Shown here piece by piece: positions 1 to 53,803 of a stretch of DNA of 53,803 bases; position 1 is the first letter of the stretch, and the number at the start of each line of letters is the position of its first letter. The notes under the pieces were generated by a model. The model had not been told where the DNA came from and did not search any database. It saw nothing but the letters and a program-made list of their open reading frames with translations. Where the stretch lies: the IMG/VR virus record IMGVR_UViG_3300012921_000077, positions 1 to 53,803 of that record; one strand, 5' to 3'. The stretch comes from a virus (Duplodnaviria; Caudoviricetes). The position numbers and the translations under genes were made by a program.

Positions 1-354
1 ATGCCGGAAGGAAAGTGGTCCGGGAGACAGTTGGACTTCGCCTTCGACCAGGAGAAGACGACGAAGCAGGACTTCACGTACGCAGGCACGAAGTACTGGC
101 TGCACCTCACCGTCCGGTGGAAGCAGGGCGGTGGCTATAACACCAGCCAAGCCGAGGGGTTCCTGTCGCGCGACGAGGGCGGTACCGACTACGTCACCAG
201 CGACGAATTTACGGTGACGCTCGAGGAGCCATTCGTCACGCGCGGTGAGGTCGGCTGCGCGACCTCTGTGAAGAGAAACGTCGATCCGGTCGCGACAGCG
301 CAGAGCCGGAATCCCGACAGTCCGCTCGTCGAGATCAACGGACTCGAGCCGTGA
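1..354 (+). CDS. Hypothetical protein, convergent with the late operon (possible moron; start may lie upstream)
   Basis: 117 aa ORF with globular-like composition, ending just before a terminator hairpin. Confidence 0.6.
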   Translation: MPEGKWSGRQLDFAFDQEKTTKQDFTYAGTKYWLHLTVRWKQGGGYNTSQAEGFLSRDEGGTDYVTSDEFTVTLEEPFVTRGEVGCATSVKRNVDPVATAQSRNPDSPLVEINGLEP

Positions 355-361
355 AATGACG

Positions 362-396
362 AAAGCCCCGCCGACCCTCTCGGGCGGCGGGGCGTT
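362..396. terminator. Intrinsic terminator, mainly for the minus-strand late operon, possibly bidirectional
   Basis: Stem GCCCCGCCG (365-373) pairs with CGGCGGGGC (385-393); followed by TTTCGTCATTT on the minus strand; lies between convergent genes. Confidence 0.8.
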
Positions 397-537
397 ATAC
401 GCAGCGTCGGCGGAAGCTGCGTCTAGCCGAGGATGAGAAGCGGCGGATGATGCGGGGGCGTGGGGAGGACGCGTGCACCGCTCGCCTTCGCAGCGGCGAA
501 CTCGATCTGCCATCGAACATACGCGCGGTCGTATTTC

Positions 538-1296
538 TCATGCGCTCGTTTGCAATGCGAGCTCGAGAGTCGCTCGCGTGATGGGGCCGTAGATGCCGTC
601 GGCGACGAGGCCGCGCGCCTTCTGGAACGCGAGCACCGCGGCGGCCGTCTTCGCGCCGGGGATGCCGTCGATTGGTCCCGGGTCGTGACCGAGCCGAGAG
701 AGCGCGCGCTGCAAGCCGATCGTCGTGCGGAGGTCGAAGCCGGCTTCGACGAGGTCTTCGCCATCCCACTTGCCTTCGAGGCGCGCGACGAGCTCGGCCC
801 ATCGCGGACCTACGCAGTTGCGCGCGACCGCCGCCTCGAGCTCGCCGACGGTGATCTTGAAGTCCTTGTTCTTGTCGAACACCGCGTTCGGTCCGTAGGC
901 CCACCCAAGCGGCCCGTTCTGCGCGCAGAGGACGAACGACGGATCGCCAGCGCGCTTCACGAACACGGGAAGGAACGTCGCGGTGTAGACGGCGCCGATG
1001 CTCACGAGCGAGCCGCGATACGCGCGGTAGTACCGAAGCGCCCATTCGAGTTGCTCGGTCGCCGTCAGCTTCCGATACGCCTCGTGACCCTTCGACCAAC
1101 CGAGCCCCATCAGGGTCGCCGGCATGACTTGGAAGATGCCGGACGCGTGGCCGTGCGGGTTGTGCGCCGCGGCGCGCACGCCGCTTTCGGAGTACCAGAC
1201 CGACAGGAGGTCACGCGGGCGCGCGACGACCTCGTCGGCGATCTCCTGTAGCCGAGGGAAGAACGCGTCATCGATGTCGCTGGTGAGCCTGTTCAT
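538..1296 (-). CDS. Endolysin: lysozyme/SLT-like catalytic domain plus C-terminal peptidoglycan-binding domain
   Basis: YSESG and ASGIFQVMPATL motifs; LQRALSRLGHDPGPIDGIPGAKT...FQKARGLVADGIYGPIT PG_binding_1 pattern; GGAGG RBS before ATG 1296. Confidence 0.88.
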   Translation of the reverse strand: MNRLTSDIDDAFFPRLQEIADEVVARPRDLLSVWYSESGVRAAAHNPHGHASGIFQVMPATLMGLGWSKGHEAYRKLTATEQLEWALRYYRAYRGSLVSIGAVYTATFLPVFVKRAGDPSFVLCAQNGPLGWAYGPNAVFDKNKDFKITVGELEAAVARNCVGPRWAELVARLEGKWDGEDLVEAGFDLRTTIGLQRALSRLGHDPGPIDGIPGAKTAAAVLAFQKARGLVADGIYGPITRATLELALQTSA

Positions 1297-1526
1297 GCTG
1301 CCTCCGGAGGTTCCGGTTTGTGGTCTTCGATCCACTCGCCGCGCGTCTCGGGCGTGACGAGGTGCGTGCCGCCGCAAAGCCCGCAGGCGTTGCACGCGGG
1401 GCAATCGACGTCGTGCACGGCCGCGCAGAGGTGGCACCGCTCGCGGTGCGTCCCGCGGCAGCGAGGGCAGTGCTCGCAGATCGGGCACCGCACAAGCGTT
1501 GGTCGGTCGCGGTCGTAGGTCGTCAT
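1293..1526 (-). CDS. Small Cys-rich (zinc-finger-like) protein
   Basis: Five CxxC pairs in 77 aa; ATGA overlaps with both neighbours. Confidence 0.65.
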   Translation of the reverse strand: MTTYDRDRPTLVRCPICEHCPRCRGTHRERCHLCAAVHDVDCPACNACGLCGGTHLVTPETRGEWIEDHKPEPPEAA

Positions 1527-1810
1527 CGGGACACGTCCTTCAGCAGCCGCGTCGCAACGGCTTCGGTGATGAGCTCGGCGCCGCGCGCGACGCGCACGAG
1601 CGCCATGAATGCGTCGCGCTCGTTCTCTGTTTCGACGACCGACGCCGCGCGATGCAGAAGCAGCGCGACCTCAAGGCCGCTCGGCGGCGCGGCGAGCGAA
1701 TGCGAGAGCGTGTCGACGACACCTTGCCGCTCCTGGCGACGGATCTGGATCGCGTCGTCCAGGTCGCGCAGCGCGGCCTCGAGCGCGCTCTCCAGCGGAT
1801 CGTCGCTCAT
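1523..1810 (-). CDS. Hypothetical helical protein
   Basis: 95 aa, translationally coupled on both sides. Confidence 0.6.
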   Translation of the reverse strand: MSDDPLESALEAALRDLDDAIQIRRQERQGVVDTLSHSLAAPPSGLEVALLLHRAASVVETENERDAFMALVRVARGAELITEAVATRLLKDVSR

Positions 1811-2142
1811 CGATCGAGCTCGGCCAGCTCGATGGCGACGCTGTCCGGCGCGTCGAGGAGCATCACGGCGTCGCGCCCGAGGTCCTCATGGAGCGCGCAC
1901 GTGTGCGTTTCGAGGCGCCCGCCCGGGGCGCTCGCCGTGTAGCGCGCGGGAACGAGCTTCCACGTGCACGGGTCGTGTCGGATCACCGGAAACGCGCCGA
2001 ACCGCGGCCGCGAAGTCGAGCAGACGTCGACACCGAAGGCCGGACCGCGCGCGAGCACGAGGCGGACGACCTTTCGGATCGGGTCGTACTCCCAGCACGG
2101 CTCGCGGCCGCCGGCGGCGCTGCGATGACGGACGTAAAGCAT
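1807..2142 (-). CDS. Hypothetical protein
   Basis: 111 aa, starts 5 nt after the upstream stop, ATGA overlap downstream. Confidence 0.55.
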   Translation of the reverse strand: MLYVRHRSAAGGREPCWEYDPIRKVVRLVLARGPAFGVDVCSTSRPRFGAFPVIRHDPCTWKLVPARYTASAPGGRLETHTCALHEDLGRDAVMLLDAPDSVAIELAELDR

Positions 2143-2146
2143 CGCC

Positions 2147-4570
2147 TCAGAACTCGTTCGGCTTGACGGTGAAGAACCCGGGCTCGGCGCCCGCGGCGCT
2201 GCCTGTCGTGACCCACCGGTAGCGCCACGTGCCCGCCTCGGTGCACGCGATCTCGGCCTTGTACTTTCCCGTCGAGCTCTTCGTAGGGGTGACGTCGACC
2301 GGGTTCTCCGCCGTCGGCGCCTTCACCTTCAGCGTGATCGACGTAGGGTCGGTGAGCGCCTCCGCGACGCGGAGCTCGACGGTCAGAACGGCGACGTCGC
2401 CGACGTTGTAGGGGTAGTTCGACATGGCGGTCTTGAGCCGGGTGAGGGGCCGATCGTCGGTCGTGAGCAGCGCGAGCGCCGAGTGTCGGCGCGTCACGCG
2501 AATGAGCCGGGCGTCGTGCACGGTCGCGTCGAGCAGCGTGACGTGGCTCGGACGCATCCGCGTGCGAGGCGCGTCGCGCACGCGGAGGACTGCAGGCACC
2601 GACGCCGCCTGAGGCGCGAGGGTGCCGATCGCCGCGAACGTGACGGCCGTCGCGCCCGCCGTCGTCGCGAGCGCCGAGCCGTCGCCGAAGACGTCGAACG
2701 CGACGCTCGCTGCCGCGACGAGCTCGGCGCGGGCGGAGATCGCGCCGCCGGCCGTCGTTGCCGCCGACGCCGTTCCGGAGAGCGCCGCGGTCGCAACGAG
2801 GACCGCAGCTGCGGCGGCAGCGAAGGTTGCCGGTGCCGACGCGCCCGCCGTGCCGCGCAGCGTCGAGACCGTCGCGAACGAGGTAGCGGCCGAGGCGGAA
2901 GTCGTCGCCGCGCCGCGAGCCGTCGCCGTCGGCGTGAACGTGACCGCCGAAGCGCCGACCAGGCGGCCCGACGCAGCGATGCTCGCCGTCGGCGTCGTCG
3001 TGGCAGCAGCGCTGCCCGCAGCGTTCGCGGTGCCGGCGAGCGCGCCGGTCGCCGCGGTCGCGAGCGCGGCCGTCGCCGCCAGGCCGGACGATGCGGCCGA
3101 CGGGCTCGCCGTGGCTATCGTGGCGACCGTCGACGCGCCCGAGAGCGCTCCGGCGCCCACGAGCGACGCCGTCGACGCGCAGGAGGCCGCCGCGCTGGCC
3201 GCCAGAGTGCCCGTGGCGCGCCCGACGGCCGAGGCCGCCACCGACGCCGCCGAGGCGCCCGCAAGCGCGCCTGCGCCCGACAGGACCGCCGTGCCGGCGA
3301 ACGTCGCGGAGCTCGCCGCGACCATGCCGCCGGCGTCGACCGACGCGGTGCCGGCGAACGTGGCGGCCGCGGCGCCGGCCATCGCGCCGGTGCCCGCAAG
3401 CGCGGCCGTGCCAGACGCGAAGGATGCGGCCGACGAAGCCGCAAGCGTCGCAGCGCCCCTCAGGGCTGCCGTGCCACCCGCGAACGTCGCCGACGAGCCG
3501 CCGACGAGCGACGCCCTGCCCGCGATCGCCGCGGTGCTCGAAGCGACGGCCGCAGCCGAACCGACGGCGCGCGCGCTGCCTCCGAGAGCCGCGGTCGACG
3601 AGAACGTCGCCGGGCCCGACGAGCCGACGAGCCGGCCCGCGCCGCGCAGCGTTGCCGAGGCTGCGGTGACGAAGCTGCTCGAGCCCGCGATCGCGGACGC
3701 CGCCGCCGCGAAGCCGAAGTTCTTCGAGAACGTCGTCTGCGTCGCCGGGCCGAGCTTCGCGTACTCGGCGTCCGAGAGCGTGAAGCCGCCGACAGCGAGC
3801 TCGAGGAGGCTGCCCGCGACGCGCGCGCCGGCGTAGTTCTCGCCGACCATGAACGTGCCGCTGAGGCCGTAGAGCCAGCCCATCCCGCCGGCCTGAATCG
3901 TGACGGTGTTCTCGCTCGCGTTGTTGAGCGTGAGACCGAGCGTCAGCGTGCCGTTCGGGTTCGTCCACCAGCGAAGGCGCCCGAGGTTGTACCCGCCGAC
4001 CGCCCAGGCCTGCGCGACGGTCTCCGCGTACGCGCCGGCGGTGACGTCGTACGCATACGCGACAGCGCCCTGGTCGGTGAGCGCGACGCCGAAGTTGCCG
4101 CTGCTGTCGGTGAAGAGCGCCGCATCCTGATACGCGGTCTGCGTGCCCGCGCCGACGCGCGGTGAGAGCGCCGACGCCTCGAAGACGAAGTGCACGGTGC
4201 CGTAGCGGTCCGTGACGAGCTTGTTCGTGTCGACGCCGAAGAAGTCGTTCGTCGTGCCGTCGAACACCGCAGGCGCGTGCCCATTCGACGGCGTGCCCAC
4301 CGCGCCACCGGCGTGCGAGAGGACGTTCGTGGGCCCGCTGCGCGGGTTCACCGTCTGCACCGATGGCCACGGATCGCCGGCGTAGTCGCGCCAGAGCCCG
4401 GACCACGACACGTTCGTCATGGAGAACGCGACGCCGGTCGTCGCCGGTCGGGACGTGAAAAACTCTCGCGTCGCGAGGGCGGCAGTCGGGTCGGTCGTGC
4501 GCTTCTTGACGAAGGCCGAAGCGCCGGCGAGTCGCCCCGATCGCGCGATGCGGAAGTAGGGGTCCGCCAT
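2147..4570 (-). CDS. Putative fibre/virion protein: N-terminal lectin(LamG)-like region, long Ala/Gly/Ser/Thr repeat shaft, C-terminal Ig-like domain
   Basis: AVFDGTTND...F beta-rich N-terminus; recurring G.G.LAG.(S/A)AATF units; C-terminal TDPTSITLKVKAP...GKYKA...GTWRYRW; located in the tail region. Confidence 0.65.
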   Translation of the reverse strand: MADPYFRIARSGRLAGASAFVKKRTTDPTAALATREFFTSRPATTGVAFSMTNVSWSGLWRDYAGDPWPSVQTVNPRSGPTNVLSHAGGAVGTPSNGHAPAVFDGTTNDFFGVDTNKLVTDRYGTVHFVFEASALSPRVGAGTQTAYQDAALFTDSSGNFGVALTDQGAVAYAYDVTAGAYAETVAQAWAVGGYNLGRLRWWTNPNGTLTLGLTLNNASENTVTIQAGGMGWLYGLSGTFMVGENYAGARVAGSLLELAVGGFTLSDAEYAKLGPATQTTFSKNFGFAAAASAIAGSSSFVTAASATLRGAGRLVGSSGPATFSSTAALGGSARAVGSAAAVASSTAAIAGRASLVGGSSATFAGGTAALRGAATLAASSAASFASGTAALAGTGAMAGAAAATFAGTASVDAGGMVAASSATFAGTAVLSGAGALAGASAASVAASAVGRATGTLAASAAASCASTASLVGAGALSGASTVATIATASPSAASSGLAATAALATAATGALAGTANAAGSAAATTTPTASIAASGRLVGASAVTFTPTATARGAATTSASAATSFATVSTLRGTAGASAPATFAAAAAAVLVATAALSGTASAATTAGGAISARAELVAAASVAFDVFGDGSALATTAGATAVTFAAIGTLAPQAASVPAVLRVRDAPRTRMRPSHVTLLDATVHDARLIRVTRRHSALALLTTDDRPLTRLKTAMSNYPYNVGDVAVLTVELRVAEALTDPTSITLKVKAPTAENPVDVTPTKSSTGKYKAEIACTEAGTWRYRWVTTGSAAGAEPGFFTVKPNEF

Positions 4571-4574
4571 CGCG

Positions 4575-5372
4575 CTACTTGTTGGCGATCTCGATGAGCA
4601 TCTCCGGCTGTCCGATCGCCGTCGAGTCGGGCGCGACCATCACCATGATCGCGGAGTTCTCCCAGACCTGGCGGAGGCCCGTTTTCAGGAAGTCGAGAAC
4701 GTCGCCGTCGTTGTTGATGCGCACGCGCCCGCTCGCGAGCGGCCGGAGGATCATCATGTTGAACGTGCCGACCGTCGCCACGGAGCCGACGACCGACTCG
4801 AGCTTCTGGATGCCGCTGCCTTCGCCCGCGGCGAGCGGCACCTGCATGCAGCGGCCGACGGTGAGCGCGGTTCCCGTCGCGAGCGAGTACGTCTTGCCCG
4901 CGGTTCCGGCACCGTTCGTGTACGTGCCGGACACCGTGAGATTGCCCGTGTGCGCGGTCACCGCGCCGAGCCAAAGCTCGCATCCGGTGAAGTCGGTGCC
5001 GCCCGGTACGCGCGACGCGAACGACGGCTGAGAGGCGAGCGCGACGTTCGAGTTGAACGAGTACGCGCCGGCCATGAAGACGCAGTCGAAGACCTGGATT
5101 CGGCACGCGACGTTCGAGCCGAACTCGAACCGTGACAGGTGCCCGGTGTTTCCAACGCCGAAGGCGTTGATGGTCGGGTACCCCGCGTCTGCGTCCGTCG
5201 GAACGACGCCGTTCGCGGTGTTGGAGCCCGCGAGCGTCCCGTTTCCGGGCTGCCCGGTGAGGTCGAACGTCGTGAACCAGCCGCCCGCAACGGTCGTGCG
5301 CGCCTGGTTCTTCATGAACTGGATCGGCTGCTTCGCGGCCGCGCAGTAGTCGTCGACGCCAGCGATCGGCAT
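4575..5372 (-). CDS. Putative tail-associated structural protein
   Basis: 265 aa Gly/Thr-rich, beta-strand-like; lies between fibre-like genes. Confidence 0.6.
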   Translation of the reverse strand: MPIAGVDDYCAAAKQPIQFMKNQARTTVAGGWFTTFDLTGQPGNGTLAGSNTANGVVPTDADAGYPTINAFGVGNTGHLSRFEFGSNVACRIQVFDCVFMAGAYSFNSNVALASQPSFASRVPGGTDFTGCELWLGAVTAHTGNLTVSGTYTNGAGTAGKTYSLATGTALTVGRCMQVPLAAGEGSGIQKLESVVGSVATVGTFNMMILRPLASGRVRINNDGDVLDFLKTGLRQVWENSAIMVMVAPDSTAIGQPEMLIEIANK

Positions 5373-5379
5373 GGTCGGA

Positions 5380-5826
5380 TCAGTCCGCGGTGACGCTGAG
5401 CTGGCCGATCGCGAAGCTCGGCGTGATGCCGTTCGAGACCGCGAGCGACGAGGGCGACGTCAGCGCGCCCTTGAACAGCACCTGACCGGTGCCGCTTGCC
5501 GCGCGGCCGATCGCGAAGTGCGTGATGGTGTTCGAGCCGCCGGTCGCGGCCGGGAAGTTGATCGCTGCAGCGTTCGTGACCGCGTTACCGGAAACGGTCC
5601 AGCCACCGACCGTGCGTGCAACGGCGACGCGCGCGTAGCTCGTGTACGTGGCTTCGCTCGTCGTCTGGTCGCCGGCTTCGCCCGGGTCGGCGGTGTGGAG
5701 CGAGACGTAGAGCGAACCCGGCGCGGCGGAGCCGAGGATGCCGCCGGCGTCGCCGACGTTCGCCCAGGCGGTGTTGTTGAACAGGAGCGCGAGAAACGCG
5801 GTCTCCGCGGAGTTCGACATGCTCAT
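5380..5826 (-). CDS. Phage tail fibre-associated structural protein
   Basis: LYVSLHTADPGEAG...EATYTSYARVAVAR...INFPAATG...ITHFAIG pattern of a widespread ~140 aa virion protein family. Confidence 0.75.
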   Translation of the reverse strand: MSMSNSAETAFLALLFNNTAWANVGDAGGILGSAAPGSLYVSLHTADPGEAGDQTTSEATYTSYARVAVARTVGGWTVSGNAVTNAAAINFPAATGGSNTITHFAIGRAASGTGQVLFKGALTSPSSLAVSNGITPSFAIGQLSVTAD

Positions 5827-5892
5827 GACGTAGGTGTCCCTTTCGCTTCGCGCGTGCGCGCGGCGGTCATCGGCGCGAGGTGACGCGCTTCG

Positions 5893-6111
5893 TTACTGGT
5901 TGTCGTCGTCGAAGCCGGCGTTGGTCGCTTCGGCGGCCTCGAGCTGCTTGCGCGCGCGCGTCGCGGCGCCTTCCACGGGCAGGATCGCTCTCACCTTCGA
6001 GACGAGCGGCTCGGCGTCGTCATCGGGGAGCAAGCGCGCAAGCATCTGCGCGAACGGCGGGAACGCGACGACGAGGACTTGCAAGATCTGCAGGAAGACC
6101 GCCTCAGACAT
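5893..6111 (-). CDS. Small protein with hydrophobic N-terminus (possible lysis accessory)
   Basis: MSEAVFLQILQVLVVAFPPFAQML; GAGGAGG RBS before ATG 6111. Confidence 0.6.
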   Translation of the reverse strand: MSEAVFLQILQVLVVAFPPFAQMLARLLPDDDAEPLVSKVRAILPVEGAATRARKQLEAAEATNAGFDDDNQ

Positions 6112-6280
6112 CGTCGTCCTCCTCGTCGGTGTCACGAGGAGAAAGGCTGCACCCGCCCTCTCCGATCGAGACGTCGTACGTCGCTCCGGGCTCGACGACG
6201 AAGCTTCGTACCTCGAAGCTTTCGCTCATTCCTCCGCCACCGGCGCCCACGGCGGTGAGCCATGCGACGGGCCTACTCAC
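6104..6280 (-). CDS. 58 aa miniature glycine-rich-domain-like protein (not in ORF track)
   Basis: GTG start after GGAGG; MSRPVAWLTAVGAGGGGMSESFEVRSFVVEPGATYDVSIGEGG...; fills the gap and overlaps both neighbours. Confidence 0.5.
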   Translation of the reverse strand: MSRPVAWLTAVGAGGGGMSESFEVRSFVVEPGATYDVSIGEGGCSLSPRDTDEEDDDV

Positions 6281-6674
6281 GGCAGCCTCCGAGCGTCGAC
6301 ACGAGCTTCAGCGCGTCCTCGGCGACGAGCGGCACGCGGATGTTCCGCTTGCGCAGCGCGACGACGATCTCGTTCAGCGCGTCGGCGCCGTGCACGATCG
6401 CGCAGCGCACGTGCTCCTTCCGTCCTTCGTCCCACGCGTCGATGCTGTTGCTCGCGACGATGAGCGACGCTCGCGCGCCGTCGTATGCGTGCTCGCACGC
6501 GCGTGCGAGGTCGAGGTCCATCTTCTCGAGCGCGTACTTCGCGCACGAGTCGTCGCTGACCTTCACCGCCTGCGCCATCGCGAGGACGGCGCCGCGTGCC
6601 TGCGCCCGCTCGGCCGCGGGCGCGCAGCCGACAGCTAGAAGGAGCAGGATGAGCAAACTTTTTCGCTTAGCCAT
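6273..6674 (-). CDS. Lipoprotein (possible outer-membrane spanin or lysis accessory)
   Basis: MAKRKSLLILLLLAVGC: basic n-region, h-region and lipobox Cys; helical mature part with Cys residues. Confidence 0.7.
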   Translation of the reverse strand: MAKRKSLLILLLLAVGCAPAAERAQARGAVLAMAQAVKVSDDSCAKYALEKMDLDLARACEHAYDGARASLIVASNSIDAWDEGRKEHVRCAIVHGADALNEIVVALRKRNIRVPLVAEDALKLVSTLGGCRE

Positions 6675-6927
6675 GGCGCCTCTCGATGAGGATGCAAATC
6701 GGCCCGTGCGCGCAGAGAACGTGGACGGTGATTCCGTAGGTCTCGACAAAGTCGAGGCAGAGAGCGGTGTGATCGAGGAAGTCCTTCCTCGTCACGACGT
6801 GCATCGCCTCACCGACGGGCTGGAGACCCTTCGGAAGCTTCATCACGTAGCTGCGGAACGCACCGCGGCCTCGCTCGATCAGCGGGCGCATCCGCATGCC
6901 GAGCTCGGTGTCGAGTGCTGGAGCCAT
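6667..6927 (-). CDS. Hypothetical protein
   Basis: 86 aa, abuts both neighbours. Confidence 0.5.
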   Translation of the reverse strand: MAPALDTELGMRMRPLIERGRGAFRSYVMKLPKGLQPVGEAMHVVTRKDFLDHTALCLDFVETYGITVHVLCAHGPICILIERRHG

Positions 6928-7170
6928 TCACCGCTTCTTGTCCGGCAGCTTCACGACATCGACGGGGATCTCTTCCTCTTCGTCGTCCTCTTCGCGGCGC
7001 GGGTCCTTCGGAGGGTGGTCGGACTTCGCCTTGAGGCGCTCGATGCGCGCGACGAGTTCCTCTGCCGCGGGTACCGTGTGCTCGGCGATCGAGTTGAGCT
7101 TCTCGCGGAACGCGACGACGGCCGGGTGCTCGCCGCTTCCGCCCTTCGGAGGCTTCTTGCTGTCGCTCAT
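6928..7170 (-). CDS. Hypothetical charged protein
   Basis: MSDSKKPPKGG...; ATGA overlap with upstream gene. Confidence 0.6.
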   Translation of the reverse strand: MSDSKKPPKGGSGEHPAVVAFREKLNSIAEHTVPAAEELVARIERLKAKSDHPPKDPRREEDDEEEEIPVDVVKLPDKKR

Positions 7171-7502
7171 CGCTTCCCCGGTGGCATCGCGCGCGGCAGT
7201 GGCGGCGGGATCTCCTGCAGCGGCGTGCCTTGCGTCCGAAGTGCGACCTCGCGCGTGAGCCGCTCCCGGTCTTCTTCGCGCTTCTCCCACTTCTCCACGA
7301 TCTCCGTGAGCGCGGCGACTGCCGTCGTGACGTCCTTCTGGAGGCGGAGCGCGAGCTCGAGCATCCGCTGCGAGTCTTCGATACGAGCCTTCGATTCCGC
7401 GCGGAGGTCGCCATCTTTCTGTCGGAGTGCGAGCAGCGCGATGACGAGGAACGCGCCGACGACGCCCGTGCCGGCCAGCTGCGTGAGCATCGATTCCGCC
7501 AT
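7167..7502 (-). CDS. Single-TM plus coiled-coil protein, holin-like or inner-membrane spanin candidate
   Basis: LAGTGVVGAFLVIALLAL TM segment followed by a charged coiled coil; GAGGGGG RBS; follows tail fibre genes. Confidence 0.6.
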   Translation of the reverse strand: MAESMLTQLAGTGVVGAFLVIALLALRQKDGDLRAESKARIEDSQRMLELALRLQKDVTTAVAALTEIVEKWEKREEDRERLTREVALRTQGTPLQEIPPPLPRAMPPGKR

Positions 7503-7510
7503 GGTCCCCC

Positions 7511-8383
7511 TCAAACTGCTGCGAGCTTCCGCGTTCTGAACGAAGCGCCCGCGAAGATGGTTGTCGTCTGACCGGCCGTGACGCTCGCCGCTTGCAGCGT
7601 GACGTTCCCCGGCGTGGCGCCGTTCGTGATGACCGCGTGGATGCGGTCCGGCGCCGGCGTCGCCGCGACGGTGTGCACGGCGGTGGCGGTGAGCGCTCCC
7701 GCGGCGGTGATCCGCTGGTAGCTCTTCGTCGCGACAGCGGTCGTCGACGAGTCGAGCCAGCCTTCGACGGCGGCGCCCGACGGCGCGGCGATCGCGTACT
7801 TCGAGCCGCCGACGCCCGAGCACTGCGCAGTGCCCTCGAAGACGATCTCGAGGCGCTCGTTTGCGGCGATCGGCACCGTGAACGGCGTGTCCGTCGCTGT
7901 CGCGAGCGTCGTCGTGAAGTTCGCCGCGTTCGCCTGCGCGCGGTCGCGCCGGACGAGCGCGTTGAAGTCGGCGCCCCAGCCCGCGAGCGTATTGCCTTCC
8001 GTCGTCTCGTCGAGCGCGTGGACGCGCTCACCGTCGACGGTCGTGTAGAGCACGAACGTCGTCGTGAACGACGGCTGCTCGACGTTGTTCCTGTCGCGGC
8101 CGAGCGCGACGTTTCCGACCTTCGACTGGAAGCGGTACGCCTTGCCAGCCGCAGGCGCGGTGAAGGTCGCCGTCTTGAGCGCGGAGTCGATGACGAGCGA
8201 CGCGTTCACCGTCGCGGGATCGGAACCCTCGTCGGTCGTCAGGCACGAGATCGCCCAGACGTCGACGTCGGCCTGCGACGCGAGGCGGATGATGACGGTC
8301 GCTCCGGGCGTGATGTTCACGCCACCGGTCGTCGCGACGTACGCCGCGGCGCCGTTCTTCACTTCACATGCGGGGCTTGCCAT
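7511..8383 (-). CDS. Putative tail fibre/receptor-binding protein
   Basis: 290 aa Thr/Ala/Gly-rich beta protein directly after the glycine-rich fibre. Confidence 0.6.
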   Translation of the reverse strand: MASPACEVKNGAAAYVATTGGVNITPGATVIIRLASQADVDVWAISCLTTDEGSDPATVNASLVIDSALKTATFTAPAAGKAYRFQSKVGNVALGRDRNNVEQPSFTTTFVLYTTVDGERVHALDETTEGNTLAGWGADFNALVRRDRAQANAANFTTTLATATDTPFTVPIAANERLEIVFEGTAQCSGVGGSKYAIAAPSGAAVEGWLDSSTTAVATKSYQRITAAGALTATAVHTVAATPAPDRIHAVITNGATPGNVTLQAASVTAGQTTTIFAGASFRTRKLAAV

Positions 8384-8387
8384 CGGC

Positions 8388-9713
8388 CTACCTCAGGGGA
8401 ATCACAAGAAGGCGACCGCTGCCGCCGTTGCCGCCTGCCTTCGATAGACCGGCAGCCGTTGAGCCCGCACCCGCAGCGCCGCCGCCGCCGCCGCCGGCAC
8501 CAGTGTTCGCGAGCGCCGTCAGGCCGGTGCCGCCGCCGAACCCGGCGCCGGCACTGTTGCCGTTCGCTCCGCTGCCAGACGTCGCACCATCGCCGTACGG
8601 ACCTGCACCGCCGCCACCACCAGGACCCCCGGCGCCGTAGGCGCCAGCGTCGGTGCCGCTGACGCCGGACGCGCCGCCGGAATAGGTGCCGTAGGGGTTC
8701 TTCGACCCCGTCGACCACGTGCCAGGCGAAGCGCGCACCTTGCCGTTGCCTCCGCTCGCGGGCGGCTGCACAAAGAACGGATCAGACCCCGTGCCGGTGC
8801 TCGGCACTGCGATGTTCTCGTTCCGAAGCATCGCGCGCACTGGACCGCCGCCGACCGCGTAGACGTACGTGGTGAGCGCGGTCGACATGCCGCCTTTACC
8901 GCCGCCCTGCGCGCCGACGAAGCACGCGAGAACGGTGCCGCCTCCCGTCTGCGCGAACGTCGTGTCGCCGCCGTCGGCACCGCTAAATCCGGGTGCGCCT
9001 CCCGTGCCGCCGCTACCGACCGTGATGTCGTAGCCGTTGCCCGGGAAGACCTGCACCATGGCGAAGTTCAGGAGCGCGCCGCCACCCCCGCCGCCGCCGC
9101 CGGCCCACTGGTTCTGCGTCGTGCCCGGCTGGTACGCACCGCCACCGCCGCCGCCGCCACCGCAGCCGAGCACGAGGACGCGATAGACCCCTTCCGGGGC
9201 GATCCACGTGTTGCTGCTGGAGTATTCCATCGGCGTCGCCTTCGCGAGCCGGTTGTTTCGCCAGAGCACCCAGTCGGTTCCGTTGAAGAGGAACGTGCCC
9301 CAGGTGGAGTCGCTGCGGCTCGTGAGCGAGTCGAGGCCGAGCACCGCGAGCGTCGTGCCGCCGGCGTTCTTCACGGTCACGCCGTAGGAGCCGGCGTGCA
9401 CGGCGATGTCGATGACGTCGCCCACGACGGCGTTCGTATTCTGCAGCGTGTAGATGCGATCGGCCGTGAGCGTGGTCACGTCGATGAAGCCGCTGCCGGT
9501 CACGTAGTACGACGTGTCGATGTCGTCGCCGACGGCATAGCGGCCGATGATGCGGCCTGCGCCGGTCGTCGTGATGACGCTCGCGAGCGTGTCGAGCTGC
9601 CCGGCGCGCTTGTCGAGCGCGTAGGTGGTGTTCAGGTCGAGCGCGTTCGCCTGCGCCGACGTGAGCTTCGTCCCGACGCCCCAGCCCGATGCGTTGACGC
9701 GTGCGATCGTCAC
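8388..9713 (-). CDS. Glycine-rich tail fibre protein
   Basis: TWIAPEGVYRVLVLGCGGGGGGG...VFPGNGYDITVGSGG...GGNGGSGRLLV glycine-rich domain; GTG 9713 overlaps the upstream TGA. Confidence 0.8.
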   Translation of the reverse strand: MTIARVNASGWGVGTKLTSAQANALDLNTTYALDKRAGQLDTLASVITTTGAGRIIGRYAVGDDIDTSYYVTGSGFIDVTTLTADRIYTLQNTNAVVGDVIDIAVHAGSYGVTVKNAGGTTLAVLGLDSLTSRSDSTWGTFLFNGTDWVLWRNNRLAKATPMEYSSSNTWIAPEGVYRVLVLGCGGGGGGGGAYQPGTTQNQWAGGGGGGGGALLNFAMVQVFPGNGYDITVGSGGTGGAPGFSGADGGDTTFAQTGGGTVLACFVGAQGGGKGGMSTALTTYVYAVGGGPVRAMLRNENIAVPSTGTGSDPFFVQPPASGGNGKVRASPGTWSTGSKNPYGTYSGGASGVSGTDAGAYGAGGPGGGGGAGPYGDGATSGSGANGNSAGAGFGGGTGLTALANTGAGGGGGGAAGAGSTAAGLSKAGGNGGSGRLLVIPLR

Positions 9714-9994
9714 GGGATCACCAGCGACAGCTGCGCCTTCGCGAGCATGGCAGCGTGCTGCGGGTCGAGGTCGGCGGTGTACATGTCCCTCTGGGTCCTC
9801 GCATCCTGGAAGCGGACGCGCACCCACGCGCGCCCGAGCGGATCGGTGCGCGGCTCGACGACGACGCGCGGCGCGAGCTCGCCGTAGACCATGCGCGCGC
9901 CGCACTCGTTGCACACGAAGATGCTCTCGGTGAACGGCGGCCCGGCTTCGACCTTGGCGCGATGCGAGCACGCGAGGCAGGTGATTTCAGACAT
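9710..9994 (-). CDS. Small zinc-ribbon protein within the baseplate/fibre genes
   Basis: CLAC...CNECG; overlaps both neighbours. Confidence 0.6.
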   Translation of the reverse strand: MSEITCLACSHRAKVEAGPPFTESIFVCNECGARMVYGELAPRVVVEPRTDPLGRAWVRVRFQDARTQRDMYTADLDPQHAAMLAKAQLSLVIP

Positions 9995-10712
9995 CGAACA
10001 CGCTCTCGTTCAGGTTGCGTTCGTCGAGGTAGAAGCCGCCGGCGCTCGGACCGCCAACGACGCTCACTGGCGCGCCGACCTCGGGCGCGCGGTACCAGTC
10101 CCAGGTCGCCCACGCGGGGAGCATCGGCTCGAGCGCGTCCGCGAGCGCGGCGACGCGCTCGTAGAGCTCGGCGTCGGCCCGTCCCGTCGGAACCTGCACG
10201 CGGATGAGCACGTGCGCGACCGTCGAGGACCACGGCGCGCCATCGGAGACGCTGCCCCATGGGTAGCTGACGCTCGGAACAGTGATCTGCGCGACCGTCG
10301 GCGCAGTGGGCTCGATCGCGTAGAAGAACTCGCCGAGCGCGAGGACCGCTTCGTTGTAGACGGCCGAGGACAACGACGCCTGACCGACGCGCGCTTGCGC
10401 GACTGCGACGCGCGTGCGGCGCTCGGCGAGCGTGTCCTTCGCGTCGACGCGGAGGCCGTAGATCTTCTCCCAGCGCTCGAGCATCGACGTCATGCGTCGC
10501 GCGTCGCGCTGGTTACCGAGCCGCTCGTTCGTCGACCACGCGGCCGCGATCGCGCGCGCCTCGGCGAGCGTCTCGTAGTAGGCGATCTTCTGCGGGTTGC
10601 CGGCGTCGACCGCCGGTCCACGCGCGAGCACGAGCGCGTCGAAGATGCGCTTCGCGATGGGCGTCCCGCCGCCCATTCGACGCGGGGAAGGGGAGAAGCC
10701 TCCGTACGGCAT
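9987..10712 (-). CDS. Baseplate wedge protein (Mu gp48/DUF2313-like)
   Basis: LERWEKIYGL...TLAERRTRV and MLPAW motifs; downstream of baseplate J. Confidence 0.75.
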   Translation of the reverse strand: MPYGGFSPSPRRMGGGTPIAKRIFDALVLARGPAVDAGNPQKIAYYETLAEARAIAAAWSTNERLGNQRDARRMTSMLERWEKIYGLRVDAKDTLAERRTRVAVAQARVGQASLSSAVYNEAVLALGEFFYAIEPTAPTVAQITVPSVSYPWGSVSDGAPWSSTVAHVLIRVQVPTGRADAELYERVAALADALEPMLPAWATWDWYRAPEVGAPVSVVGGPSAGGFYLDERNLNESVFDV

Positions 10713-11203
10713 CAGACCCCGAAGATGTCGAAGTCGGCGCCCGCGGTGTCGCTCAGCGCGCCCGCCGTGTCGCGCACGTAGACGGTGAGCTTGTTCGCGG
10801 CCGTCGGGATGACGCTGACGAAGAACGCAGTGCTGAGCGAGCGGCTGTTCCCCCACCCGCCGCGCAGCTGCAGCGTCTTCGAGACGCCGAGCTCGTCGGT
10901 CACCATCGTCGGGTACGTGAGCTCGAACGTGCCGGTGCTCGCGCGGGTCAGTGTCGGGCCACCCGCGGAGCCCATCTTCGCGGCCCACTGCTCGTCGCGT
11001 GCGACGCGCACGAGAGCAGCGGTCGACGCGCCCGCGGTGAAGCGACACCACGTTCGCGGCGCCGTGTGCGTCATCATCGCGATGTCGCAGCGAGCCTTGT
11101 TGTCTGCATCGGCGTCGAGGTCGGTGAGCGGGTCGGCGACGGGCGCGAAGTTCTGCAGCTTGCCGCCGAGCGTCTCGAGCGTGTCGGTATCCGGAAGCGT
11201 CAT
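10712..11203 (-). CDS. Putative baseplate/tail structural protein
   Basis: 163 aa coupled ORF between baseplate J and the wedge gene. Confidence 0.6.
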   Translation of the reverse strand: MTLPDTDTLETLGGKLQNFAPVADPLTDLDADADNKARCDIAMMTHTAPRTWCRFTAGASTAALVRVARDEQWAAKMGSAGGPTLTRASTGTFELTYPTMVTDELGVSKTLQLRGGWGNSRSLSTAFFVSVIPTAANKLTVYVRDTAGALSDTAGADFDIFGV

Positions 11204-11210
11204 GGGCCTC

Positions 11211-12722
11211 TCAGGTCAGGCGGTAGAAGCCGATGCGGTTCGGCACGTAGATCTTCGGCGGGTCGGTCACCGAGGCTGGCGGCACCGGATTCAGCACGCC
11301 CGTCGGAGTCGAGTAGGTGTTCGTGCCGTCGGAGCGGTACAGGTAGAGCGCGCTCGCGATCTCGGCCTGCGAGTGCACGAGGTCGCGGAGCAGCTGCGCA
11401 CCGAGGCCGTACGGCCACGACGTCGCGGGCACCGGGCGGCGGTAGCCGCGAACCAGCGCAGAGACGTTGTCCGTCTTCTCGCCGGGTCCCATCAGCGCGA
11501 AGTGCGCAAGCACCGCGTCGAGGTACGCCTGCGCGTTCTCGCACGCAGGCCAGACGAAGTCGCTCACCGCGATGCCCGCGAAGGGCGCGTCGAGCGTGAC
11601 CACGTACGCGCCGGCGACGCCCGAGGACGCGGTCACGCGCGCCGTTCGCACGATCCAGTCCGATGCGCTGATCCACGAGACGCGGCTGACGCCCACGGTC
11701 GGCGCGATCTGCGCGTTCACGGTGATCTGCGTCGAGGACGTGACCGCGGTGACGCGTGTGCCCGCGCCGGCGCCGACGTCCGGCCACGGCGTGCCGTCGA
11801 GCCAGCCGCCACCGGGGCCCGGCGGGCTCGCGGTCTGCGCCTCGGGAAGCGAGAGCATGATCGAGAGGTCGGTCGCGACGTTCACGACCGACGTGGTCAC
11901 GACGTGCGTGTGCTCCGGCAGCTGTCCGGCGACGAACGGGGCGACCGAAGCGTTCAGCGTCGATGCCGCGACGTCGCGGAGCTTCGACGTGGCAGTCGGC
12001 GCCGCGACGACGGCGATATGCACCGTCGCGGGTCCCTGCAGCGCCGGGTACACGAAAGCTTTCGTGACCGCCGCGTCGGATTGCTCGGCGAGTTCGGCGA
12101 CGTGCTCCCAGTTTCCGGAGCGTGGCGGCGTTCGGAGCACCGCAAGGAAGCGCTGCCGAAGGCCCTCGTCGTCTTCAGCGTCGTGCCCGTACTGCAGACC
12201 GCCGGCGCCGATCACGACCTTCTCGTCGGCGAACGGCGGCGCCGATTGCCAGCGGAGCACGTCGCCCTCGGCGTGGTTCGTCGCGGCGCCCTTGTCGATC
12301 GCTTCGATCTTGAGCTGCGCGCCGTTCGCGAAGACGCCTCCCTCGACGAGCCTGAACCGGAGCCCGCTGTCGTCGACGAGCTCGGCGCCCGTGGGGATGG
12401 TCGTCGTCGCTGCGGTGGTCAGCGTGCCGACTCCCTTCGACCCCGCGGCGCCCTTCAAATAGAGCCCGTGCATGGCGGCCTGGCGATACAGGTCGTCGCC
12501 TTCCGCCGAGTCCGGCATCTGCGCGTCGGCTTTCACGATGGCGTTCGCTTCGACGACCTCGAGCTCGCTCGCGAGCGCCGAGAAGTGCGCGTAGTCGTCG
12601 GACCCGGGGCCGACGTTGGGGTTCGCGATGCCGAGCGCGATCAGCCCGTTCCGCTTCACGCGGAGCATGGAGTCGCGAATGGTCGCGGCGTCGCGAGCCT
12701 CGAACGTGAAGAGCTTCGGCAT
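11211..12722 (-). CDS. Baseplate J/gp47 family protein
   Basis: IPTGAEL, GHDAEDDEGLRQRFL, PPRSGN, AFVYPALQGPATV motifs. Confidence 0.9.
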   Translation of the reverse strand: MPKLFTFEARDAATIRDSMLRVKRNGLIALGIANPNVGPGSDDYAHFSALASELEVVEANAIVKADAQMPDSAEGDDLYRQAAMHGLYLKGAAGSKGVGTLTTAATTTIPTGAELVDDSGLRFRLVEGGVFANGAQLKIEAIDKGAATNHAEGDVLRWQSAPPFADEKVVIGAGGLQYGHDAEDDEGLRQRFLAVLRTPPRSGNWEHVAELAEQSDAAVTKAFVYPALQGPATVHIAVVAAPTATSKLRDVAASTLNASVAPFVAGQLPEHTHVVTTSVVNVATDLSIMLSLPEAQTASPPGPGGGWLDGTPWPDVGAGAGTRVTAVTSSTQITVNAQIAPTVGVSRVSWISASDWIVRTARVTASSGVAGAYVVTLDAPFAGIAVSDFVWPACENAQAYLDAVLAHFALMGPGEKTDNVSALVRGYRRPVPATSWPYGLGAQLLRDLVHSQAEIASALYLYRSDGTNTYSTPTGVLNPVPPASVTDPPKIYVPNRIGFYRLT

Positions 12723-13156
12723 CAGAGTTCCGTGGTTCGCTCGATGTCTGCGGACAGATCGCGCCAGCGGAGGCGCGGGCGCGCGGCGCCGGGGTGCAGC
12801 TGCGAGGTCTCGACGGACACGATCGCGACGAGCTTCCGGCGCACGAGGTCCGCGAGCGCGCCCTCGAGCGTCAGCCGCATGCGCCGCTCGAAGTCGTCGG
12901 CGATGACGTCGAACTCGCTGAAGTCGATGTTCGCGATCGCGAGGTAGACCATCTGCTGCACGTCACCCATCGCGAGCGATCGCCCGGTGACCGAATCGAC
13001 GACGTAGTCGCGCGTCAGCGGGTCGATACGGCGCGAGCCTGTCTGCGCGCCCGTGTCCGGGTTCCGCAGCACGGCACCGGACGGAGCCGGCGCGCTCGAC
13101 GGCGTACCGAGTCCGAACGACGACGAACCGAAGGGCTGGGCGCCGAAGCCGCTCAT
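12722..13156 (-). CDS. Baseplate wedge/sheath initiator (gp25/gp46-like)
   Basis: Position before J; IDPLTRDY...ALADLVRRKLV pattern. Confidence 0.65.
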   Translation of the reverse strand: MSGFGAQPFGSSSFGLGTPSSAPAPSGAVLRNPDTGAQTGSRRIDPLTRDYVVDSVTGRSLAMGDVQQMVYLAIANIDFSEFDVIADDFERRMRLTLEGALADLVRRKLVAIVSVETSQLHPGAARPRLRWRDLSADIERTTEL

Positions 13157-13160
13157 CGCA

Positions 13161-13421
13161 TCACTCCAGCGGGCACTCGAGCGGCAGCGCCGCGAGGTAC
13201 CCGAGCACTTGGTCGATGTAGCCGTTCATGATCGCAATGATCTCGGGCTGCAGAATCACCGTCGGGATCGGAATCGGCGGCAGCGGGTTCGGAACCGGCG
13301 GCAGCTTGCAGCAGAAGTTCGGCAGGCCCGGGATCGGCGGGATCGGCGGCGTCGGCGGACGCAGCGTCAGCGGCGCCGGGAGCTCCGGGACGGACGGGAT
13401 GGGGACCTTGATGCAGCTCAT
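13161..13421 (-). CDS. Proline-rich small protein with Cys residues, next to the spike gene
   Basis: 86 aa; ATGA-coupled to the spike gene; PxP repeats; N-terminal C, central CC, C-terminal CP. Confidence 0.65.
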   Translation of the reverse strand: MSCIKVPIPSVPELPAPLTLRPPTPPIPPIPGLPNFCCKLPPVPNPLPPIPIPTVILQPEIIAIMNGYIDQVLGYLAALPLECPLE

Positions 13422-14281
13422 GTCGAGGAGGTCGTCGTGGGCAGCGTGAGCTGCGCAGCGGCGGTCACTGCTGCGCCCTGCGCGACCACGCCTGGCACCG
13501 GCGCCGAGGCGGCAGCGAGCGCTGAGCCCGTGACCGTCGGCGCGGCCGACATCGCAGCGAACGAGGTGAACGCGTTGGCGATCGCGTTGATCTGCGACTG
13601 CAGATTCGCGAGCGCATCGAAGACGTCGCTCGCCGACGCGAGCGGCTTGCCGTTGCCGCCGAACGACGTCACCGAGCTCGCGCCGCCGATCGTGCCCGCG
13701 CGCATCTTGATGTAGCTCGAGATGACGTCGAGCGGCGCCGGCAGGCCGTTGATGCCGCCGAGATCAAACGCGGCGCCGGAGTCGTGGAGCACGTGGAAAC
13801 CCGTCGCGTCGAAGCGGATCGTTCCCCAGGGAGCGACCCACATGAAGCCGTCAGGCGCGACGCGCATGTAGACGGACTTGCCGTCGTTCGTGTTGTCGTC
13901 GGTCGTAAAGAGCGTGACCGAGCCGTCGCCCTTCAGCGCGACGCGACCTTGGGACGTGCCTTCTTCGCCTGCCGCGTAGACGACCGTGTCGCCGTCGTTG
14001 ATGAGCCCGGCGAGCTCGAGCCCGCGAAGGTCGACGGCGCCGACGACCGTGTCGCGGTCGCCGCCCTTTACGACGACGGCGTACGCCGCGGCCTTGCCCT
14101 TCTGCGCCTTCGGAGGGCGCGAGATAAAGCCGGGCTGCTGTACCCAGTCGGCGTTGTCCGTCTCGGCCTCGCCGCGCACGTCGCCGAGCTGCGCTTGGAT
14201 CTTCCCGGTGACGGCGCTGACGGTCGTGCGGAGCACCGCGTAGCCCACCTGAATGAGCCCGCCGAGGTCGACTGCTGCCAT
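13418..14281 (-). CDS. Baseplate central spike (Mu gp45-like)
   Basis: QQPGFISRP...AVVV.GGDR...VG..DLR...GDTVVY OB-fold pattern; follows the hub. Confidence 0.8.
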   Translation of the reverse strand: MAAVDLGGLIQVGYAVLRTTVSAVTGKIQAQLGDVRGEAETDNADWVQQPGFISRPPKAQKGKAAAYAVVVKGGDRDTVVGAVDLRGLELAGLINDGDTVVYAAGEEGTSQGRVALKGDGSVTLFTTDDNTNDGKSVYMRVAPDGFMWVAPWGTIRFDATGFHVLHDSGAAFDLGGINGLPAPLDVISSYIKMRAGTIGGASSVTSFGGNGKPLASASDVFDALANLQSQINAIANAFTSFAAMSAAPTVTGSALAAASAPVPGVVAQGAAVTAAAQLTLPTTTSST

Positions 14282-14285
14282 CGCT

Positions 14286-15734
14286 CTATCCCCGCCGTCG
14301 GTTGATCGCCGCGGCTTCTTCCTGCGCGTCGAGCGACCCTCGCCGCGCCTCGCCGAGCACATCCTTCTCGAACCGTGAGGGCGGGCGTTCGCGCTCGAAG
14401 CCGATCGGGTTCCGCACCTTCGCGGCGACCTTCGTCGTCACCGCCGCGGGCGGGTCCTCGGCGACGCCGAGCTGCACGCTGTTCAGGCGAATCAGTTCGA
14501 GCTGCGTGGTCGTCCCCGCCGCGCGCGACTTGCTGTAGCGCACGCTCGAGACCCACATCAGCTCGTGCACGTCCGCGACGTCGTCCTGCACGTCCACGAC
14601 CGTGTCGACGAGCCACGGGACGAACTGTCCCTCGACGTTCTGCCCGTGGCCCTCGACGAGGTAGTTCGCGACCATGCTCCTGCGCGTCAGCAGGCTCATC
14701 TCGCGGCGCACGAAGTTGTTCAGCTGCTCCTGCGTCCGCGACTCCTCGTCGTGGAGGAACACGATCCGCGGAGGAACGTTCGCGGTGCGGCGCTTGAACG
14801 GCTGCGTCGTCAGCACGACCTGCTGCGCCGTCGGGTGACGCTGCAGAACCTGCGTCACTTCAGGGAGCACGAAGCCGTCCTCGTCGACGCCGAAGTACGG
14901 GTTCACCGCGTAGGCCTTGATCCGGCCGCGACCGAACTCCCCTCCGCCGGACGATCCGTCGGCGATGATGCACGCCGGCTGATCACGGAAGGACAGCCGC
15001 ACGCGACCGTCGAGCACGTTCGTCGTGCCGTTCCCGTTTCGGCGTAGCTGGTACGACGCCGGCTGCGCGTAGTTCGGCGTGTCGACGATGATGCGCTCGC
15101 CGTCCTCGGAGCAGCGAATCCAGAGGCCGTGCCGCTCGGCGACGCGCTTGGCGAAGTCGTGGACGCCTTCGTGGTTGTGCGGCTTCAGCTGGTGAAGCAC
15201 GAAGTTCTTGAGCGGCCGCGGCCCCTTCCGCTTGCCGCCCCGTGTCATCGGCGTTCCGCGGAGGCCGTTCGTCGCGCCGCGGCTCGCCGCGTTGTCGATC
15301 TGGAAGTGGTCGGGACCCGCCCAGCCGAACGGCGTGTAGAGCCTGACGAGGAAGTCGGCGAGGGTCGTGCCCTCCTTGAACTGCAGCGACGGGTCGGCGA
15401 TCCCGTCGACCGCGAGCCCGAGTCGCTCACGGCCGATGATGTTCCAGACCTGCCCGGCCTGGCGGTTCGCACCGATGTCGAGATCGTCGATGTGCCCGTC
15501 GGCGAGCGGAACGCCGTTGATCGTCAGCCGAACGCGGGCGCCGATGACGAGCGCCTCGCGTTCGCGCTCGGGGAGCGTCTCGTCGGCGACGACGAACGAG
15601 AAGCCGGAGGCCGGCTTGAAGTAGTCGCTCGCGAAGTCGTAGTCGACCCAACGCGAGAGCGTGACGTGCGCATCCATGATGCGCAGCTGCACCTGCTCCT
15701 GGTCAGGAGTGTTCGGCGAGTACGGAGCCGCCAT
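14286..15734 (-). CDS. Baseplate hub (Mu gp44/gpP-like)
   Basis: W.DYDFASDY..PASGFSF, G..LADGHID, WLVDTVVDVQDD...WVSSVRY...GTTTQLEL motifs. Confidence 0.85.
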   Translation of the reverse strand: MAAPYSPNTPDQEQVQLRIMDAHVTLSRWVDYDFASDYFKPASGFSFVVADETLPEREREALVIGARVRLTINGVPLADGHIDDLDIGANRQAGQVWNIIGRERLGLAVDGIADPSLQFKEGTTLADFLVRLYTPFGWAGPDHFQIDNAASRGATNGLRGTPMTRGGKRKGPRPLKNFVLHQLKPHNHEGVHDFAKRVAERHGLWIRCSEDGERIIVDTPNYAQPASYQLRRNGNGTTNVLDGRVRLSFRDQPACIIADGSSGGGEFGRGRIKAYAVNPYFGVDEDGFVLPEVTQVLQRHPTAQQVVLTTQPFKRRTANVPPRIVFLHDEESRTQEQLNNFVRREMSLLTRRSMVANYLVEGHGQNVEGQFVPWLVDTVVDVQDDVADVHELMWVSSVRYSKSRAAGTTTQLELIRLNSVQLGVAEDPPAAVTTKVAAKVRNPIGFERERPPSRFEKDVLGEARRGSLDAQEEAAAINRRRG

Positions 15735-15740
15735 CGAGCG

Positions 15741-16052
15741 TTACTTCGCGAGCGTTCGCGTGCGCCGCCGCGTCGACTGGCTCGTCGGTGTGGAGATGTC
15801 GGCCGCGTCGATCGCGATCTCGTCGCCCACGTCGTCTTCGTGGACGAGGCGCGCGTCGATGCACCGCGCATGCGGCATCGTCGCGCGGAGGTGGTCGACG
15901 ATCTGCAGCACCGTGCAGTCGACGCAGTCAGGGTCGAAGCACTGCGCGAGGACGCCGTTGTCGTCCGGCACGCTCCGGCAGGCGCGGCGCGAGTCGAACA
16001 CGATCTCGGCGCGGACGCGGGCGCGCTCGCGGGCTTCCTGGGGCTTCTTCAT
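15741..16052 (-). CDS. Hypothetical Cys-containing protein
   Basis: MKKPQEARE...CFDPDCVDC; ATGA overlap with upstream gene; fills the gap. Confidence 0.5.
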   Translation of the reverse strand: MKKPQEARERARVRAEIVFDSRRACRSVPDDNGVLAQCFDPDCVDCTVLQIVDHLRATMPHARCIDARLVHEDDVGDEIAIDAADISTPTSQSTRRRTRTLAK

Positions 16053-16975
16053 GCGGCGATCCTCGGCGCGTAGTAGCGAACCACCGCGCCCTGAGGCACG
16101 ACGGGGCCGCGCAGGAGCGGCAGGTTCAGGCGGATCAGCTCGGTCATGCTGACCTCGGCGTCGGGCAGCTGCGCGCGCACGCCCGCGAGCGTGGTCGGCG
16201 CCGGCACGCGGTAGAGCACGACGTCGCGATCGAGCCGCCGCAGCGTCTCGCGCAGAGCGAGCGCGGCCGACCGGAGCTGCTCGACGTTGTGCCGGATCGG
16301 CCACGACAGAGCGCCGCGCGCGCGGTCGACGGAGTCCTTCAGCTGCCCGGCGCGGTAGAGCATGGCGTCGATTCGCCCCGCCGCTCGGCTGGACTGCAGC
16401 GCCACCTGATCGAACGCGCCCATGACGCGGTTCATCGCCGATTCAAACGACTCGGTGAAAACCGGTGCGTCCGGAACGAGCGAGCGGATGTTCGTCGAGT
16501 TCTCGTCGAGCTCGATCGCCGCGCCCTGCGCGTCGCTCGCCGGCGAGGACACGATCTTGTGCGCGATCTCGTCGTCGACGGTCTCGACCCACGACGCCGA
16601 CGCGCTGCATCCGCCGCGCTTCGTCGCGTCCCAGTCGAGGTCGATGTTCTCGGCCTTGCACGTCAGCGTCCCGAACTCCGGATGCTGCAGCGGTCCGGTC
16701 TCCCGCCGCGCGAACGCGATGAGGAGCGCGCGCATCACGCTCGGGTAGAGCTGCGGGTTCCAGCTCTCGTTCTTGCCAGGCTGCACGCCGTTCAGCAGCG
16801 GGATCTCCGCGCTGATGCGGACGGGCGCGACGCCGGTGTCTTCGACGCGCGCGCCGTCGACGCGCCAGTACTTGTGCTCGACGAGGTCGTGCGCGAGCGA
16901 CATGCGCATGCGCGAGATCGGGATCTCGACGTCTCGCCACTTGAAGGCGAACAGCTGCGCGAGGACGTCTTCCAT
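16049..16975 (-). CDS. DNA circularization/tail tube initiator protein (Mu gp43-like)
   Basis: FKWRDV...HDLVEHKY..VDGARVEDTG, GPLQHPEFG; LysM-like C-terminus ELIRLN; follows the tape measure. Confidence 0.85.
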   Translation of the reverse strand: MEDVLAQLFAFKWRDVEIPISRMRMSLAHDLVEHKYWRVDGARVEDTGVAPVRISAEIPLLNGVQPGKNESWNPQLYPSVMRALLIAFARRETGPLQHPEFGTLTCKAENIDLDWDATKRGGCSASASWVETVDDEIAHKIVSSPASDAQGAAIELDENSTNIRSLVPDAPVFTESFESAMNRVMGAFDQVALQSSRAAGRIDAMLYRAGQLKDSVDRARGALSWPIRHNVEQLRSAALALRETLRRLDRDVVLYRVPAPTTLAGVRAQLPDAEVSMTELIRLNLPLLRGPVVPQGAVVRYYAPRIAA

Positions 16976-16978
16976 GGG

Positions 16979-19243
16979 TCAGTTGCGCTTGACGATGTTC
17001 GTGTCGCGCGCCGAGTCGGTCGACGGGTTGCCGCCGGCGCCCTCGCGCGCACCCTCGCGGACGGCGTCGGCGATCGCGCGCTTGATGCCTTCCTGATCGA
17101 TGATGTCCCGCGCCGCGAACGCCTTTCGGAGCTCCTCAGCGCTCGTGTTCTTCTCGCCGGTGACGGCCGAGTAGACGGCGTTCACCGGCGTCATCGCCGC
17201 GGCGCCGTACATCCGCGCGAAGCCCGACGCGCCGCCGTAGCGGTCCTGCATGCCCTTCAGCTGAGCGATCGCTTCTTCGCGCGCGGCGCCGCCCTGCTTG
17301 ATGCCGGCTTCGAGCTGCCCGCCCTGGTACTGCGCATCCGTCTGGCCGCTCAGGATGGCGTCCACGCCCGGGCGCACCGCGAGGTACGTCGCCGCGCCGG
17401 CTGCTGCGCCCGCTCCGAGCGCCGCGCCTACGCCACCGCCTGCTGCGCCTCCGGCGCCCGCAGCGCCGCCTCCGGCGCCGCCCAGACTGCCCGAGATGGC
17501 GCGCTTGATGAGGTCCCCGATGGCCGCCTTGGCGAGCTCGCTCGTGATCGACAGCGTCACCGCCGCCGCGAGCCCCGCGAACGGGTGCTCGGTCGCCCAG
17601 TCGGCGACCTTCACGACGCCGTCGAGGAACCGCTGCAGCGTAGGCGTGAGGCGCTGCATGATCGGGATGAACTTCGCGAACTCCGGAATCAGCTTGTCGC
17701 CGACCTCGGCCTTCAGCGTCCGAACCGCGCGCTCGAAGCCTTCCGCGCTCGTCTTCATGACGACGCCGAAGTCCTGCTCGAGCGTGTTCTCGTCGTACTT
17801 CGCCGTCGTGACGGCGCCGATGTCCTTCAGGACCGCGGCGCGACCGGCCGCGCGGCCCGCGGCGGTGCCACGACCCGCCTGCGTCTCGGCCTCCTCGAAC
17901 GTCGGGGCGAGCGCCTGGAACATCTTCATGCTCCGCGCGCCGAAGCCCATCGACTGGATCTTCGCCATGTTGCCGCCCGTCTTTTCCATGACGTCGGCGA
18001 GGAACTCCTCGGGGCCCTTGGCGATCTGGCCGCGGTCGTTCAGGAAGTCTTTGCCGATGACGGCACCGACCTTGTCGGCGTGCTTCGTCGCGTCCGCCGA
18101 GAGGTTCGAGAGCACCGTCGCCGACTCGTCGACCGAGCCCGACGTACGGATGGCGATCTGCGCGAGCCCGAGCAGCTTCCGCTGGTTGTCGGTCTGGTTG
18201 CCGGCGAACGACGACGAGGTGCGGGTGATCTTGCCCGCGCTGCGCGCGAGGTCCTCGAACTCGACCGCGCCCTGCTTGCCCTGCATGACGACGTCGAGAA
18301 GCAGCTGCTTCATCGCGCTCTCGTCGAGGTTCTTGTTCTGGACGCGCAGGATACCGGCGGTCTTCGCGACGTCGCCGAACGACGTGCCGCTCGACTTCGC
18401 GAGCTTGCCGAAGAACTGCATGTTGCCCATGCCGCCGGCGAAGTCGGAGGACTTCGCGACGTAGGCGCGCGTGCCCTCGACGAGCTCGTTCGCATCGAGC
18501 CCGGTCGCCACGGACGCGGCGCGCGCCTGCGCGACGATCTTGGCGACGTCCGGGCGCTGGTTCTTCCCGGGGAGGTACGCGCTGTTCGACAGCAGCGCGG
18601 CGCTGCGCTCGAGGTTCGCGCTCTCTGAGAGCGAGTCGGCGAGCGAGTAGCCGCCGCCGAGCTGCATCATCGTGCCAGCGAGACGCGTCGCGCCGCTCCG
18701 GACCATGCCGACGGCGTTCGACGTCGCGCTCATGATGCGCCCGCCCCAACGGTCGCCGAAGCGCTCGTTTTCGCGGAGCTGCCGCGCCTCGGCGCGCGCG
18801 GCACCGCGGGACCACCGCTGCGCTGCGCGCGCCTCCTCGCGAGCCTGGCGCTCGGCGTACTGCCCGGCCATCGTTGCCGAGCGTTCGCGGATGCGCGCGA
18901 TCGCGGCAGCGCTCTTCTCGGCGGCGCGGACCTTCGCCTGCTCGGCGCGTTCTGCTTCACGCGTCTCGCGCGAGAACGTCTGCGACGCAGCTCGCGCAGC
19001 CCGCTCGCGCGCGCGCACCTTTGCCTGCTCGGCGCGCTCGGTGTCGCGCTGGGCCTGCTTCGCCCACCGGTCGGCCTCGCGCGCGAGCCGCTGGTACTCG
19101 CGCTCCTTCGCGCTGCGCCCCTGCGAGACGACGCGCGTGGTCGTGCGCTCGCCAGCAGCGATCGTGTCGTGCACCGACCGAAACGCGCGCTGGATGTCGG
19201 GCATCCCTCGCGCGACGAAGTCGATGTAGACGGGCGCGGCCAT
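16979..19243 (-). CDS. Tail tape measure protein
   Basis: 754 aa helical Ala-rich protein after tube and chaperone; QGKQGAVEFEDLA core motif. Confidence 0.9.
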   Translation of the reverse strand: MAAPVYIDFVARGMPDIQRAFRSVHDTIAAGERTTTRVVSQGRSAKEREYQRLAREADRWAKQAQRDTERAEQAKVRARERAARAASQTFSRETREAERAEQAKVRAAEKSAAAIARIRERSATMAGQYAERQAREEARAAQRWSRGAARAEARQLRENERFGDRWGGRIMSATSNAVGMVRSGATRLAGTMMQLGGGYSLADSLSESANLERSAALLSNSAYLPGKNQRPDVAKIVAQARAASVATGLDANELVEGTRAYVAKSSDFAGGMGNMQFFGKLAKSSGTSFGDVAKTAGILRVQNKNLDESAMKQLLLDVVMQGKQGAVEFEDLARSAGKITRTSSSFAGNQTDNQRKLLGLAQIAIRTSGSVDESATVLSNLSADATKHADKVGAVIGKDFLNDRGQIAKGPEEFLADVMEKTGGNMAKIQSMGFGARSMKMFQALAPTFEEAETQAGRGTAAGRAAGRAAVLKDIGAVTTAKYDENTLEQDFGVVMKTSAEGFERAVRTLKAEVGDKLIPEFAKFIPIMQRLTPTLQRFLDGVVKVADWATEHPFAGLAAAVTLSITSELAKAAIGDLIKRAISGSLGGAGGGAAGAGGAAGGGVGAALGAGAAAGAATYLAVRPGVDAILSGQTDAQYQGGQLEAGIKQGGAAREEAIAQLKGMQDRYGGASGFARMYGAAAMTPVNAVYSAVTGEKNTSAEELRKAFAARDIIDQEGIKRAIADAVREGAREGAGGNPSTDSARDTNIVKRN

Positions 19244-19246
19244 GGG

Positions 19247-19903
19247 TCAGGTCTCCGGCGAGCTCTCCTCGGTGTCGTCACTTCCCGGCAGCGGGGAACC
19301 CTCGTCGAGCGGCGAGCCAGCAGAGAACGTGTCCGTCGAGGATGTCACTGCTCGGGACGCCAAAAAACGCACCAGGGTCAGTTGCATTTCCAAGGAGAGC
19401 AAAGCGAAAGGGGCGGCTGCCGACCCTCCCTTTTGCAGCTCGACGAGCCACTGCTCGAGCTCCTCGTCGGAGAGTGCGGTGATCGTCGGCCCGAGCTCCA
19501 CCTGCACGACGCAGTAGAGCCGGTAAAGCGCCGCGACCTCTTCGACGGCGAGCGTCTCGCGCATCTTCGCCGCGCTCGGGAACGCCGGCTTCGAGAGGTC
19601 GCCCGGCACGCGGCACGCGCGGAGGAGGACCTGAATCGAACCCTCCGTGGAGAACGTGTGCTCGTAGCCGAAGTTCGCCTCGCCCTTCTGCTGCGCCTCC
19701 TTCAGGAGGCGCTTGGCGAAGCGGTCGGCCTCGACGTTCGCGGCGATCTGCTCTTGCGCGGTGAGCGGCCAGATCGCGACCTGACCGATCGCGTTGCCGT
19801 CGTCGCCCTTGCGAGGGAAGTCGACGACCTCGAAGGGTCGCGGCATCGCCTCGAGCTTCGTCCAGAGCTCGCTCGGCGGAACGTTAGGAGGCGGTGCCGC
19901 CAT
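19247..19903 (-). CDS. Tail assembly chaperone (probable programmed -1 frameshift)
   Basis: Between tube and tape measure; in-phase slippery heptamers near the 3' end. Confidence 0.8.
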   Translation of the reverse strand: MAAPPPNVPPSELWTKLEAMPRPFEVVDFPRKGDDGNAIGQVAIWPLTAQEQIAANVEADRFAKRLLKEAQQKGEANFGYEHTFSTEGSIQVLLRACRVPGDLSKPAFPSAAKMRETLAVEEVAALYRLYCVVQVELGPTITALSDEELEQWLVELQKGGSAAAPFALLSLEMQLTLVRFLASRAVTSSTDTFSAGSPLDEGSPLPGSDDTEESSPET

Positions 19904-19906
19904 GCA

Positions 19907-20272
19907 TCACTCCCAGGCCGCGAGCGGGCCGAGCAGCGAGATGCTGAGACCGGCCGACTGCCCGACGCCCGCCGTGAAGTCGCCGCCCATGACGACCATC
20001 TTCGACGTCATCTGGCGGTTCGCCGCGACGACGCCAACGTTCACGACGCGGCCCGTCTGCATGTACGGGTCGGGGTTCACCTCGAAGTCGGCCGACGGCA
20101 CCGCCGAGTCGATGGTGATCTCGCACTGCTGCGCGCCGAGCGTGATGCCGGCGAGGCCCTTGGCGAGTGTCGCGACGACGTTGTGGTTCGGGTTCTTGTT
20201 GACGCGGACGGTGGCCGCCTCCGCGAGGATCTTGTCGTCGAAGGTGACGTAGCAGTTCGTGTAGATGTCCAT
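19907..20272 (-). CDS. Tail tube protein
   Basis: 121 aa beta-rich protein immediately after the sheath. Confidence 0.8.
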   Translation of the reverse strand: MDIYTNCYVTFDDKILAEAATVRVNKNPNHNVVATLAKGLAGITLGAQQCEITIDSAVPSADFEVNPDPYMQTGRVVNVGVVAANRQMTSKMVVMGGDFTAGVGQSAGLSISLLGPLAAWE

Positions 20273-21807
20273 CACGCCACCTGGTCCACGATGACCGCCG
20301 CCTGGCGGAAGTTGTCGATCGTCTGCAGGGGCACGCGGAAGCCCATGCGGCTCGTCGGGTTCGTCTCACGCTGGACGACGGAGCCCTTCTTGATGTCGTC
20401 CGGACGCTGGACCTTTCGGTTGTCGAAGAACTCGTTGACCGTCGCGTAGAGGATCATCTTTCCCTGACGCGGCGTGAACTCGTCCGGGTGCGGAGCGACG
20501 CCGTTCGGCGGATCGTCGCCGATGACCTTGCCGTCGCCGGCCTCTGCGATGCGCGCTGTGAGGCGGTCGCCGAAGCGGTCGCAGATCGTGACCTTGGGCG
20601 CCTCGCGAATGCGCGGGTCCGGCGTCGCGCCGTTCAGCGAGCGCGTCGTGAAGCGATCGACAATGTACGTCGAGCCCGACTGGTTCACAGCGATCGGCGT
20701 TCCGCCGTTCTGCAGGATGCTCCGCTGCGTCGCAGGCGTCGGGTGCGCGCTCGCCACGCGCGAAGGAGGCATCTTCCAGAGCGGCGCGGTCCGCGCGCTG
20801 TTGCCATAGCCGATGAAGTTCGTGCGGAACGCGAGCTCGTCCGCCTCCTCCATCGCGTAGACGGCCGCGGCGTTCGCGGCGATCTCGGCCGGCGTCCACG
20901 GGCTCTTTTCGGAGTGGATGATCTCGACGCGCGGGCTGTTCAGGCCGACGGCGAGCGTGATGAAGTTCGCGGGCGTGTCGACCGAGCCTGCGAACACGCG
21001 CTGGCGGATGCCGTTCAGCGCGAGCGCCTGCGTCTCGACCTGGCTCTTCAGCGCGCCGAGCTGCGTCGCGTCCTCGGCCGCCGAAACGATGTAGTAGAAC
21101 CACTTCGACGCGATCGTCGTGAGCGCCGCCGCGTTCGAGTCGGCAGTCGTACCGCCGGTCAGGAACGCGTCGGTCGTTGCCGTCGTGGTCGTGCCGATCG
21201 AGGAGTTCGCGATGATCTGCGCCTGGAACCGGATCAGGTTCCCGCGCAGGCCGTTCTGCTTCGCCGTCAGCGTGACGACGCCGGCGGCGTTCGCGGCCGT
21301 GACCGGCCAGTGCGTCTTCGCGTTGACGTTCGCGACGATGGCCGCAGCGATCGTCGTCGGGGCGTCGTTCGTGTTGATGCCCGTGTCGACGTACTCGTCA
21401 CCGACGAAGAGCCGGTGCGTCGCCGGCCCGGTCGCGTTCGTCGCGATCGTGACGGTGCCCGTCGCCTTCGCGCCGCCGCTCTCCGTCACGAAGAGCCAGT
21501 AGACCGGCGGGCCGTTCTCGCCGCCCGTGACCGCGGCGATGCGGCGGTGCATGCGGTGCGCTTCCGAACCGGGGCCGCCGAGCGCGATCATCTGCGAATC
21601 GCTGACGAGCTGCACCGCGGTATCCGGTCCGTAGATGACCGTGTCGGGCGTCGCCGCGCCGGCCGCCGTCTTGTTCGCGAGCACGAGGATCGCGCGGCGG
21701 AGACCGCTGCCGAGCCCGGAGCCCTGCGCGAAGTTGATCTCGAGGTAGACGCCGGGGAGGACCTCACCGGAGGTGAGGCCGACCGGTGCGATTGCGGGAG
21801 CGGCCAT
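20272..21807 (-). CDS. Contractile tail sheath protein (Mu gpL-like)
   Basis: PGVYLEINF, G.GSEAHRM, VVTLTAKQNGLRGN, GGTPI motifs; 511 aa. Confidence 0.92.
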   Translation of the reverse strand: MAAPAIAPVGLTSGEVLPGVYLEINFAQGSGLGSGLRRAILVLANKTAAGAATPDTVIYGPDTAVQLVSDSQMIALGGPGSEAHRMHRRIAAVTGGENGPPVYWLFVTESGGAKATGTVTIATNATGPATHRLFVGDEYVDTGINTNDAPTTIAAAIVANVNAKTHWPVTAANAAGVVTLTAKQNGLRGNLIRFQAQIIANSSIGTTTTATTDAFLTGGTTADSNAAALTTIASKWFYYIVSAAEDATQLGALKSQVETQALALNGIRQRVFAGSVDTPANFITLAVGLNSPRVEIIHSEKSPWTPAEIAANAAAVYAMEEADELAFRTNFIGYGNSARTAPLWKMPPSRVASAHPTPATQRSILQNGGTPIAVNQSGSTYIVDRFTTRSLNGATPDPRIREAPKVTICDRFGDRLTARIAEAGDGKVIGDDPPNGVAPHPDEFTPRQGKMILYATVNEFFDNRKVQRPDDIKKGSVVQRETNPTSRMGFRVPLQTIDNFRQAAVIVDQVA

Positions 21808-22187
21808 CAGCGATCACCGTTGTGCTTCGGGGAGGGGGAAGGGGCGTGGAGCTCGTCGCGCGTCGGAGGCGGCGGCGGAACGGCGGGGCGCGCCTGCGCC
21901 GTCAGCGTCTCGTCGGACAGACCGGCGGCCTTCGCCGTGGCGGCGTCGGCCGCGAGCAGGTCGCCGTCGAGCAGCGCCTTCACGTACTCGGGCCGGTAGG
22001 GCACCTCTTCGACCTCGCCCGTGGCGATGAAGCCGAACTGCCCGGGCTTGTCGGCGAGCTCGCCGAAGCGATGCCCGATGAAGGCGTTCGTTCCCGCCTC
22101 GAGGCGCTCGTAGTTCTGGACGAGCGGAGGCGCTCCGCCCTCGGTCCTCGGCCCTCGCGCGCGGACGCGCAGCGTGCTCGGTTGCAT
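21807..22187 (-). CDS. Small protein before the sheath (Mu gp38/DUF2635-like)
   Basis: EEVPYRPEYVKALLDGDLL motif and position. Confidence 0.65.
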   Translation of the reverse strand: MQPSTLRVRARGPRTEGGAPPLVQNYERLEAGTNAFIGHRFGELADKPGQFGFIATGEVEEVPYRPEYVKALLDGDLLAADAATAKAAGLSDETLTAQARPAVPPPPPTRDELHAPSPSPKHNGDR

Positions 22188-22223
22188 GCTCTTCTCCTGA
22201 GTCTGCGTGCGCGATGGCGCGCG

Positions 22224-22955
22224 CTACGTGTGGTTCGTCTCGGTCGTGACGAAGTCTTCGATGGGATCGTCAGGGTCGTCGGCGAGGTCGATCGCGATGT
22301 TCGCGCCGCCGAACGGCTCGTAGGCGCCGGCAACCGGCGTGTCGCGCTCGACGAGCTCGATGGTGCCCGTCACCGCGCGGAAGAACTGCTCGGCGTTGTT
22401 CGCCTGTGCGCTCTGCATGCGCTCGTACCGCTCGTACTTCGCCGAGACGAGTCGCACGGACATAATGCCCGCGTCCTTCAGGACCTCGGCACCATTCGCG
22501 TAGTCGCGGTGGAAGCCGTCGCGGAGCGACTTCGCGATGACGCGCACGACGCCGCGCAAGATCGCCGCGAGCGCTTCCTGCTGTCCGGGCATCAGCGCAG
22601 GCAGCACGTACGCGAACTCGAGCTCGCCGACGCTCTTGTCGATCGCGAGCGTGTGACGCGCGTACGTCTCGCTCTTGCGCCAGACGGTGAAGAACGGGAA
22701 GCGCACGCGGTCGGCGTAGAGCGCCGGCACGGGCTCGACGGTCGCCGTCGTGTGCACGATGCTCTGATCTTTCAGCCCGATGCGCGCCGCGTACTCACGG
22801 AACGCTGGCGTGAGGTGCAGATCGAGCGTCGCCGCGAGGAACTGAAGCACCGCCCAGAGGCCCGGATCGGTCCTCGCGATGAGCGGCGTCGACGTGTCGT
22901 CGGCGAGCGGGTAGACGGCGCCGCCGTGGCCGAACGTTCGATCTTCGGCCGGCAT
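22224..22955 (-). CDS. Tail terminator/neck protein
   Basis: 243 aa ORF in the canonical position before the sheath. Confidence 0.65.
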   Translation of the reverse strand: MPAEDRTFGHGGAVYPLADDTSTPLIARTDPGLWAVLQFLAATLDLHLTPAFREYAARIGLKDQSIVHTTATVEPVPALYADRVRFPFFTVWRKSETYARHTLAIDKSVGELEFAYVLPALMPGQQEALAAILRGVVRVIAKSLRDGFHRDYANGAEVLKDAGIMSVRLVSAKYERYERMQSAQANNAEQFFRAVTGTIELVERDTPVAGAYEPFGGANIAIDLADDPDDPIEDFVTTETNHT

Positions 22956-22956
22956 G

Positions 22957-23397
22957 TCAGGGGTACTTCACGGCGCGTTCAGCGCCCTCGTTCAGGACGA
23001 CACTCATCGCCTGGCTGCCCGCCGCGCCTGCGTTCTCGAGCACCGGTCGCTTTGCCGTGCCGGGATGGTTCACGCGGCGCGCGAAGATCACGCGCCCGCC
23101 GATGACGAACCGCAGGTACGGCGCGTTCCTCGGCAGGATGACGTGCGCGCGCGTACCGCCCGTGACGTAGCGCGCGTGCTTCGCGCGGAAAATGAGCCGC
23201 TTCCGGTACGCGCCGAGGTCGACGATGTCCGTCGTCCCCCGGAGCTCGCCGGTGCGATCCTTGTAGAGCGTCGTCTCGCGCGCGTTGCGGTACGCGATCT
23301 TCGCTACCTCGGCCATGCCGAGGCGCGCTTCGTCGAGCACGCGCCGCTCGATCGTTGCGAGGTTCCGCAGGCACTCCGACGCGTCGATGCGGATCAT
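22957..23397 (-). CDS. Tail completion/neck protein (HK97 gp10-like)
   Basis: RTGELR...ARYVTGGTRAHVI...VNHPGT..RP motif. Confidence 0.8.
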   Translation of the reverse strand: MIRIDASECLRNLATIERRVLDEARLGMAEVAKIAYRNARETTLYKDRTGELRGTTDIVDLGAYRKRLIFRAKHARYVTGGTRAHVILPRNAPYLRFVIGGRVIFARRVNHPGTAKRPVLENAGAAGSQAMSVVLNEGAERAVKYP

Positions 23398-23861
23398 CGG
23401 TTGAACTCGCCCATGTCGTCGAAGACGCGCGGGCGCTCCTCACCACTGACCCCGCACGCGGGGCTCGGTCGCGCGACGCCGCCGAGGCCGGCGGGCGTGC
23501 CCGCGGTCGCCGGCAGCCGCTGCTGCACGGACGCGTACCGCTTCATCTTCGCGACCGCAGCGTCGTAGAAGTCCTTGAACGGGTTCGCGCCGAGCGTGTG
23601 CGCGAGCTCCGGCCGCCGGCGCGCCGCGTAGGCGCAGCAGAAGTCCAGAGCCGCGAACTTCACCTCGTCCGGAGGCGAGGTGAAGGGCACCGAGGCGCCG
23701 TACACGCCGCGCAGGAACGAGTTGCACTCGGCATCGCCGTACGCGAGACACGCCGTGATCGCGGCGGTCTCCGGCGCGCCATCGTTGTCATCGTCGAAGA
23801 TCGCCGTGACGAGCGACGCGCCGAGTGCGTTCTCGAGGTCCTGTTGCGAGATGTACGGCAT
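23394..23861 (-). CDS. Head-tail adaptor (Mu gp36/DUF1320-like)
   Basis: MPYISQQDLE...AECNSFL...Y..VPF...P pattern. Confidence 0.8.
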   Translation of the reverse strand: MPYISQQDLENALGASLVTAIFDDDNDGAPETAAITACLAYGDAECNSFLRGVYGASVPFTSPPDEVKFAALDFCCAYAARRRPELAHTLGANPFKDFYDAAVAKMKRYASVQQRLPATAGTPAGLGGVARPSPACGVSGEERPRVFDDMGEFNR

Positions 23862-23865
23862 GGCC

Positions 23866-24273
23866 TCAGCGCGCCGGCTTCACCGCATCGCCGAGCGACT
23901 CGGCTTCCTCGGCGTCGAGCTCGACGATGTCGCCAGGCTCGAAGGTCCCCGTCTTCGTCGTCTTGCCGTCGCGGTCGAACGCCGTCGCCGTGGTGATGCG
24001 GCTGACGACTTCGTACTTGCCGCCGCGCGCGGAGCGGCGCGCGGGGCGAGACTTCGCCTTTGCGGGGTCCGCGAACTTCGGGGAGCCGTCCGGGAGGTTC
24101 GACTCCACGGTGTTCGGGGGCACGTGCGTCGACTTCTGGTCGGGGTCGCCGCCGCCGCCGATCCCCGTCATGCCCATCGGCATGTTCTCCGAGCCGCCGC
24201 CGACGCCTGCGTTCACGGGCGCGGGCTCCTGCTTGTGAGCCGTCGAGCCTTCTTCGATCTTGTTCTTGCTCAT
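23866..24273 (-). CDS. Capsid-adjacent small protein (Mu gp35-like)
   Basis: C-terminal FEPGDIVELDAEEAESL motif; GGAGG RBS; directly after the major capsid gene. Confidence 0.65.
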   Translation of the reverse strand: MSKNKIEEGSTAHKQEPAPVNAGVGGGSENMPMGMTGIGGGGDPDQKSTHVPPNTVESNLPDGSPKFADPAKAKSRPARRSARGGKYEVVSRITTATAFDRDGKTTKTGTFEPGDIVELDAEEAESLGDAVKPAR

Positions 24274-24287
24274 GACGTCCCTCCGGC

Positions 24288-25373
24288 TCAGCCGATGACC
24301 GTGGTGATGAGGAATCCGGTGTCCGGAGCGACGACCTTGTGCGTCTCTTCGACGCTGGCCTTCGCCCAGTAGCCGCCCTTCGCGCCGATCATCGGGTCGA
24401 ACACCTGCGCGGTGTCGATCTGACCGAATCGGAACGTGAAGCCGAAGCTCGCGTTCCGGACGCTCGGCGTCGTCGCGACGCGCACGAGACCGAAGACGTC
24501 GCCCCAGATGCGGCTGTACGAAGCCGCCTGGCCCTCGTTCGCCGTGTCCTTGCGGGCGGCGCCGATGAGGAGCTCGTCGATGCCGAAGTAGTTCGCCCAC
24601 TGCTCCGGACGAAGGAGGCCGTCCTTCGTGTACTGGAACATGTTCTGGAGCTGCGTGTTCGACTGCATCGCGGTCCACGCCGCGAGGCTCGTGAACGCGA
24701 CGACCTTGCCGGGACCCCGGCCGGTCCAGAGTGCGTTGCGCGCCGCCTGGATGTCGCCGATCGGATTCGAGCCCGCGTCGTCCCAGCGCACGGTCGAGCC
24801 GAGCGCCGTCGTGTTGCCGCCATAGTTCGCCGAGTTCGTGAGGATCGCCGCGATGCGGAGCTCCTCGCGGAACGAGAGCGCCTCGACGAGGCCGCCCGTC
24901 GCGTCGGCGAGGTCGTCGAGCGGCGCGTCTGCGTTCTGCAGCTCGCTGTTGTCGACGAAGTCCTTGTAGCCGTACGCCAGCGTCGTGAACGACGCCGTGT
25001 TGCGCGAGCGCGTGATCTCGTTCGGCGATCCGCGAACGCCGAGCTGGTCGTCGGGGTACGCGAGCTGCGCACGCTTGTCGTACGTGAAGTACGTGCCCGT
25101 CTTGTTCTGCACCGGGATGATCGGCATCAGGCGCGTGCCGATGTAATCCTCGTTCCGGTACTGCACCGACATGTTCGAGATCGTCGCATCGACGTGCGAG
25201 ATCCCGGGCGTGAGCGCCTTCGCGCGAAGGGCTGCGTTCGCCTGCGCGACGAGCTCCTTGTTCGAAGGGTTGCGGATGCCCTCGAGTGCCTTCGCGACAC
25301 TGTTCGTGGGCTTGGAGGCGCCTTCGCCCTTTTCGCGGGCCCAGACGTCGTAGAGGTTCGTGTAGAAAGCCAT
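24288..25373 (-). CDS. Major capsid protein
   Basis: VDATISNMSVQYRN..YIG..LMP, IWGD, SFGFTF, VVAPDTGFLI motifs; AGGAG RBS. Confidence 0.92.
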   Translation of the reverse strand: MAFYTNLYDVWAREKGEGASKPTNSVAKALEGIRNPSNKELVAQANAALRAKALTPGISHVDATISNMSVQYRNEDYIGTRLMPIIPVQNKTGTYFTYDKRAQLAYPDDQLGVRGSPNEITRSRNTASFTTLAYGYKDFVDNSELQNADAPLDDLADATGGLVEALSFREELRIAAILTNSANYGGNTTALGSTVRWDDAGSNPIGDIQAARNALWTGRGPGKVVAFTSLAAWTAMQSNTQLQNMFQYTKDGLLRPEQWANYFGIDELLIGAARKDTANEGQAASYSRIWGDVFGLVRVATTPSVRNASFGFTFRFGQIDTAQVFDPMIGAKGGYWAKASVEETHKVVAPDTGFLITTVIG

Positions 25374-25384
25374 CGTAGATCTCC

Positions 25385-25795
25385 TCAGGCCGAGACGGCT
25401 GCGAAGGGGGAGAAGCGGAGGCCGACGACGTCGCCCGCCACGCCGGTTTGGAGGAACTTGCCGACGATGTGCCGGACGACCGTGCCGCCACCGAGCGCGG
25501 CGCTGTTGGTGACGCCGTCAGCGACGACGACCGCGTACGAGCCGCGCGTCGCGCCGCCCGTGCCGACCTTCACCTTGACGAGGCCGTCCCCCATGAGGAC
25601 CTGCACGCGCTCGCCGGCGGCCTTGGTCTCGAGGGCGATGCCGTCGCACGAAGCGCCGGCGGCGGTGGTGAGCACCTCTTCGTCCGCCGAAGCGAACGAA
25701 ACGGGGCGTCCCTCGGTCGCGGACTGACCCGCCGCGACGGTGAACGTCTTGATGTACGGCCCGGGGCCGAGGTCCAGCAGAGCTCGAACAGCCAT
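25385..25795 (-). CDS. Capsid decoration/cement protein (DUF2190-like)
   Basis: GIALETKAAGERVQV...GKFLQTGVAGDVV; between protease and major capsid gene. Confidence 0.8.
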   Translation of the reverse strand: MAVRALLDLGPGPYIKTFTVAAGQSATEGRPVSFASADEEVLTTAAGASCDGIALETKAAGERVQVLMGDGLVKVKVGTGGATRGSYAVVVADGVTNSAALGGGTVVRHIVGKFLQTGVAGDVVGLRFSPFAAVSA

Positions 25796-25815
25796 GTTCT
25801 CGTTCCTCTCTCAGC

Positions 25816-26769
25816 TCAGGAGCTGAAGATCTTCGCGGCGAGCTCGCCGCCGTTGGCGTTGGTGGGGGCGTCGATGACGGGTTTCGGCGCCGTCTTGCTG
25901 TCGGTCACGACCGGACCGCCGAGGAGCTTCATCTCCGGACGCGCGGCGACCATGCGCTCGAACATCGGGCGGTTCGTCTGCGCGAGCGCGACGAAGTCGT
26001 CCTTCTCCGCCGGCGTGATCTTCACGCCGACGAGCTGCGCGACCTCCGCCTCGACAGATGCCTTCTCGGCCTTGTCGGCGCGCGCCTTCTGCGCGTCGCG
26101 GTCTTCGGTGAGCGCCCGGATCGTGCCTTCGGCGGCAGCGAGGGCGGCTTTCGTCGACGTCGCCTCCCTCTGCGCGTCGGCGAGCGTCTTCTGCGAAATG
26201 TCGAGCTCCGCGTTGCTCTTGGCGAGTGCCGCGGCGTACTCCTCGATGGTCTTCATCGTGTCCTTCTCCTTGGGGTGTCCGTCGACGACGCCGCGCGCCT
26301 TCGACTTCATCTTCGCGAGCGCCTCGGGGTTCGCCGGGATCGGCACCACCGAGATCTCGTGCAGCTCGTTGTCGGAGAGCACGAACACCTCGCGGCCATC
26401 GCGCTTCTCCCAGCGGTAGTCGTTCGGGACGAAGCCGACGCTCACCGCGCGGAGCGTTCCTTCCTCGATGCTCTTCCAGACGTTCTCGGCGAGCGGGTTC
26501 GCTGCAGCCGACGCGATCTGGATCGTGCACTCGAGCTGCTTCCGCCCGTTGACGTCCGCGACCTCGACGCGCGTTGCCTTGCCGATTGGAAGATCGCGGC
26601 TGTTGTGGCCGAAGAGGATGACCGGGTTCGACTTGAATCGATCGAGGCGCCAGACCTGCTCGACGATGTCGCCGTACGAGTCGATCGCGTCGGTGCTCGC
26701 GACGAAGTCGACCGAGCGCGTGTCCTTGCTGATCGAACGAAGCTCGAGCCCGCGCGATACGAGGCTCAT
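25816..26769 (-). CDS. HK97-type prohead protease fused to a scaffold domain
   Basis: VASTDAIDSYGDIV, NPVILFGHN, PIGK, AVSVGF, ELHEISVVPIPANPEA; coiled-coil C-terminus. Confidence 0.93.
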   Translation of the reverse strand: MSLVSRGLELRSISKDTRSVDFVASTDAIDSYGDIVEQVWRLDRFKSNPVILFGHNSRDLPIGKATRVEVADVNGRKQLECTIQIASAAANPLAENVWKSIEEGTLRAVSVGFVPNDYRWEKRDGREVFVLSDNELHEISVVPIPANPEALAKMKSKARGVVDGHPKEKDTMKTIEEYAAALAKSNAELDISQKTLADAQREATSTKAALAAAEGTIRALTEDRDAQKARADKAEKASVEAEVAQLVGVKITPAEKDDFVALAQTNRPMFERMVAARPEMKLLGGPVVTDSKTAPKPVIDAPTNANGGELAAKIFSS

Positions 26770-26909
26770 CGACGCACCTTCCCGGGGTCGTGGCCCTTGA
26801 TGCTGTCGCGGAGCTCCTCGGCGTCGACCATGCGGTGCGAGCGCGGGGTTCCCGGCACCTTCCGCGGGGCTTTCGCGGGGCGCTTCGTCGTCTTCTTCTT
26901 CGCTGCCAT
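26766..26909 (-). CDS. 47 aa basic protein (not in ORF track)
   Basis: MAAKKKTTKRPAKAPRKVPG...; fills the portal-protease gap with an ATGA overlap. Confidence 0.55.
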   Translation of the reverse strand: MAAKKKTTKRPAKAPRKVPGTPRSHRMVDAEELRDSIKGHDPGKVRR

Positions 26910-26910
26910 G

Positions 26911-28251
26911 TCACGCCTCGTCCGCGCTCGGGAGCGCGTTCTCGGGTCCGTCGTTCGCCGCCGGCTCGCGCTCGGGCTCGGCCGGAGCGCCGCCGATGAC
27001 TTCTTCGCCGTCCGCGGGGTGCGGGATGCCGGCCTTGTCGCGCGCCCACTTCGCCGGGATGCGGAGCTTCGCGCCGGAGGCGAGCGAGGTGATCGACTCG
27101 CTGAACGCCTTGAGGTCGACTGCGTCCTCGGTGATGAGCCGGAACTTCGCGGGCCGAACGCCGCTGCCGAAGTTCAGGAGCGTCAGCGGCGAGACGAGGT
27201 CGCGCGAGATGTCATCGCCGATGAACGTCGCATCGGCCTCGACCTTCTCCTTGCGGACGCCGTCCTGCGTCTTCGACTGCGCGTAGCCGCTAGACGTCGA
27301 CGACTCGACGGTTTCCGTCCCGCCGAGCACCGCCTTCGACATCTCCCGACCCATCGTCGAGAACATCTCGGCGTGCGGGCCCTTGCCGTTCGCGGCGCCC
27401 TTCGGCCACTGGACGTCGAGCTCGACGCTGTCAGGCACGACGGCGACGCCGCTCGTCGACATCTCGTCGAGGATCGAGACGAGACCGTCGACATCTTCCT
27501 GCTGCGCGAAGTGCTCTTTCTTGTAGCGGCCCGTGCGCCACGGGCGCCACGCGATCTCGCCGAGCCGCAGCCAGTCGGTCAGCGTCCAGTTGCGGAAGAG
27601 CGCGGCCCAAACAAGTACGCGCATGAGCCCCTCGCGGCACGGCACGTCGCCGTTCACACGCGGGCGCGAAATGATGAACTGCGCCGGGTACTCGGCGCGA
27701 ATGTCGACGCCCGGCTGCCCCTGCTGGTCCTGCCAGAGGAGCGTCGAGCCTTGCCGGATGAACCGGCGATGTTCGACCGGTGCGAAGTAGTCGGGAACGA
27801 GGTAGCCGCTCGATCGCCGGTAGACCGTCTCCGTGACCGCGTAGCCGAAGAACGGCGCCGAGCTGCACTGCCCGATCGCGCATCCCACGCCGGCCCTGAT
27901 GGCGTCCTCGACGAACTGCGCCGCCTTCTTCTCGCGCTTCGTGGGTTTGCGCGGGAGTTCGAGCTCCCACTTCAGGCCCTGCACCGCGACTTCGCGCGTC
28001 TCGAGGATGCCGTGAAGGTGGCCGTCCTTCTGCCGAAGCGCGTTCGCGAGGTCGACGAGCGCCGCCATGCGGCCCTGGTCGGCCTCGAGAAGCTTCGCGG
28101 AGACCGACGCGGGCGTGAGCCCGCCCGTCGCGCGCTGCAGCTGCAGCCACGTCGGCTGCTCGGCGATCACGCGCGCCGGGCGCGGCGCCGCGAGACGACG
28201 CTCGTGCCGCGCGGCGGCCTGGTTGATGATTTCCGCGGCGTCTGTTGCCAT
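26911..28251 (-). CDS. Portal protein (Mu gp29/DUF935-like)
   Basis: KDGHL.GILETR..AV..LKW, FGYAV.E, GLMR...W, EMSKAVLGGT motifs. Confidence 0.92.
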   Translation of the reverse strand: MATDAAEIINQAAARHERRLAAPRPARVIAEQPTWLQLQRATGGLTPASVSAKLLEADQGRMAALVDLANALRQKDGHLHGILETREVAVQGLKWELELPRKPTKREKKAAQFVEDAIRAGVGCAIGQCSSAPFFGYAVTETVYRRSSGYLVPDYFAPVEHRRFIRQGSTLLWQDQQGQPGVDIRAEYPAQFIISRPRVNGDVPCREGLMRVLVWAALFRNWTLTDWLRLGEIAWRPWRTGRYKKEHFAQQEDVDGLVSILDEMSTSGVAVVPDSVELDVQWPKGAANGKGPHAEMFSTMGREMSKAVLGGTETVESSTSSGYAQSKTQDGVRKEKVEADATFIGDDISRDLVSPLTLLNFGSGVRPAKFRLITEDAVDLKAFSESITSLASGAKLRIPAKWARDKAGIPHPADGEEVIGGAPAEPEREPAANDGPENALPSADEA

Positions 28252-28254
28252 GCG

Positions 28255-29637
28255 TCAGTACCCGCGGCCGGTGATTCGGTGAGAGGTCGCGCCGGCCGAC
28301 GGCACGATGAGCTTCGTCGGCACCTCGCCGAGCATCAGCTCCGAGAGCGCCCACACGAGCGCGTCGAGGCGGTCGGGCGAATCGGCGCCGCTCGTCGGGT
28401 CCCAGTCGCAGAGCTGGTCTTCGAGCTGCGCGAACGAGCCGACATGGTGGACGCGGCCTTGCTCGTAGAGCGCCGCGATCGGCTCAGCGCGCGTGGCCTT
28501 GCCGCGCGACGCGCGCACGGCCTTGTACGGCACCGCGGTCGGCGGCTTCGCGTCGCGACCCGCCGTGCGAATGTTCGACTCGACGAGGTCGCCGCCGTTG
28601 TTCACCTCGCCGACGACGAAGCTCGCTTCGTGGACGTTGTACGCGGTGACCGCGGCGGCGCCCCACGCAGCGGGCGATGCACTCAGCGACGCGTCGCCGA
28701 TGACGTAGCCGTGCCCGTCGCGGCCGAGGCCGGCGATCACGATGCCCGTCTCGGCGCTGTTCGCGTTCGCGCTCACCGCCGGGTCGACGGCGACGACGAC
28801 GCGAACGAGCTGCGGCGCCTTCGAGACGCGACCGCTGTCGATCCACGCGCGCTTCCAGAGCGCGCCCGGGTTGTCGTCGAGGACCTCCGCGTAGAGCTCC
28901 TGACGACCGATGCGCGTGCCCTCGTACTTCCGGAGGATCTTCCGGACGAACGACGGCGCGAGGTTGGCCTTGTTGTCGTACGTCGAGCCGCGCGTGACGA
29001 CCGTGCCGCCGCCTCGTCCAGGCGTGTACGGGTCCGCGAGCAGCGACTTCACGAGCGGCGTCGGGCGCGGCGTCGTGGTGATGCACGCCTGCGGGTGCGT
29101 CCCGAGGCGGAGGACCATCTGAAGCTGGTCCCAGGTCTCTTGCCCGTAGCGCCACGCCGCGAGCTCGTCGCACCACGCGGCTTCGTACTGCGGGCCGCGT
29201 AGCGAGTCGGGCTCCTCGGCGGAAAACGTCGTCGCGATCGCGCCGTTGCGCCACGTGAGCCGGCGCTTCGAGGGGTTCCACTCGGGACGGCGTGCCGGGT
29301 GCGCGCACGCGAGAATCCCGCTTTCGCCCTCGACCATAACGTCGCGGATGTCCGCGGCGGTTCGGGCGACGAGCGCGATGCGCTTCTTTCCCTCGCGCTC
29401 GACCTTCTCGAGCACCCACTCGGCGCCGCTTCGGGTCTTGCCGAAGCCGCGACCGGCGCAGATCAGCCAGTAGTCCCACTCGCCCGTAGGGGCGAGCTGC
29501 TCGGGCCGCGCCCACGCGCGCCAGCAGTGGAGGAGCTCGAGTGCCTCAGTCTCCGTCAGCGCCCGGATCACCTTCGCCCGTGCCGGCGGCGGCAGCGAGG
29601 CGAGCGATGCGAGCGAGAAGTTGCTCGTGGGCGCCAT
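28255..29637 (-). CDS. terL: Terminase large subunit
   Basis: Walker A GRGFGKTR, LRGPQY..AWCDE, TTTP, nuclease VAVDP and SPDRLDA. Confidence 0.96.
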   Translation of the reverse strand: MAPTSNFSLASLASLPPPARAKVIRALTETEALELLHCWRAWARPEQLAPTGEWDYWLICAGRGFGKTRSGAEWVLEKVEREGKKRIALVARTAADIRDVMVEGESGILACAHPARRPEWNPSKRRLTWRNGAIATTFSAEEPDSLRGPQYEAAWCDELAAWRYGQETWDQLQMVLRLGTHPQACITTTPRPTPLVKSLLADPYTPGRGGGTVVTRGSTYDNKANLAPSFVRKILRKYEGTRIGRQELYAEVLDDNPGALWKRAWIDSGRVSKAPQLVRVVVAVDPAVSANANSAETGIVIAGLGRDGHGYVIGDASLSASPAAWGAAAVTAYNVHEASFVVGEVNNGGDLVESNIRTAGRDAKPPTAVPYKAVRASRGKATRAEPIAALYEQGRVHHVGSFAQLEDQLCDWDPTSGADSPDRLDALVWALSELMLGEVPTKLIVPSAGATSHRITGRGY

Positions 29638-30013
29638 CCGTGACCTTCAGCTCGCCCGCCATCTCGGTCGACGAGCGCTTCGGCGCGTCGATGCCGAGAT
29701 AGGAGGCGCGGCGCTCCATGATGCGAAGCGCGCGATCGATGCAGTGCACGTCGCCCGACTTCGCCTTCGTCCAGCAGCCGAGGAGCATCGCGTCGAGACG
29801 TGACAGCTCGAGCTGGATGACCTCTTCGGCGGGCTCTCGGATGATCTCTTTGATGGCCGCCTGAACAGCGTGGCGCGCAGCCGCTTTCGCCGAGTAGCCG
29901 AGCTGCGCGGCGATCTGGTCATACGTCGCGCCTGCCTTACGGAGCTCGAGCGCCTTGCGGTACCGCTCGGCGGTCTCCGCGGCGGCCGCGTCACGCTTTG
30001 CGGAGTTCCCCAT
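29546..30013 (-). CDS. terS: Terminase small subunit (HTH)
   Basis: ALELRKAGATYDQIAAQLGY HTH; ERRASYLGIDAP; directly upstream of terL. Confidence 0.8.
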   Translation of the reverse strand: MGNSAKRDAAAAETAERYRKALELRKAGATYDQIAAQLGYSAKAAARHAVQAAIKEIIREPAEEVIQLELSRLDAMLLGCWTKAKSGDVHCIDRALRIMERRASYLGIDAPKRSSTEMAGELKVTDGAHEQLLARIARLAAAAGTGEGDPGADGD

Positions 30014-31259
30014 GGCAGCCAATCTCGCTCATGCGCTCGAGGGCGACGGCGACGTACTTCGGATCGAGCTCGATCGCGCGACAGAGCCGCGACGACGCTT
30101 CGCTCGCGAGCATCGTCGTGCCCGAACCGGAGAACGGTTCGTAGACGATGCCGCGTTGCGGCGCCGAGTTCCGCACCATGCGTGCGACGAGCTCGACGGG
30201 CTTCATCGTCGGATGAAGCTCGTTGGCCTTCGGCTTCGCGTACTCGAGCACCGACGTTTCGGCGTTGCCGCCGTACCAGCCCGCGCCGCCACGGCCGCGG
30301 CGTCCCTCGCCCGGGGTGTACCCGAACAAGATCGGCTCGTGCCGATAGTGGTAGTCGCTCCGGCCGAGCACGAGGACGTCCTTCACCCAGACGAGCCCCT
30401 GCCGGAACTTCCACCCCGCCGCGCAGAACGACGCCAGGAACGGCATCGAGAGCGGCCCAGGCGGATGCGCGACGTACACCGCTGCGCCCGGCTTCAGCGC
30501 GCTCGCGCTGGCCGCGCGGAAGCACTCGAGCAGGAACGCCTCGAGCTCCTTCGGCGACTGCGCGTCGTTCTCGATCTCGAGCGCGTCGTCGGTCTTGCCG
30601 ACGTACGCCACGCCATACGGCGGGTCGGTCCACATCATGTCCGCGCGATCGGAGCCCCAGAGGCGCTCGACCGATCGCGCGTCCGTCGACGAGCCGCAGA
30701 GCAGAACGTGCTTGCCACCGGCGACCGTCTGGCTCGGAATCTCCCAGACCTGACCGAGCGCCGTCTGCCACTTCTCGCGCAGCTTCTCGGGCTCGGTCTG
30801 CAGCTTCTCGCTCGCGTCCGCGGCGGAAGCGTTGTCCTCGGCGAGGAGCTTTCGAAGCTCGTGCTCCGCAAGGCCCGTCGCTTCGATGTCCTCGCCCTTC
30901 TGCTTCAGGTCCGCGACGACGGCGCCGAGCACCGCTTCGTCCCAGACCGCCACCTCGCCGAGCTTGTTGTCGGCGATCGCGAGCAGGTGCGCCTTCTCCT
31001 CGTCGAGGTCGAGGTACCGAACCGGCACCACCTCGAGGCCGAGCTCGACCGCCGCCTTCAGCCGCGTGTGCCCGGCAATCACCTCGCCGTTCGCGCGGCG
31101 CGCGAGCACCGGAGCGCCGAAGCCGAAGCGTCGGATCGACTCGACGACGCCCGCAACGGCCTTGTCGTTCTTGCGCGGGTTGTTCCCCCACGGCTTCAGG
31201 TCCGCGACCTTCACCCACTCTGCGGCAGCGGAGTCAGTATTGAAGGCTGTGGGTTCCAT
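29991..31259 (-). CDS. ParB/Srx N-terminal domain fused to an N6/N4 DNA methyltransferase
   Basis: LKPWGNNPRKN...FGFGAPVL...IAGHTRLKAA; TDPPYG, HPTMKP, EPFSGSGTT, IELDPKY. Confidence 0.92.
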   Translation of the reverse strand: MEPTAFNTDSAAAEWVKVADLKPWGNNPRKNDKAVAGVVESIRRFGFGAPVLARRANGEVIAGHTRLKAAVELGLEVVPVRYLDLDEEKAHLLAIADNKLGEVAVWDEAVLGAVVADLKQKGEDIEATGLAEHELRKLLAEDNASAADASEKLQTEPEKLREKWQTALGQVWEIPSQTVAGGKHVLLCGSSTDARSVERLWGSDRADMMWTDPPYGVAYVGKTDDALEIENDAQSPKELEAFLLECFRAASASALKPGAAVYVAHPPGPLSMPFLASFCAAGWKFRQGLVWVKDVLVLGRSDYHYRHEPILFGYTPGEGRRGRGGAGWYGGNAETSVLEYAKPKANELHPTMKPVELVARMVRNSAPQRGIVYEPFSGSGTTMLASEASSRLCRAIELDPKYVAVALERMSEIGCHGELRKA

Positions 31260-31367
31260 GACGATGGTGGGCGCGCCGCCGAGGTAGAGGTCCTGGCAAG
31301 CAGGCACTCGGCGTGCGCCCGTGCGAGCGATGCACGCTCCTACCCTGGGCCTCCGGGGAGCGTGCCG

Positions 31368-31397
31368 TGGTCGACGATGGTCGACAACGGTCGACAG
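31368..31397. repeat. Three tandem 10-bp repeats (YGGTCGACRR)
   Basis: TGGTCGACGA TGGTCGACAA CGGTCGACAG in the intergenic region upstream of the packaging operon. Confidence 0.8.
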
Positions 31398-31401
31398 TTC
31401 T

Positions 31402-31782
31402 TCACGCAACGGAACGACGGCCGGCGCGCAACTTCGCTATGTCACGGGTGTTTTGCCCGACCTGCGAGGCGAGCATTCGCTGCGCGGATGAAACGCCGCC
31501 GATGCCCTCCTCGAGCGCCTCGACGCGGAACTCGAGCGACTCGATCGGGTTGAAGAGATCGGGCTCGAGGCGCCAGAGCACGGCCGCGAAGAACGTGTAC
31601 TCGCGGTTCGTGCCCGGACCGGCGATGAGAATCTGCCCGCCATGCCGCGCGTCGAGTCGCTTGAGGAAGCGCAGCGCGCGGCGACGCGCGGCGTCGGGAT
31701 TCGCGTCGAACTCTTCCGCGCCGTACGCATGACGCGCGAAGTCCGTCACCGTCCAGATGCGCTTCTTCGGTGTGATGATCAC
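31402..31782 (-). CDS. Putative DNA-binding protein with C-terminal coiled coil
   Basis: WTVTDFAR...AARRRALRFLKR winged-helix-like N-terminus; LEFRVEALEE coil; GTGA overlap. Confidence 0.6.
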   Translation of the reverse strand: MIITPKKRIWTVTDFARHAYGAEEFDANPDAARRRALRFLKRLDARHGGQILIAGPGTNREYTFFAAVLWRLEPDLFNPIESLEFRVEALEEGIGGVSSAQRMLASQVGQNTRDIAKLRAGRRSVA

Positions 31783-32150
31783 GACGACCGTTCCTGCGAC
31801 GTCGCGAGCAGCAGCTGCGCTATAGACAGCTCTTTCCGGAGCTCGAAGAGAGCTTGGACCGCCCAAAACCGCAGCTGCCTATCTGCTTTTGCCAGCGTGG
31901 ACGGCGACACTGCAATGCCGGCGCTTATGCGCCTCAGCGTCTCGCGCCGAACGCTTTGCGGTGCACCACCGATGTCGATCGCCAACGTCGCTAGCGCATC
32001 GATGGGCAACAAGAACGCTCCATCCAATCGACGCAAGACAAGCAGGGCGCTGGCGTATGCGCTCTCGGAACGAAACGCGCCAACATCGAACGCGGCGTAC
32101 TTGCAGATGCGCCTTCGGTGATTCTGCTCAGTAACCTTCTTGGGCGCCAT
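31779..32150 (-). CDS. Hypothetical protein with atypical, lower-GC codon usage
   Basis: MAPKKVTEQNH...; GAGG upstream; stop overlaps the next start. Confidence 0.5.
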   Translation of the reverse strand: MAPKKVTEQNHRRRICKYAAFDVGAFRSESAYASALLVLRRLDGAFLLPIDALATLAIDIGGAPQSVRRETLRRISAGIAVSPSTLAKADRQLRFWAVQALFELRKELSIAQLLLATSQERSS

Positions 32151-32164
32151 CGTCTTGCCTCGCT

Positions 32165-33001
32165 TCACGACGCGCTCCGCAGTCGCGCGTCGAACCGCTC
32201 GCGTTCCTTGCGGAGGCGCCGGCCCGCGAGCTCGGCGAGATCGTCGGCGCGGCGCTGCGCGAGTTCGACGCGGCGCGCGCGTTCGAGCACGAGCCGCTCG
32301 CGGCGGACCTCCTCGTACGCCTGCAGCGCGCGTACGCGAGGCTGCTCGCAGTCGTCGACGAGCCGCGCGAAGAACGACTTCGTCGCGTCGCCGCGGCCCG
32401 CCTCGTCGACGAGGAACTGCGCGAGCGTGGCCGCGCGCGGCGTCGCCTTCGCCCACGCCTTCGCGGCGCGCGGCATCTCCGCGGCGAGCGCGACGAACGT
32501 GCCTCCGCCCCACCGCGTCGCGAGCGCGAAGCCCAGGTAGCCCGGCGCGCCGTGCGGCGTGTAGATGAGCCGGAGCACGCGCCTGCTCTCCGGATCGATC
32601 CGCGCGAGCGTCGCCTCGACGGCGCCGAACCGTTCCAGCTCGCGGCGGTGCCGGACCTCTCTCGCGGCGAGGTGCGCTTCGTTCACATCGAAGCCGCTCT
32701 GGGGCGCCGGCTCGTAGCCCTGCGCGCGGACTCCCAGAGCCGAGGTGAAGTGCTCGGACAGCTCGCGATCGGCGTCGGCGAAACGGTGCGTCATGATGCT
32801 GCAGCTCCTCGGGCCCGCGACCGGCGCGGACCCCTTTCGGTGGTGGATCGGACTCGGCACGACGTTGCGTTTTGCGGGGGGCTTCTCTTCGGGGTGCGGC
32901 ACCGGCCCGTGGACGACCTCAAACGCGCCTGGCGACCCCGCCGCGCGCGAGGAAACGGCATCCGGATTCCCGGGCGTCGCTCGCGAATTACTCCGCGGCA
33001 T
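32165..33001 (-). CDS. Putative late transcription regulator (alternative start at 32794)
   Basis: VEATLARIDPESRRVLRLIY resembles Q/RinA/sigma-region-4-adjacent helices; lies between the replication and packaging genes. Confidence 0.5.
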   Translation of the reverse strand: MPRSNSRATPGNPDAVSSRAAGSPGAFEVVHGPVPHPEEKPPAKRNVVPSPIHHRKGSAPVAGPRSCSIMTHRFADADRELSEHFTSALGVRAQGYEPAPQSGFDVNEAHLAAREVRHRRELERFGAVEATLARIDPESRRVLRLIYTPHGAPGYLGFALATRWGGGTFVALAAEMPRAAKAWAKATPRAATLAQFLVDEAGRGDATKSFFARLVDDCEQPRVRALQAYEEVRRERLVLERARRVELAQRRADDLAELAGRRLRKERERFDARLRSAS

Positions 33002-35987
33002 GATCGCCCTTCCCGGGCTGTGGGCTAGCGCCCCCGCGGCCGAAACCCCTATTAAATACTTCTTCTCTTATAGGGGTTTCGGTCGCAGCTTTAGCTAGCG
33101 ATAGCGACCGATCGGTTGCGACCGAAACCCCTATAGCCAACTCGCGAAGTCGGGAGGCAACGGCCGGCGGAACGCCGCGTCCGGCCAGATACCGGTCGAT
33201 CGTGCGCGCTGCGCACCCCAAAAGTCGCCCCGCGGAGCGTGCTCCGCCGAGGGTCTCGACGGCCTTCCGGAGCTCGTCGACGGGCATCGTCGCGGCGGCC
33301 TTCGGACGCCCTCCTGCCATGCGCGAACGGAGCACCGCGCTCGTCGCCCACGCGCTTCCTCCCGGGCTCACACGACCAACGTGGAGCGCCCGCGCGGGGC
33401 GCTTCCGATGCACGGCACGAAGGCGCCCGTGCGCCTGTTCGAGCTCGGCTTCGCACTGCCGGCGCAGGCGTTCTTCCCAGTCGACGCCGAGGAACGCGCT
33501 CTCGGTCTGCACGTCGGGAACGCTCGGCCACGGGTCGCCGACCGTTGCGAGGCAGTCGACGTCGGCCATTCGATTGAGCCCGCGCGTCGCGCCGTAGTGC
33601 GCGGTCGAAATCTCGCCGCGGAACGCCGAGAGCACCGGCCCGAGCTCGGCGCGCGCGGTGGCGAGCGCTTCGGCGCTCTGCTTCGCGGCCTTCCACGCGG
33701 CGTCGACAGTCTCGTCGTTCGGTCGGAGCGCAGCCTCGATCGCCAGCTCGACGACGCGCATGGTGATGATGCCGAGGCGGATCGGACGGATCTCGTCGAT
33801 GCGCGTCGCGTTCGCCCACTCGATGACCTCGCGCAGCGCGTGAACGACACCTGTGTCGAACACGAGCCGCCCGTGAGAGATCCACGCGCGACGGCTCGAC
33901 GCGCTCGACCGGAGGTGCGTGCGCTCGACCGGCGCGCCGTCGCTCGCCGCGAACGAGTGCAGCACCGGCTCGTAGCCGACCACCTTCGCGAACGCGGGCA
34001 TGTGCAGATCCGCGTTCGCGTCCATCGCGACGACGCTGCCCTCGCGCCGGAGCGCATCGGTGAGATCGCCCTTCGTCGATGTGACGACGATGCGGCGCGG
34101 TTCGTCTTCGAGCCGCACCGACACGAGCGACGGCTGATGGCACGCGCGCGCGAGCGTGAGCATGACGCGCGAGGCGGTTCCGATCTCGCGAGCCGCGTCG
34201 AGGCTGACGCGCGCGAGCAACGCGGACGTGGCGCGGAGCGGCGGTCGCTCCTCGACGGCGCCGATGTCGAGCGTCGACGTCAGCTCGGCGAACGAGACTC
34301 CCGCATCGTCCCAGTCGCGCACGGCGAGCAGGAGCGGCGTGATCTCGACCGCGAACGCGCGTACGAAGTCGTGCACGCGGCGAAGCGCGACCTCGATGTC
34401 GTCCGGCGTGATGACGAGCGACTCGACGAGCGGCGGCGGCTCGTCGATGACGAGGAGCCCCGTCGCGCCCGCGGCCGCGTCGAGCCGCGACAGGAGCGCG
34501 TGCGTGCCGACGGTCACGCGCGGCGAGCCTTCGCCGTAGACCTCCTCGCCGTCGCGCGCGGTGCAGCCGTCGTAGTGCTCGCACTTCGACTTCTCGCGGC
34601 CGAGGCAGAACTCCCACTGCAGCGACTGCCCGCCGTTCACGATGTGCGTTGCGCGGTCGTGGAGCCGGCACGCGAACGCGCCGTCGTCGCTCTTCATCGA
34701 CAGCGGCCCGAAGATGCGCCGCACGCTGACGCCTGACTTCGCGAGGTCCTTCGCGACCTGGATCGCGAGCTCGTTCTTGTCGACGCTGATGGCGGTCTTC
34801 GATTGCAGCGGCGCGCGCTGCGACGCGACGACGGCGAGGTGGAGCTTCCGCGCGCGCTCGCCGGCGACCTTCATCGCCGCCTGCGTCTTGCCGAGGCCGC
34901 ACTCGGCGCGCACGACCGTGAGCCCGTCGCCCGCCGAGCGGATGGCCTCCTCGAGCGCCGCCGTCGTCGCGGAGAGGTGGGGCGCCGGCGCGGACATCGG
35001 CGGGCGCTCGACGGCGTCTTCGAGCGCGTCGTGCACCGCGTCCGCGACTGCCGGGTGGTATCGATTCAGGAACGACAGCCCGGTCACCGCCTGCTGCGCG
35101 GCGTAGCGGGCGACCGTGTCGCGCGCGCTCTTGCCGTGGTGCGCGGGCTTCGACGAGCCGGCGTGCGTCGCGATGAGCCGCACGAGCTCCGGCACGTGCT
35201 CGGGTGGCGTGCCCTTCGACAGGAGCGCGCCGCCGATCGCCAGGTACATCTGGTGATACTCCGCGCTGACCGTGCCGCGGATGGCCTCGCCGATGACCTT
35301 CGCGCGCCGCTGCCAGTGCTCGGCGAGCGACGTCGTCCACGTCTGCGGCGTCGCCACGGCGCGCTTCTTCGTGCGCGGGCCGGGTACGTCGATCGCGTCC
35401 TCGACGACGGGCACGACGATGTCGACCGGCCGCATGCGCGACAGATCTACGAACGGCGACCGGTACGGCTTGCCGCTCCTGCGGATGTTCGGCAGACGGA
35501 AGTGGCGCGTCCAGTCCTTCGCCGACCAGTCGACGGGGAAGCCCGCGGCGTCGAGGTGCAGAAGCACCTCACGTATTACCCGTTCAGCCCGAAGCACGGG
35601 CACGGGCGAGGCGAGCGGCTGCACGAGGCGGTAGCCGTGCGCGGTGAAGTAGACGCCGCAGGGCAAGGGGAGCCGCTCGAACGACGACACTGCGTCCGCC
35701 ATCAGAGAGTCGGTCCACGCCGCGTGGTTCGGGTTGTCGACGTCGACGAACACGCTCTCGACGACGAGCAGCGACGGGTCGACGAGCGGGCACTCGAGCG
35801 CGCCCTTCGTCCAGCGGTGCTGCCGGCCGTCGACGCGCGAGCGGTCGACGTACGTGACGAGGTGCGCATCGGTCGCGTAGGTGTCGGCGAGCGCGTCGGC
35901 GAGCTCGACTTGCCGGAACGACGCGCGCGACTTCGGCTTGTCGATGCCGTACTCGCGCGCGCTCGGCCCGACGGCGATGAGTGTCAC
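32988..35987 (-). CDS. Replication protein: AEP/RepB'-like primase, SF2-like helicase and C-terminal HTH
   Basis: FVDVD, YFTAHGYRL, FRLP primase motifs; AECGLGKT, VGTHALL, LVIDE helicase motifs; GARSAGRLLGCAARTIDRYL HTH; GTG 35987 overlaps the upstream TGA. Confidence 0.78.
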   Translation of the reverse strand: MTLIAVGPSAREYGIDKPKSRASFRQVELADALADTYATDAHLVTYVDRSRVDGRQHRWTKGALECPLVDPSLLVVESVFVDVDNPNHAAWTDSLMADAVSSFERLPLPCGVYFTAHGYRLVQPLASPVPVLRAERVIREVLLHLDAAGFPVDWSAKDWTRHFRLPNIRRSGKPYRSPFVDLSRMRPVDIVVPVVEDAIDVPGPRTKKRAVATPQTWTTSLAEHWQRRAKVIGEAIRGTVSAEYHQMYLAIGGALLSKGTPPEHVPELVRLIATHAGSSKPAHHGKSARDTVARYAAQQAVTGLSFLNRYHPAVADAVHDALEDAVERPPMSAPAPHLSATTAALEEAIRSAGDGLTVVRAECGLGKTQAAMKVAGERARKLHLAVVASQRAPLQSKTAISVDKNELAIQVAKDLAKSGVSVRRIFGPLSMKSDDGAFACRLHDRATHIVNGGQSLQWEFCLGREKSKCEHYDGCTARDGEEVYGEGSPRVTVGTHALLSRLDAAAGATGLLVIDEPPPLVESLVITPDDIEVALRRVHDFVRAFAVEITPLLLAVRDWDDAGVSFAELTSTLDIGAVEERPPLRATSALLARVSLDAAREIGTASRVMLTLARACHQPSLVSVRLEDEPRRIVVTSTKGDLTDALRREGSVVAMDANADLHMPAFAKVVGYEPVLHSFAASDGAPVERTHLRSSASSRRAWISHGRLVFDTGVVHALREVIEWANATRIDEIRPIRLGIITMRVVELAIEAALRPNDETVDAAWKAAKQSAEALATARAELGPVLSAFRGEISTAHYGATRGLNRMADVDCLATVGDPWPSVPDVQTESAFLGVDWEERLRRQCEAELEQAHGRLRAVHRKRPARALHVGRVSPGGSAWATSAVLRSRMAGGRPKAAATMPVDELRKAVETLGGARSAGRLLGCAARTIDRYLAGRGVPPAVASRLRELAIGVSVATDRSLSLAKAATETPIREEVFNRGFGRGGASPQPGKGDHAAE
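33040..33135. repeat. Triple inverted/direct repeat with AT-rich spacer (candidate origin or regulatory switch)
   Basis: CCGAAACCCCTAT 33040-33052; TATAGGGGTTTCGGTCGCA 33069-33087; its perfect reverse complement at 33117-33135. Confidence 0.85.
33094..33105. promoter_or_regulatory. Putative operator GCTA-N4-TAGC (distal copy)
   Basis: GCTAGCGATAGC; flanks match the immunity-region copies. Confidence 0.65.
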
Positions 35988-36676
35988 CGGATAGTCCGAT
36001 CGATGAGCTTTGCGATGAGCGCGTTCTTCGAGTCGATGACGTTTCGCAGCGATGCGAGCGTGTCGCCGTCCTTCTCCTCCTTCGCCATTCGGCGGGCGAC
36101 GGCAGCCTCGACGAGTTCGACGGCGCGCGCGACGTTCGCTTCGAGCGAGAGCGTCGGCACGTAGTCGACGAGCACGTAGATGCCGCCGAACGACTCGATC
36201 ATGCGCTGCCATGCGCGCTGCGCGTCCGACGGCGCGCCGTCGGCCGACTTGAACTCGATCTCCAGGCGGTAGCCGCCGCGGACGATGCCGGAGACGTCGG
36301 CGGCGCCGTTCGGCGGCCCCGCGTCGAAGGAGCTACGCACGTTTCCCGCGCGGTCGCGTACGACGACCTTCCCGCAGTTCTGCCGGTGAATGCGCATGTC
36401 CGCGCGCGCGCCGAGCGCCTCGATGACGTGCCGCATGAACGGGATCTCGTCGACGCGCTCGGGTTTCGGCGCCGTCTTGGGCTTCGCCACGCGGAGCTTC
36501 CGAAGCTGCCCGGGCTCGTGCATGTCCCGGAGCGCGCGCGCGTGGCTGGCGCAAAGGAAGCTGACGCCGTCCGGTCCGCGATCGAGCCGATGCGTCGCGG
36601 CCTTCTCGCACCGGCTCGTCCACGGGTCGTCGGGCGGACCGTGGTAGATGGCCGTGCATTGCTGAGCGACGGTCAC
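35984..36676 (-). CDS. VRR-NUC domain nuclease (resolvase-like) with N-terminal Cys/His extension
   Basis: RQNCG...GAADVSG...LEIEFKS..G.PSDAQ..W...GGIY. Confidence 0.85.
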   Translation of the reverse strand: MTVAQQCTAIYHGPPDDPWTSRCEKAATHRLDRGPDGVSFLCASHARALRDMHEPGQLRKLRVAKPKTAPKPERVDEIPFMRHVIEALGARADMRIHRQNCGKVVVRDRAGNVRSSFDAGPPNGAADVSGIVRGGYRLEIEFKSADGAPSDAQRAWQRMIESFGGIYVLVDYVPTLSLEANVARAVELVEAAVARRMAKEEKDGDTLASLRNVIDSKNALIAKLIDRTIR

Positions 36677-38745
36677 GGCGCCTCGCTGGGGCGTTCGGTG
36701 GCCGCGCGCGGGTAGTTCTTCGCGAGCGCGACGAGCGTGTCGACGATCTGCCGGAGCGTTCGCGGGGTCGGCTGCGCGATCTCTGCTTCGAGGACGCGCG
36801 CCGCGGCGAGCACACCGTCGGCCCAGCGGTCGTCAGGCCCGGCGTCGTTCCGGCGACGCTCGTCGGCTTCCGTGCGAAGCTTTTCCAGCTCGAACAGCGC
36901 CCGCGCGATTTCCCGATTCGAGCGCCAGGGCCAGTGGTTCATGCAGAACGACACGCGCGAGCCGGTGTCGACGCCGCACGCCTCGCACCGAGCGTGCGCT
37001 GAGGCGAGCAGTCCTGACGGGAGCTCGCCGACCTTCGCGGCGAGCTTTCGGAACTTGTCACCCTTCGGCATGTTCTCCTCTGCAAGCCGATCGACGGTGG
37101 CCTGCGCGTCGGGGTCGATCCCGCGAACGAGAGCGGCCCTGTACGCAACGGAGCCGGCGTTTCGACCCGACCACGATGAAGCCTCCAGGCGCGCGGCTTC
37201 GCCTTCGCGCGCCGCCTGTTCGAGCGACTCGCGAAGCGTTGACTCAGCGGTGCTGGGATCGTTGGTGGCTACCGCATCCGCGGTTTGCGCCTGTCGGCCA
37301 AGGCTCGCCACCGGAGCCCGTTTGATTGATGGTTCTTCGATAGGGCAGCTCCCAGCCATACCGCTCGCGCGGCCCACCAAGTCCGGCTTTTCGCCGGCAG
37401 CCCGCATGTTCGTGCCTCCTTCCGAAATCTGTTCGCGCACCGCGCGCCGTGGCGCCTCGGAGGTGCGCGGCTCGGCGAACCCCGAGCACTCCGGGCGCGG
37501 GTGAGACTCCCACGTCGCACCGCACGAAGCGCAAAGTCGACCCGGCGGCTCGGACGAGCGGGGAGCGTCGCGCTTCGTGAGGCCGTACTTCTCGCGAATT
37601 CTCGCGACATCCTCGCGCGAGTCGATGGCGAGCAGGAGGCATTGCGCGATCTCCTTCCACTCGTCAGCCGTCGCGTCGCGCGAGTCCGTGATCGGTTCTC
37701 CGTAGCGGCTTCCGAATTGACCAGCCTCGTTCGAGCCGGTGCACGCGAACCGGTGATCCGTCGCGCGAGGGCAACGCTTGTTCCCGCACGCGGGACACAA
37801 GATCATCGTTCGCGCCGTCGGGTTCTCGAACCCGAGCTCCGGAGCGTCGAGGCATCGAAAGCACCAGCAAGCGCGGAGCGCATCGCAGGCGTTCGGCAGC
37901 GGCGCCGCCGCACCGTCATCGTGGGGCAGGTGCCTTACGCCGTGGACGCGCAGCGCGTGTTCCTCCGCCATGCGCTCCGGGGTGGAACCGCATCGAACGC
38001 ACGGCGAGCCGTCCGCGCCCTTGCTGAGCGACACTCCGGCGCTACTCACCGTGAGACGGTGACTGATCTGCATCGCCGCGAGCGCGTGCTCGACGTGGTC
38101 GTGATCGGAGACTCCGGCTTCACGAGCCTGCTCCGCCTTCTGCACCATCTCGGCGCGGTACTGCGCGACGATGGCCACGGCATCGGGTGACGGCGATGCA
38201 CCGCGTTGCGCGACGGCAAAGGAGTCGCCGCAGTTCGGGCAGTCGTAGAACGGGCGATCCTCGCCCTCGCTCACGTGCTCGGCCGACATCGTGAAGGCGC
38301 AGCCTGGGCACACAACGCACGTTACGCCGTGCCGGACCTGCCATCCGTAGCGCTCGCTCACCGCACCCTGTTCAGGTGAACTTTCATTCGACGCGTCGTT
38401 GCTAAAGCCAGGAGCGCGTCGGCCCCAGTGCTCCAGTGCCGTCAGCTGCTCGCACGCGACGTCGTAGACGGGGCCGTGGACGTTCCCCACGAGCGCCATG
38501 ATCTTCCGAAACGCGTCGATGGCGCCCTGTCGCTCGGTCTCGACGAGCCCTTCGTCACGAAGCTCCTGCATCTCACTACGCGACGACGCAACGAGGTCGG
38601 CGGTGATCGTTCTCACCTCGGTGAGAAGGTCGGCGAGGGAGTCCACGATCGTTCCCGTCATCGCGTCGCGGCGACCGAGTGTTTCGGCGACCCACTTCTG
38701 GGCGACGTGGTGGTTCTCCGTCCACTTCTGAAGCTCGCTCCCCAT
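36673..38745 (-). CDS. 690 aa mosaic protein with multiple zinc-finger modules
   Basis: CPGC..CPNC, CVRC, CWCFRC...MILCPACGNKRCPRATDH, CASC, CEAC; GGAGG RBS before ATG 38745. Confidence 0.7.
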   Translation of the reverse strand: MGSELQKWTENHHVAQKWVAETLGRRDAMTGTIVDSLADLLTEVRTITADLVASSRSEMQELRDEGLVETERQGAIDAFRKIMALVGNVHGPVYDVACEQLTALEHWGRRAPGFSNDASNESSPEQGAVSERYGWQVRHGVTCVVCPGCAFTMSAEHVSEGEDRPFYDCPNCGDSFAVAQRGASPSPDAVAIVAQYRAEMVQKAEQAREAGVSDHDHVEHALAAMQISHRLTVSSAGVSLSKGADGSPCVRCGSTPERMAEEHALRVHGVRHLPHDDGAAAPLPNACDALRACWCFRCLDAPELGFENPTARTMILCPACGNKRCPRATDHRFACTGSNEAGQFGSRYGEPITDSRDATADEWKEIAQCLLLAIDSREDVARIREKYGLTKRDAPRSSEPPGRLCASCGATWESHPRPECSGFAEPRTSEAPRRAVREQISEGGTNMRAAGEKPDLVGRASGMAGSCPIEEPSIKRAPVASLGRQAQTADAVATNDPSTAESTLRESLEQAAREGEAARLEASSWSGRNAGSVAYRAALVRGIDPDAQATVDRLAEENMPKGDKFRKLAAKVGELPSGLLASAHARCEACGVDTGSRVSFCMNHWPWRSNREIARALFELEKLRTEADERRRNDAGPDDRWADGVLAAARVLEAEIAQPTPRTLRQIVDTLVALAKNYPRAATERPSEAP

Positions 38746-38747
38746 CG

Positions 38748-39062
38748 TCAGACCCTCCCCGCAATCGTGAGCGCGCGCATGAGCGCGAGCTGACAGAGCT
38801 CGCACATGCCGCCCCGATACGGCTTCATGGTGTCGCCGCAGCAATCGCACGCACCGAAGCGCGCCGGCTCGACGCCGGGCATGCGCATCACCGGCACGGG
38901 CACGTCGCGGAGTAGCGGGAACTGGCGCGTCATGACGTCGATGCGCCGCGCGAGCTCGACGCGGAACGCGCCAATGAGCTCGTCTTGTCCCTCCGGACCG
39001 AAGACCACGTTCGCGCGCGCGTCGATCTCGACGCCCGCTGCGATGAAGTCGAGCGCCGTCAT
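38748..39062 (-). CDS. Hypothetical protein with C-terminal zinc finger
   Basis: CDCCG...CELC; ATGA overlap with the helicase. Confidence 0.65.
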   Translation of the reverse strand: MTALDFIAAGVEIDARANVVFGPEGQDELIGAFRVELARRIDVMTRQFPLLRDVPVPVMRMPGVEPARFGACDCCGDTMKPYRGGMCELCQLALMRALTIAGRV

Positions 39063-40699
39063 ACGCGCCACTCGACCCTCGCCGCGACGTGCGACGGGAG
39101 CATCCACGCCGCCGGAATCGTCGTGCCAAACTTCGCCTCGAACCGCTTGTAGACCCACTCGATCGTGTAGCCGCGCGCGGTGCGAATACCCTTGAGCATC
39201 GCGAGGTACTCGCGCTTCTCGTCGTCGGTGAACGTCTCGGCCGCGCGTTTCGGCTCGACGCGCCATGCGCTCGGCGGCGAGACGCCGAACCGCTCGCGGT
39301 ACCGGTGGAAGACCCAGCCGCCCTTGTATCCGCGCTCGCGCGCCGTCGCGCAGAGCTCGTCGAACGCAGCGCGCTTCTCCTCGATCGTCGCCGAGCGAAC
39401 CTCGACGAGCTCGCCGTCCTGTTCCTGCTTCGCCTTCTCGCGCTCCTCAGACGTGGGGAACACAGCGCCGCACGCCGGACACACGAGCGTTGCGGACGGC
39501 ACGATCGCGAAGCAGTCCTCACACGTCTTGCACGACGGACCGCGGTCGCCGGCCTTCTTCTTTCGCGGCGGGTCGAGCGAAAGCTCGCGCTCGTCCTGCG
39601 GCAGGCCGTGCTCGATGATGTTCCCGGCGTGGTCGAGGATGAGCGCGCCGACGTCGCCCCACGGCCGAAGGATGCGGCCGCACTGCTGAAGGTGCAGGCC
39701 CAGCGACTTTGTCGGACGCGCGAGCACCACGCACTTCACGCTCGGTTGGTCCCAGCCCTCGCAGAGGACCGCGCAGTTCGAGACCACGCGCGTCTCGCCG
39801 CTCTCGAGCCGCGCGAGGATGGCGTCGCGCTCGCCGCTCGCCATCGTGCCGTCGAGATGCTCCGCGGCGACGCCTGCCTCGCGAAAGCGATCGACGATGT
39901 GCTTCGAGTGCTCGACGTCGACGGCGAACACGACGGTGCGTCGGTTCTCGGCGCGCTTTTGCCAGTGCTCGACGATGTTGCCGACGAGCCCGATGCGGTC
40001 GACCGCGGCTGAAAGCGCGTCGGCGTCGTAGTCACCGCCTTTCAGCTTGATGCCCGCGAGCTGCGGGAGATCCGACGCGGGAACCGTGAACACGCGCGGC
40101 TCGACGAGGAAGCCAAGATCGATGAGCTCGCGCGGCGACGCGACGACGGCCATCTTTTGATAGAGCTCGCCGAGCCCGCGGCCGTCCGCACGGTACGGCG
40201 TGGCCGTGAGGCCGATGACGGTCGCGTCGGGATACGCGGCGAGGATCGTTTGGTACGTGCCCGCGAGCGCGCGGTGCGTCTCGTCGATGATGATGACGTC
40301 CGCCGGCGGCTTCGTGCGGTTCCGCAGCGTGTCGATGCTCGCGACCTGCACAACCGCGCGCGGGTTGCGGCGCGGGTCCTTACCCATGAGGATGCCGACC
40401 GACGAGATCGGAAGACCGTCGGGCTCGCAGCGCTCGTGCCGGCGCGTGACGTGGTCGAAGCCGACCGGGCACGTGCACCCGACGAGCTTCTTCCACGCCT
40501 GCACGATGAGCTCGCGCCGGTGCGCGAGGAAGAGGATCGAGTTCCCGAGCGCGACCGAGCACTCGATGATGTGAACCGCGATGACAGTCTTCCCAGCTCC
40601 CGTCGGAGCGACGAGGAGCACGCGCGCGAAGCCGCCGCGGATGAACCGCCGAATGCGGTCGACGCCTTCGAGCTGGTAGTCGCGGAGGTGAACGGTCAT
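39059..40699 (-). CDS. Superfamily 2 DEAD/DEAH helicase (RadD/YejH-like) with zinc ribbon
   Basis: LRDYQ, APTGAGKT, DETH, GLTATP, EGWD, QQCGRILR; CEDC...CPACG. Confidence 0.95.
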   Translation of the reverse strand: MTVHLRDYQLEGVDRIRRFIRGGFARVLLVAPTGAGKTVIAVHIIECSVALGNSILFLAHRRELIVQAWKKLVGCTCPVGFDHVTRRHERCEPDGLPISSVGILMGKDPRRNPRAVVQVASIDTLRNRTKPPADVIIIDETHRALAGTYQTILAAYPDATVIGLTATPYRADGRGLGELYQKMAVVASPRELIDLGFLVEPRVFTVPASDLPQLAGIKLKGGDYDADALSAAVDRIGLVGNIVEHWQKRAENRRTVVFAVDVEHSKHIVDRFREAGVAAEHLDGTMASGERDAILARLESGETRVVSNCAVLCEGWDQPSVKCVVLARPTKSLGLHLQQCGRILRPWGDVGALILDHAGNIIEHGLPQDERELSLDPPRKKKAGDRGPSCKTCEDCFAIVPSATLVCPACGAVFPTSEEREKAKQEQDGELVEVRSATIEEKRAAFDELCATARERGYKGGWVFHRYRERFGVSPPSAWRVEPKRAAETFTDDEKREYLAMLKGIRTARGYTIEWVYKRFEAKFGTTIPAAWMLPSHVAARVEWRV

Positions 40700-40890
40700 T
40701 CTGCGCCCGTGAGGTTCGGCTCACCGTCGATCGCGCCGACGACGCGAAGCGACGAGTCATCGAGCCGGAGCGGGAGCCGCTCGCCTTCGAGCAGCACGGC
40801 GACGTAGGGTTCGAGTTGGGTGACGTGCCCGCGCTTGCCGCGGAACATCGACCACCGAGCGGTCACCTCGACCGGGTCGCCGACCTTCAC
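40696..40890 (-). CDS. Small KOW/SH3-like protein
   Basis: MKVGDPVEV....FRGKRGHV; GTGA overlap. Confidence 0.6.
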   Translation of the reverse strand: MKVGDPVEVTARWSMFRGKRGHVTQLEPYVAVLLEGERLPLRLDDSSLRVVGAIDGEPNLTGAE

Positions 40891-41318
40891 GGGCGAGCCT
40901 CGCCGGCGAGCACACGCGCGAGGTGGAGCCGGTCGCGCGAGATGCGCCGCCCGCGCTCCGACGAGCACGAGCCGGTGGCGTACGCGCCGAGCGCGTTCGA
41001 CGCGCCGCATTCGGCGATCGATGCGCGGAGCATCTCGAGCCCCACGCGCACGTTCTCCTCGACGGAGAGGTCCGGACGGCCGTGGAGCTGCATCAGCCCG
41101 AAGTCGCCCGTCGCGCTCAACGCGTCGGGGCGGAACGACGACTCGCGGAACGCGACGGCGATGACGAGCGCGGCGGTCCGAACGCGGTCCTCGTCGCCGG
41201 CGAAGAGGGGGCGCTCGGATGCGACGACGCGCTCGACGACGGCCGCGACCTCGCTGACGTCCCTCGTCGGAGCGAGCGCGCCCATGGCGAGGCCGACGAA
41301 GAAGCCGAGCGGGGTCAT
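40887..41318 (-). CDS. Lytic transglycosylase (SLT) with hydrophobic N-terminus
   Basis: AVAFRESSFRPDA.S..GDFGLMQL, ENVRVG...L, ALGAY motifs. Confidence 0.82.
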   Translation of the reverse strand: MTPLGFFVGLAMGALAPTRDVSEVAAVVERVVASERPLFAGDEDRVRTAALVIAVAFRESSFRPDALSATGDFGLMQLHGRPDLSVEENVRVGLEMLRASIAECGASNALGAYATGSCSSERGRRISRDRLHLARVLAGEARP

Positions 41319-41458
41319 CCCACGTCCTTCGCCTTCACGTTGTCCAGGCGGTCGATCGCGTCGAACAGCTCCTGCAGCGCCTTCGCGCGAGCCTCGCCGC
41401 TGATCGCAGTCCGTACCGCTCGCGCGGCTTCCACAACGCTCCGCTCTTTCTCGTTCAC
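41315..41458 (-). CDS. 47 aa hypothetical protein
   Basis: GGAGG RBS; overlaps on both sides. Confidence 0.55.
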   Translation of the reverse strand: MNEKERSVVEAARAVRTAISGEARAKALQELFDAIDRLDNVKAKDVG

Positions 41459-42087
41459 GGTTCCTCCAGGCTGTTGGCCAGTTCCGTCGCGGTTGCGGCG
41501 AGCGCCCGAAGCGCGCGTCGGGCGTCGTCCACATCGGCATCCCGGATGCGCGTGCGCTTCAGGTCGGCGATCGCATCCGTCAGGCGGAGCAGCGCCATGC
41601 GCGCGCCGGTCGTCGCGCGCGCCCGCCGAACGTCGGCGAGGATTCGCACGAGGAGGTCCTCGGCGACGTCGACCGGCAGGGCGAACACCGCGCCGAGCGG
41701 CATCGGGCGTTCGTTCTCGCGCCACTGGCGAGGCTGCTTCTCGTCGCAACCGAGGTACCGGTCGGCGAGCGCCACGTTCGACACGCTGCTGTCGCCGCGG
41801 AGCCACCGATCGCGGAGCACCGCGTCGAAGGCGTCAGCGGCCTTCGCGCGCCCGATCGCGAGCGGACGCTGCGACGGAGCCACCGTCGACCAGTCGCGAT
41901 GAGCTTGTTCAGCCCGCCGCGATTCGCCGGACCGGTCCGGATGATCAGCCCGAGAATTCGACTTCTGCGCAGGATCTTCGGGTGGTCTCATGTTGCACGT
42001 GAACGGTTGCAGAGCCCGATCGGGCACGTCGCGATTCGCTCCCGCCGAGTCACGCTGGGGGAGATGCAAAACGATCGAAGGGCGCAT
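41455..42087 (-). CDS. CII-like HTH regulator (start uncertain)
   Basis: SNVALADRYLGCDEKQPRQWRENERPMP HTH-like segment; follows the Cro-like gene. Confidence 0.6.
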   Translation of the reverse strand: MRPSIVLHLPQRDSAGANRDVPDRALQPFTCNMRPPEDPAQKSNSRADHPDRSGESRRAEQAHRDWSTVAPSQRPLAIGRAKAADAFDAVLRDRWLRGDSSVSNVALADRYLGCDEKQPRQWRENERPMPLGAVFALPVDVAEDLLVRILADVRRARATTGARMALLRLTDAIADLKRTRIRDADVDDARRALRALAATATELANSLEEP

Positions 42088-42129
42088 GCGCCTCTCCTTG
42101 CTGCGGTGCTGCTAGAGACGGAGACGCGC

Positions 42130-42468
42130 TCAGGCCGCGTCGTCGTCGGCGCTCGTATCGTCGCCCTCGAGCGACCCGCTCGACTCCGGAGCGGGCGCGA
42201 ACGGGCGGACGTTCGCCATCGCCTCGCGCTCGTCGTCGCGGAGCCAGGCGCTCACCGGCACCTCGCCGTTCGTCCACATCGCGATCGCTTCGCGGTGGTG
42301 CGTGCGGGGGCGCTTCGTGCCCGTGACCCAGTCGTGGATCGTCGGGTCGCTCACCTTCAGCGCGACGCTCGCGGCGAACTGGGTAAGCGAGTGCTTCCGC
42401 AGGAACGCCTGGAGGAGGTCCGCACCGAGCGTGGGTCGTTTCGGCTCGCGCGTGGTCGGCTGAGGCAT
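42130..42468 (-). CDS. Cro-like XRE HTH regulator
   Basis: LTQFAASVALKVSDPTIHDWVTGTKRP; first gene of the leftward operon, divergent from the CI-like gene. Confidence 0.85.
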   Translation of the reverse strand: MPQPTTREPKRPTLGADLLQAFLRKHSLTQFAASVALKVSDPTIHDWVTGTKRPRTHHREAIAMWTNGEVPVSAWLRDDEREAMANVRPFAPAPESSGSLEGDDTSADDDAA

Positions 42469-42551
42469 ACGCTATCACTAGCTAGTGAACTGTTGACGGT
42501 CAAGCACCAATGCTAGCTCGTGATAGTTTAGCTTTAGCTAGCCTCCGTCTC
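42469..42551. promoter_or_regulatory. Immunity switch: divergent promoters with GCTA-N4-TAGC operators
   Basis: AT-rich; GCTATCACTAGC 42471-42482, GCTCGTGATAGT 42516-42527, GCTTTAGCTAGC 42531-42542; TTGAC-G-GTCAA palindrome at 42493-42503 gives -35-like hexamers on both strands. Confidence 0.8.
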
Positions 42552-43148
42552 GTGACTCCCGCCGACCGGATGCAGCGCGTACGTGACTACGTGATCCAGC
42601 GGCTCCGCGACGAGGTGCGTAGCGGCAAGCGCGGGACGTCGGCCGCGCTCGCTCGCGCGCTCCACATCAGCACCGCGCACATCGCGAACCTGCTCAGCGA
42701 GCCGCCGTCGCGTCAGCCCGGCGAGGAGCTCTGTCGGACCGTCGCCGAGTACTGGGGGATGACGTACGCGGAGCTCGAACGCGCCGCGACCGGAGGCGAG
42801 CCGCCGCCCGCGGTCGCGCGTGACCTCGCGTCGACGCAGCTGCCGGCGGGGACGTTCCTCCTAAAGCTAAGGCGACTCCCGGGCCTCGAGGAATGGGTCG
42901 AGGCGCACCCAGCGAAGCTCACCGTCGAGGACCTCGCGCGCGGCATGCAGCTCTACGAAGAAGTCCGCCCGCGCAGCCGCGAGGACGGCGTGCCGTTCGG
43001 CGGCTGGGATGCGTTCTTCGACGACGCGCGAGCCGGTCGCCTTTCGGGGCCCGCGAAGGCCGGCGACCAGGCGGCCGCAGAGGCGCTCGAGTACTCGCAG
43101 CTGCCGCGCGCGACGCGAAAGCGCATTCGCGACGGCCGTACTCCCTAG
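42552..43148 (+). CDS. CI/ImmR-like HTH repressor without a recognisable S24 peptidase domain (start GTG 42552 or ATG 42570)
   Basis: TSAALARALHISTAHIANLL...P.EELCRTVAEYWG HTH; divergent from the Cro-like gene; upstream of the ImmA-like gene. Confidence 0.78.
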   Translation: MTPADRMQRVRDYVIQRLRDEVRSGKRGTSAALARALHISTAHIANLLSEPPSRQPGEELCRTVAEYWGMTYAELERAATGGEPPPAVARDLASTQLPAGTFLLKLRRLPGLEEWVEAHPAKLTVEDLARGMQLYEEVRPRSREDGVPFGGWDAFFDDARAGRLSGPAKAGDQAAAEALEYSQLPRATRKRIRDGRTP

Positions 43149-43192
43149 GGAGTATTGCCGCCGGCCCGCGATGGAGCGTCCATCACGGTGCG

Positions 43193-43822
43193 GTGAAGGG
43201 CGAGCAGTTGGAACTCGAAGAATTAGCGCGTGAGGTGCGCCGTCGCGCCGGGCTGTCCGATGACGACGTCGAGCTCGCCACCCGCATCGCCGCGCGCGTG
43301 CTCGGGCCCGACGCCATCGCGCTCGACACGACGATGCGCGGCGCGGCGTACCTCCGCCGGACCATCGACGGATGGCAGATCGTCGTGAACCCGCGCGGGC
43401 GCGACGTCCGCTTCCACGTCGCGCACGAGCTCGGCGAGTGGGCGCTGCGATCGCTCGCGAAGTTCCAGGGCTCCGAGGTCGAGCGCGAGCGCGCGGCGAA
43501 CTACCTGGCGGCGGCGATCTTGGCGCCCGAGCCCGCGGTGCGCCGCGTGCACGCCGCCGTCGGCGAGCGGCTGCCGGTCCTTGCCTCGCAGTTCGGGCTT
43601 TCGCAGACCAGCGTGGTGCTGCGGCTTGCCGAGGTGCACGGCGACGAGCGCGCCGTCGTGACCGCGAGCGGGAACGTGCTCCTGCGGACGCAGGGCGCCT
43701 TTCCGTGGATGAACGTCCCCGTCGTCGACGTCGCGCGCGGCGCGGCTCGGTGGGTCGGGCTCGCGAAGGCGCAGCTCCGCGGCGGCATCGACGAAGGCCG
43801 CGTCGCGCTCCGCGTCCGCTAG
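43193..43822 (+). CDS. ImmA/IrrE-family metallopeptidase-like protein with a variant HExxE motif
   Basis: IVVN...RFHVAHELGEW...ERAANYLAAAILAP...LASQFGLSQTSVVLRL. Confidence 0.82.
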   Translation: MKGEQLELEELAREVRRRAGLSDDDVELATRIAARVLGPDAIALDTTMRGAAYLRRTIDGWQIVVNPRGRDVRFHVAHELGEWALRSLAKFQGSEVERERAANYLAAAILAPEPAVRRVHAAVGERLPVLASQFGLSQTSVVLRLAEVHGDERAVVTASGNVLLRTQGAFPWMNVPVVDVARGAARWVGLAKAQLRGGIDEGRVALRVR

Positions 43823-44211
43823 GGGTCGCAGCGCGCGAGCTTCCGCGGCCCTTCCTTGCAGTGGTCCGGCCAGTCGCGGCAGTACGTCTCGTAATACGAC
43901 AGGTTCTCGGCGCAGAACTTCGCGTCGTAGTTCGACGACGACCGGCTGTAGCTGTTGCACGCGTACCACCAGCCGAAGGCGAGCGTGCCGACGATCGCGA
44001 GCAGCGCGAGCTGCGCGCCTCGCCGCTGCTTCGCCGCCCGGGCGTCTGGCGGTAGGATCGACGCGAACGGCGACGCGGCGACGGGCATCCACGCGCCGCC
44101 GTGCTCGTCGCGGACGCTCGCGTCGCGCATGCCGCCGCGTACCCACTCGGCGACTTCGTGCTCCTCGACCGGGCCGACGGTCTCGCCGTTGCGGCTCACG
44201 TACCAGCGCAT
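43819..44211 (-). CDS. GYF_2/DUF4339 domain single-pass membrane protein
   Basis: WYVSRNGETVGP...W.PV motif; TM LALLAIVGTLAFGWWY; Cys-rich C-terminus. Confidence 0.78.
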   Translation of the reverse strand: MRWYVSRNGETVGPVEEHEVAEWVRGGMRDASVRDEHGGAWMPVAASPFASILPPDARAAKQRRGAQLALLAIVGTLAFGWWYACNSYSRSSSNYDAKFCAENLSYYETYCRDWPDHCKEGPRKLARCDP

Positions 44212-44290
44212 GGGGAGCGATCGTACCGCGCCCACGACCGGCGACATGCCCCCGCAGGAGAATGCCTAACTATGCGGAATGTCGTTTTCT

Positions 44291-44342
44291 GCTAGCCGTA
44301 GCTAACAATTCCTTTGCGCTGGTCGCTATCACTAGCTAGAGA
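44291..44342 (+). promoter_or_regulatory. Early rightward promoter with two operators
   Basis: GCTAGCCGTAGC 44291-44302; GCTATCACTAGCTAG 44325-44339, identical to 42471-42485; TTGCGC-17-TAGAGA; GGAGG RBS follows. Confidence 0.72.
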
Positions 44343-44363
44343 TTGGGTAACGGAGGCGGCGCG

Positions 44364-44600
44364 ATGGTGAACGACGACGCGACGGTGGACGAGATCCTCG
44401 AAGGCTTCCTGGCGACCGACCTGGAGCTCGCTGCGTGCGACCTCTTCGGCGTGCAGCTGCCGGCCCCGGGCCGGTGCCCGTCGCTCGACGACGTCGCGAA
44501 GCTCGACGCGTACGCGATGCACGTCGCCTCGATCCTGGAGGCACGCATCGCGCGGCAGACCGCCGACACCGTTCCGCCGCCGGCGCGGAGGGCAGCGTGA
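44364..44600 (+). CDS. Hypothetical early protein
   Basis: GGAGG RBS; first gene after the operator-bearing promoter. Confidence 0.65.
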   Translation: MVNDDATVDEILEGFLATDLELAACDLFGVQLPAPGRCPSLDDVAKLDAYAMHVASILEARIARQTADTVPPPARRAA

Positions 44601-44812
44601 ACTGCCCCTGCGGACGCCCGGCGTCGGACGACCACTCCGACTGTGACTGGCTCTTCGGCGAGCAGATCAAGCTCGCGGCCCGCGACTACGCGCCCGTGGA
44701 CCGGGCCCCGTCGCTCTGGGACGCGCACGACGACCGCGCCGACTTCGCTGAGGAGTACGCGCGCGACGCAGACAACGACCGCGACGACGACTGCGAGGAG
44801 GCCGCCGAATGA
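44597..44812 (+). CDS. Small acidic Cys/His protein
   Basis: MNCPCG...H.DC; GTGA overlap; RBS. Confidence 0.6.
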   Translation: MNCPCGRPASDDHSDCDWLFGEQIKLAARDYAPVDRAPSLWDAHDDRADFAEEYARDADNDRDDDCEEAAE

Positions 44813-45024
44813 TGACCGCAGCTGAGATGAGCGCGCCGACGATTCCGGCGCCGCCGCCCGGGCCGATCGTGAAGGAGTGCCTCTGCGGCGCCACCTACAC
44901 GCAGGAGGAATGGGACGAGCTCCGCTACGTCGGCGACATGTCCGACAGCGAAGGCGGCGTCCTCGAGCTTCGCGACTGCCGCCCGCCGTGCCCGTCGACG
45001 CTCGCCATCAGGGTGTCGCGGTGA
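44809..45024 (+). CDS. Small zinc-ribbon protein
   Basis: CLCG...LELRDC...CPSTLA; RBS; overlaps. Confidence 0.62.
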   Translation: MMTAAEMSAPTIPAPPPGPIVKECLCGATYTQEEWDELRYVGDMSDSEGGVLELRDCRPPCPSTLAIRVSR

Positions 45025-45269
45025 ACTGCGCGGCCTGCGAGGGAGACGGGGAGGTGGGCGCCGCCGAGCGCGCCGGCGAGTACGCGTGGTGCATCGCGTG
45101 CCGCGGCACCGGCCTGCAAGACCACGCCTGCGAGGGATGCGGCGAACCGACGACGCTGAGCACCATCGACCGCGCAGCCCTCGCTTGCGTCGGGATCGTC
45201 ATCCACGCGGATTGCGACACCGGCCATTCGTTCTTCGAGCACCGGCCGACTCCGGTTCTCTGGGTGTGA
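45021..45269 (+). CDS. Small DnaJ-type zinc-finger protein
   Basis: CAACEGDG and CIACRGTG repeats, plus CEGC. Confidence 0.62.
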   Translation: MNCAACEGDGEVGAAERAGEYAWCIACRGTGLQDHACEGCGEPTTLSTIDRAALACVGIVIHADCDTGHSFFEHRPTPVLWV

Positions 45270-45296
45270 GACGCGATGCCCTCAAGAGGTAAAGCC

Positions 45297-45572
45297 ATGG
45301 ATCGACTGGAGATGATCGCGCGCGACCTTCGCGCTGCAGCCGAACATCTGAGCACGGCTCCTCCCGGCGACTACTCGGTGCACTACCGCATCGGCGCCGC
45401 CGAGCGGCGCATCCAGAGCGCGCTCGTCGAGGTCGAACGCTTGCAGGCCGAAGCGTCGGTCGTGTCGCTCGCCGGCAACCTTGCCGCGTGCGAGGAGGCC
45501 GACAAGCTCGGCGTCGAGCGCAGCAAGGCCCTCCGCATCGTCGCGCGCGCGTCGCGTCGGAAGAGCGCATGA
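45297..45572 (+). CDS. Hypothetical helical protein
   Basis: GAGGT RBS; ATGA overlap downstream. Confidence 0.6.
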   Translation: MDRLEMIARDLRAAAEHLSTAPPGDYSVHYRIGAAERRIQSALVEVERLQAEASVVSLAGNLAACEEADKLGVERSKALRIVARASRRKSA

Positions 45573-45874
45573 AGCTCGTCACCGCGCCGCCGCGGAACGT
45601 TCGTACGCGCGCCTCGCTCCTCGCGAGCTGGGGCGCGGCGAAGAACATGGCCGACACAAACGGCGCGATCGTGCTGAACCACGCGTCCGCCGCGGGCTTT
45701 CTGATCGAGCAGCACCTCGTCATCGCCATCGCCATCGCGCTCTGCCCGACGGAGCCCTGGTGGGAGACGGTTCGCGAGTACCTGCGGCAGGTCGAGCGCG
45801 AAGAGAAGGCCGCCGAGCTCGACGAGTTCGCGGCCGCCTCGCGCGAGCTTCCCGACTTCTCCGGAGGGGAGTGA
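45569..45874 (+). CDS. Hypothetical protein
   Basis: Coupled ORF MKLVTAPPRN... Confidence 0.6.
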   Translation: MKLVTAPPRNVRTRASLLASWGAAKNMADTNGAIVLNHASAAGFLIEQHLVIAIAIALCPTEPWWETVREYLRQVEREEKAAELDEFAAASRELPDFSGGE

Positions 45875-46047
45875 TGGCGCGGAAGAGGAAGCGGCCCGTG
45901 CCGAAACGCCTCGTGCTCGAGTCGATCGACGCCTCGCTGCGTCGGCTCTCGCTGGCGCTCGCGTGGGATGCGCTCACTGCTCAGGAGCGCATCGAATTCC
46001 GCGATCGCGCGATGCGCATGATCCACACCATGCGGGAGATCTCGTGA
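45874..46047 (+). CDS. Small basic protein
   Basis: MARKRKRPVPKRL...; GGAGG RBS; TGATG overlaps on both sides. Confidence 0.6.
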   Translation: MARKRKRPVPKRLVLESIDASLRRLSLALAWDALTAQERIEFRDRAMRMIHTMREIS

Positions 46048-47303
46048 TGCTCCCCGGCGCGTGCCTCGTCATCGAGCACAAGACGGCGAGCACCGACGTC
46101 GAGGACGGCTCGCCGTACTGGAAGCGGCTCCGCCTCGATTCGCAGGTGTCGAACTACTACGACGGCGCTCGCGCGCTCGGCATGCCGCCCGACGGCGTGC
46201 TCTACGACGTCATCCGGAAGCCGCGCATCAAGCCGCTGAAGGCGACGCCGGTCGAAGCGCGAAAGTACACGAAGCCGAAGAGCCGCGTGTGCGCCGCGTG
46301 CAAGAAGAAGGGCGGGGCGGCGAGCGCACCGCACGAAGTCGAGATCGTCGACGACGAAGACGGCGACGGCTCGGCGCGCATTATCCGCTGCGAAGGCGGG
46401 CGGCTCGTCACCGACCCGGGCGGCCGGCTCTACGCCGATCAGCGCGAGCACGACGAGACGCTCGACGAGTACCGCGTCCGGCTCCGCGCCGACATCGAGG
46501 CAAACGTCGACAGCTACTTCAAGCGCGGCATCGTCGTGCGCTCCGCCGACGAGGAGCGGGAGGCCGCGCTCGATCGGTGGATGATCGCCGAGCGCATCGC
46601 GTCTGCCCAGCTGCGCAGCCGATGGCCGCGGAACGTCGACGCATGCGAGCGCTACGGGCGCTTCTGCGACTTCTTCCCGGTGTGCACGGGCGAGGCACGC
46701 GTCGACGACCCGACGCGCTACCGGCGCGCGACCTCACCCCACGAGGAGCTCGACGCCGCCACGAAGCACCGGCTCCCGCTCGTCACGACGAGCGGCATGA
46801 AAGCGTTCAACCGGTGCGCGCGCGAGTACTTCTTCTCGTACGAGCTCGGGTACCGCTCGATCGAGCGCGCCGAGTCTCTGGCGTTCGGCACGCTCGTGCA
46901 CGTCGGCCTCGAAGTGTGGTGGACGACGGTCGATCTCGACGCCGTCTTCGCTGCGATGCGCGCGAGCAAGGACGCCGACCCGCTGCGGCTCGTGCAGGCC
47001 GAGGAACTGATGCGCGCGTACCACGCGCGCTGGTGCGAAGAGGCCTTCGACGTGCTCGCGGTCGAGCGCGAGTTTGTCTCGCCGCTCGTCGACCCGCTGA
47101 CTGGCGCGACGTCGAAGGCGTTCGCGCTCGGCGGAAAGATCGACGCGATCGCGCGCGTCGGCCAGCCCAAAGGATGTGAGGTGAAGGATGAACACGTCAA
47201 CGATCGTCAAGAACTCTGTACCGATACCGACGCCCGCACCGACGCAGCAGCCGACGCCGGCCGCCGCGCCGCCTCGGCGGATGTCGCTCAAGAACACGCG
47301 TAA
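46047..47303 (+). CDS. PD-(D/E)XK (Cas4/AddB/RecB-like) exonuclease, apparently circularly permuted
   Basis: EHKT and QVSNY at the N-terminus, C..C..C cluster central, S...F.RC / FGTLVH / VEREF / GKID in the C-terminal half; upstream of the Sak4-like and SSB genes. Confidence 0.85.
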   Translation: MLPGACLVIEHKTASTDVEDGSPYWKRLRLDSQVSNYYDGARALGMPPDGVLYDVIRKPRIKPLKATPVEARKYTKPKSRVCAACKKKGGAASAPHEVEIVDDEDGDGSARIIRCEGGRLVTDPGGRLYADQREHDETLDEYRVRLRADIEANVDSYFKRGIVVRSADEEREAALDRWMIAERIASAQLRSRWPRNVDACERYGRFCDFFPVCTGEARVDDPTRYRRATSPHEELDAATKHRLPLVTTSGMKAFNRCAREYFFSYELGYRSIERAESLAFGTLVHVGLEVWWTTVDLDAVFAAMRASKDADPLRLVQAEELMRAYHARWCEEAFDVLAVEREFVSPLVDPLTGATSKAFALGGKIDAIARVGQPKGCEVKDEHVNDRQELCTDTDARTDAAADAGRRAASADVAQEHA

Positions 47304-48195
47304 CGGCGTCCTCGATTCGCCGCTGCGCATCCTGATCTACGGCGGCGAGAAGGTCGGCAAGTCGTCCTTCGCCTCCGGCGCGCCGAGCCCGCTCTGGCTC
47401 GGCGCCGACGCGGGCACCGACCATCTCAACATCCGACGCATGCCGCAGCCGGAGTCGTTTCGCGAGGTCCTCGAAGGCATCGCGGAGGTCACCGCGAACG
47501 GCAAGGCCGAAGGCATCGAGACGCTCGTGCTCGACCCGCTGAACTGGTTCGAGGCGCTCGTCGTCGCTGACGTCGTGGGCGACAGCGGCAAAAGCCTCGC
47601 GGAGTGGGGCGGCGGCTACGGCCGCGGCGCGTCCGCCGCGCTCGACCGCTGGCGGCAGATCAAGAACGCGCTCGAGGCGGCGTGGCACGCCGGGCTGAAC
47701 GTCATCTTGTGCGCGCACTCGCACGTGAAGAAGTTCGAGGACCCCGAGGGCCCCGGATACGAGCGCTACGAGCTCGCGATGAACCGCGAGGCGGCGGGGC
47801 TCTTCAAGCAGTGGGTCGACGCGATCTTGTTCGCGCGCCCCGACACGTTCGGGAAGGTCGACCCGACGACGAAGAAGATCAAGGCGTACGGCTCGTCGAC
47901 GCGGATGCTCTACACGGAGCTTCACCCCGCGTACGACGCGGGAAACCGCTGGCGTCTTCCCGCCGAGCTGCCGCTGTCGTGGCAGGCGTTCATCGAAGCG
48001 AAGACGCAGGGTCAGAAGCAGATCGCGTCGCTGCACGTGCAGATCGACGAGGGGCTCCGCGAGCTGGGTGACGCCGAGGTCGAGCGCAAGGTGCGCGCGA
48101 TGCTCGCGGACCCGAACGTGGACGTCGCCGCGGTGGCGGAAGCCGTCGCCGAGAAGCTCGCCGCGCAAGCGAAGAGTGTTGGAAAGGAAGGATGA
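47188..48195 (+). CDS. AAA_24/Sak4-like ssDNA-annealing ATPase
   Basis: ILIYGGEKVGKSSFA, TLVLD, GGYGRG, VILCAHS, WVDAILFA, AYDAGNR. Confidence 0.9.
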   Translation: MNTSTIVKNSVPIPTPAPTQQPTPAAAPPRRMSLKNTRNGVLDSPLRILIYGGEKVGKSSFASGAPSPLWLGADAGTDHLNIRRMPQPESFREVLEGIAEVTANGKAEGIETLVLDPLNWFEALVVADVVGDSGKSLAEWGGGYGRGASAALDRWRQIKNALEAAWHAGLNVILCAHSHVKKFEDPEGPGYERYELAMNREAAGLFKQWVDAILFARPDTFGKVDPTTKKIKAYGSSTRMLYTELHPAYDAGNRWRLPAELPLSWQAFIEAKTQGQKQIASLHVQIDEGLRELGDAEVERKVRAMLADPNVDVAAVAEAVAEKLAAQAKSVGKEG

Positions 48196-48199
48196 ATCA

Positions 48200-48673
48200 A
48201 TGAGCAATCGTATCGAAGAAGGCGTTTACAAGGGTCGCGGCATCGAAGGTTCGGCGCAGCAAGGCGTCACCTCGAACGGCACGGAGCAGGTCGCGCTCGA
48301 CATCGAGATCCCCGCGCTCGGTCGCGCGGTGACGACGTTCCTGTACTTCAGCGACAACGCGGCGCCGTACTCGCTCGAGCGCCTGCGTGCGCTCGGCTGG
48401 GAGGGCGGCGACGATCCGTCGTTCCCCGGCATCTCGAAGAACGAGGTCGACGTCTCGATCAAGTACGAGAACTACCAGGGCGAGGACAAGCTGAAGGTCG
48501 AGATCGTGACCGGCGGCGGCCGCGTCGTGCTCAAGACGCCGATGAGCGACCAGCAGCGGCGCGGCTTCATGGCCCGCCTCGCGAAGCTCGAGAAGCAGAG
48601 CGGTGTTCCCGCAGGGGCGCGGCCCGCCGGTAACGGCGAAGCCGCGCGCGCGGGCGGGAAGATCGCTCTCTGA
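48200..48673 (+). CDS. Putative ssDNA-binding protein (DUF669-like OB fold)
   Basis: EGVYKGR...SNGTEQV...LRALGW...ENYQGE; follows the Sak4-like gene. Confidence 0.72.
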   Translation: MSNRIEEGVYKGRGIEGSAQQGVTSNGTEQVALDIEIPALGRAVTTFLYFSDNAAPYSLERLRALGWEGGDDPSFPGISKNEVDVSIKYENYQGEDKLKVEIVTGGGRVVLKTPMSDQQRRGFMARLAKLEKQSGVPAGARPAGNGEAARAGGKIAL

Positions 48674-48681
48674 GGTCCGCC

Positions 48682-49347
48682 ATGCGTAGCGTGCTGATTC
48701 TCGACACCGAAGCGACGGGAACCGAACGCGACGCACGCGTCGTCGAGGTCGGCGTCGTGCTCTGGTCGGTGCAGCACGCTACGCGGATCGCGGCGTACTC
48801 GTCGCTCGTCGACGGCGCGACGAACCCTGCGAAGCACGTCAACGGCATCCCCGAAGCCGCGCTCGCGGACGGCGCCGACGAGGCCGCCGTCTGGGAGCGG
48901 CTTCGGCCTTGGGTCGCGCGCTCCGACGCGATCGTCGCGCATGGGTGCGAGTTCGATCGGAAGTTCACGCCGCCCGCCTGGGACCAGGGGCGGCCGTGGA
49001 TCTGCTCGATGGATGACATCGCGTGGCCGCTGTCGACGAAGCGGAAGCTCGTCGAGCTCTGCCTCGATCACGGGCTCGGCGTCGCGCGAGCGCATCGCGC
49101 GCTCACCGACTGCGAGCTCGTCGAGCGGATGCTCGAGCGCTGCCACGAGCTGGGACACGACGTCGAGGACATGCTCCGCCAGGCGGCGCGGCCGAAGGGC
49201 CTGTTCCGCGCGTGCGTCAGCTACGAGCAGCGGGAGCTCGCGAAGGCGAGCGGATTCCGCTGGAACGATGTGCTGAAGCGGTGGGAGCGCCGCCTGTTCG
49301 AGGAAGACGCGAACGCGTTCTCTTTCCGCGTCGAGAGGGTCGGATGA
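48682..49347 (+). CDS. DEDDh 3'-5' exonuclease (DnaQ-like)
   Basis: LDTEATG, VAHGCEFD, AHRALTD; C-terminal VSYEQRELAKASGFRWN...W. Confidence 0.92.
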   Translation: MRSVLILDTEATGTERDARVVEVGVVLWSVQHATRIAAYSSLVDGATNPAKHVNGIPEAALADGADEAAVWERLRPWVARSDAIVAHGCEFDRKFTPPAWDQGRPWICSMDDIAWPLSTKRKLVELCLDHGLGVARAHRALTDCELVERMLERCHELGHDVEDMLRQAARPKGLFRACVSYEQRELAKASGFRWNDVLKRWERRLFEEDANAFSFRVERVG

Positions 49348-49556
49348 CGCTCGCGAAGTTCTTTGCGAAGTACGGCGGCGCGGCGAAGCCCGCGCCCGCC
49401 ATCGTCGAGCGACCTCCGGTCGCGGGCGCGATCGAGGTCGACGGCGTTCGCGGTGTCGTCGCGTTCACCGACGGCGACTGGGTTTGCTGGTGCTGCGATG
49501 CGGGCGTCATCCATTGGACGCCGCGGCGTTTCGTCGACTCTGGAGGTGGAGCGTGA
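49344..49556 (+). CDS. Hypothetical protein
   Basis: ATGA overlap; RBS. Confidence 0.55.
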   Translation: MTLAKFFAKYGGAAKPAPAIVERPPVAGAIEVDGVRGVVAFTDGDWVCWCCDAGVIHWTPRRFVDSGGGA

Positions 49557-49684
49557 TCGAAGTAGCGCTGATCGCGGTCTTCTTCGTCGTCATGATCTAC
49601 GACGTCGGGCGGCGGTTCCGCTGCCCGGTCTGCCGGTCGACGTCGATCTGCGACGACCACTGCCCGATGCGAGGCTGCCGGTGA
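49553..49684 (+). CDS. 43 aa TM plus Cys-rich microprotein
   Basis: MIEVALIAVFFVVMIY...CPVC...C..HC; GGAGG RBS; overlaps. Confidence 0.5.
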   Translation: MIEVALIAVFFVVMIYDVGRRFRCPVCRSTSICDDHCPMRGCR

Positions 49685-49899
49685 ACCGCGCGCGCATCGC
49701 CGAGATCCACCGCGAGCTCGCGCGGCTTCACGAGGAGCTCGCCGAGGAGCTAGCGGACGACGCGCCGGCGGAGCGCGAGGAGCGGCCGGCGAAGCGAACG
49801 CCTCGCGCGCGGTCGTTCCCTGCGCCGCTCGGGAAGGCCACGGACATCGACCGCGCGCGCGCGAGTCGGATGCTGAAGCGAAGGGGATACGCGACGTGA
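49681..49899 (+). CDS. Hypothetical coiled/basic protein
   Basis: GTGA overlaps at both ends. Confidence 0.55.
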   Translation: MNRARIAEIHRELARLHEELAEELADDAPAEREERPAKRTPRARSFPAPLGKATDIDRARASRMLKRRGYAT

Positions 49900-50309
49900 A
49901 CCCGGGAGGAGCGATGGTTGCAATGAAGCTGGTGGTCGTCGAGAGCCCGTATGCCGGCGACGTGGCCGCGAACGTGGACTACGCGCGACGTGCGATGAAG
50001 GATTGTCTGCAGCGTGGCGAGTCGCCGTACGCGTCGCATCTGCTCTACACGCAGCCCGACGTCCTCGACGACACGGTGCCGGGCGAACGAATGGCAGGCA
50101 TCAACGCGGGCTTCGCTTGGGGCGCGAAAGCCGACCTCGTCGCGGTCTATGTCGACCGCGGAATCTCGCGCGGCATGGAGCAAGGGATCGCTCGCGCGCT
50201 CGCCGCGAACCAGCCGGTGGAGTTCCGGTCGCTGGAAGGCGCGGACCTGGCTGCGTATCCGGCGCTCGCGAAGCCGAATGAAGCTCAAGACACGAAGGAT
50301 ACCGAATAA
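49896..50309 (+). CDS. Nucleoside deoxyribosyltransferase-fold phage protein (start may be 49914 or 49923)
   Basis: VVVESPYAGDV..NV.YAR...GESPYASHLLYTQ...GISRGM motif. Confidence 0.75.
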   Translation: MNPGGAMVAMKLVVVESPYAGDVAANVDYARRAMKDCLQRGESPYASHLLYTQPDVLDDTVPGERMAGINAGFAWGAKADLVAVYVDRGISRGMEQGIARALAANQPVEFRSLEGADLAAYPALAKPNEAQDTKDTE

Positions 50310-50926
50310 TGCCGAATCACGTTACGAGCGTGTGCACCGTCACCGGCCCTGCCGCCGACATCGCTGCTTTCTACGAGAAGCACGTCGCGCCCGGATACCC
50401 GGAGCGCGTCAAGAGCCGGAAGCCCGACAGCGGGCCAGCGTTCACGTGCGATTCGGTCATTCCACGACCGGCGATCCTGGAGGGGACGAACGCCAACGGC
50501 CGCATCGACACGGACCAGAAGCGTCAGGCGCTGAAGGAGACGGGCTACGCGGATTGGTACGACTGGTCGGTCGCGAACTGGGGCACGAAGTGGGGCACGT
50601 ACGACTTCGAGGAGCGCGAACGAAGCGACGGGCGGTACGTATTCAAGTTCGAGAGCGCGTGGTCATTCCCGACTCCGGTGTTCAAGAAGCTCGCGGAGAT
50701 GTGGCCGTCGCTCGTGTTCGCGCTCGTCTCGTTCGACGAAGGCGGTTGCTTCGGTTGCAAGGGCGAGTTCAACGGAAAGAACGACTTCCGTTGCGACGAA
50801 GCTCTCGGCAGCGACGAGGGCCTCTACGTGCAGGTCTACGGCCGCCGAATGCCGAAGTACGACGAGAACGGTGACGAGATCGTTGACGACGCCGCGCCAG
50901 CGAAAAGCGGAGAGTGCGCGCCGTGA
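50309..50926 (+). CDS. DUF1281/YubB-like ferredoxin-fold protein
   Basis: MPNHV...WYDWSVANWGTKW...FESAWSFP. Confidence 0.8.
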   Translation: MPNHVTSVCTVTGPAADIAAFYEKHVAPGYPERVKSRKPDSGPAFTCDSVIPRPAILEGTNANGRIDTDQKRQALKETGYADWYDWSVANWGTKWGTYDFEERERSDGRYVFKFESAWSFPTPVFKKLAEMWPSLVFALVSFDEGGCFGCKGEFNGKNDFRCDEALGSDEGLYVQVYGRRMPKYDENGDEIVDDAAPAKSGECAP

Positions 50927-51132
50927 ACGGTCGCGCCGCAACGCTCGTCGCCATGGCGACGGCGCTCGGCATGTCTCTGCCGATGCCCCGCCGTCGCGCG
51001 CCGCGAGCAGACGAACCGCTCACCGACGCCGATCGCGAGCGACTCGCTGCGGCGGAGGCGAAGCGTAAGCGGAGGGCGGAGCGTCGACTGCGCGAGCGCC
51101 GGTGCACAACTCAGAATGGAGCAAGCGAATGA
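50923..51132 (+). CDS. Small basic protein
   Basis: RLAAAEAKRKRRAER motif; overlaps. Confidence 0.55.
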   Translation: MNGRAATLVAMATALGMSLPMPRRRAPRADEPLTDADRERLAAAEAKRKRRAERRLRERRCTTQNGASE

Positions 51133-51509
51133 GTACCTACGCGGAGCGCATCATGCGCGGACTGGGTTGGTGCCAGAGCGCGAAGGTCGGTATCGACTGC
51201 ACCGACGGGTCTTGGCAGATCGACGTGTGGAACGAGGCGGGCGAGCGACTCACGACGAAGTCGCATCACGAGTTCCTCGACGCGGTCGCCGATGCTCAGC
51301 GGCTGCTTCGCGGCGGCGCGGAGGTCGTGCCGATTCGCGCACACGAGCCGATGTCCGAGACGGACGAGGACCGCGAAGGCATCGACCAGATCACGAAGTC
51401 GGCGCTCGGCAAGCTGCCGTTCGTCGCGCCGGAGCTCTTCGAGGAGAAGATGCGATTCTTCATCGAGACGGCGTGGCACCGAGGGAAGGCCACCATACAC
51501 AAACGGTAG
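51129..51509 (+). CDS. Hypothetical protein
   Basis: ATGA overlap; GGAG RBS. Confidence 0.6.
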   Translation: MSTYAERIMRGLGWCQSAKVGIDCTDGSWQIDVWNEAGERLTTKSHHEFLDAVADAQRLLRGGAEVVPIRAHEPMSETDEDREGIDQITKSALGKLPFVAPELFEEKMRFFIETAWHRGKATIHKR

Positions 51510-51548
51510 ACCCTAGATAACGAATCGGCCGGTTAGAGGAGCAGGATC

Positions 51549-51830
51549 ATGAAGTACCGTTTGCGAGCGCGCTTTCCTCGGTGGAACCACCACCCCGAGC
51601 CGTTCGCGTCGCTCGATACGGGCCTCTCGTGTCCTCGCTGCGCGGCGCCCGCGTCGGTTCGCGTGAAGAAGGGGCGCTACGTCAACGGTGATCATGCCGA
51701 CGCCTACTGCGTTGCGTGCGGCGAGTTGATGTACGTACGCGCGGCCGTAGTGATCTCGTTCAGCACGCCGGAGCTGTACCCGTGCGGGTGGTGCGGCAAG
51801 CCCGGCCACCGACCGCAGGACCACCGCTAA
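51549..51830 (+). CDS. Zinc-finger protein
   Basis: CPRC, CVAC and CGWCGKPGH knuckle; GAGGAG RBS. Confidence 0.62.
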   Translation: MKYRLRARFPRWNHHPEPFASLDTGLSCPRCAAPASVRVKKGRYVNGDHADAYCVACGELMYVRAAVVISFSTPELYPCGWCGKPGHRPQDHR

Positions 51831-51841
51831 GGAGCAAGATC

Positions 51842-52102
51842 TTGGACTACGACGACAGAGACTCGAACGAGGAGATCACGCGCGCCATTGCGGCCAAGAA
51901 GGCGAGCGCCGAGAGCGAGCGGCAGATCGCGAAGCTGACAGCGCAACGCGACGAAGCGCGCGCAACGTGCTTCGAGCTTCGCAAGGCGCTCTACGAAGCC
52001 GAGCGTCACATCGACCGCGGACCGTGGGACCCGCGCGCCGACGAGGTCAAGGCGATCATCGCAAAGGCGCTCGCTTTCGGCCGCGACGAAACCGACGGAT
52101 GA
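51842..52102 (+). CDS. Hypothetical coiled-coil protein (TTG start)
   Basis: TAAGGAG RBS before an in-frame TTG. Confidence 0.55.
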   Translation: MDYDDRDSNEEITRAIAAKKASAESERQIAKLTAQRDEARATCFELRKALYEAERHIDRGPWDPRADEVKAIIAKALAFGRDETDG

Positions 52103-52107
52103 AACCT

Positions 52108-52351
52108 CCGCGGCTCACACGAAAGGAATCGAGGACATGTCCCTCTCCGAAGAAACCCATGCACGCATTCGAGAACACGTCATCGCGGAAGCTCGGCGCC
52201 TTGCCCGAGAGGCTTGGCCCGCGGCTTCGCAGAACCTTGTGGACACGCTTGCCGTGCGCGCTCTCTACGCGGCAGTTCTTCAGGCGGACCCGAACGGCCG
52301 GATCGCCGCGATTCCGTAGACCCACGGATAGAGAGCCCGCGGCTCACACGA
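52108..52351 (+). repeat. 15-bp direct repeat CCGCGGCTCACACGA at 52108-52122 and 52337-52351
   Basis: Both copies are intergenic, each ending 14 nt before an ATG. Confidence 0.75.
52137..52319 (+). CDS. Hypothetical protein
   Basis: 60 aa with RBS, bracketed by the 15-bp repeat. Confidence 0.55.
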   Translation: MSLSEETHARIREHVIAEARRLAREAWPAASQNLVDTLAVRALYAAVLQADPNGRIAAIP

Positions 52352-52365
52352 GTAGGATCACGAAC

Positions 52366-52572
52366 ATGAGCGACACGCCTGACCATCGCGGAAGCGAAGA
52401 GATCCGCCGCATCGCCGACTCTCTGATGCAGAAGCTAAGCGAGCACCTCAGTCCCGAGGCACGAGAGAGGATGACCTTGTTCATCCGAGAGGTCTACGTC
52501 GTGCCCGCGCTCGTGAACGCGTACGCGAAGGGCGTCGAGATCGCCGACGAGTACGCACGCAAGAAACCGTGA
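52366..52572 (+). CDS. Hypothetical protein
   Basis: MSDTPDHRG...; ends 4 nt before the int start. Confidence 0.55.
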   Translation: MSDTPDHRGSEEIRRIADSLMQKLSEHLSPEARERMTLFIREVYVVPALVNAYAKGVEIADEYARKKP

Positions 52573-52576
52573 GCAA

Positions 52577-53803
52577 ATGAAGCGCCGCCCGAAAGGCTCC
52601 GGCTCGATCCTGCGCACGCCGGAAGGCACGTTCCGCGCGCTCTTCGCGTTTACGACCGGGCGCCGCGAGGACATCGACGGCTCGCCGTTCGCGACGTACG
52701 CCGAAGCGGAGGCCGCGCTCGACGGCATCCTCGCCGAGCTCCGCGACGCCGGTGCGGTGCGGGGAGGGCTGACGCTCCGTCGGCTCGGCGCACGCGTTCT
52801 CGACCGGCGCGAGAAGGAAGGCTATCGCTCCGCGTCCACCGACCGAAACCGCTGGCGCGCGTACGTCGAGACGTGGGACCTCGTCGACCTGCCGGCGCGA
52901 ACCATCACCCGCGGCGACGTGCGCGACTGGCTTGCCGGCCTCGCGGCGAAGGGGCTCGCGACGCAGACGCGGAGGAACGCGCTCAACATGCTCCGCGCGG
53001 TGTTCGCCGGCGGCGTCGACGACGAACTCCTCGACGAGAATCCGTGCACCGCGATCAAGGTGAAGCACCGCGGCGAGACGGCCGACACGTCGACCTACCT
53101 CACGCCGACCGAGGCGCTCGCGCTCGCACTCGCGTCGTCGACCGACCTCGCGGTGACACTCGCCATCACGACCGGCATGCGCTCCGGCGAGCTCCGGTCG
53201 CTGCGATGGGAAGACGTGCGCCTCGACGTCGACGCGCCGCACGTCGTCGTGCGCTACGGCTCGCCGGAGGAGCCGACGAAGAACGGCAAGGTGCGGAGCG
53301 TCCGCGTCGGCGGCGTCGCGCTCGATGCGTTACGCAAGGCGAAGGTCAGCTACGACGCGCAGATCGATGACGACGACATCACCTCAAAGCACGGCATCGT
53401 GCTCCCGAGCTTTTCGAGGTGGTACCGACAAAAGGGCCGCGTGGTGGAGCCGGAGTTGTGGGCCTCGTGGCGCAAGGCCGCCGGCATCAAGCGGCGCCTT
53501 CGCTTTCATGACCTTCGCCACACGTGCGCAACGCTGCTCCTGACGGGCGCGTTCGGTCGCCGGTGGAGCTACGAGGAGGTCAAAGATCTCCTCGGTCACT
53601 CGAGCGTGAAGGTCACCGAGCGTTACGCGCGCTCCGTCGGCACGCTCGCCGAGCGCGCCGCGAACGAGATGTTCGGCGCGCCCGATAGGATCGGAACAGG
53701 ATCGGCGACGTCGTCGCGAGAAGTGACGCAAGCTCGCGAGATTCTTCAGAGGCGCGGATCGGATTCGAACCGACGTATGACGGTTTTGCAAACCGTTGCC
53801 TAA
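52577..53803 (+). CDS. int: Tyrosine recombinase (phage integrase)
   Basis: N-terminal RRPKGSGSI arm domain; catalytic GMRSGEL, TKNGK, FHDLRHT, LGHS, TERY. Confidence 0.96.
   Translation: MKRRPKGSGSILRTPEGTFRALFAFTTGRREDIDGSPFATYAEAEAALDGILAELRDAGAVRGGLTLRRLGARVLDRREKEGYRSASTDRNRWRAYVETWDLVDLPARTITRGDVRDWLAGLAAKGLATQTRRNALNMLRAVFAGGVDDELLDENPCTAIKVKHRGETADTSTYLTPTEALALALASSTDLAVTLAITTGMRSGELRSLRWEDVRLDVDAPHVVVRYGSPEEPTKNGKVRSVRVGGVALDALRKAKVSYDAQIDDDDITSKHGIVLPSFSRWYRQKGRVVEPELWASWRKAAGIKRRLRFHDLRHTCATLLLTGAFGRRWSYEEVKDLLGHSSVKVTERYARSVGTLAERAANEMFGAPDRIGTGSATSSREVTQAREILQRRGSDSNRRMTVLQTVA
53750..53803 (-). tRNA. trnC: tRNA-Cys(GCA), 3' portion (5' end beyond window); prophage attachment junction
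   Basis: Minus strand TTAGGC A ACGGT TTGCAAA ACCGT CATAC GTCGG TTCGAAT CCGAT CCGCGCC T: perfect anticodon stem, GCA anticodon, T arm, U73 discriminator. Confidence 0.92.

Follow-up and report, generated by a model that had tools for sequence, protein, structure and literature searches.

A phage gene for a probable, naturally circularly permuted Cas4/AddB-type PD-(D/E)XK nuclease, opened between its catalytic strands

An open reading frame (ORF) in viral DNA of 53,803 nucleotides (the window, meaning the whole stretch analysed) holds all the motifs of the Cas4/AddB-like PD-(D/E)XK nucleases in a rotated order, which raises the question of whether it encodes a working enzyme with relocated chain ends, a protein that has lost its activity, or an artefact. 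On the evidence set out below, the product is very probably a working Fe–S-type Cas4/AddB/RecB PD-(D/E)XK nuclease that has undergone natural circular permutation. Motif order, conservation, the predicted fold, synteny and membership in a large family are observed; nuclease activity and polarity we infer from family membership and synteny, and Fe–S binding and the origin of the permutation are inferred too. The features of the gene are as follows.

46047-47303 (+), putative circularly permuted Cas4/AddB-like PD-(D/E)XK exonuclease gene; motif order and Pfam, PHROG and profile matches
46065-46085 (+), LVIEHKT, N-terminal β-strand with motif III (E10, H11, K12; residues 7-13); conservation, model strand E6-14
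46074-46085 (+), EHKT within LVIEHKT; sequence
46143-46157 (+), QxxxY motif, QVSNY (Q33, Y37); invariant in the permuted alignment A1
46287-46388 (+), optional Cys-x2-Cys...His...Cys insert (C81, C84, H95, C114); sequence
46644-46685 (+), C200-x6-C207-x5-C213, three of the four predicted Fe–S ligand cysteines; invariant
46740-46784 (+), linker HEELDAATKHRLPL (HEEL..KHRLPL); comparison of canonical termini, profile matches abutting at 240/241
46815-46817 (+), C257, fourth predicted Fe–S ligand cysteine, in TTSGMKAFNRC; invariant
46884-46901 (+), FGTLVH helix (G281, H285); invariant
47061-47075 (+), VEREF strand (E340); invariant, model strand E334-348
47130-47144 (+), GGKID, motif II (D366), C-terminal β-strand; G363 and D366 invariant, model strand E355-371
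47163-47303 (+), non-conserved 46-residue tail and stop codon; overlaps the next gene, no homologue alignment

The ORF (P0001) comprises 418 residues, of which residues 1-372 make up the conserved part. In canonical relatives the chain runs from the N-terminal cysteine (N-Cys) through the G..H helix, the E strand, the GxxD strand, a hairpin, the (E/D)xK strand and the QxxxY helix to C-x6-C-x5-C and the HEEL end. The window ORF has all the family motifs in the order ExK, QxxxY, CCC, N-Cys, H, E, D, and the canonical linear order (N-Cys ... D ... ExK ... QxxxY ... CCC) has no match in it. This rotation, with its coordinates, had been proposed in a sequence-only reading of the window and was recovered when the sequence was read again. 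The PD-(D/E)XK catalytic set is complete (E340, D366, E10, K12, Q33, Y37).

The old termini are joined by the linker, and the new ones lie in a surface loop. Canonical relatives end in ...HEELxxx and start with ...RRLPxLSNS, and the linker, previously placed at about 46740-46780, is the canonical C-terminal tail (HEEL) fused in frame to the canonical N-terminal leader (RRLP). The new termini fall in the hairpin turn that links GKID to EHK, as had been suggested: P0093, a protein with the window's order, ends in ...GKLDAIVER and starts with MSVWIVEHK, and the canonical P0118 reads GKLDAIVER-EDG-VWIVEHK across the same turn. The protein corresponds to a canonical chain closed at HEEL and RRLP and opened at this hairpin turn. 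As the cut lies in the catalytic hairpin, the first and last strands must dock side by side, completing the active site. The four predicted cluster cysteines would become a local module; C200 to C257 covers 58 residues, the figure given in the earlier reading.

Profile searches agree with this arrangement. A profile built from 100 canonical relatives matches the native protein twice, once over residues 5-241 (profile positions 144-338, E 1.6e-91) and once over residues 240-371 (profile positions 3-140, E 3.9e-50). Rotation of the protein in silico yields a single match, of residues 3-371 to positions 4-334 (466 bits, E 1.2e-143), which is the pair of outcomes that the sequence-only reading had anticipated. 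Because the two canonical-profile matches are swapped and merge into one upon rotation, the rotated motif order is beyond chance. The Pfam family PF12705 (PD-(D/E)XK_1) matches only residues 248-372, at profile positions 4-135 of 247 (43 bits, cut-off 22), and matches canonical relatives colinearly over positions 2-246. A PHROG match to phrog_1218, 'exonuclease', is also present (E 2.7e-18). The canonical-relative profile matches PDB entry 4ic1 (E 9e-5) and AdnA (E 3e-5), and a sequence search of solved structures with the permuted-family profile gave no match.

It is scarcely conceivable that the swapped order arose as an artefact of contig assembly or gene calling. The gene is a single uninterrupted frame with a coding third-position GC content (GC3) of 93%; the same order is found in 110 of the 120 best word-index database relatives (NCBI, ENA, JGI and Logan), which align colinearly with the window protein and lie on contigs of up to 117 kb, the other 10 being canonical; and 23 further loci have it. 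The termini are tidy, with 6-14 residues ahead of (E/D)xK in 114 of 121 window-order proteins. Close homologues with unpermuted order exist as well. An exhaustive search gave 2,907 matches, and among the 150 listed representatives on which topology counts are based, 13 have the window's order, 10 another rotation and 117 the canonical order; the remainder are two canonical proteins with a Cys-rich N-terminal extension and eight partial ones. The canonical P0063 is 57% identical to the window protein over the rotated length, and the closest canonical and permuted pairs reach 77-78% identity. The large size of the family, the further cut sites and the several changes of topology go beyond what the earlier reading had described.

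Conservation bears on whether the permuted protein is still an enzyme. A real but inactive protein, with a structural or regulatory role, would be compatible with a cut that separates catalytic motifs II and III and with the 46-residue tail that adjoins the catalytic strand in the window copy. Against it, the catalytic and Fe–S residues K12, Q33, Y37, H285, E340, D366, C200, C207, C213 and C257 are invariant in 104 type-1 permuted proteins that are 38-72% identical to the window protein, and E10 and H11 are conserved in at least 90% of them. The invariant residues correspond one-to-one with the invariants of 100 canonical proteins (alignment A2), in which C200, C207 and C213 are C329, C336 and C342, and C257 is C27. 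The synteny with a Sak4-like gene is that of canonical forms. Since the D, E, K, Q, Y and H residues are not ones that an inactive protein would retain, loss of activity is very unlikely, and the earlier view of a gene that is functional rather than scrambled stands.

The gene boundaries given earlier apply in part. The core is conserved, but the last 46 residues (47163-47300) are not; no homologue aligns over them, their pLDDT is 50-55, and their GC3 lacks the coding character of the core, being 63% in the exonuclease frame versus 82% in the Sak4 frame. This tail of the window copy, placed directly behind the catalytic strand, is unusual. The Cys/His insert is present in some canonical and some permuted relatives and missing from others; it is modelled as small β elements (pLDDT 85-89), and its cysteines and histidine suggest that it is possibly a small zinc-binding module.

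The AlphaFold check proposed in the earlier reading gave a confident AF2 model (pLDDT 91.4, pTM 0.82); its secondary-structure string, once rotated, reproduces that of the canonical P0063 model (pLDDT 96.1) exactly. In Foldseek searches, the P0063 model matched AdnAB, ACE1/Cas4, RecE (3h4r) and AddAB at E about 1e-6 (AdnA 1e-6, ACE1 2e-6), and SSO0001 at E 2e-4. The canonical relative had 23 matches at E ≤0.001, whereas the permuted model had none (best E 0.012). VIA-align gave weak matches (Z 3-4.5), in which residues 240-372 of the window protein align to ACE1 2-154, N-terminal in that Cas4-family structure, and residues 1-215 to Cas4 90-204, the C-terminal part. The matches to solved Cas4, AdnA and AddB, at Z 3.2-4.5, each cover one half. 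Such weak matching is what sequential aligners would be expected to give with a permuted model, but it is not proof of the same restriction-endonuclease-like α-β-β-β-α-β core fold. Going by the models, the fold should be unchanged relative to that of canonical proteins.

The neighbouring genes point to a role in recombination.

45874-46047 (+), 57-codon ORF whose TGA (46045-47) overlaps the exonuclease ATG at 46047; GC1/2/3 = 65/47/88
47188-48195 (+), Sak4-like ssDNA-annealing ATPase; PF13479 AAA_24 E 2.5e-35, phrog_124 Sak4-like E 9e-32
48200-48673 (+), 157-aa protein, possibly DUF669-like; protein-atlas lead
48682-49347 (+), DnaQ/RNase T-like 3'-5' exonuclease; PF00929 E 4e-7, phrog_192

The start codon of the exonuclease gene is coupled to the upstream ORF, as had been noted, and GGGAG lies 8 nt ahead of it; the upstream ORF has no Pfam or PHROG family match and is not conserved at other loci. 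In the viral-contig locus set, 80 of 260 loci were kept. The exonuclease is one frame in 86 of 86 loci and is followed by the Sak4-like gene in 85, alike for permuted and canonical exonucleases. The gene had been described as preceding Sak4-like and SSB genes; the first neighbour holds, but the 'SSB' has no Pfam match even at E 10 and no PHROG match. Its protein-atlas lead is to DUF669 clusters (feature score 0.94, TM 0.53), and a counterpart of this small-partner gene is found in 69 of 86 loci.

From the family and the neighbourhood, the protein most likely resects DNA ends 5'-3' as the exonuclease of a module for phage recombination and repair, and would feed ssDNA to the adjoining Sak4-like annealase and to the small, possibly DUF669-like, ssDNA-binding partner. 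Lambda Exo and RecE, with Red-beta and RecT, pair a 5'-3' resection nuclease with an annealing protein, and the window protein is likely to work in the same role. They belong to a different branch, form a toroidal oligomer and are not permuted, and they have no Fe–S cluster. A neighbourhood of the same kind, with a Cas4-type exonuclease, a Sak4-like AAA protein and a small ssDNA-binding protein, is the 'Healer' of Pseudomonas phage Phi47, in which a Cas4-domain exonuclease belongs to a Sak4/DUF669 recombination module (PMC13687109). The window has the adjoining Sak4-like AAA_24 gene of such modules; its small partner gives a lead to DUF669 only, and the part of that source consulted describes no permutation.

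Among known systems, the Cas4 family (SSO0001, 4ic1; Cas4 in 7mi4; the Argonaute-associated ACE1, 9iab) has the same PD-(D/E)XK core with D...(E/D)xK and QxxxY, and the Fe–S cysteine set of the canonical relatives, one N-terminal and three C-terminal. The window protein differs in its rotated chain, whose termini sit in the hairpin between motifs II and III, and in its larger size (about 370 aa), additional helices and optional Cys/His insert; its context is phage recombination, whereas that of Cas4 is CRISPR adaptation. The canonical relatives find their best matches, by structure and by sequence, in the nuclease domains of AddB/AddA and mycobacterial AdnA/AdnB, with which they share the Fe–S arrangement called the 'iron staple'. 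In contrast to AddB/AddA and AdnA/AdnB, the window protein stands alone with no helicase fusion and is permuted.

Circular permutation is known in the PD-(D/E)XK superfamily from Hef/XPF-type proteins (PDB entry 1j22; Steczkiewicz et al. 2012, PMC3424549), a case of the same superfamily in which the fold tolerates a rotated chain. There, only the first core helix is shifted to the C-terminus, between distant families. By comparison, the cut here lies between the catalytic strands or between N-terminal helices, in the Fe–S-bearing Cas4/AddB branch, and the proteins concerned can be as much as 77-78% identical to their canonical counterparts. Searches of freely accessible literature, main texts only, yielded no account of a permuted Cas4/AddB-type nuclease, and neither did term look-ups in PMC3424549, PMC3150331, PMC5567051 and PMC5704561.

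The family contains other rotations with different cut sites, for example gp59 of the cultured Tunturiibacter phage Tunturi_1. At least four different sites are used: the catalytic β2-β3 hairpin, two inter-helix loops and the loop ahead of the first catalytic strand. In a 36-row subset of the 92-row set, picked after the first trees had been seen, AU tests reject placing all members of the window's type (delta lnL 163, p 1e-49), or of the second permuted type (delta lnL 132, p 2e-9), in a single clade. On these trees and tests, a single origin is rejected for either type. One ancient permutation, its products scattered later as co-infecting phages exchanged permuted and canonical alleles by recombination or gene conversion, nevertheless has some claim: phage genes are mosaic, P0093 is 96% identical to the canonical P0118 in the EHK..CCC half and 73% in the other, and the window's Sak4 to DnaQ genes are nearest (76-78% nt) to locus L026, whose exonuclease is canonical. 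It is rather unlikely given the tests, the number of cut sites, and the halves of P0093, P0200 and P0153, both of which are in each case nearest to a canonical partner and not to any permuted protein.

The permutation is likely to have arisen through an in-frame tandem duplication whose two ends were then trimmed. In a few permuted proteins the N-terminus is long and can still be aligned to the hairpin turn and to the last part of the strand before it, as expected from trimming of an upstream copy. The earlier reading had suggested a search for permuted homologues and tandem-duplicated intermediates; the former, with close canonical relatives, proved numerous, but the listed relatives and the loci examined included no intermediate with a tandem or partial duplication. 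No tandem or fused form above 732 aa was scored, which is weak evidence; a six-frame family-profile search of 43500-49000 for relics of a lost copy gave only noise (E >1), and the tail of the window protein has no significant EHK relic. P0143 and P0259, considered as partial duplications of the CCC region, were rejected, being canonical proteins with unrelated Cys-rich N-terminal extensions.

The missing intermediate would suit an origin in which the gene split at the hairpin and its two pieces were re-fused in the other order, as would 11 short relatives (<229 aa), some of which match one half only. Most of these lie on contigs of 0.6-4 kb and appear truncated, and none forms a clear two-gene pair of halves. 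Moreover, the linker is simply the canonical C-tail and N-leader in frame, some N-termini retain the strand relics described above, and the flanking genes are unchanged. We consider fission improbable, and duplication with trimming is preferred.

Some relatives carry inteins between EHK and T. The intein site, after the K of EHK, is about 6-14 residues inside the new N-terminus and not at the terminus, and the permuted gene retains both flanks of the site. This speaks neither for nor against intein homing as the cause of the window's type of cut. In P0051, which has the window's order, the called start is the C-terminal part of an intein, with no EHK ahead of it. We lean towards regarding the family as a natural hot spot of circular permutation, in which one single-domain Fe–S nuclease would have been opened anew at four or more sites and would have changed topology at least six times, among proteins that retain 55-78% identity to canonical ones. 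The likely reason would be a 4Fe-4S 'staple' that keeps the native termini together; any in-frame tandem duplication would then be viable, and trimming could follow wherever a loop permits it. The duplications could come from phage recombination and possibly from double-strand breaks, if the intein's homing endonuclease cuts at this EHK|T site.

The family offers a natural experiment on chain topology: hundreds of phage genomes keep a putative enzyme whose chain is interrupted between the catalytic strands, and canonical versions up to 77-78% identical allow folding, Fe–S insertion and activity to be compared directly. As its four predicted ligands are local (58 residues) and do not span the chain, the permuted form could show if the termini depend on the 'iron staple' to stay together. 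Permuted genes are under-annotated because Pfam covers one third of the protein, and neither a solved-structure profile match nor a Foldseek match at the above threshold is obtained. The natural cut sites mark positions at which Cas4/AddB/Dna2-type nucleases may accept insertions or relocated termini, a help in engineering them, and the cultured Tunturi_1 gives an experimental handle on one rotation. A viral-contig scan with P0200 returned one locus, L092.

The exonuclease gene of the window (46047–47303, + strand) encodes 418 residues, with a GC1/2/3 of 69/48/93 across its core. A 57-codon ORF of coding-type composition (GC3 of 88%) lies upstream, its TGA sharing bases with the exonuclease ATG in the TGATG noted in the sequence-only reading, and GGGAG lies 8 nt 5′ of the ATG. 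The motif coordinates in that reading, and its 58-residue span for the four predicted Fe-S cysteines, are right.

Motifs of the window exonuclease in chain order
Residues 7–13, +, LVIEHKT, the first motif
Q33 and Y37, +, QVSNY, the second motif
Residues 81–114 (window 46287–46388), +, Cys-x2-Cys...His...Cys insert of about 45 residues, third in order
C200-x6-C207-x5-C213, +, three-Cys motif after the insert
Residues 232–246, +, HEEL..KHRLPL, after the three-Cys motif
C257, +, TTSGMKAFNRC, after HEEL..KHRLPL
H285, +, FGTLVH, after TTSGMKAFNRC
E340, +, VEREF, after FGTLVH
D366, +, GGKIDAIARVG, the last motif; the conserved part stops at residue 372

The Cys/His insert, which may form a small zinc module, occurs in some canonical and some permuted relatives and is missing from others of both kinds, with forms of 315–330 aa lacking it, and has therefore been gained or lost repeatedly.

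Homology of the window protein to the Cas4/AddB-type PD-(D/E)XK family is certain; its departure from the colinear motif order that defines this family is the finding itself. Positions 4–135 of 247 in Pfam PF12705 match only residues 248–372, and phrog_1218 ('exonuclease') matches two separate stretches. A profile built from 100 canonical-order relatives (alignment A2) gives the two matches in swapped order that had been predicted, with residues 5–241 aligning to profile positions 144–338 (E = 1.6e-91) and residues 240–371 to positions 3–140 (E = 3.9e-50). Rotation of the protein by script merges these into a single full-length match (profile 4–334, 466 bits, E = 1.2e-143), comparable to that of the canonical relative P0063 (489 bits). 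Canonical proteins start with ..RRLPxLSNSEM..C and end with ..HEELxxx, and the linker of the window protein is simply this old C-terminal tail fused in frame to the old N-terminal leader. The residues invariant in 104 proteins of the window's order (type 1: K12, Q33, Y37, G281, H285, E340, G363, D366 and C200/C207/C213/C257) correspond one-to-one with the canonical invariants of A2 (K150, Q171, Y175, G51, H55, E109, G132, D135 and C329/C336/C342/C27). The new termini are closely trimmed, starting 6–14 residues ahead of (E/D)xK in 114 of 121 type-1 proteins.

Predicted structures strongly suggest that the window protein shares the fold of the canonical family. The AlphaFold2 model, computed with the type-1 alignment as input (pLDDT 91.4, pTM 0.82, low in the tail), comprises strand 6–14 (EHK), helix 32–43 (QxxxY), strand 50–57, the insert, helices and strands up to residue 227, helices 248–329, and strands 334–348 (VEREF) and 355–371 (GKID). 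The P0063 model (pLDDT 96.1) shows these elements in rotated order, its GKLD strand (124–140) running via a hairpin directly into the EHK strand (143–152). Structures matching the canonical model include AdnA/AdnB, ACE1 (Cas4 family), RecE, AddA/AddB, SSO0001, MGME1 and Dna2, with 23 matches at E ≤ 0.001 versus none for the window model, whose best match is AddB (E = 0.012). VIA-align places window residues 240–372 on ACE1 2–154 (Z = 4.0) and 186–373 on AdnA 785–927 (Z = 4.5), and residues 1–215 on Cas4 90–204 (Z = 3.2) and 1–216 on exonuclease 3l0a 111–253 (Z = 3.1). The two halves thus find their counterparts in swapped order, though these Z values are weak. At the sequence level, AdnA (E = 3e-5) and SSO0001 (E = 9e-5) are within reach of the canonical profile, and the permuted profile matches no solved structure.

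The permuted order marks a whole family rather than a chance event: the other permuted homologues that the sequence-only reading had suggested seeking proved numerous, both as proteins and at DNA loci. A word-index search, biased toward the query's own order, returned 636 relatives, and the best 120 comprise 110 in the window's order and 10 canonical. An exhaustive search of 1.84 billion representatives yielded 2,907 matches at E ≤ 1e-3 (695 at E ≤ 1e-30), the best 150 of which divide into 117 canonical, 2 canonical with a Cys-rich N-terminal extension, 13 type 1, 10 in another rotation (type 2) and 8 partial. The gene occupies a single frame at all 86 DNA loci surveyed (the window's own, 5 from genomes and 80 viral); 57 are canonical, 24 type 1 including the window, 3 type 2 and 2 interrupted by contig ends. 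Four canonical relatives (P0143, P0259, P0140 and P0257) carry long N-terminal extensions, two Cys-rich (one with a CxxCxGxG-like pattern) and two of low complexity, 260–330 aa.

Type-2 proteins start ahead of the VE.EF strand, keep the GKxD-hairpin-EHK unit whole, and run on through the three cysteines and a HEEL-RRLP-type linker like that of type 1 before ending past the FGTLVH helix. In P0136 and P0151 the cut follows the first helix, in P0175 and P0200 it separates the second helix from the third, and in P0218 it comes after the third; with the hairpin cut included, there are at least four cut sites. One type-2 gene, starting before the VE.EF strand and ending past the FGTxxH helix, belongs to the cultured Tunturiibacter phage Tunturi_1 (PP887698.1; gp59, L091:2764–3798), where its sole annotation is 'exonuclease', with a Sak4-like protein and an SSB encoded after it.

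The sequences indicate more than one rotation and more than one permutation event. Trees were built on rotated sequences, where any bias from the junction residues can only be toward uniting proteins of the same type. FastTree (228 rows) requires 8 changes for type 1 and 10 for type 2; 39 sequences were left out (6 above 500 aa, 10 partial or other, and a block of 23 near-duplicates that wrongly took in P0099, P0101, P0103, P0105, P0108 and P0118). A quick IQ-TREE run (92 rows) requires 5 and 10 changes, and its branches with SH-aLRT ≥ 95 force at least 3 for each type. On a 36-row subset picked after the first trees were seen, AU tests rejected a single type-1 clade (ΔlnL 163, p = 1.4e-49) and a single type-2 clade (ΔlnL 132, p = 1.8e-9). 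The clearest case is the type-1 protein P0093, which is 77–78% identical to canonical P0063 and P0076 versus 52–56% to other type-1 proteins. Canonical P0118 reads GKLDAIVER-EDG-VWIVEHK, and P0093 ends with GKLDAIVER and starts with MSVWIVEHK; both halves of P0093 are closest to P0118 (96% for the EHK..CCC half, 73% for the other) versus 62% each to any type-1 protein. Both halves of type-2 P0200 and P0153 are likewise closest to canonical P0132 and P0152.

Spread of permuted alleles through recombination may partly explain the scattered topologies: the unequal halves of P0093 point to mosaic recombination within the gene and show that recombination also plays a part, and the nearest relatives of the genes flanking the window's exonuclease are those of L026, whose exonuclease is canonical and of the P0063 group. 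Between L026:4986–8300 and window 46047–49200, the Sak4, small-protein and DnaQ genes share 76–78% nucleotide identity, and the exonuclease halves match at swapped positions (70–80%).

For the origin of these repeated permutations we favour duplication followed by trimming, because the linker is an in-frame tail-leader join and because a few long type-1 N-termini (P0072, P0129, P0222) still align to the turn of the hairpin and the last part of the strand before it. In-frame tandem duplication would have joined tail to leader, and trimming would have set new termini at the hairpin. Tandem or partly duplicated exonuclease genes, which the earlier reading had proposed as intermediates, were found neither among the best 150 of the 2,907 matches nor at the 86 loci or in the window's surroundings, and the short relatives include no clean split pair of halves. 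A LAGLIDADG-endonuclease intein lies directly after the catalytic lysine, (E/D)HK|T, in canonical P0172, P0178, P0220 and P0232 and in a type-2 gene (L088:3671–5998); the called start of type-1 P0051 falls within such an intein, with no EHK ahead of it. The intein site is near the type-1 termini, not at them, and a causal link to the type-1 cut is only a lead.

Circular permutation has a precedent in the PD-(D/E)XK superfamily, where it concerns the first core helix (Hef, 1j22; PMC3424549). Searches of openly available full-text articles turned up no description of a Cas4/AddB-type nuclease in permuted form, and 'permut' is absent from the text of a Cas4 phylogenomics study (PMC5704561).

The window is an entire IMG/VR provirus record (estimated completeness 86%), with relatives in Myxococcota MAGs and elsewhere. 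The gene directly 3′ of the exonuclease encodes a Sak4-like annealase (AAA_24, E = 2.5e-35; phrog_124), as first read, and the supposed SSB beyond it (48200–48673) is a 157-aa protein without Pfam or PHROG match, which a protein atlas links weakly to DUF669; a DnaQ-like exonuclease gene follows. Whatever the topology, a Sak4-like gene comes next at 85 of 86 loci, with the small protein encoded at 69 of the 86. In a phage module described in a 2026 paper (PMC13687109), a DUF669 ssDNA-binding protein is paired with a Sak4-like annealase, adjoined by a Cas4-domain exonuclease, and the module mends cleaved phage DNA. This module and the conserved synteny suggest that the window protein is an end-resecting nuclease of a DUF669/Sak4-type module; if the 157-aa protein is DUF669, the locus would be a 'Healer'-type repair module.

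The last 46 residues of the window protein (47163–47303 including the stop) are shared with no relative, and the frame extends 116 nt into the Sak4-like gene (start 47188), an overlap of only 4 nt in L026. GC3 here is 63% in the exonuclease frame versus 82% in the Sak4-like frame, placing constraint on the latter only, so that the tail is incidental read-through across the beginning of the Sak4-like gene. Further downstream, window 49896–50309 encodes a DUF7768 protein that also matches a PHROG family annotated 'nucleoside 2-deoxyribosyltransferase' and recurs near the module at several related loci (L034, L037, L055, L076).
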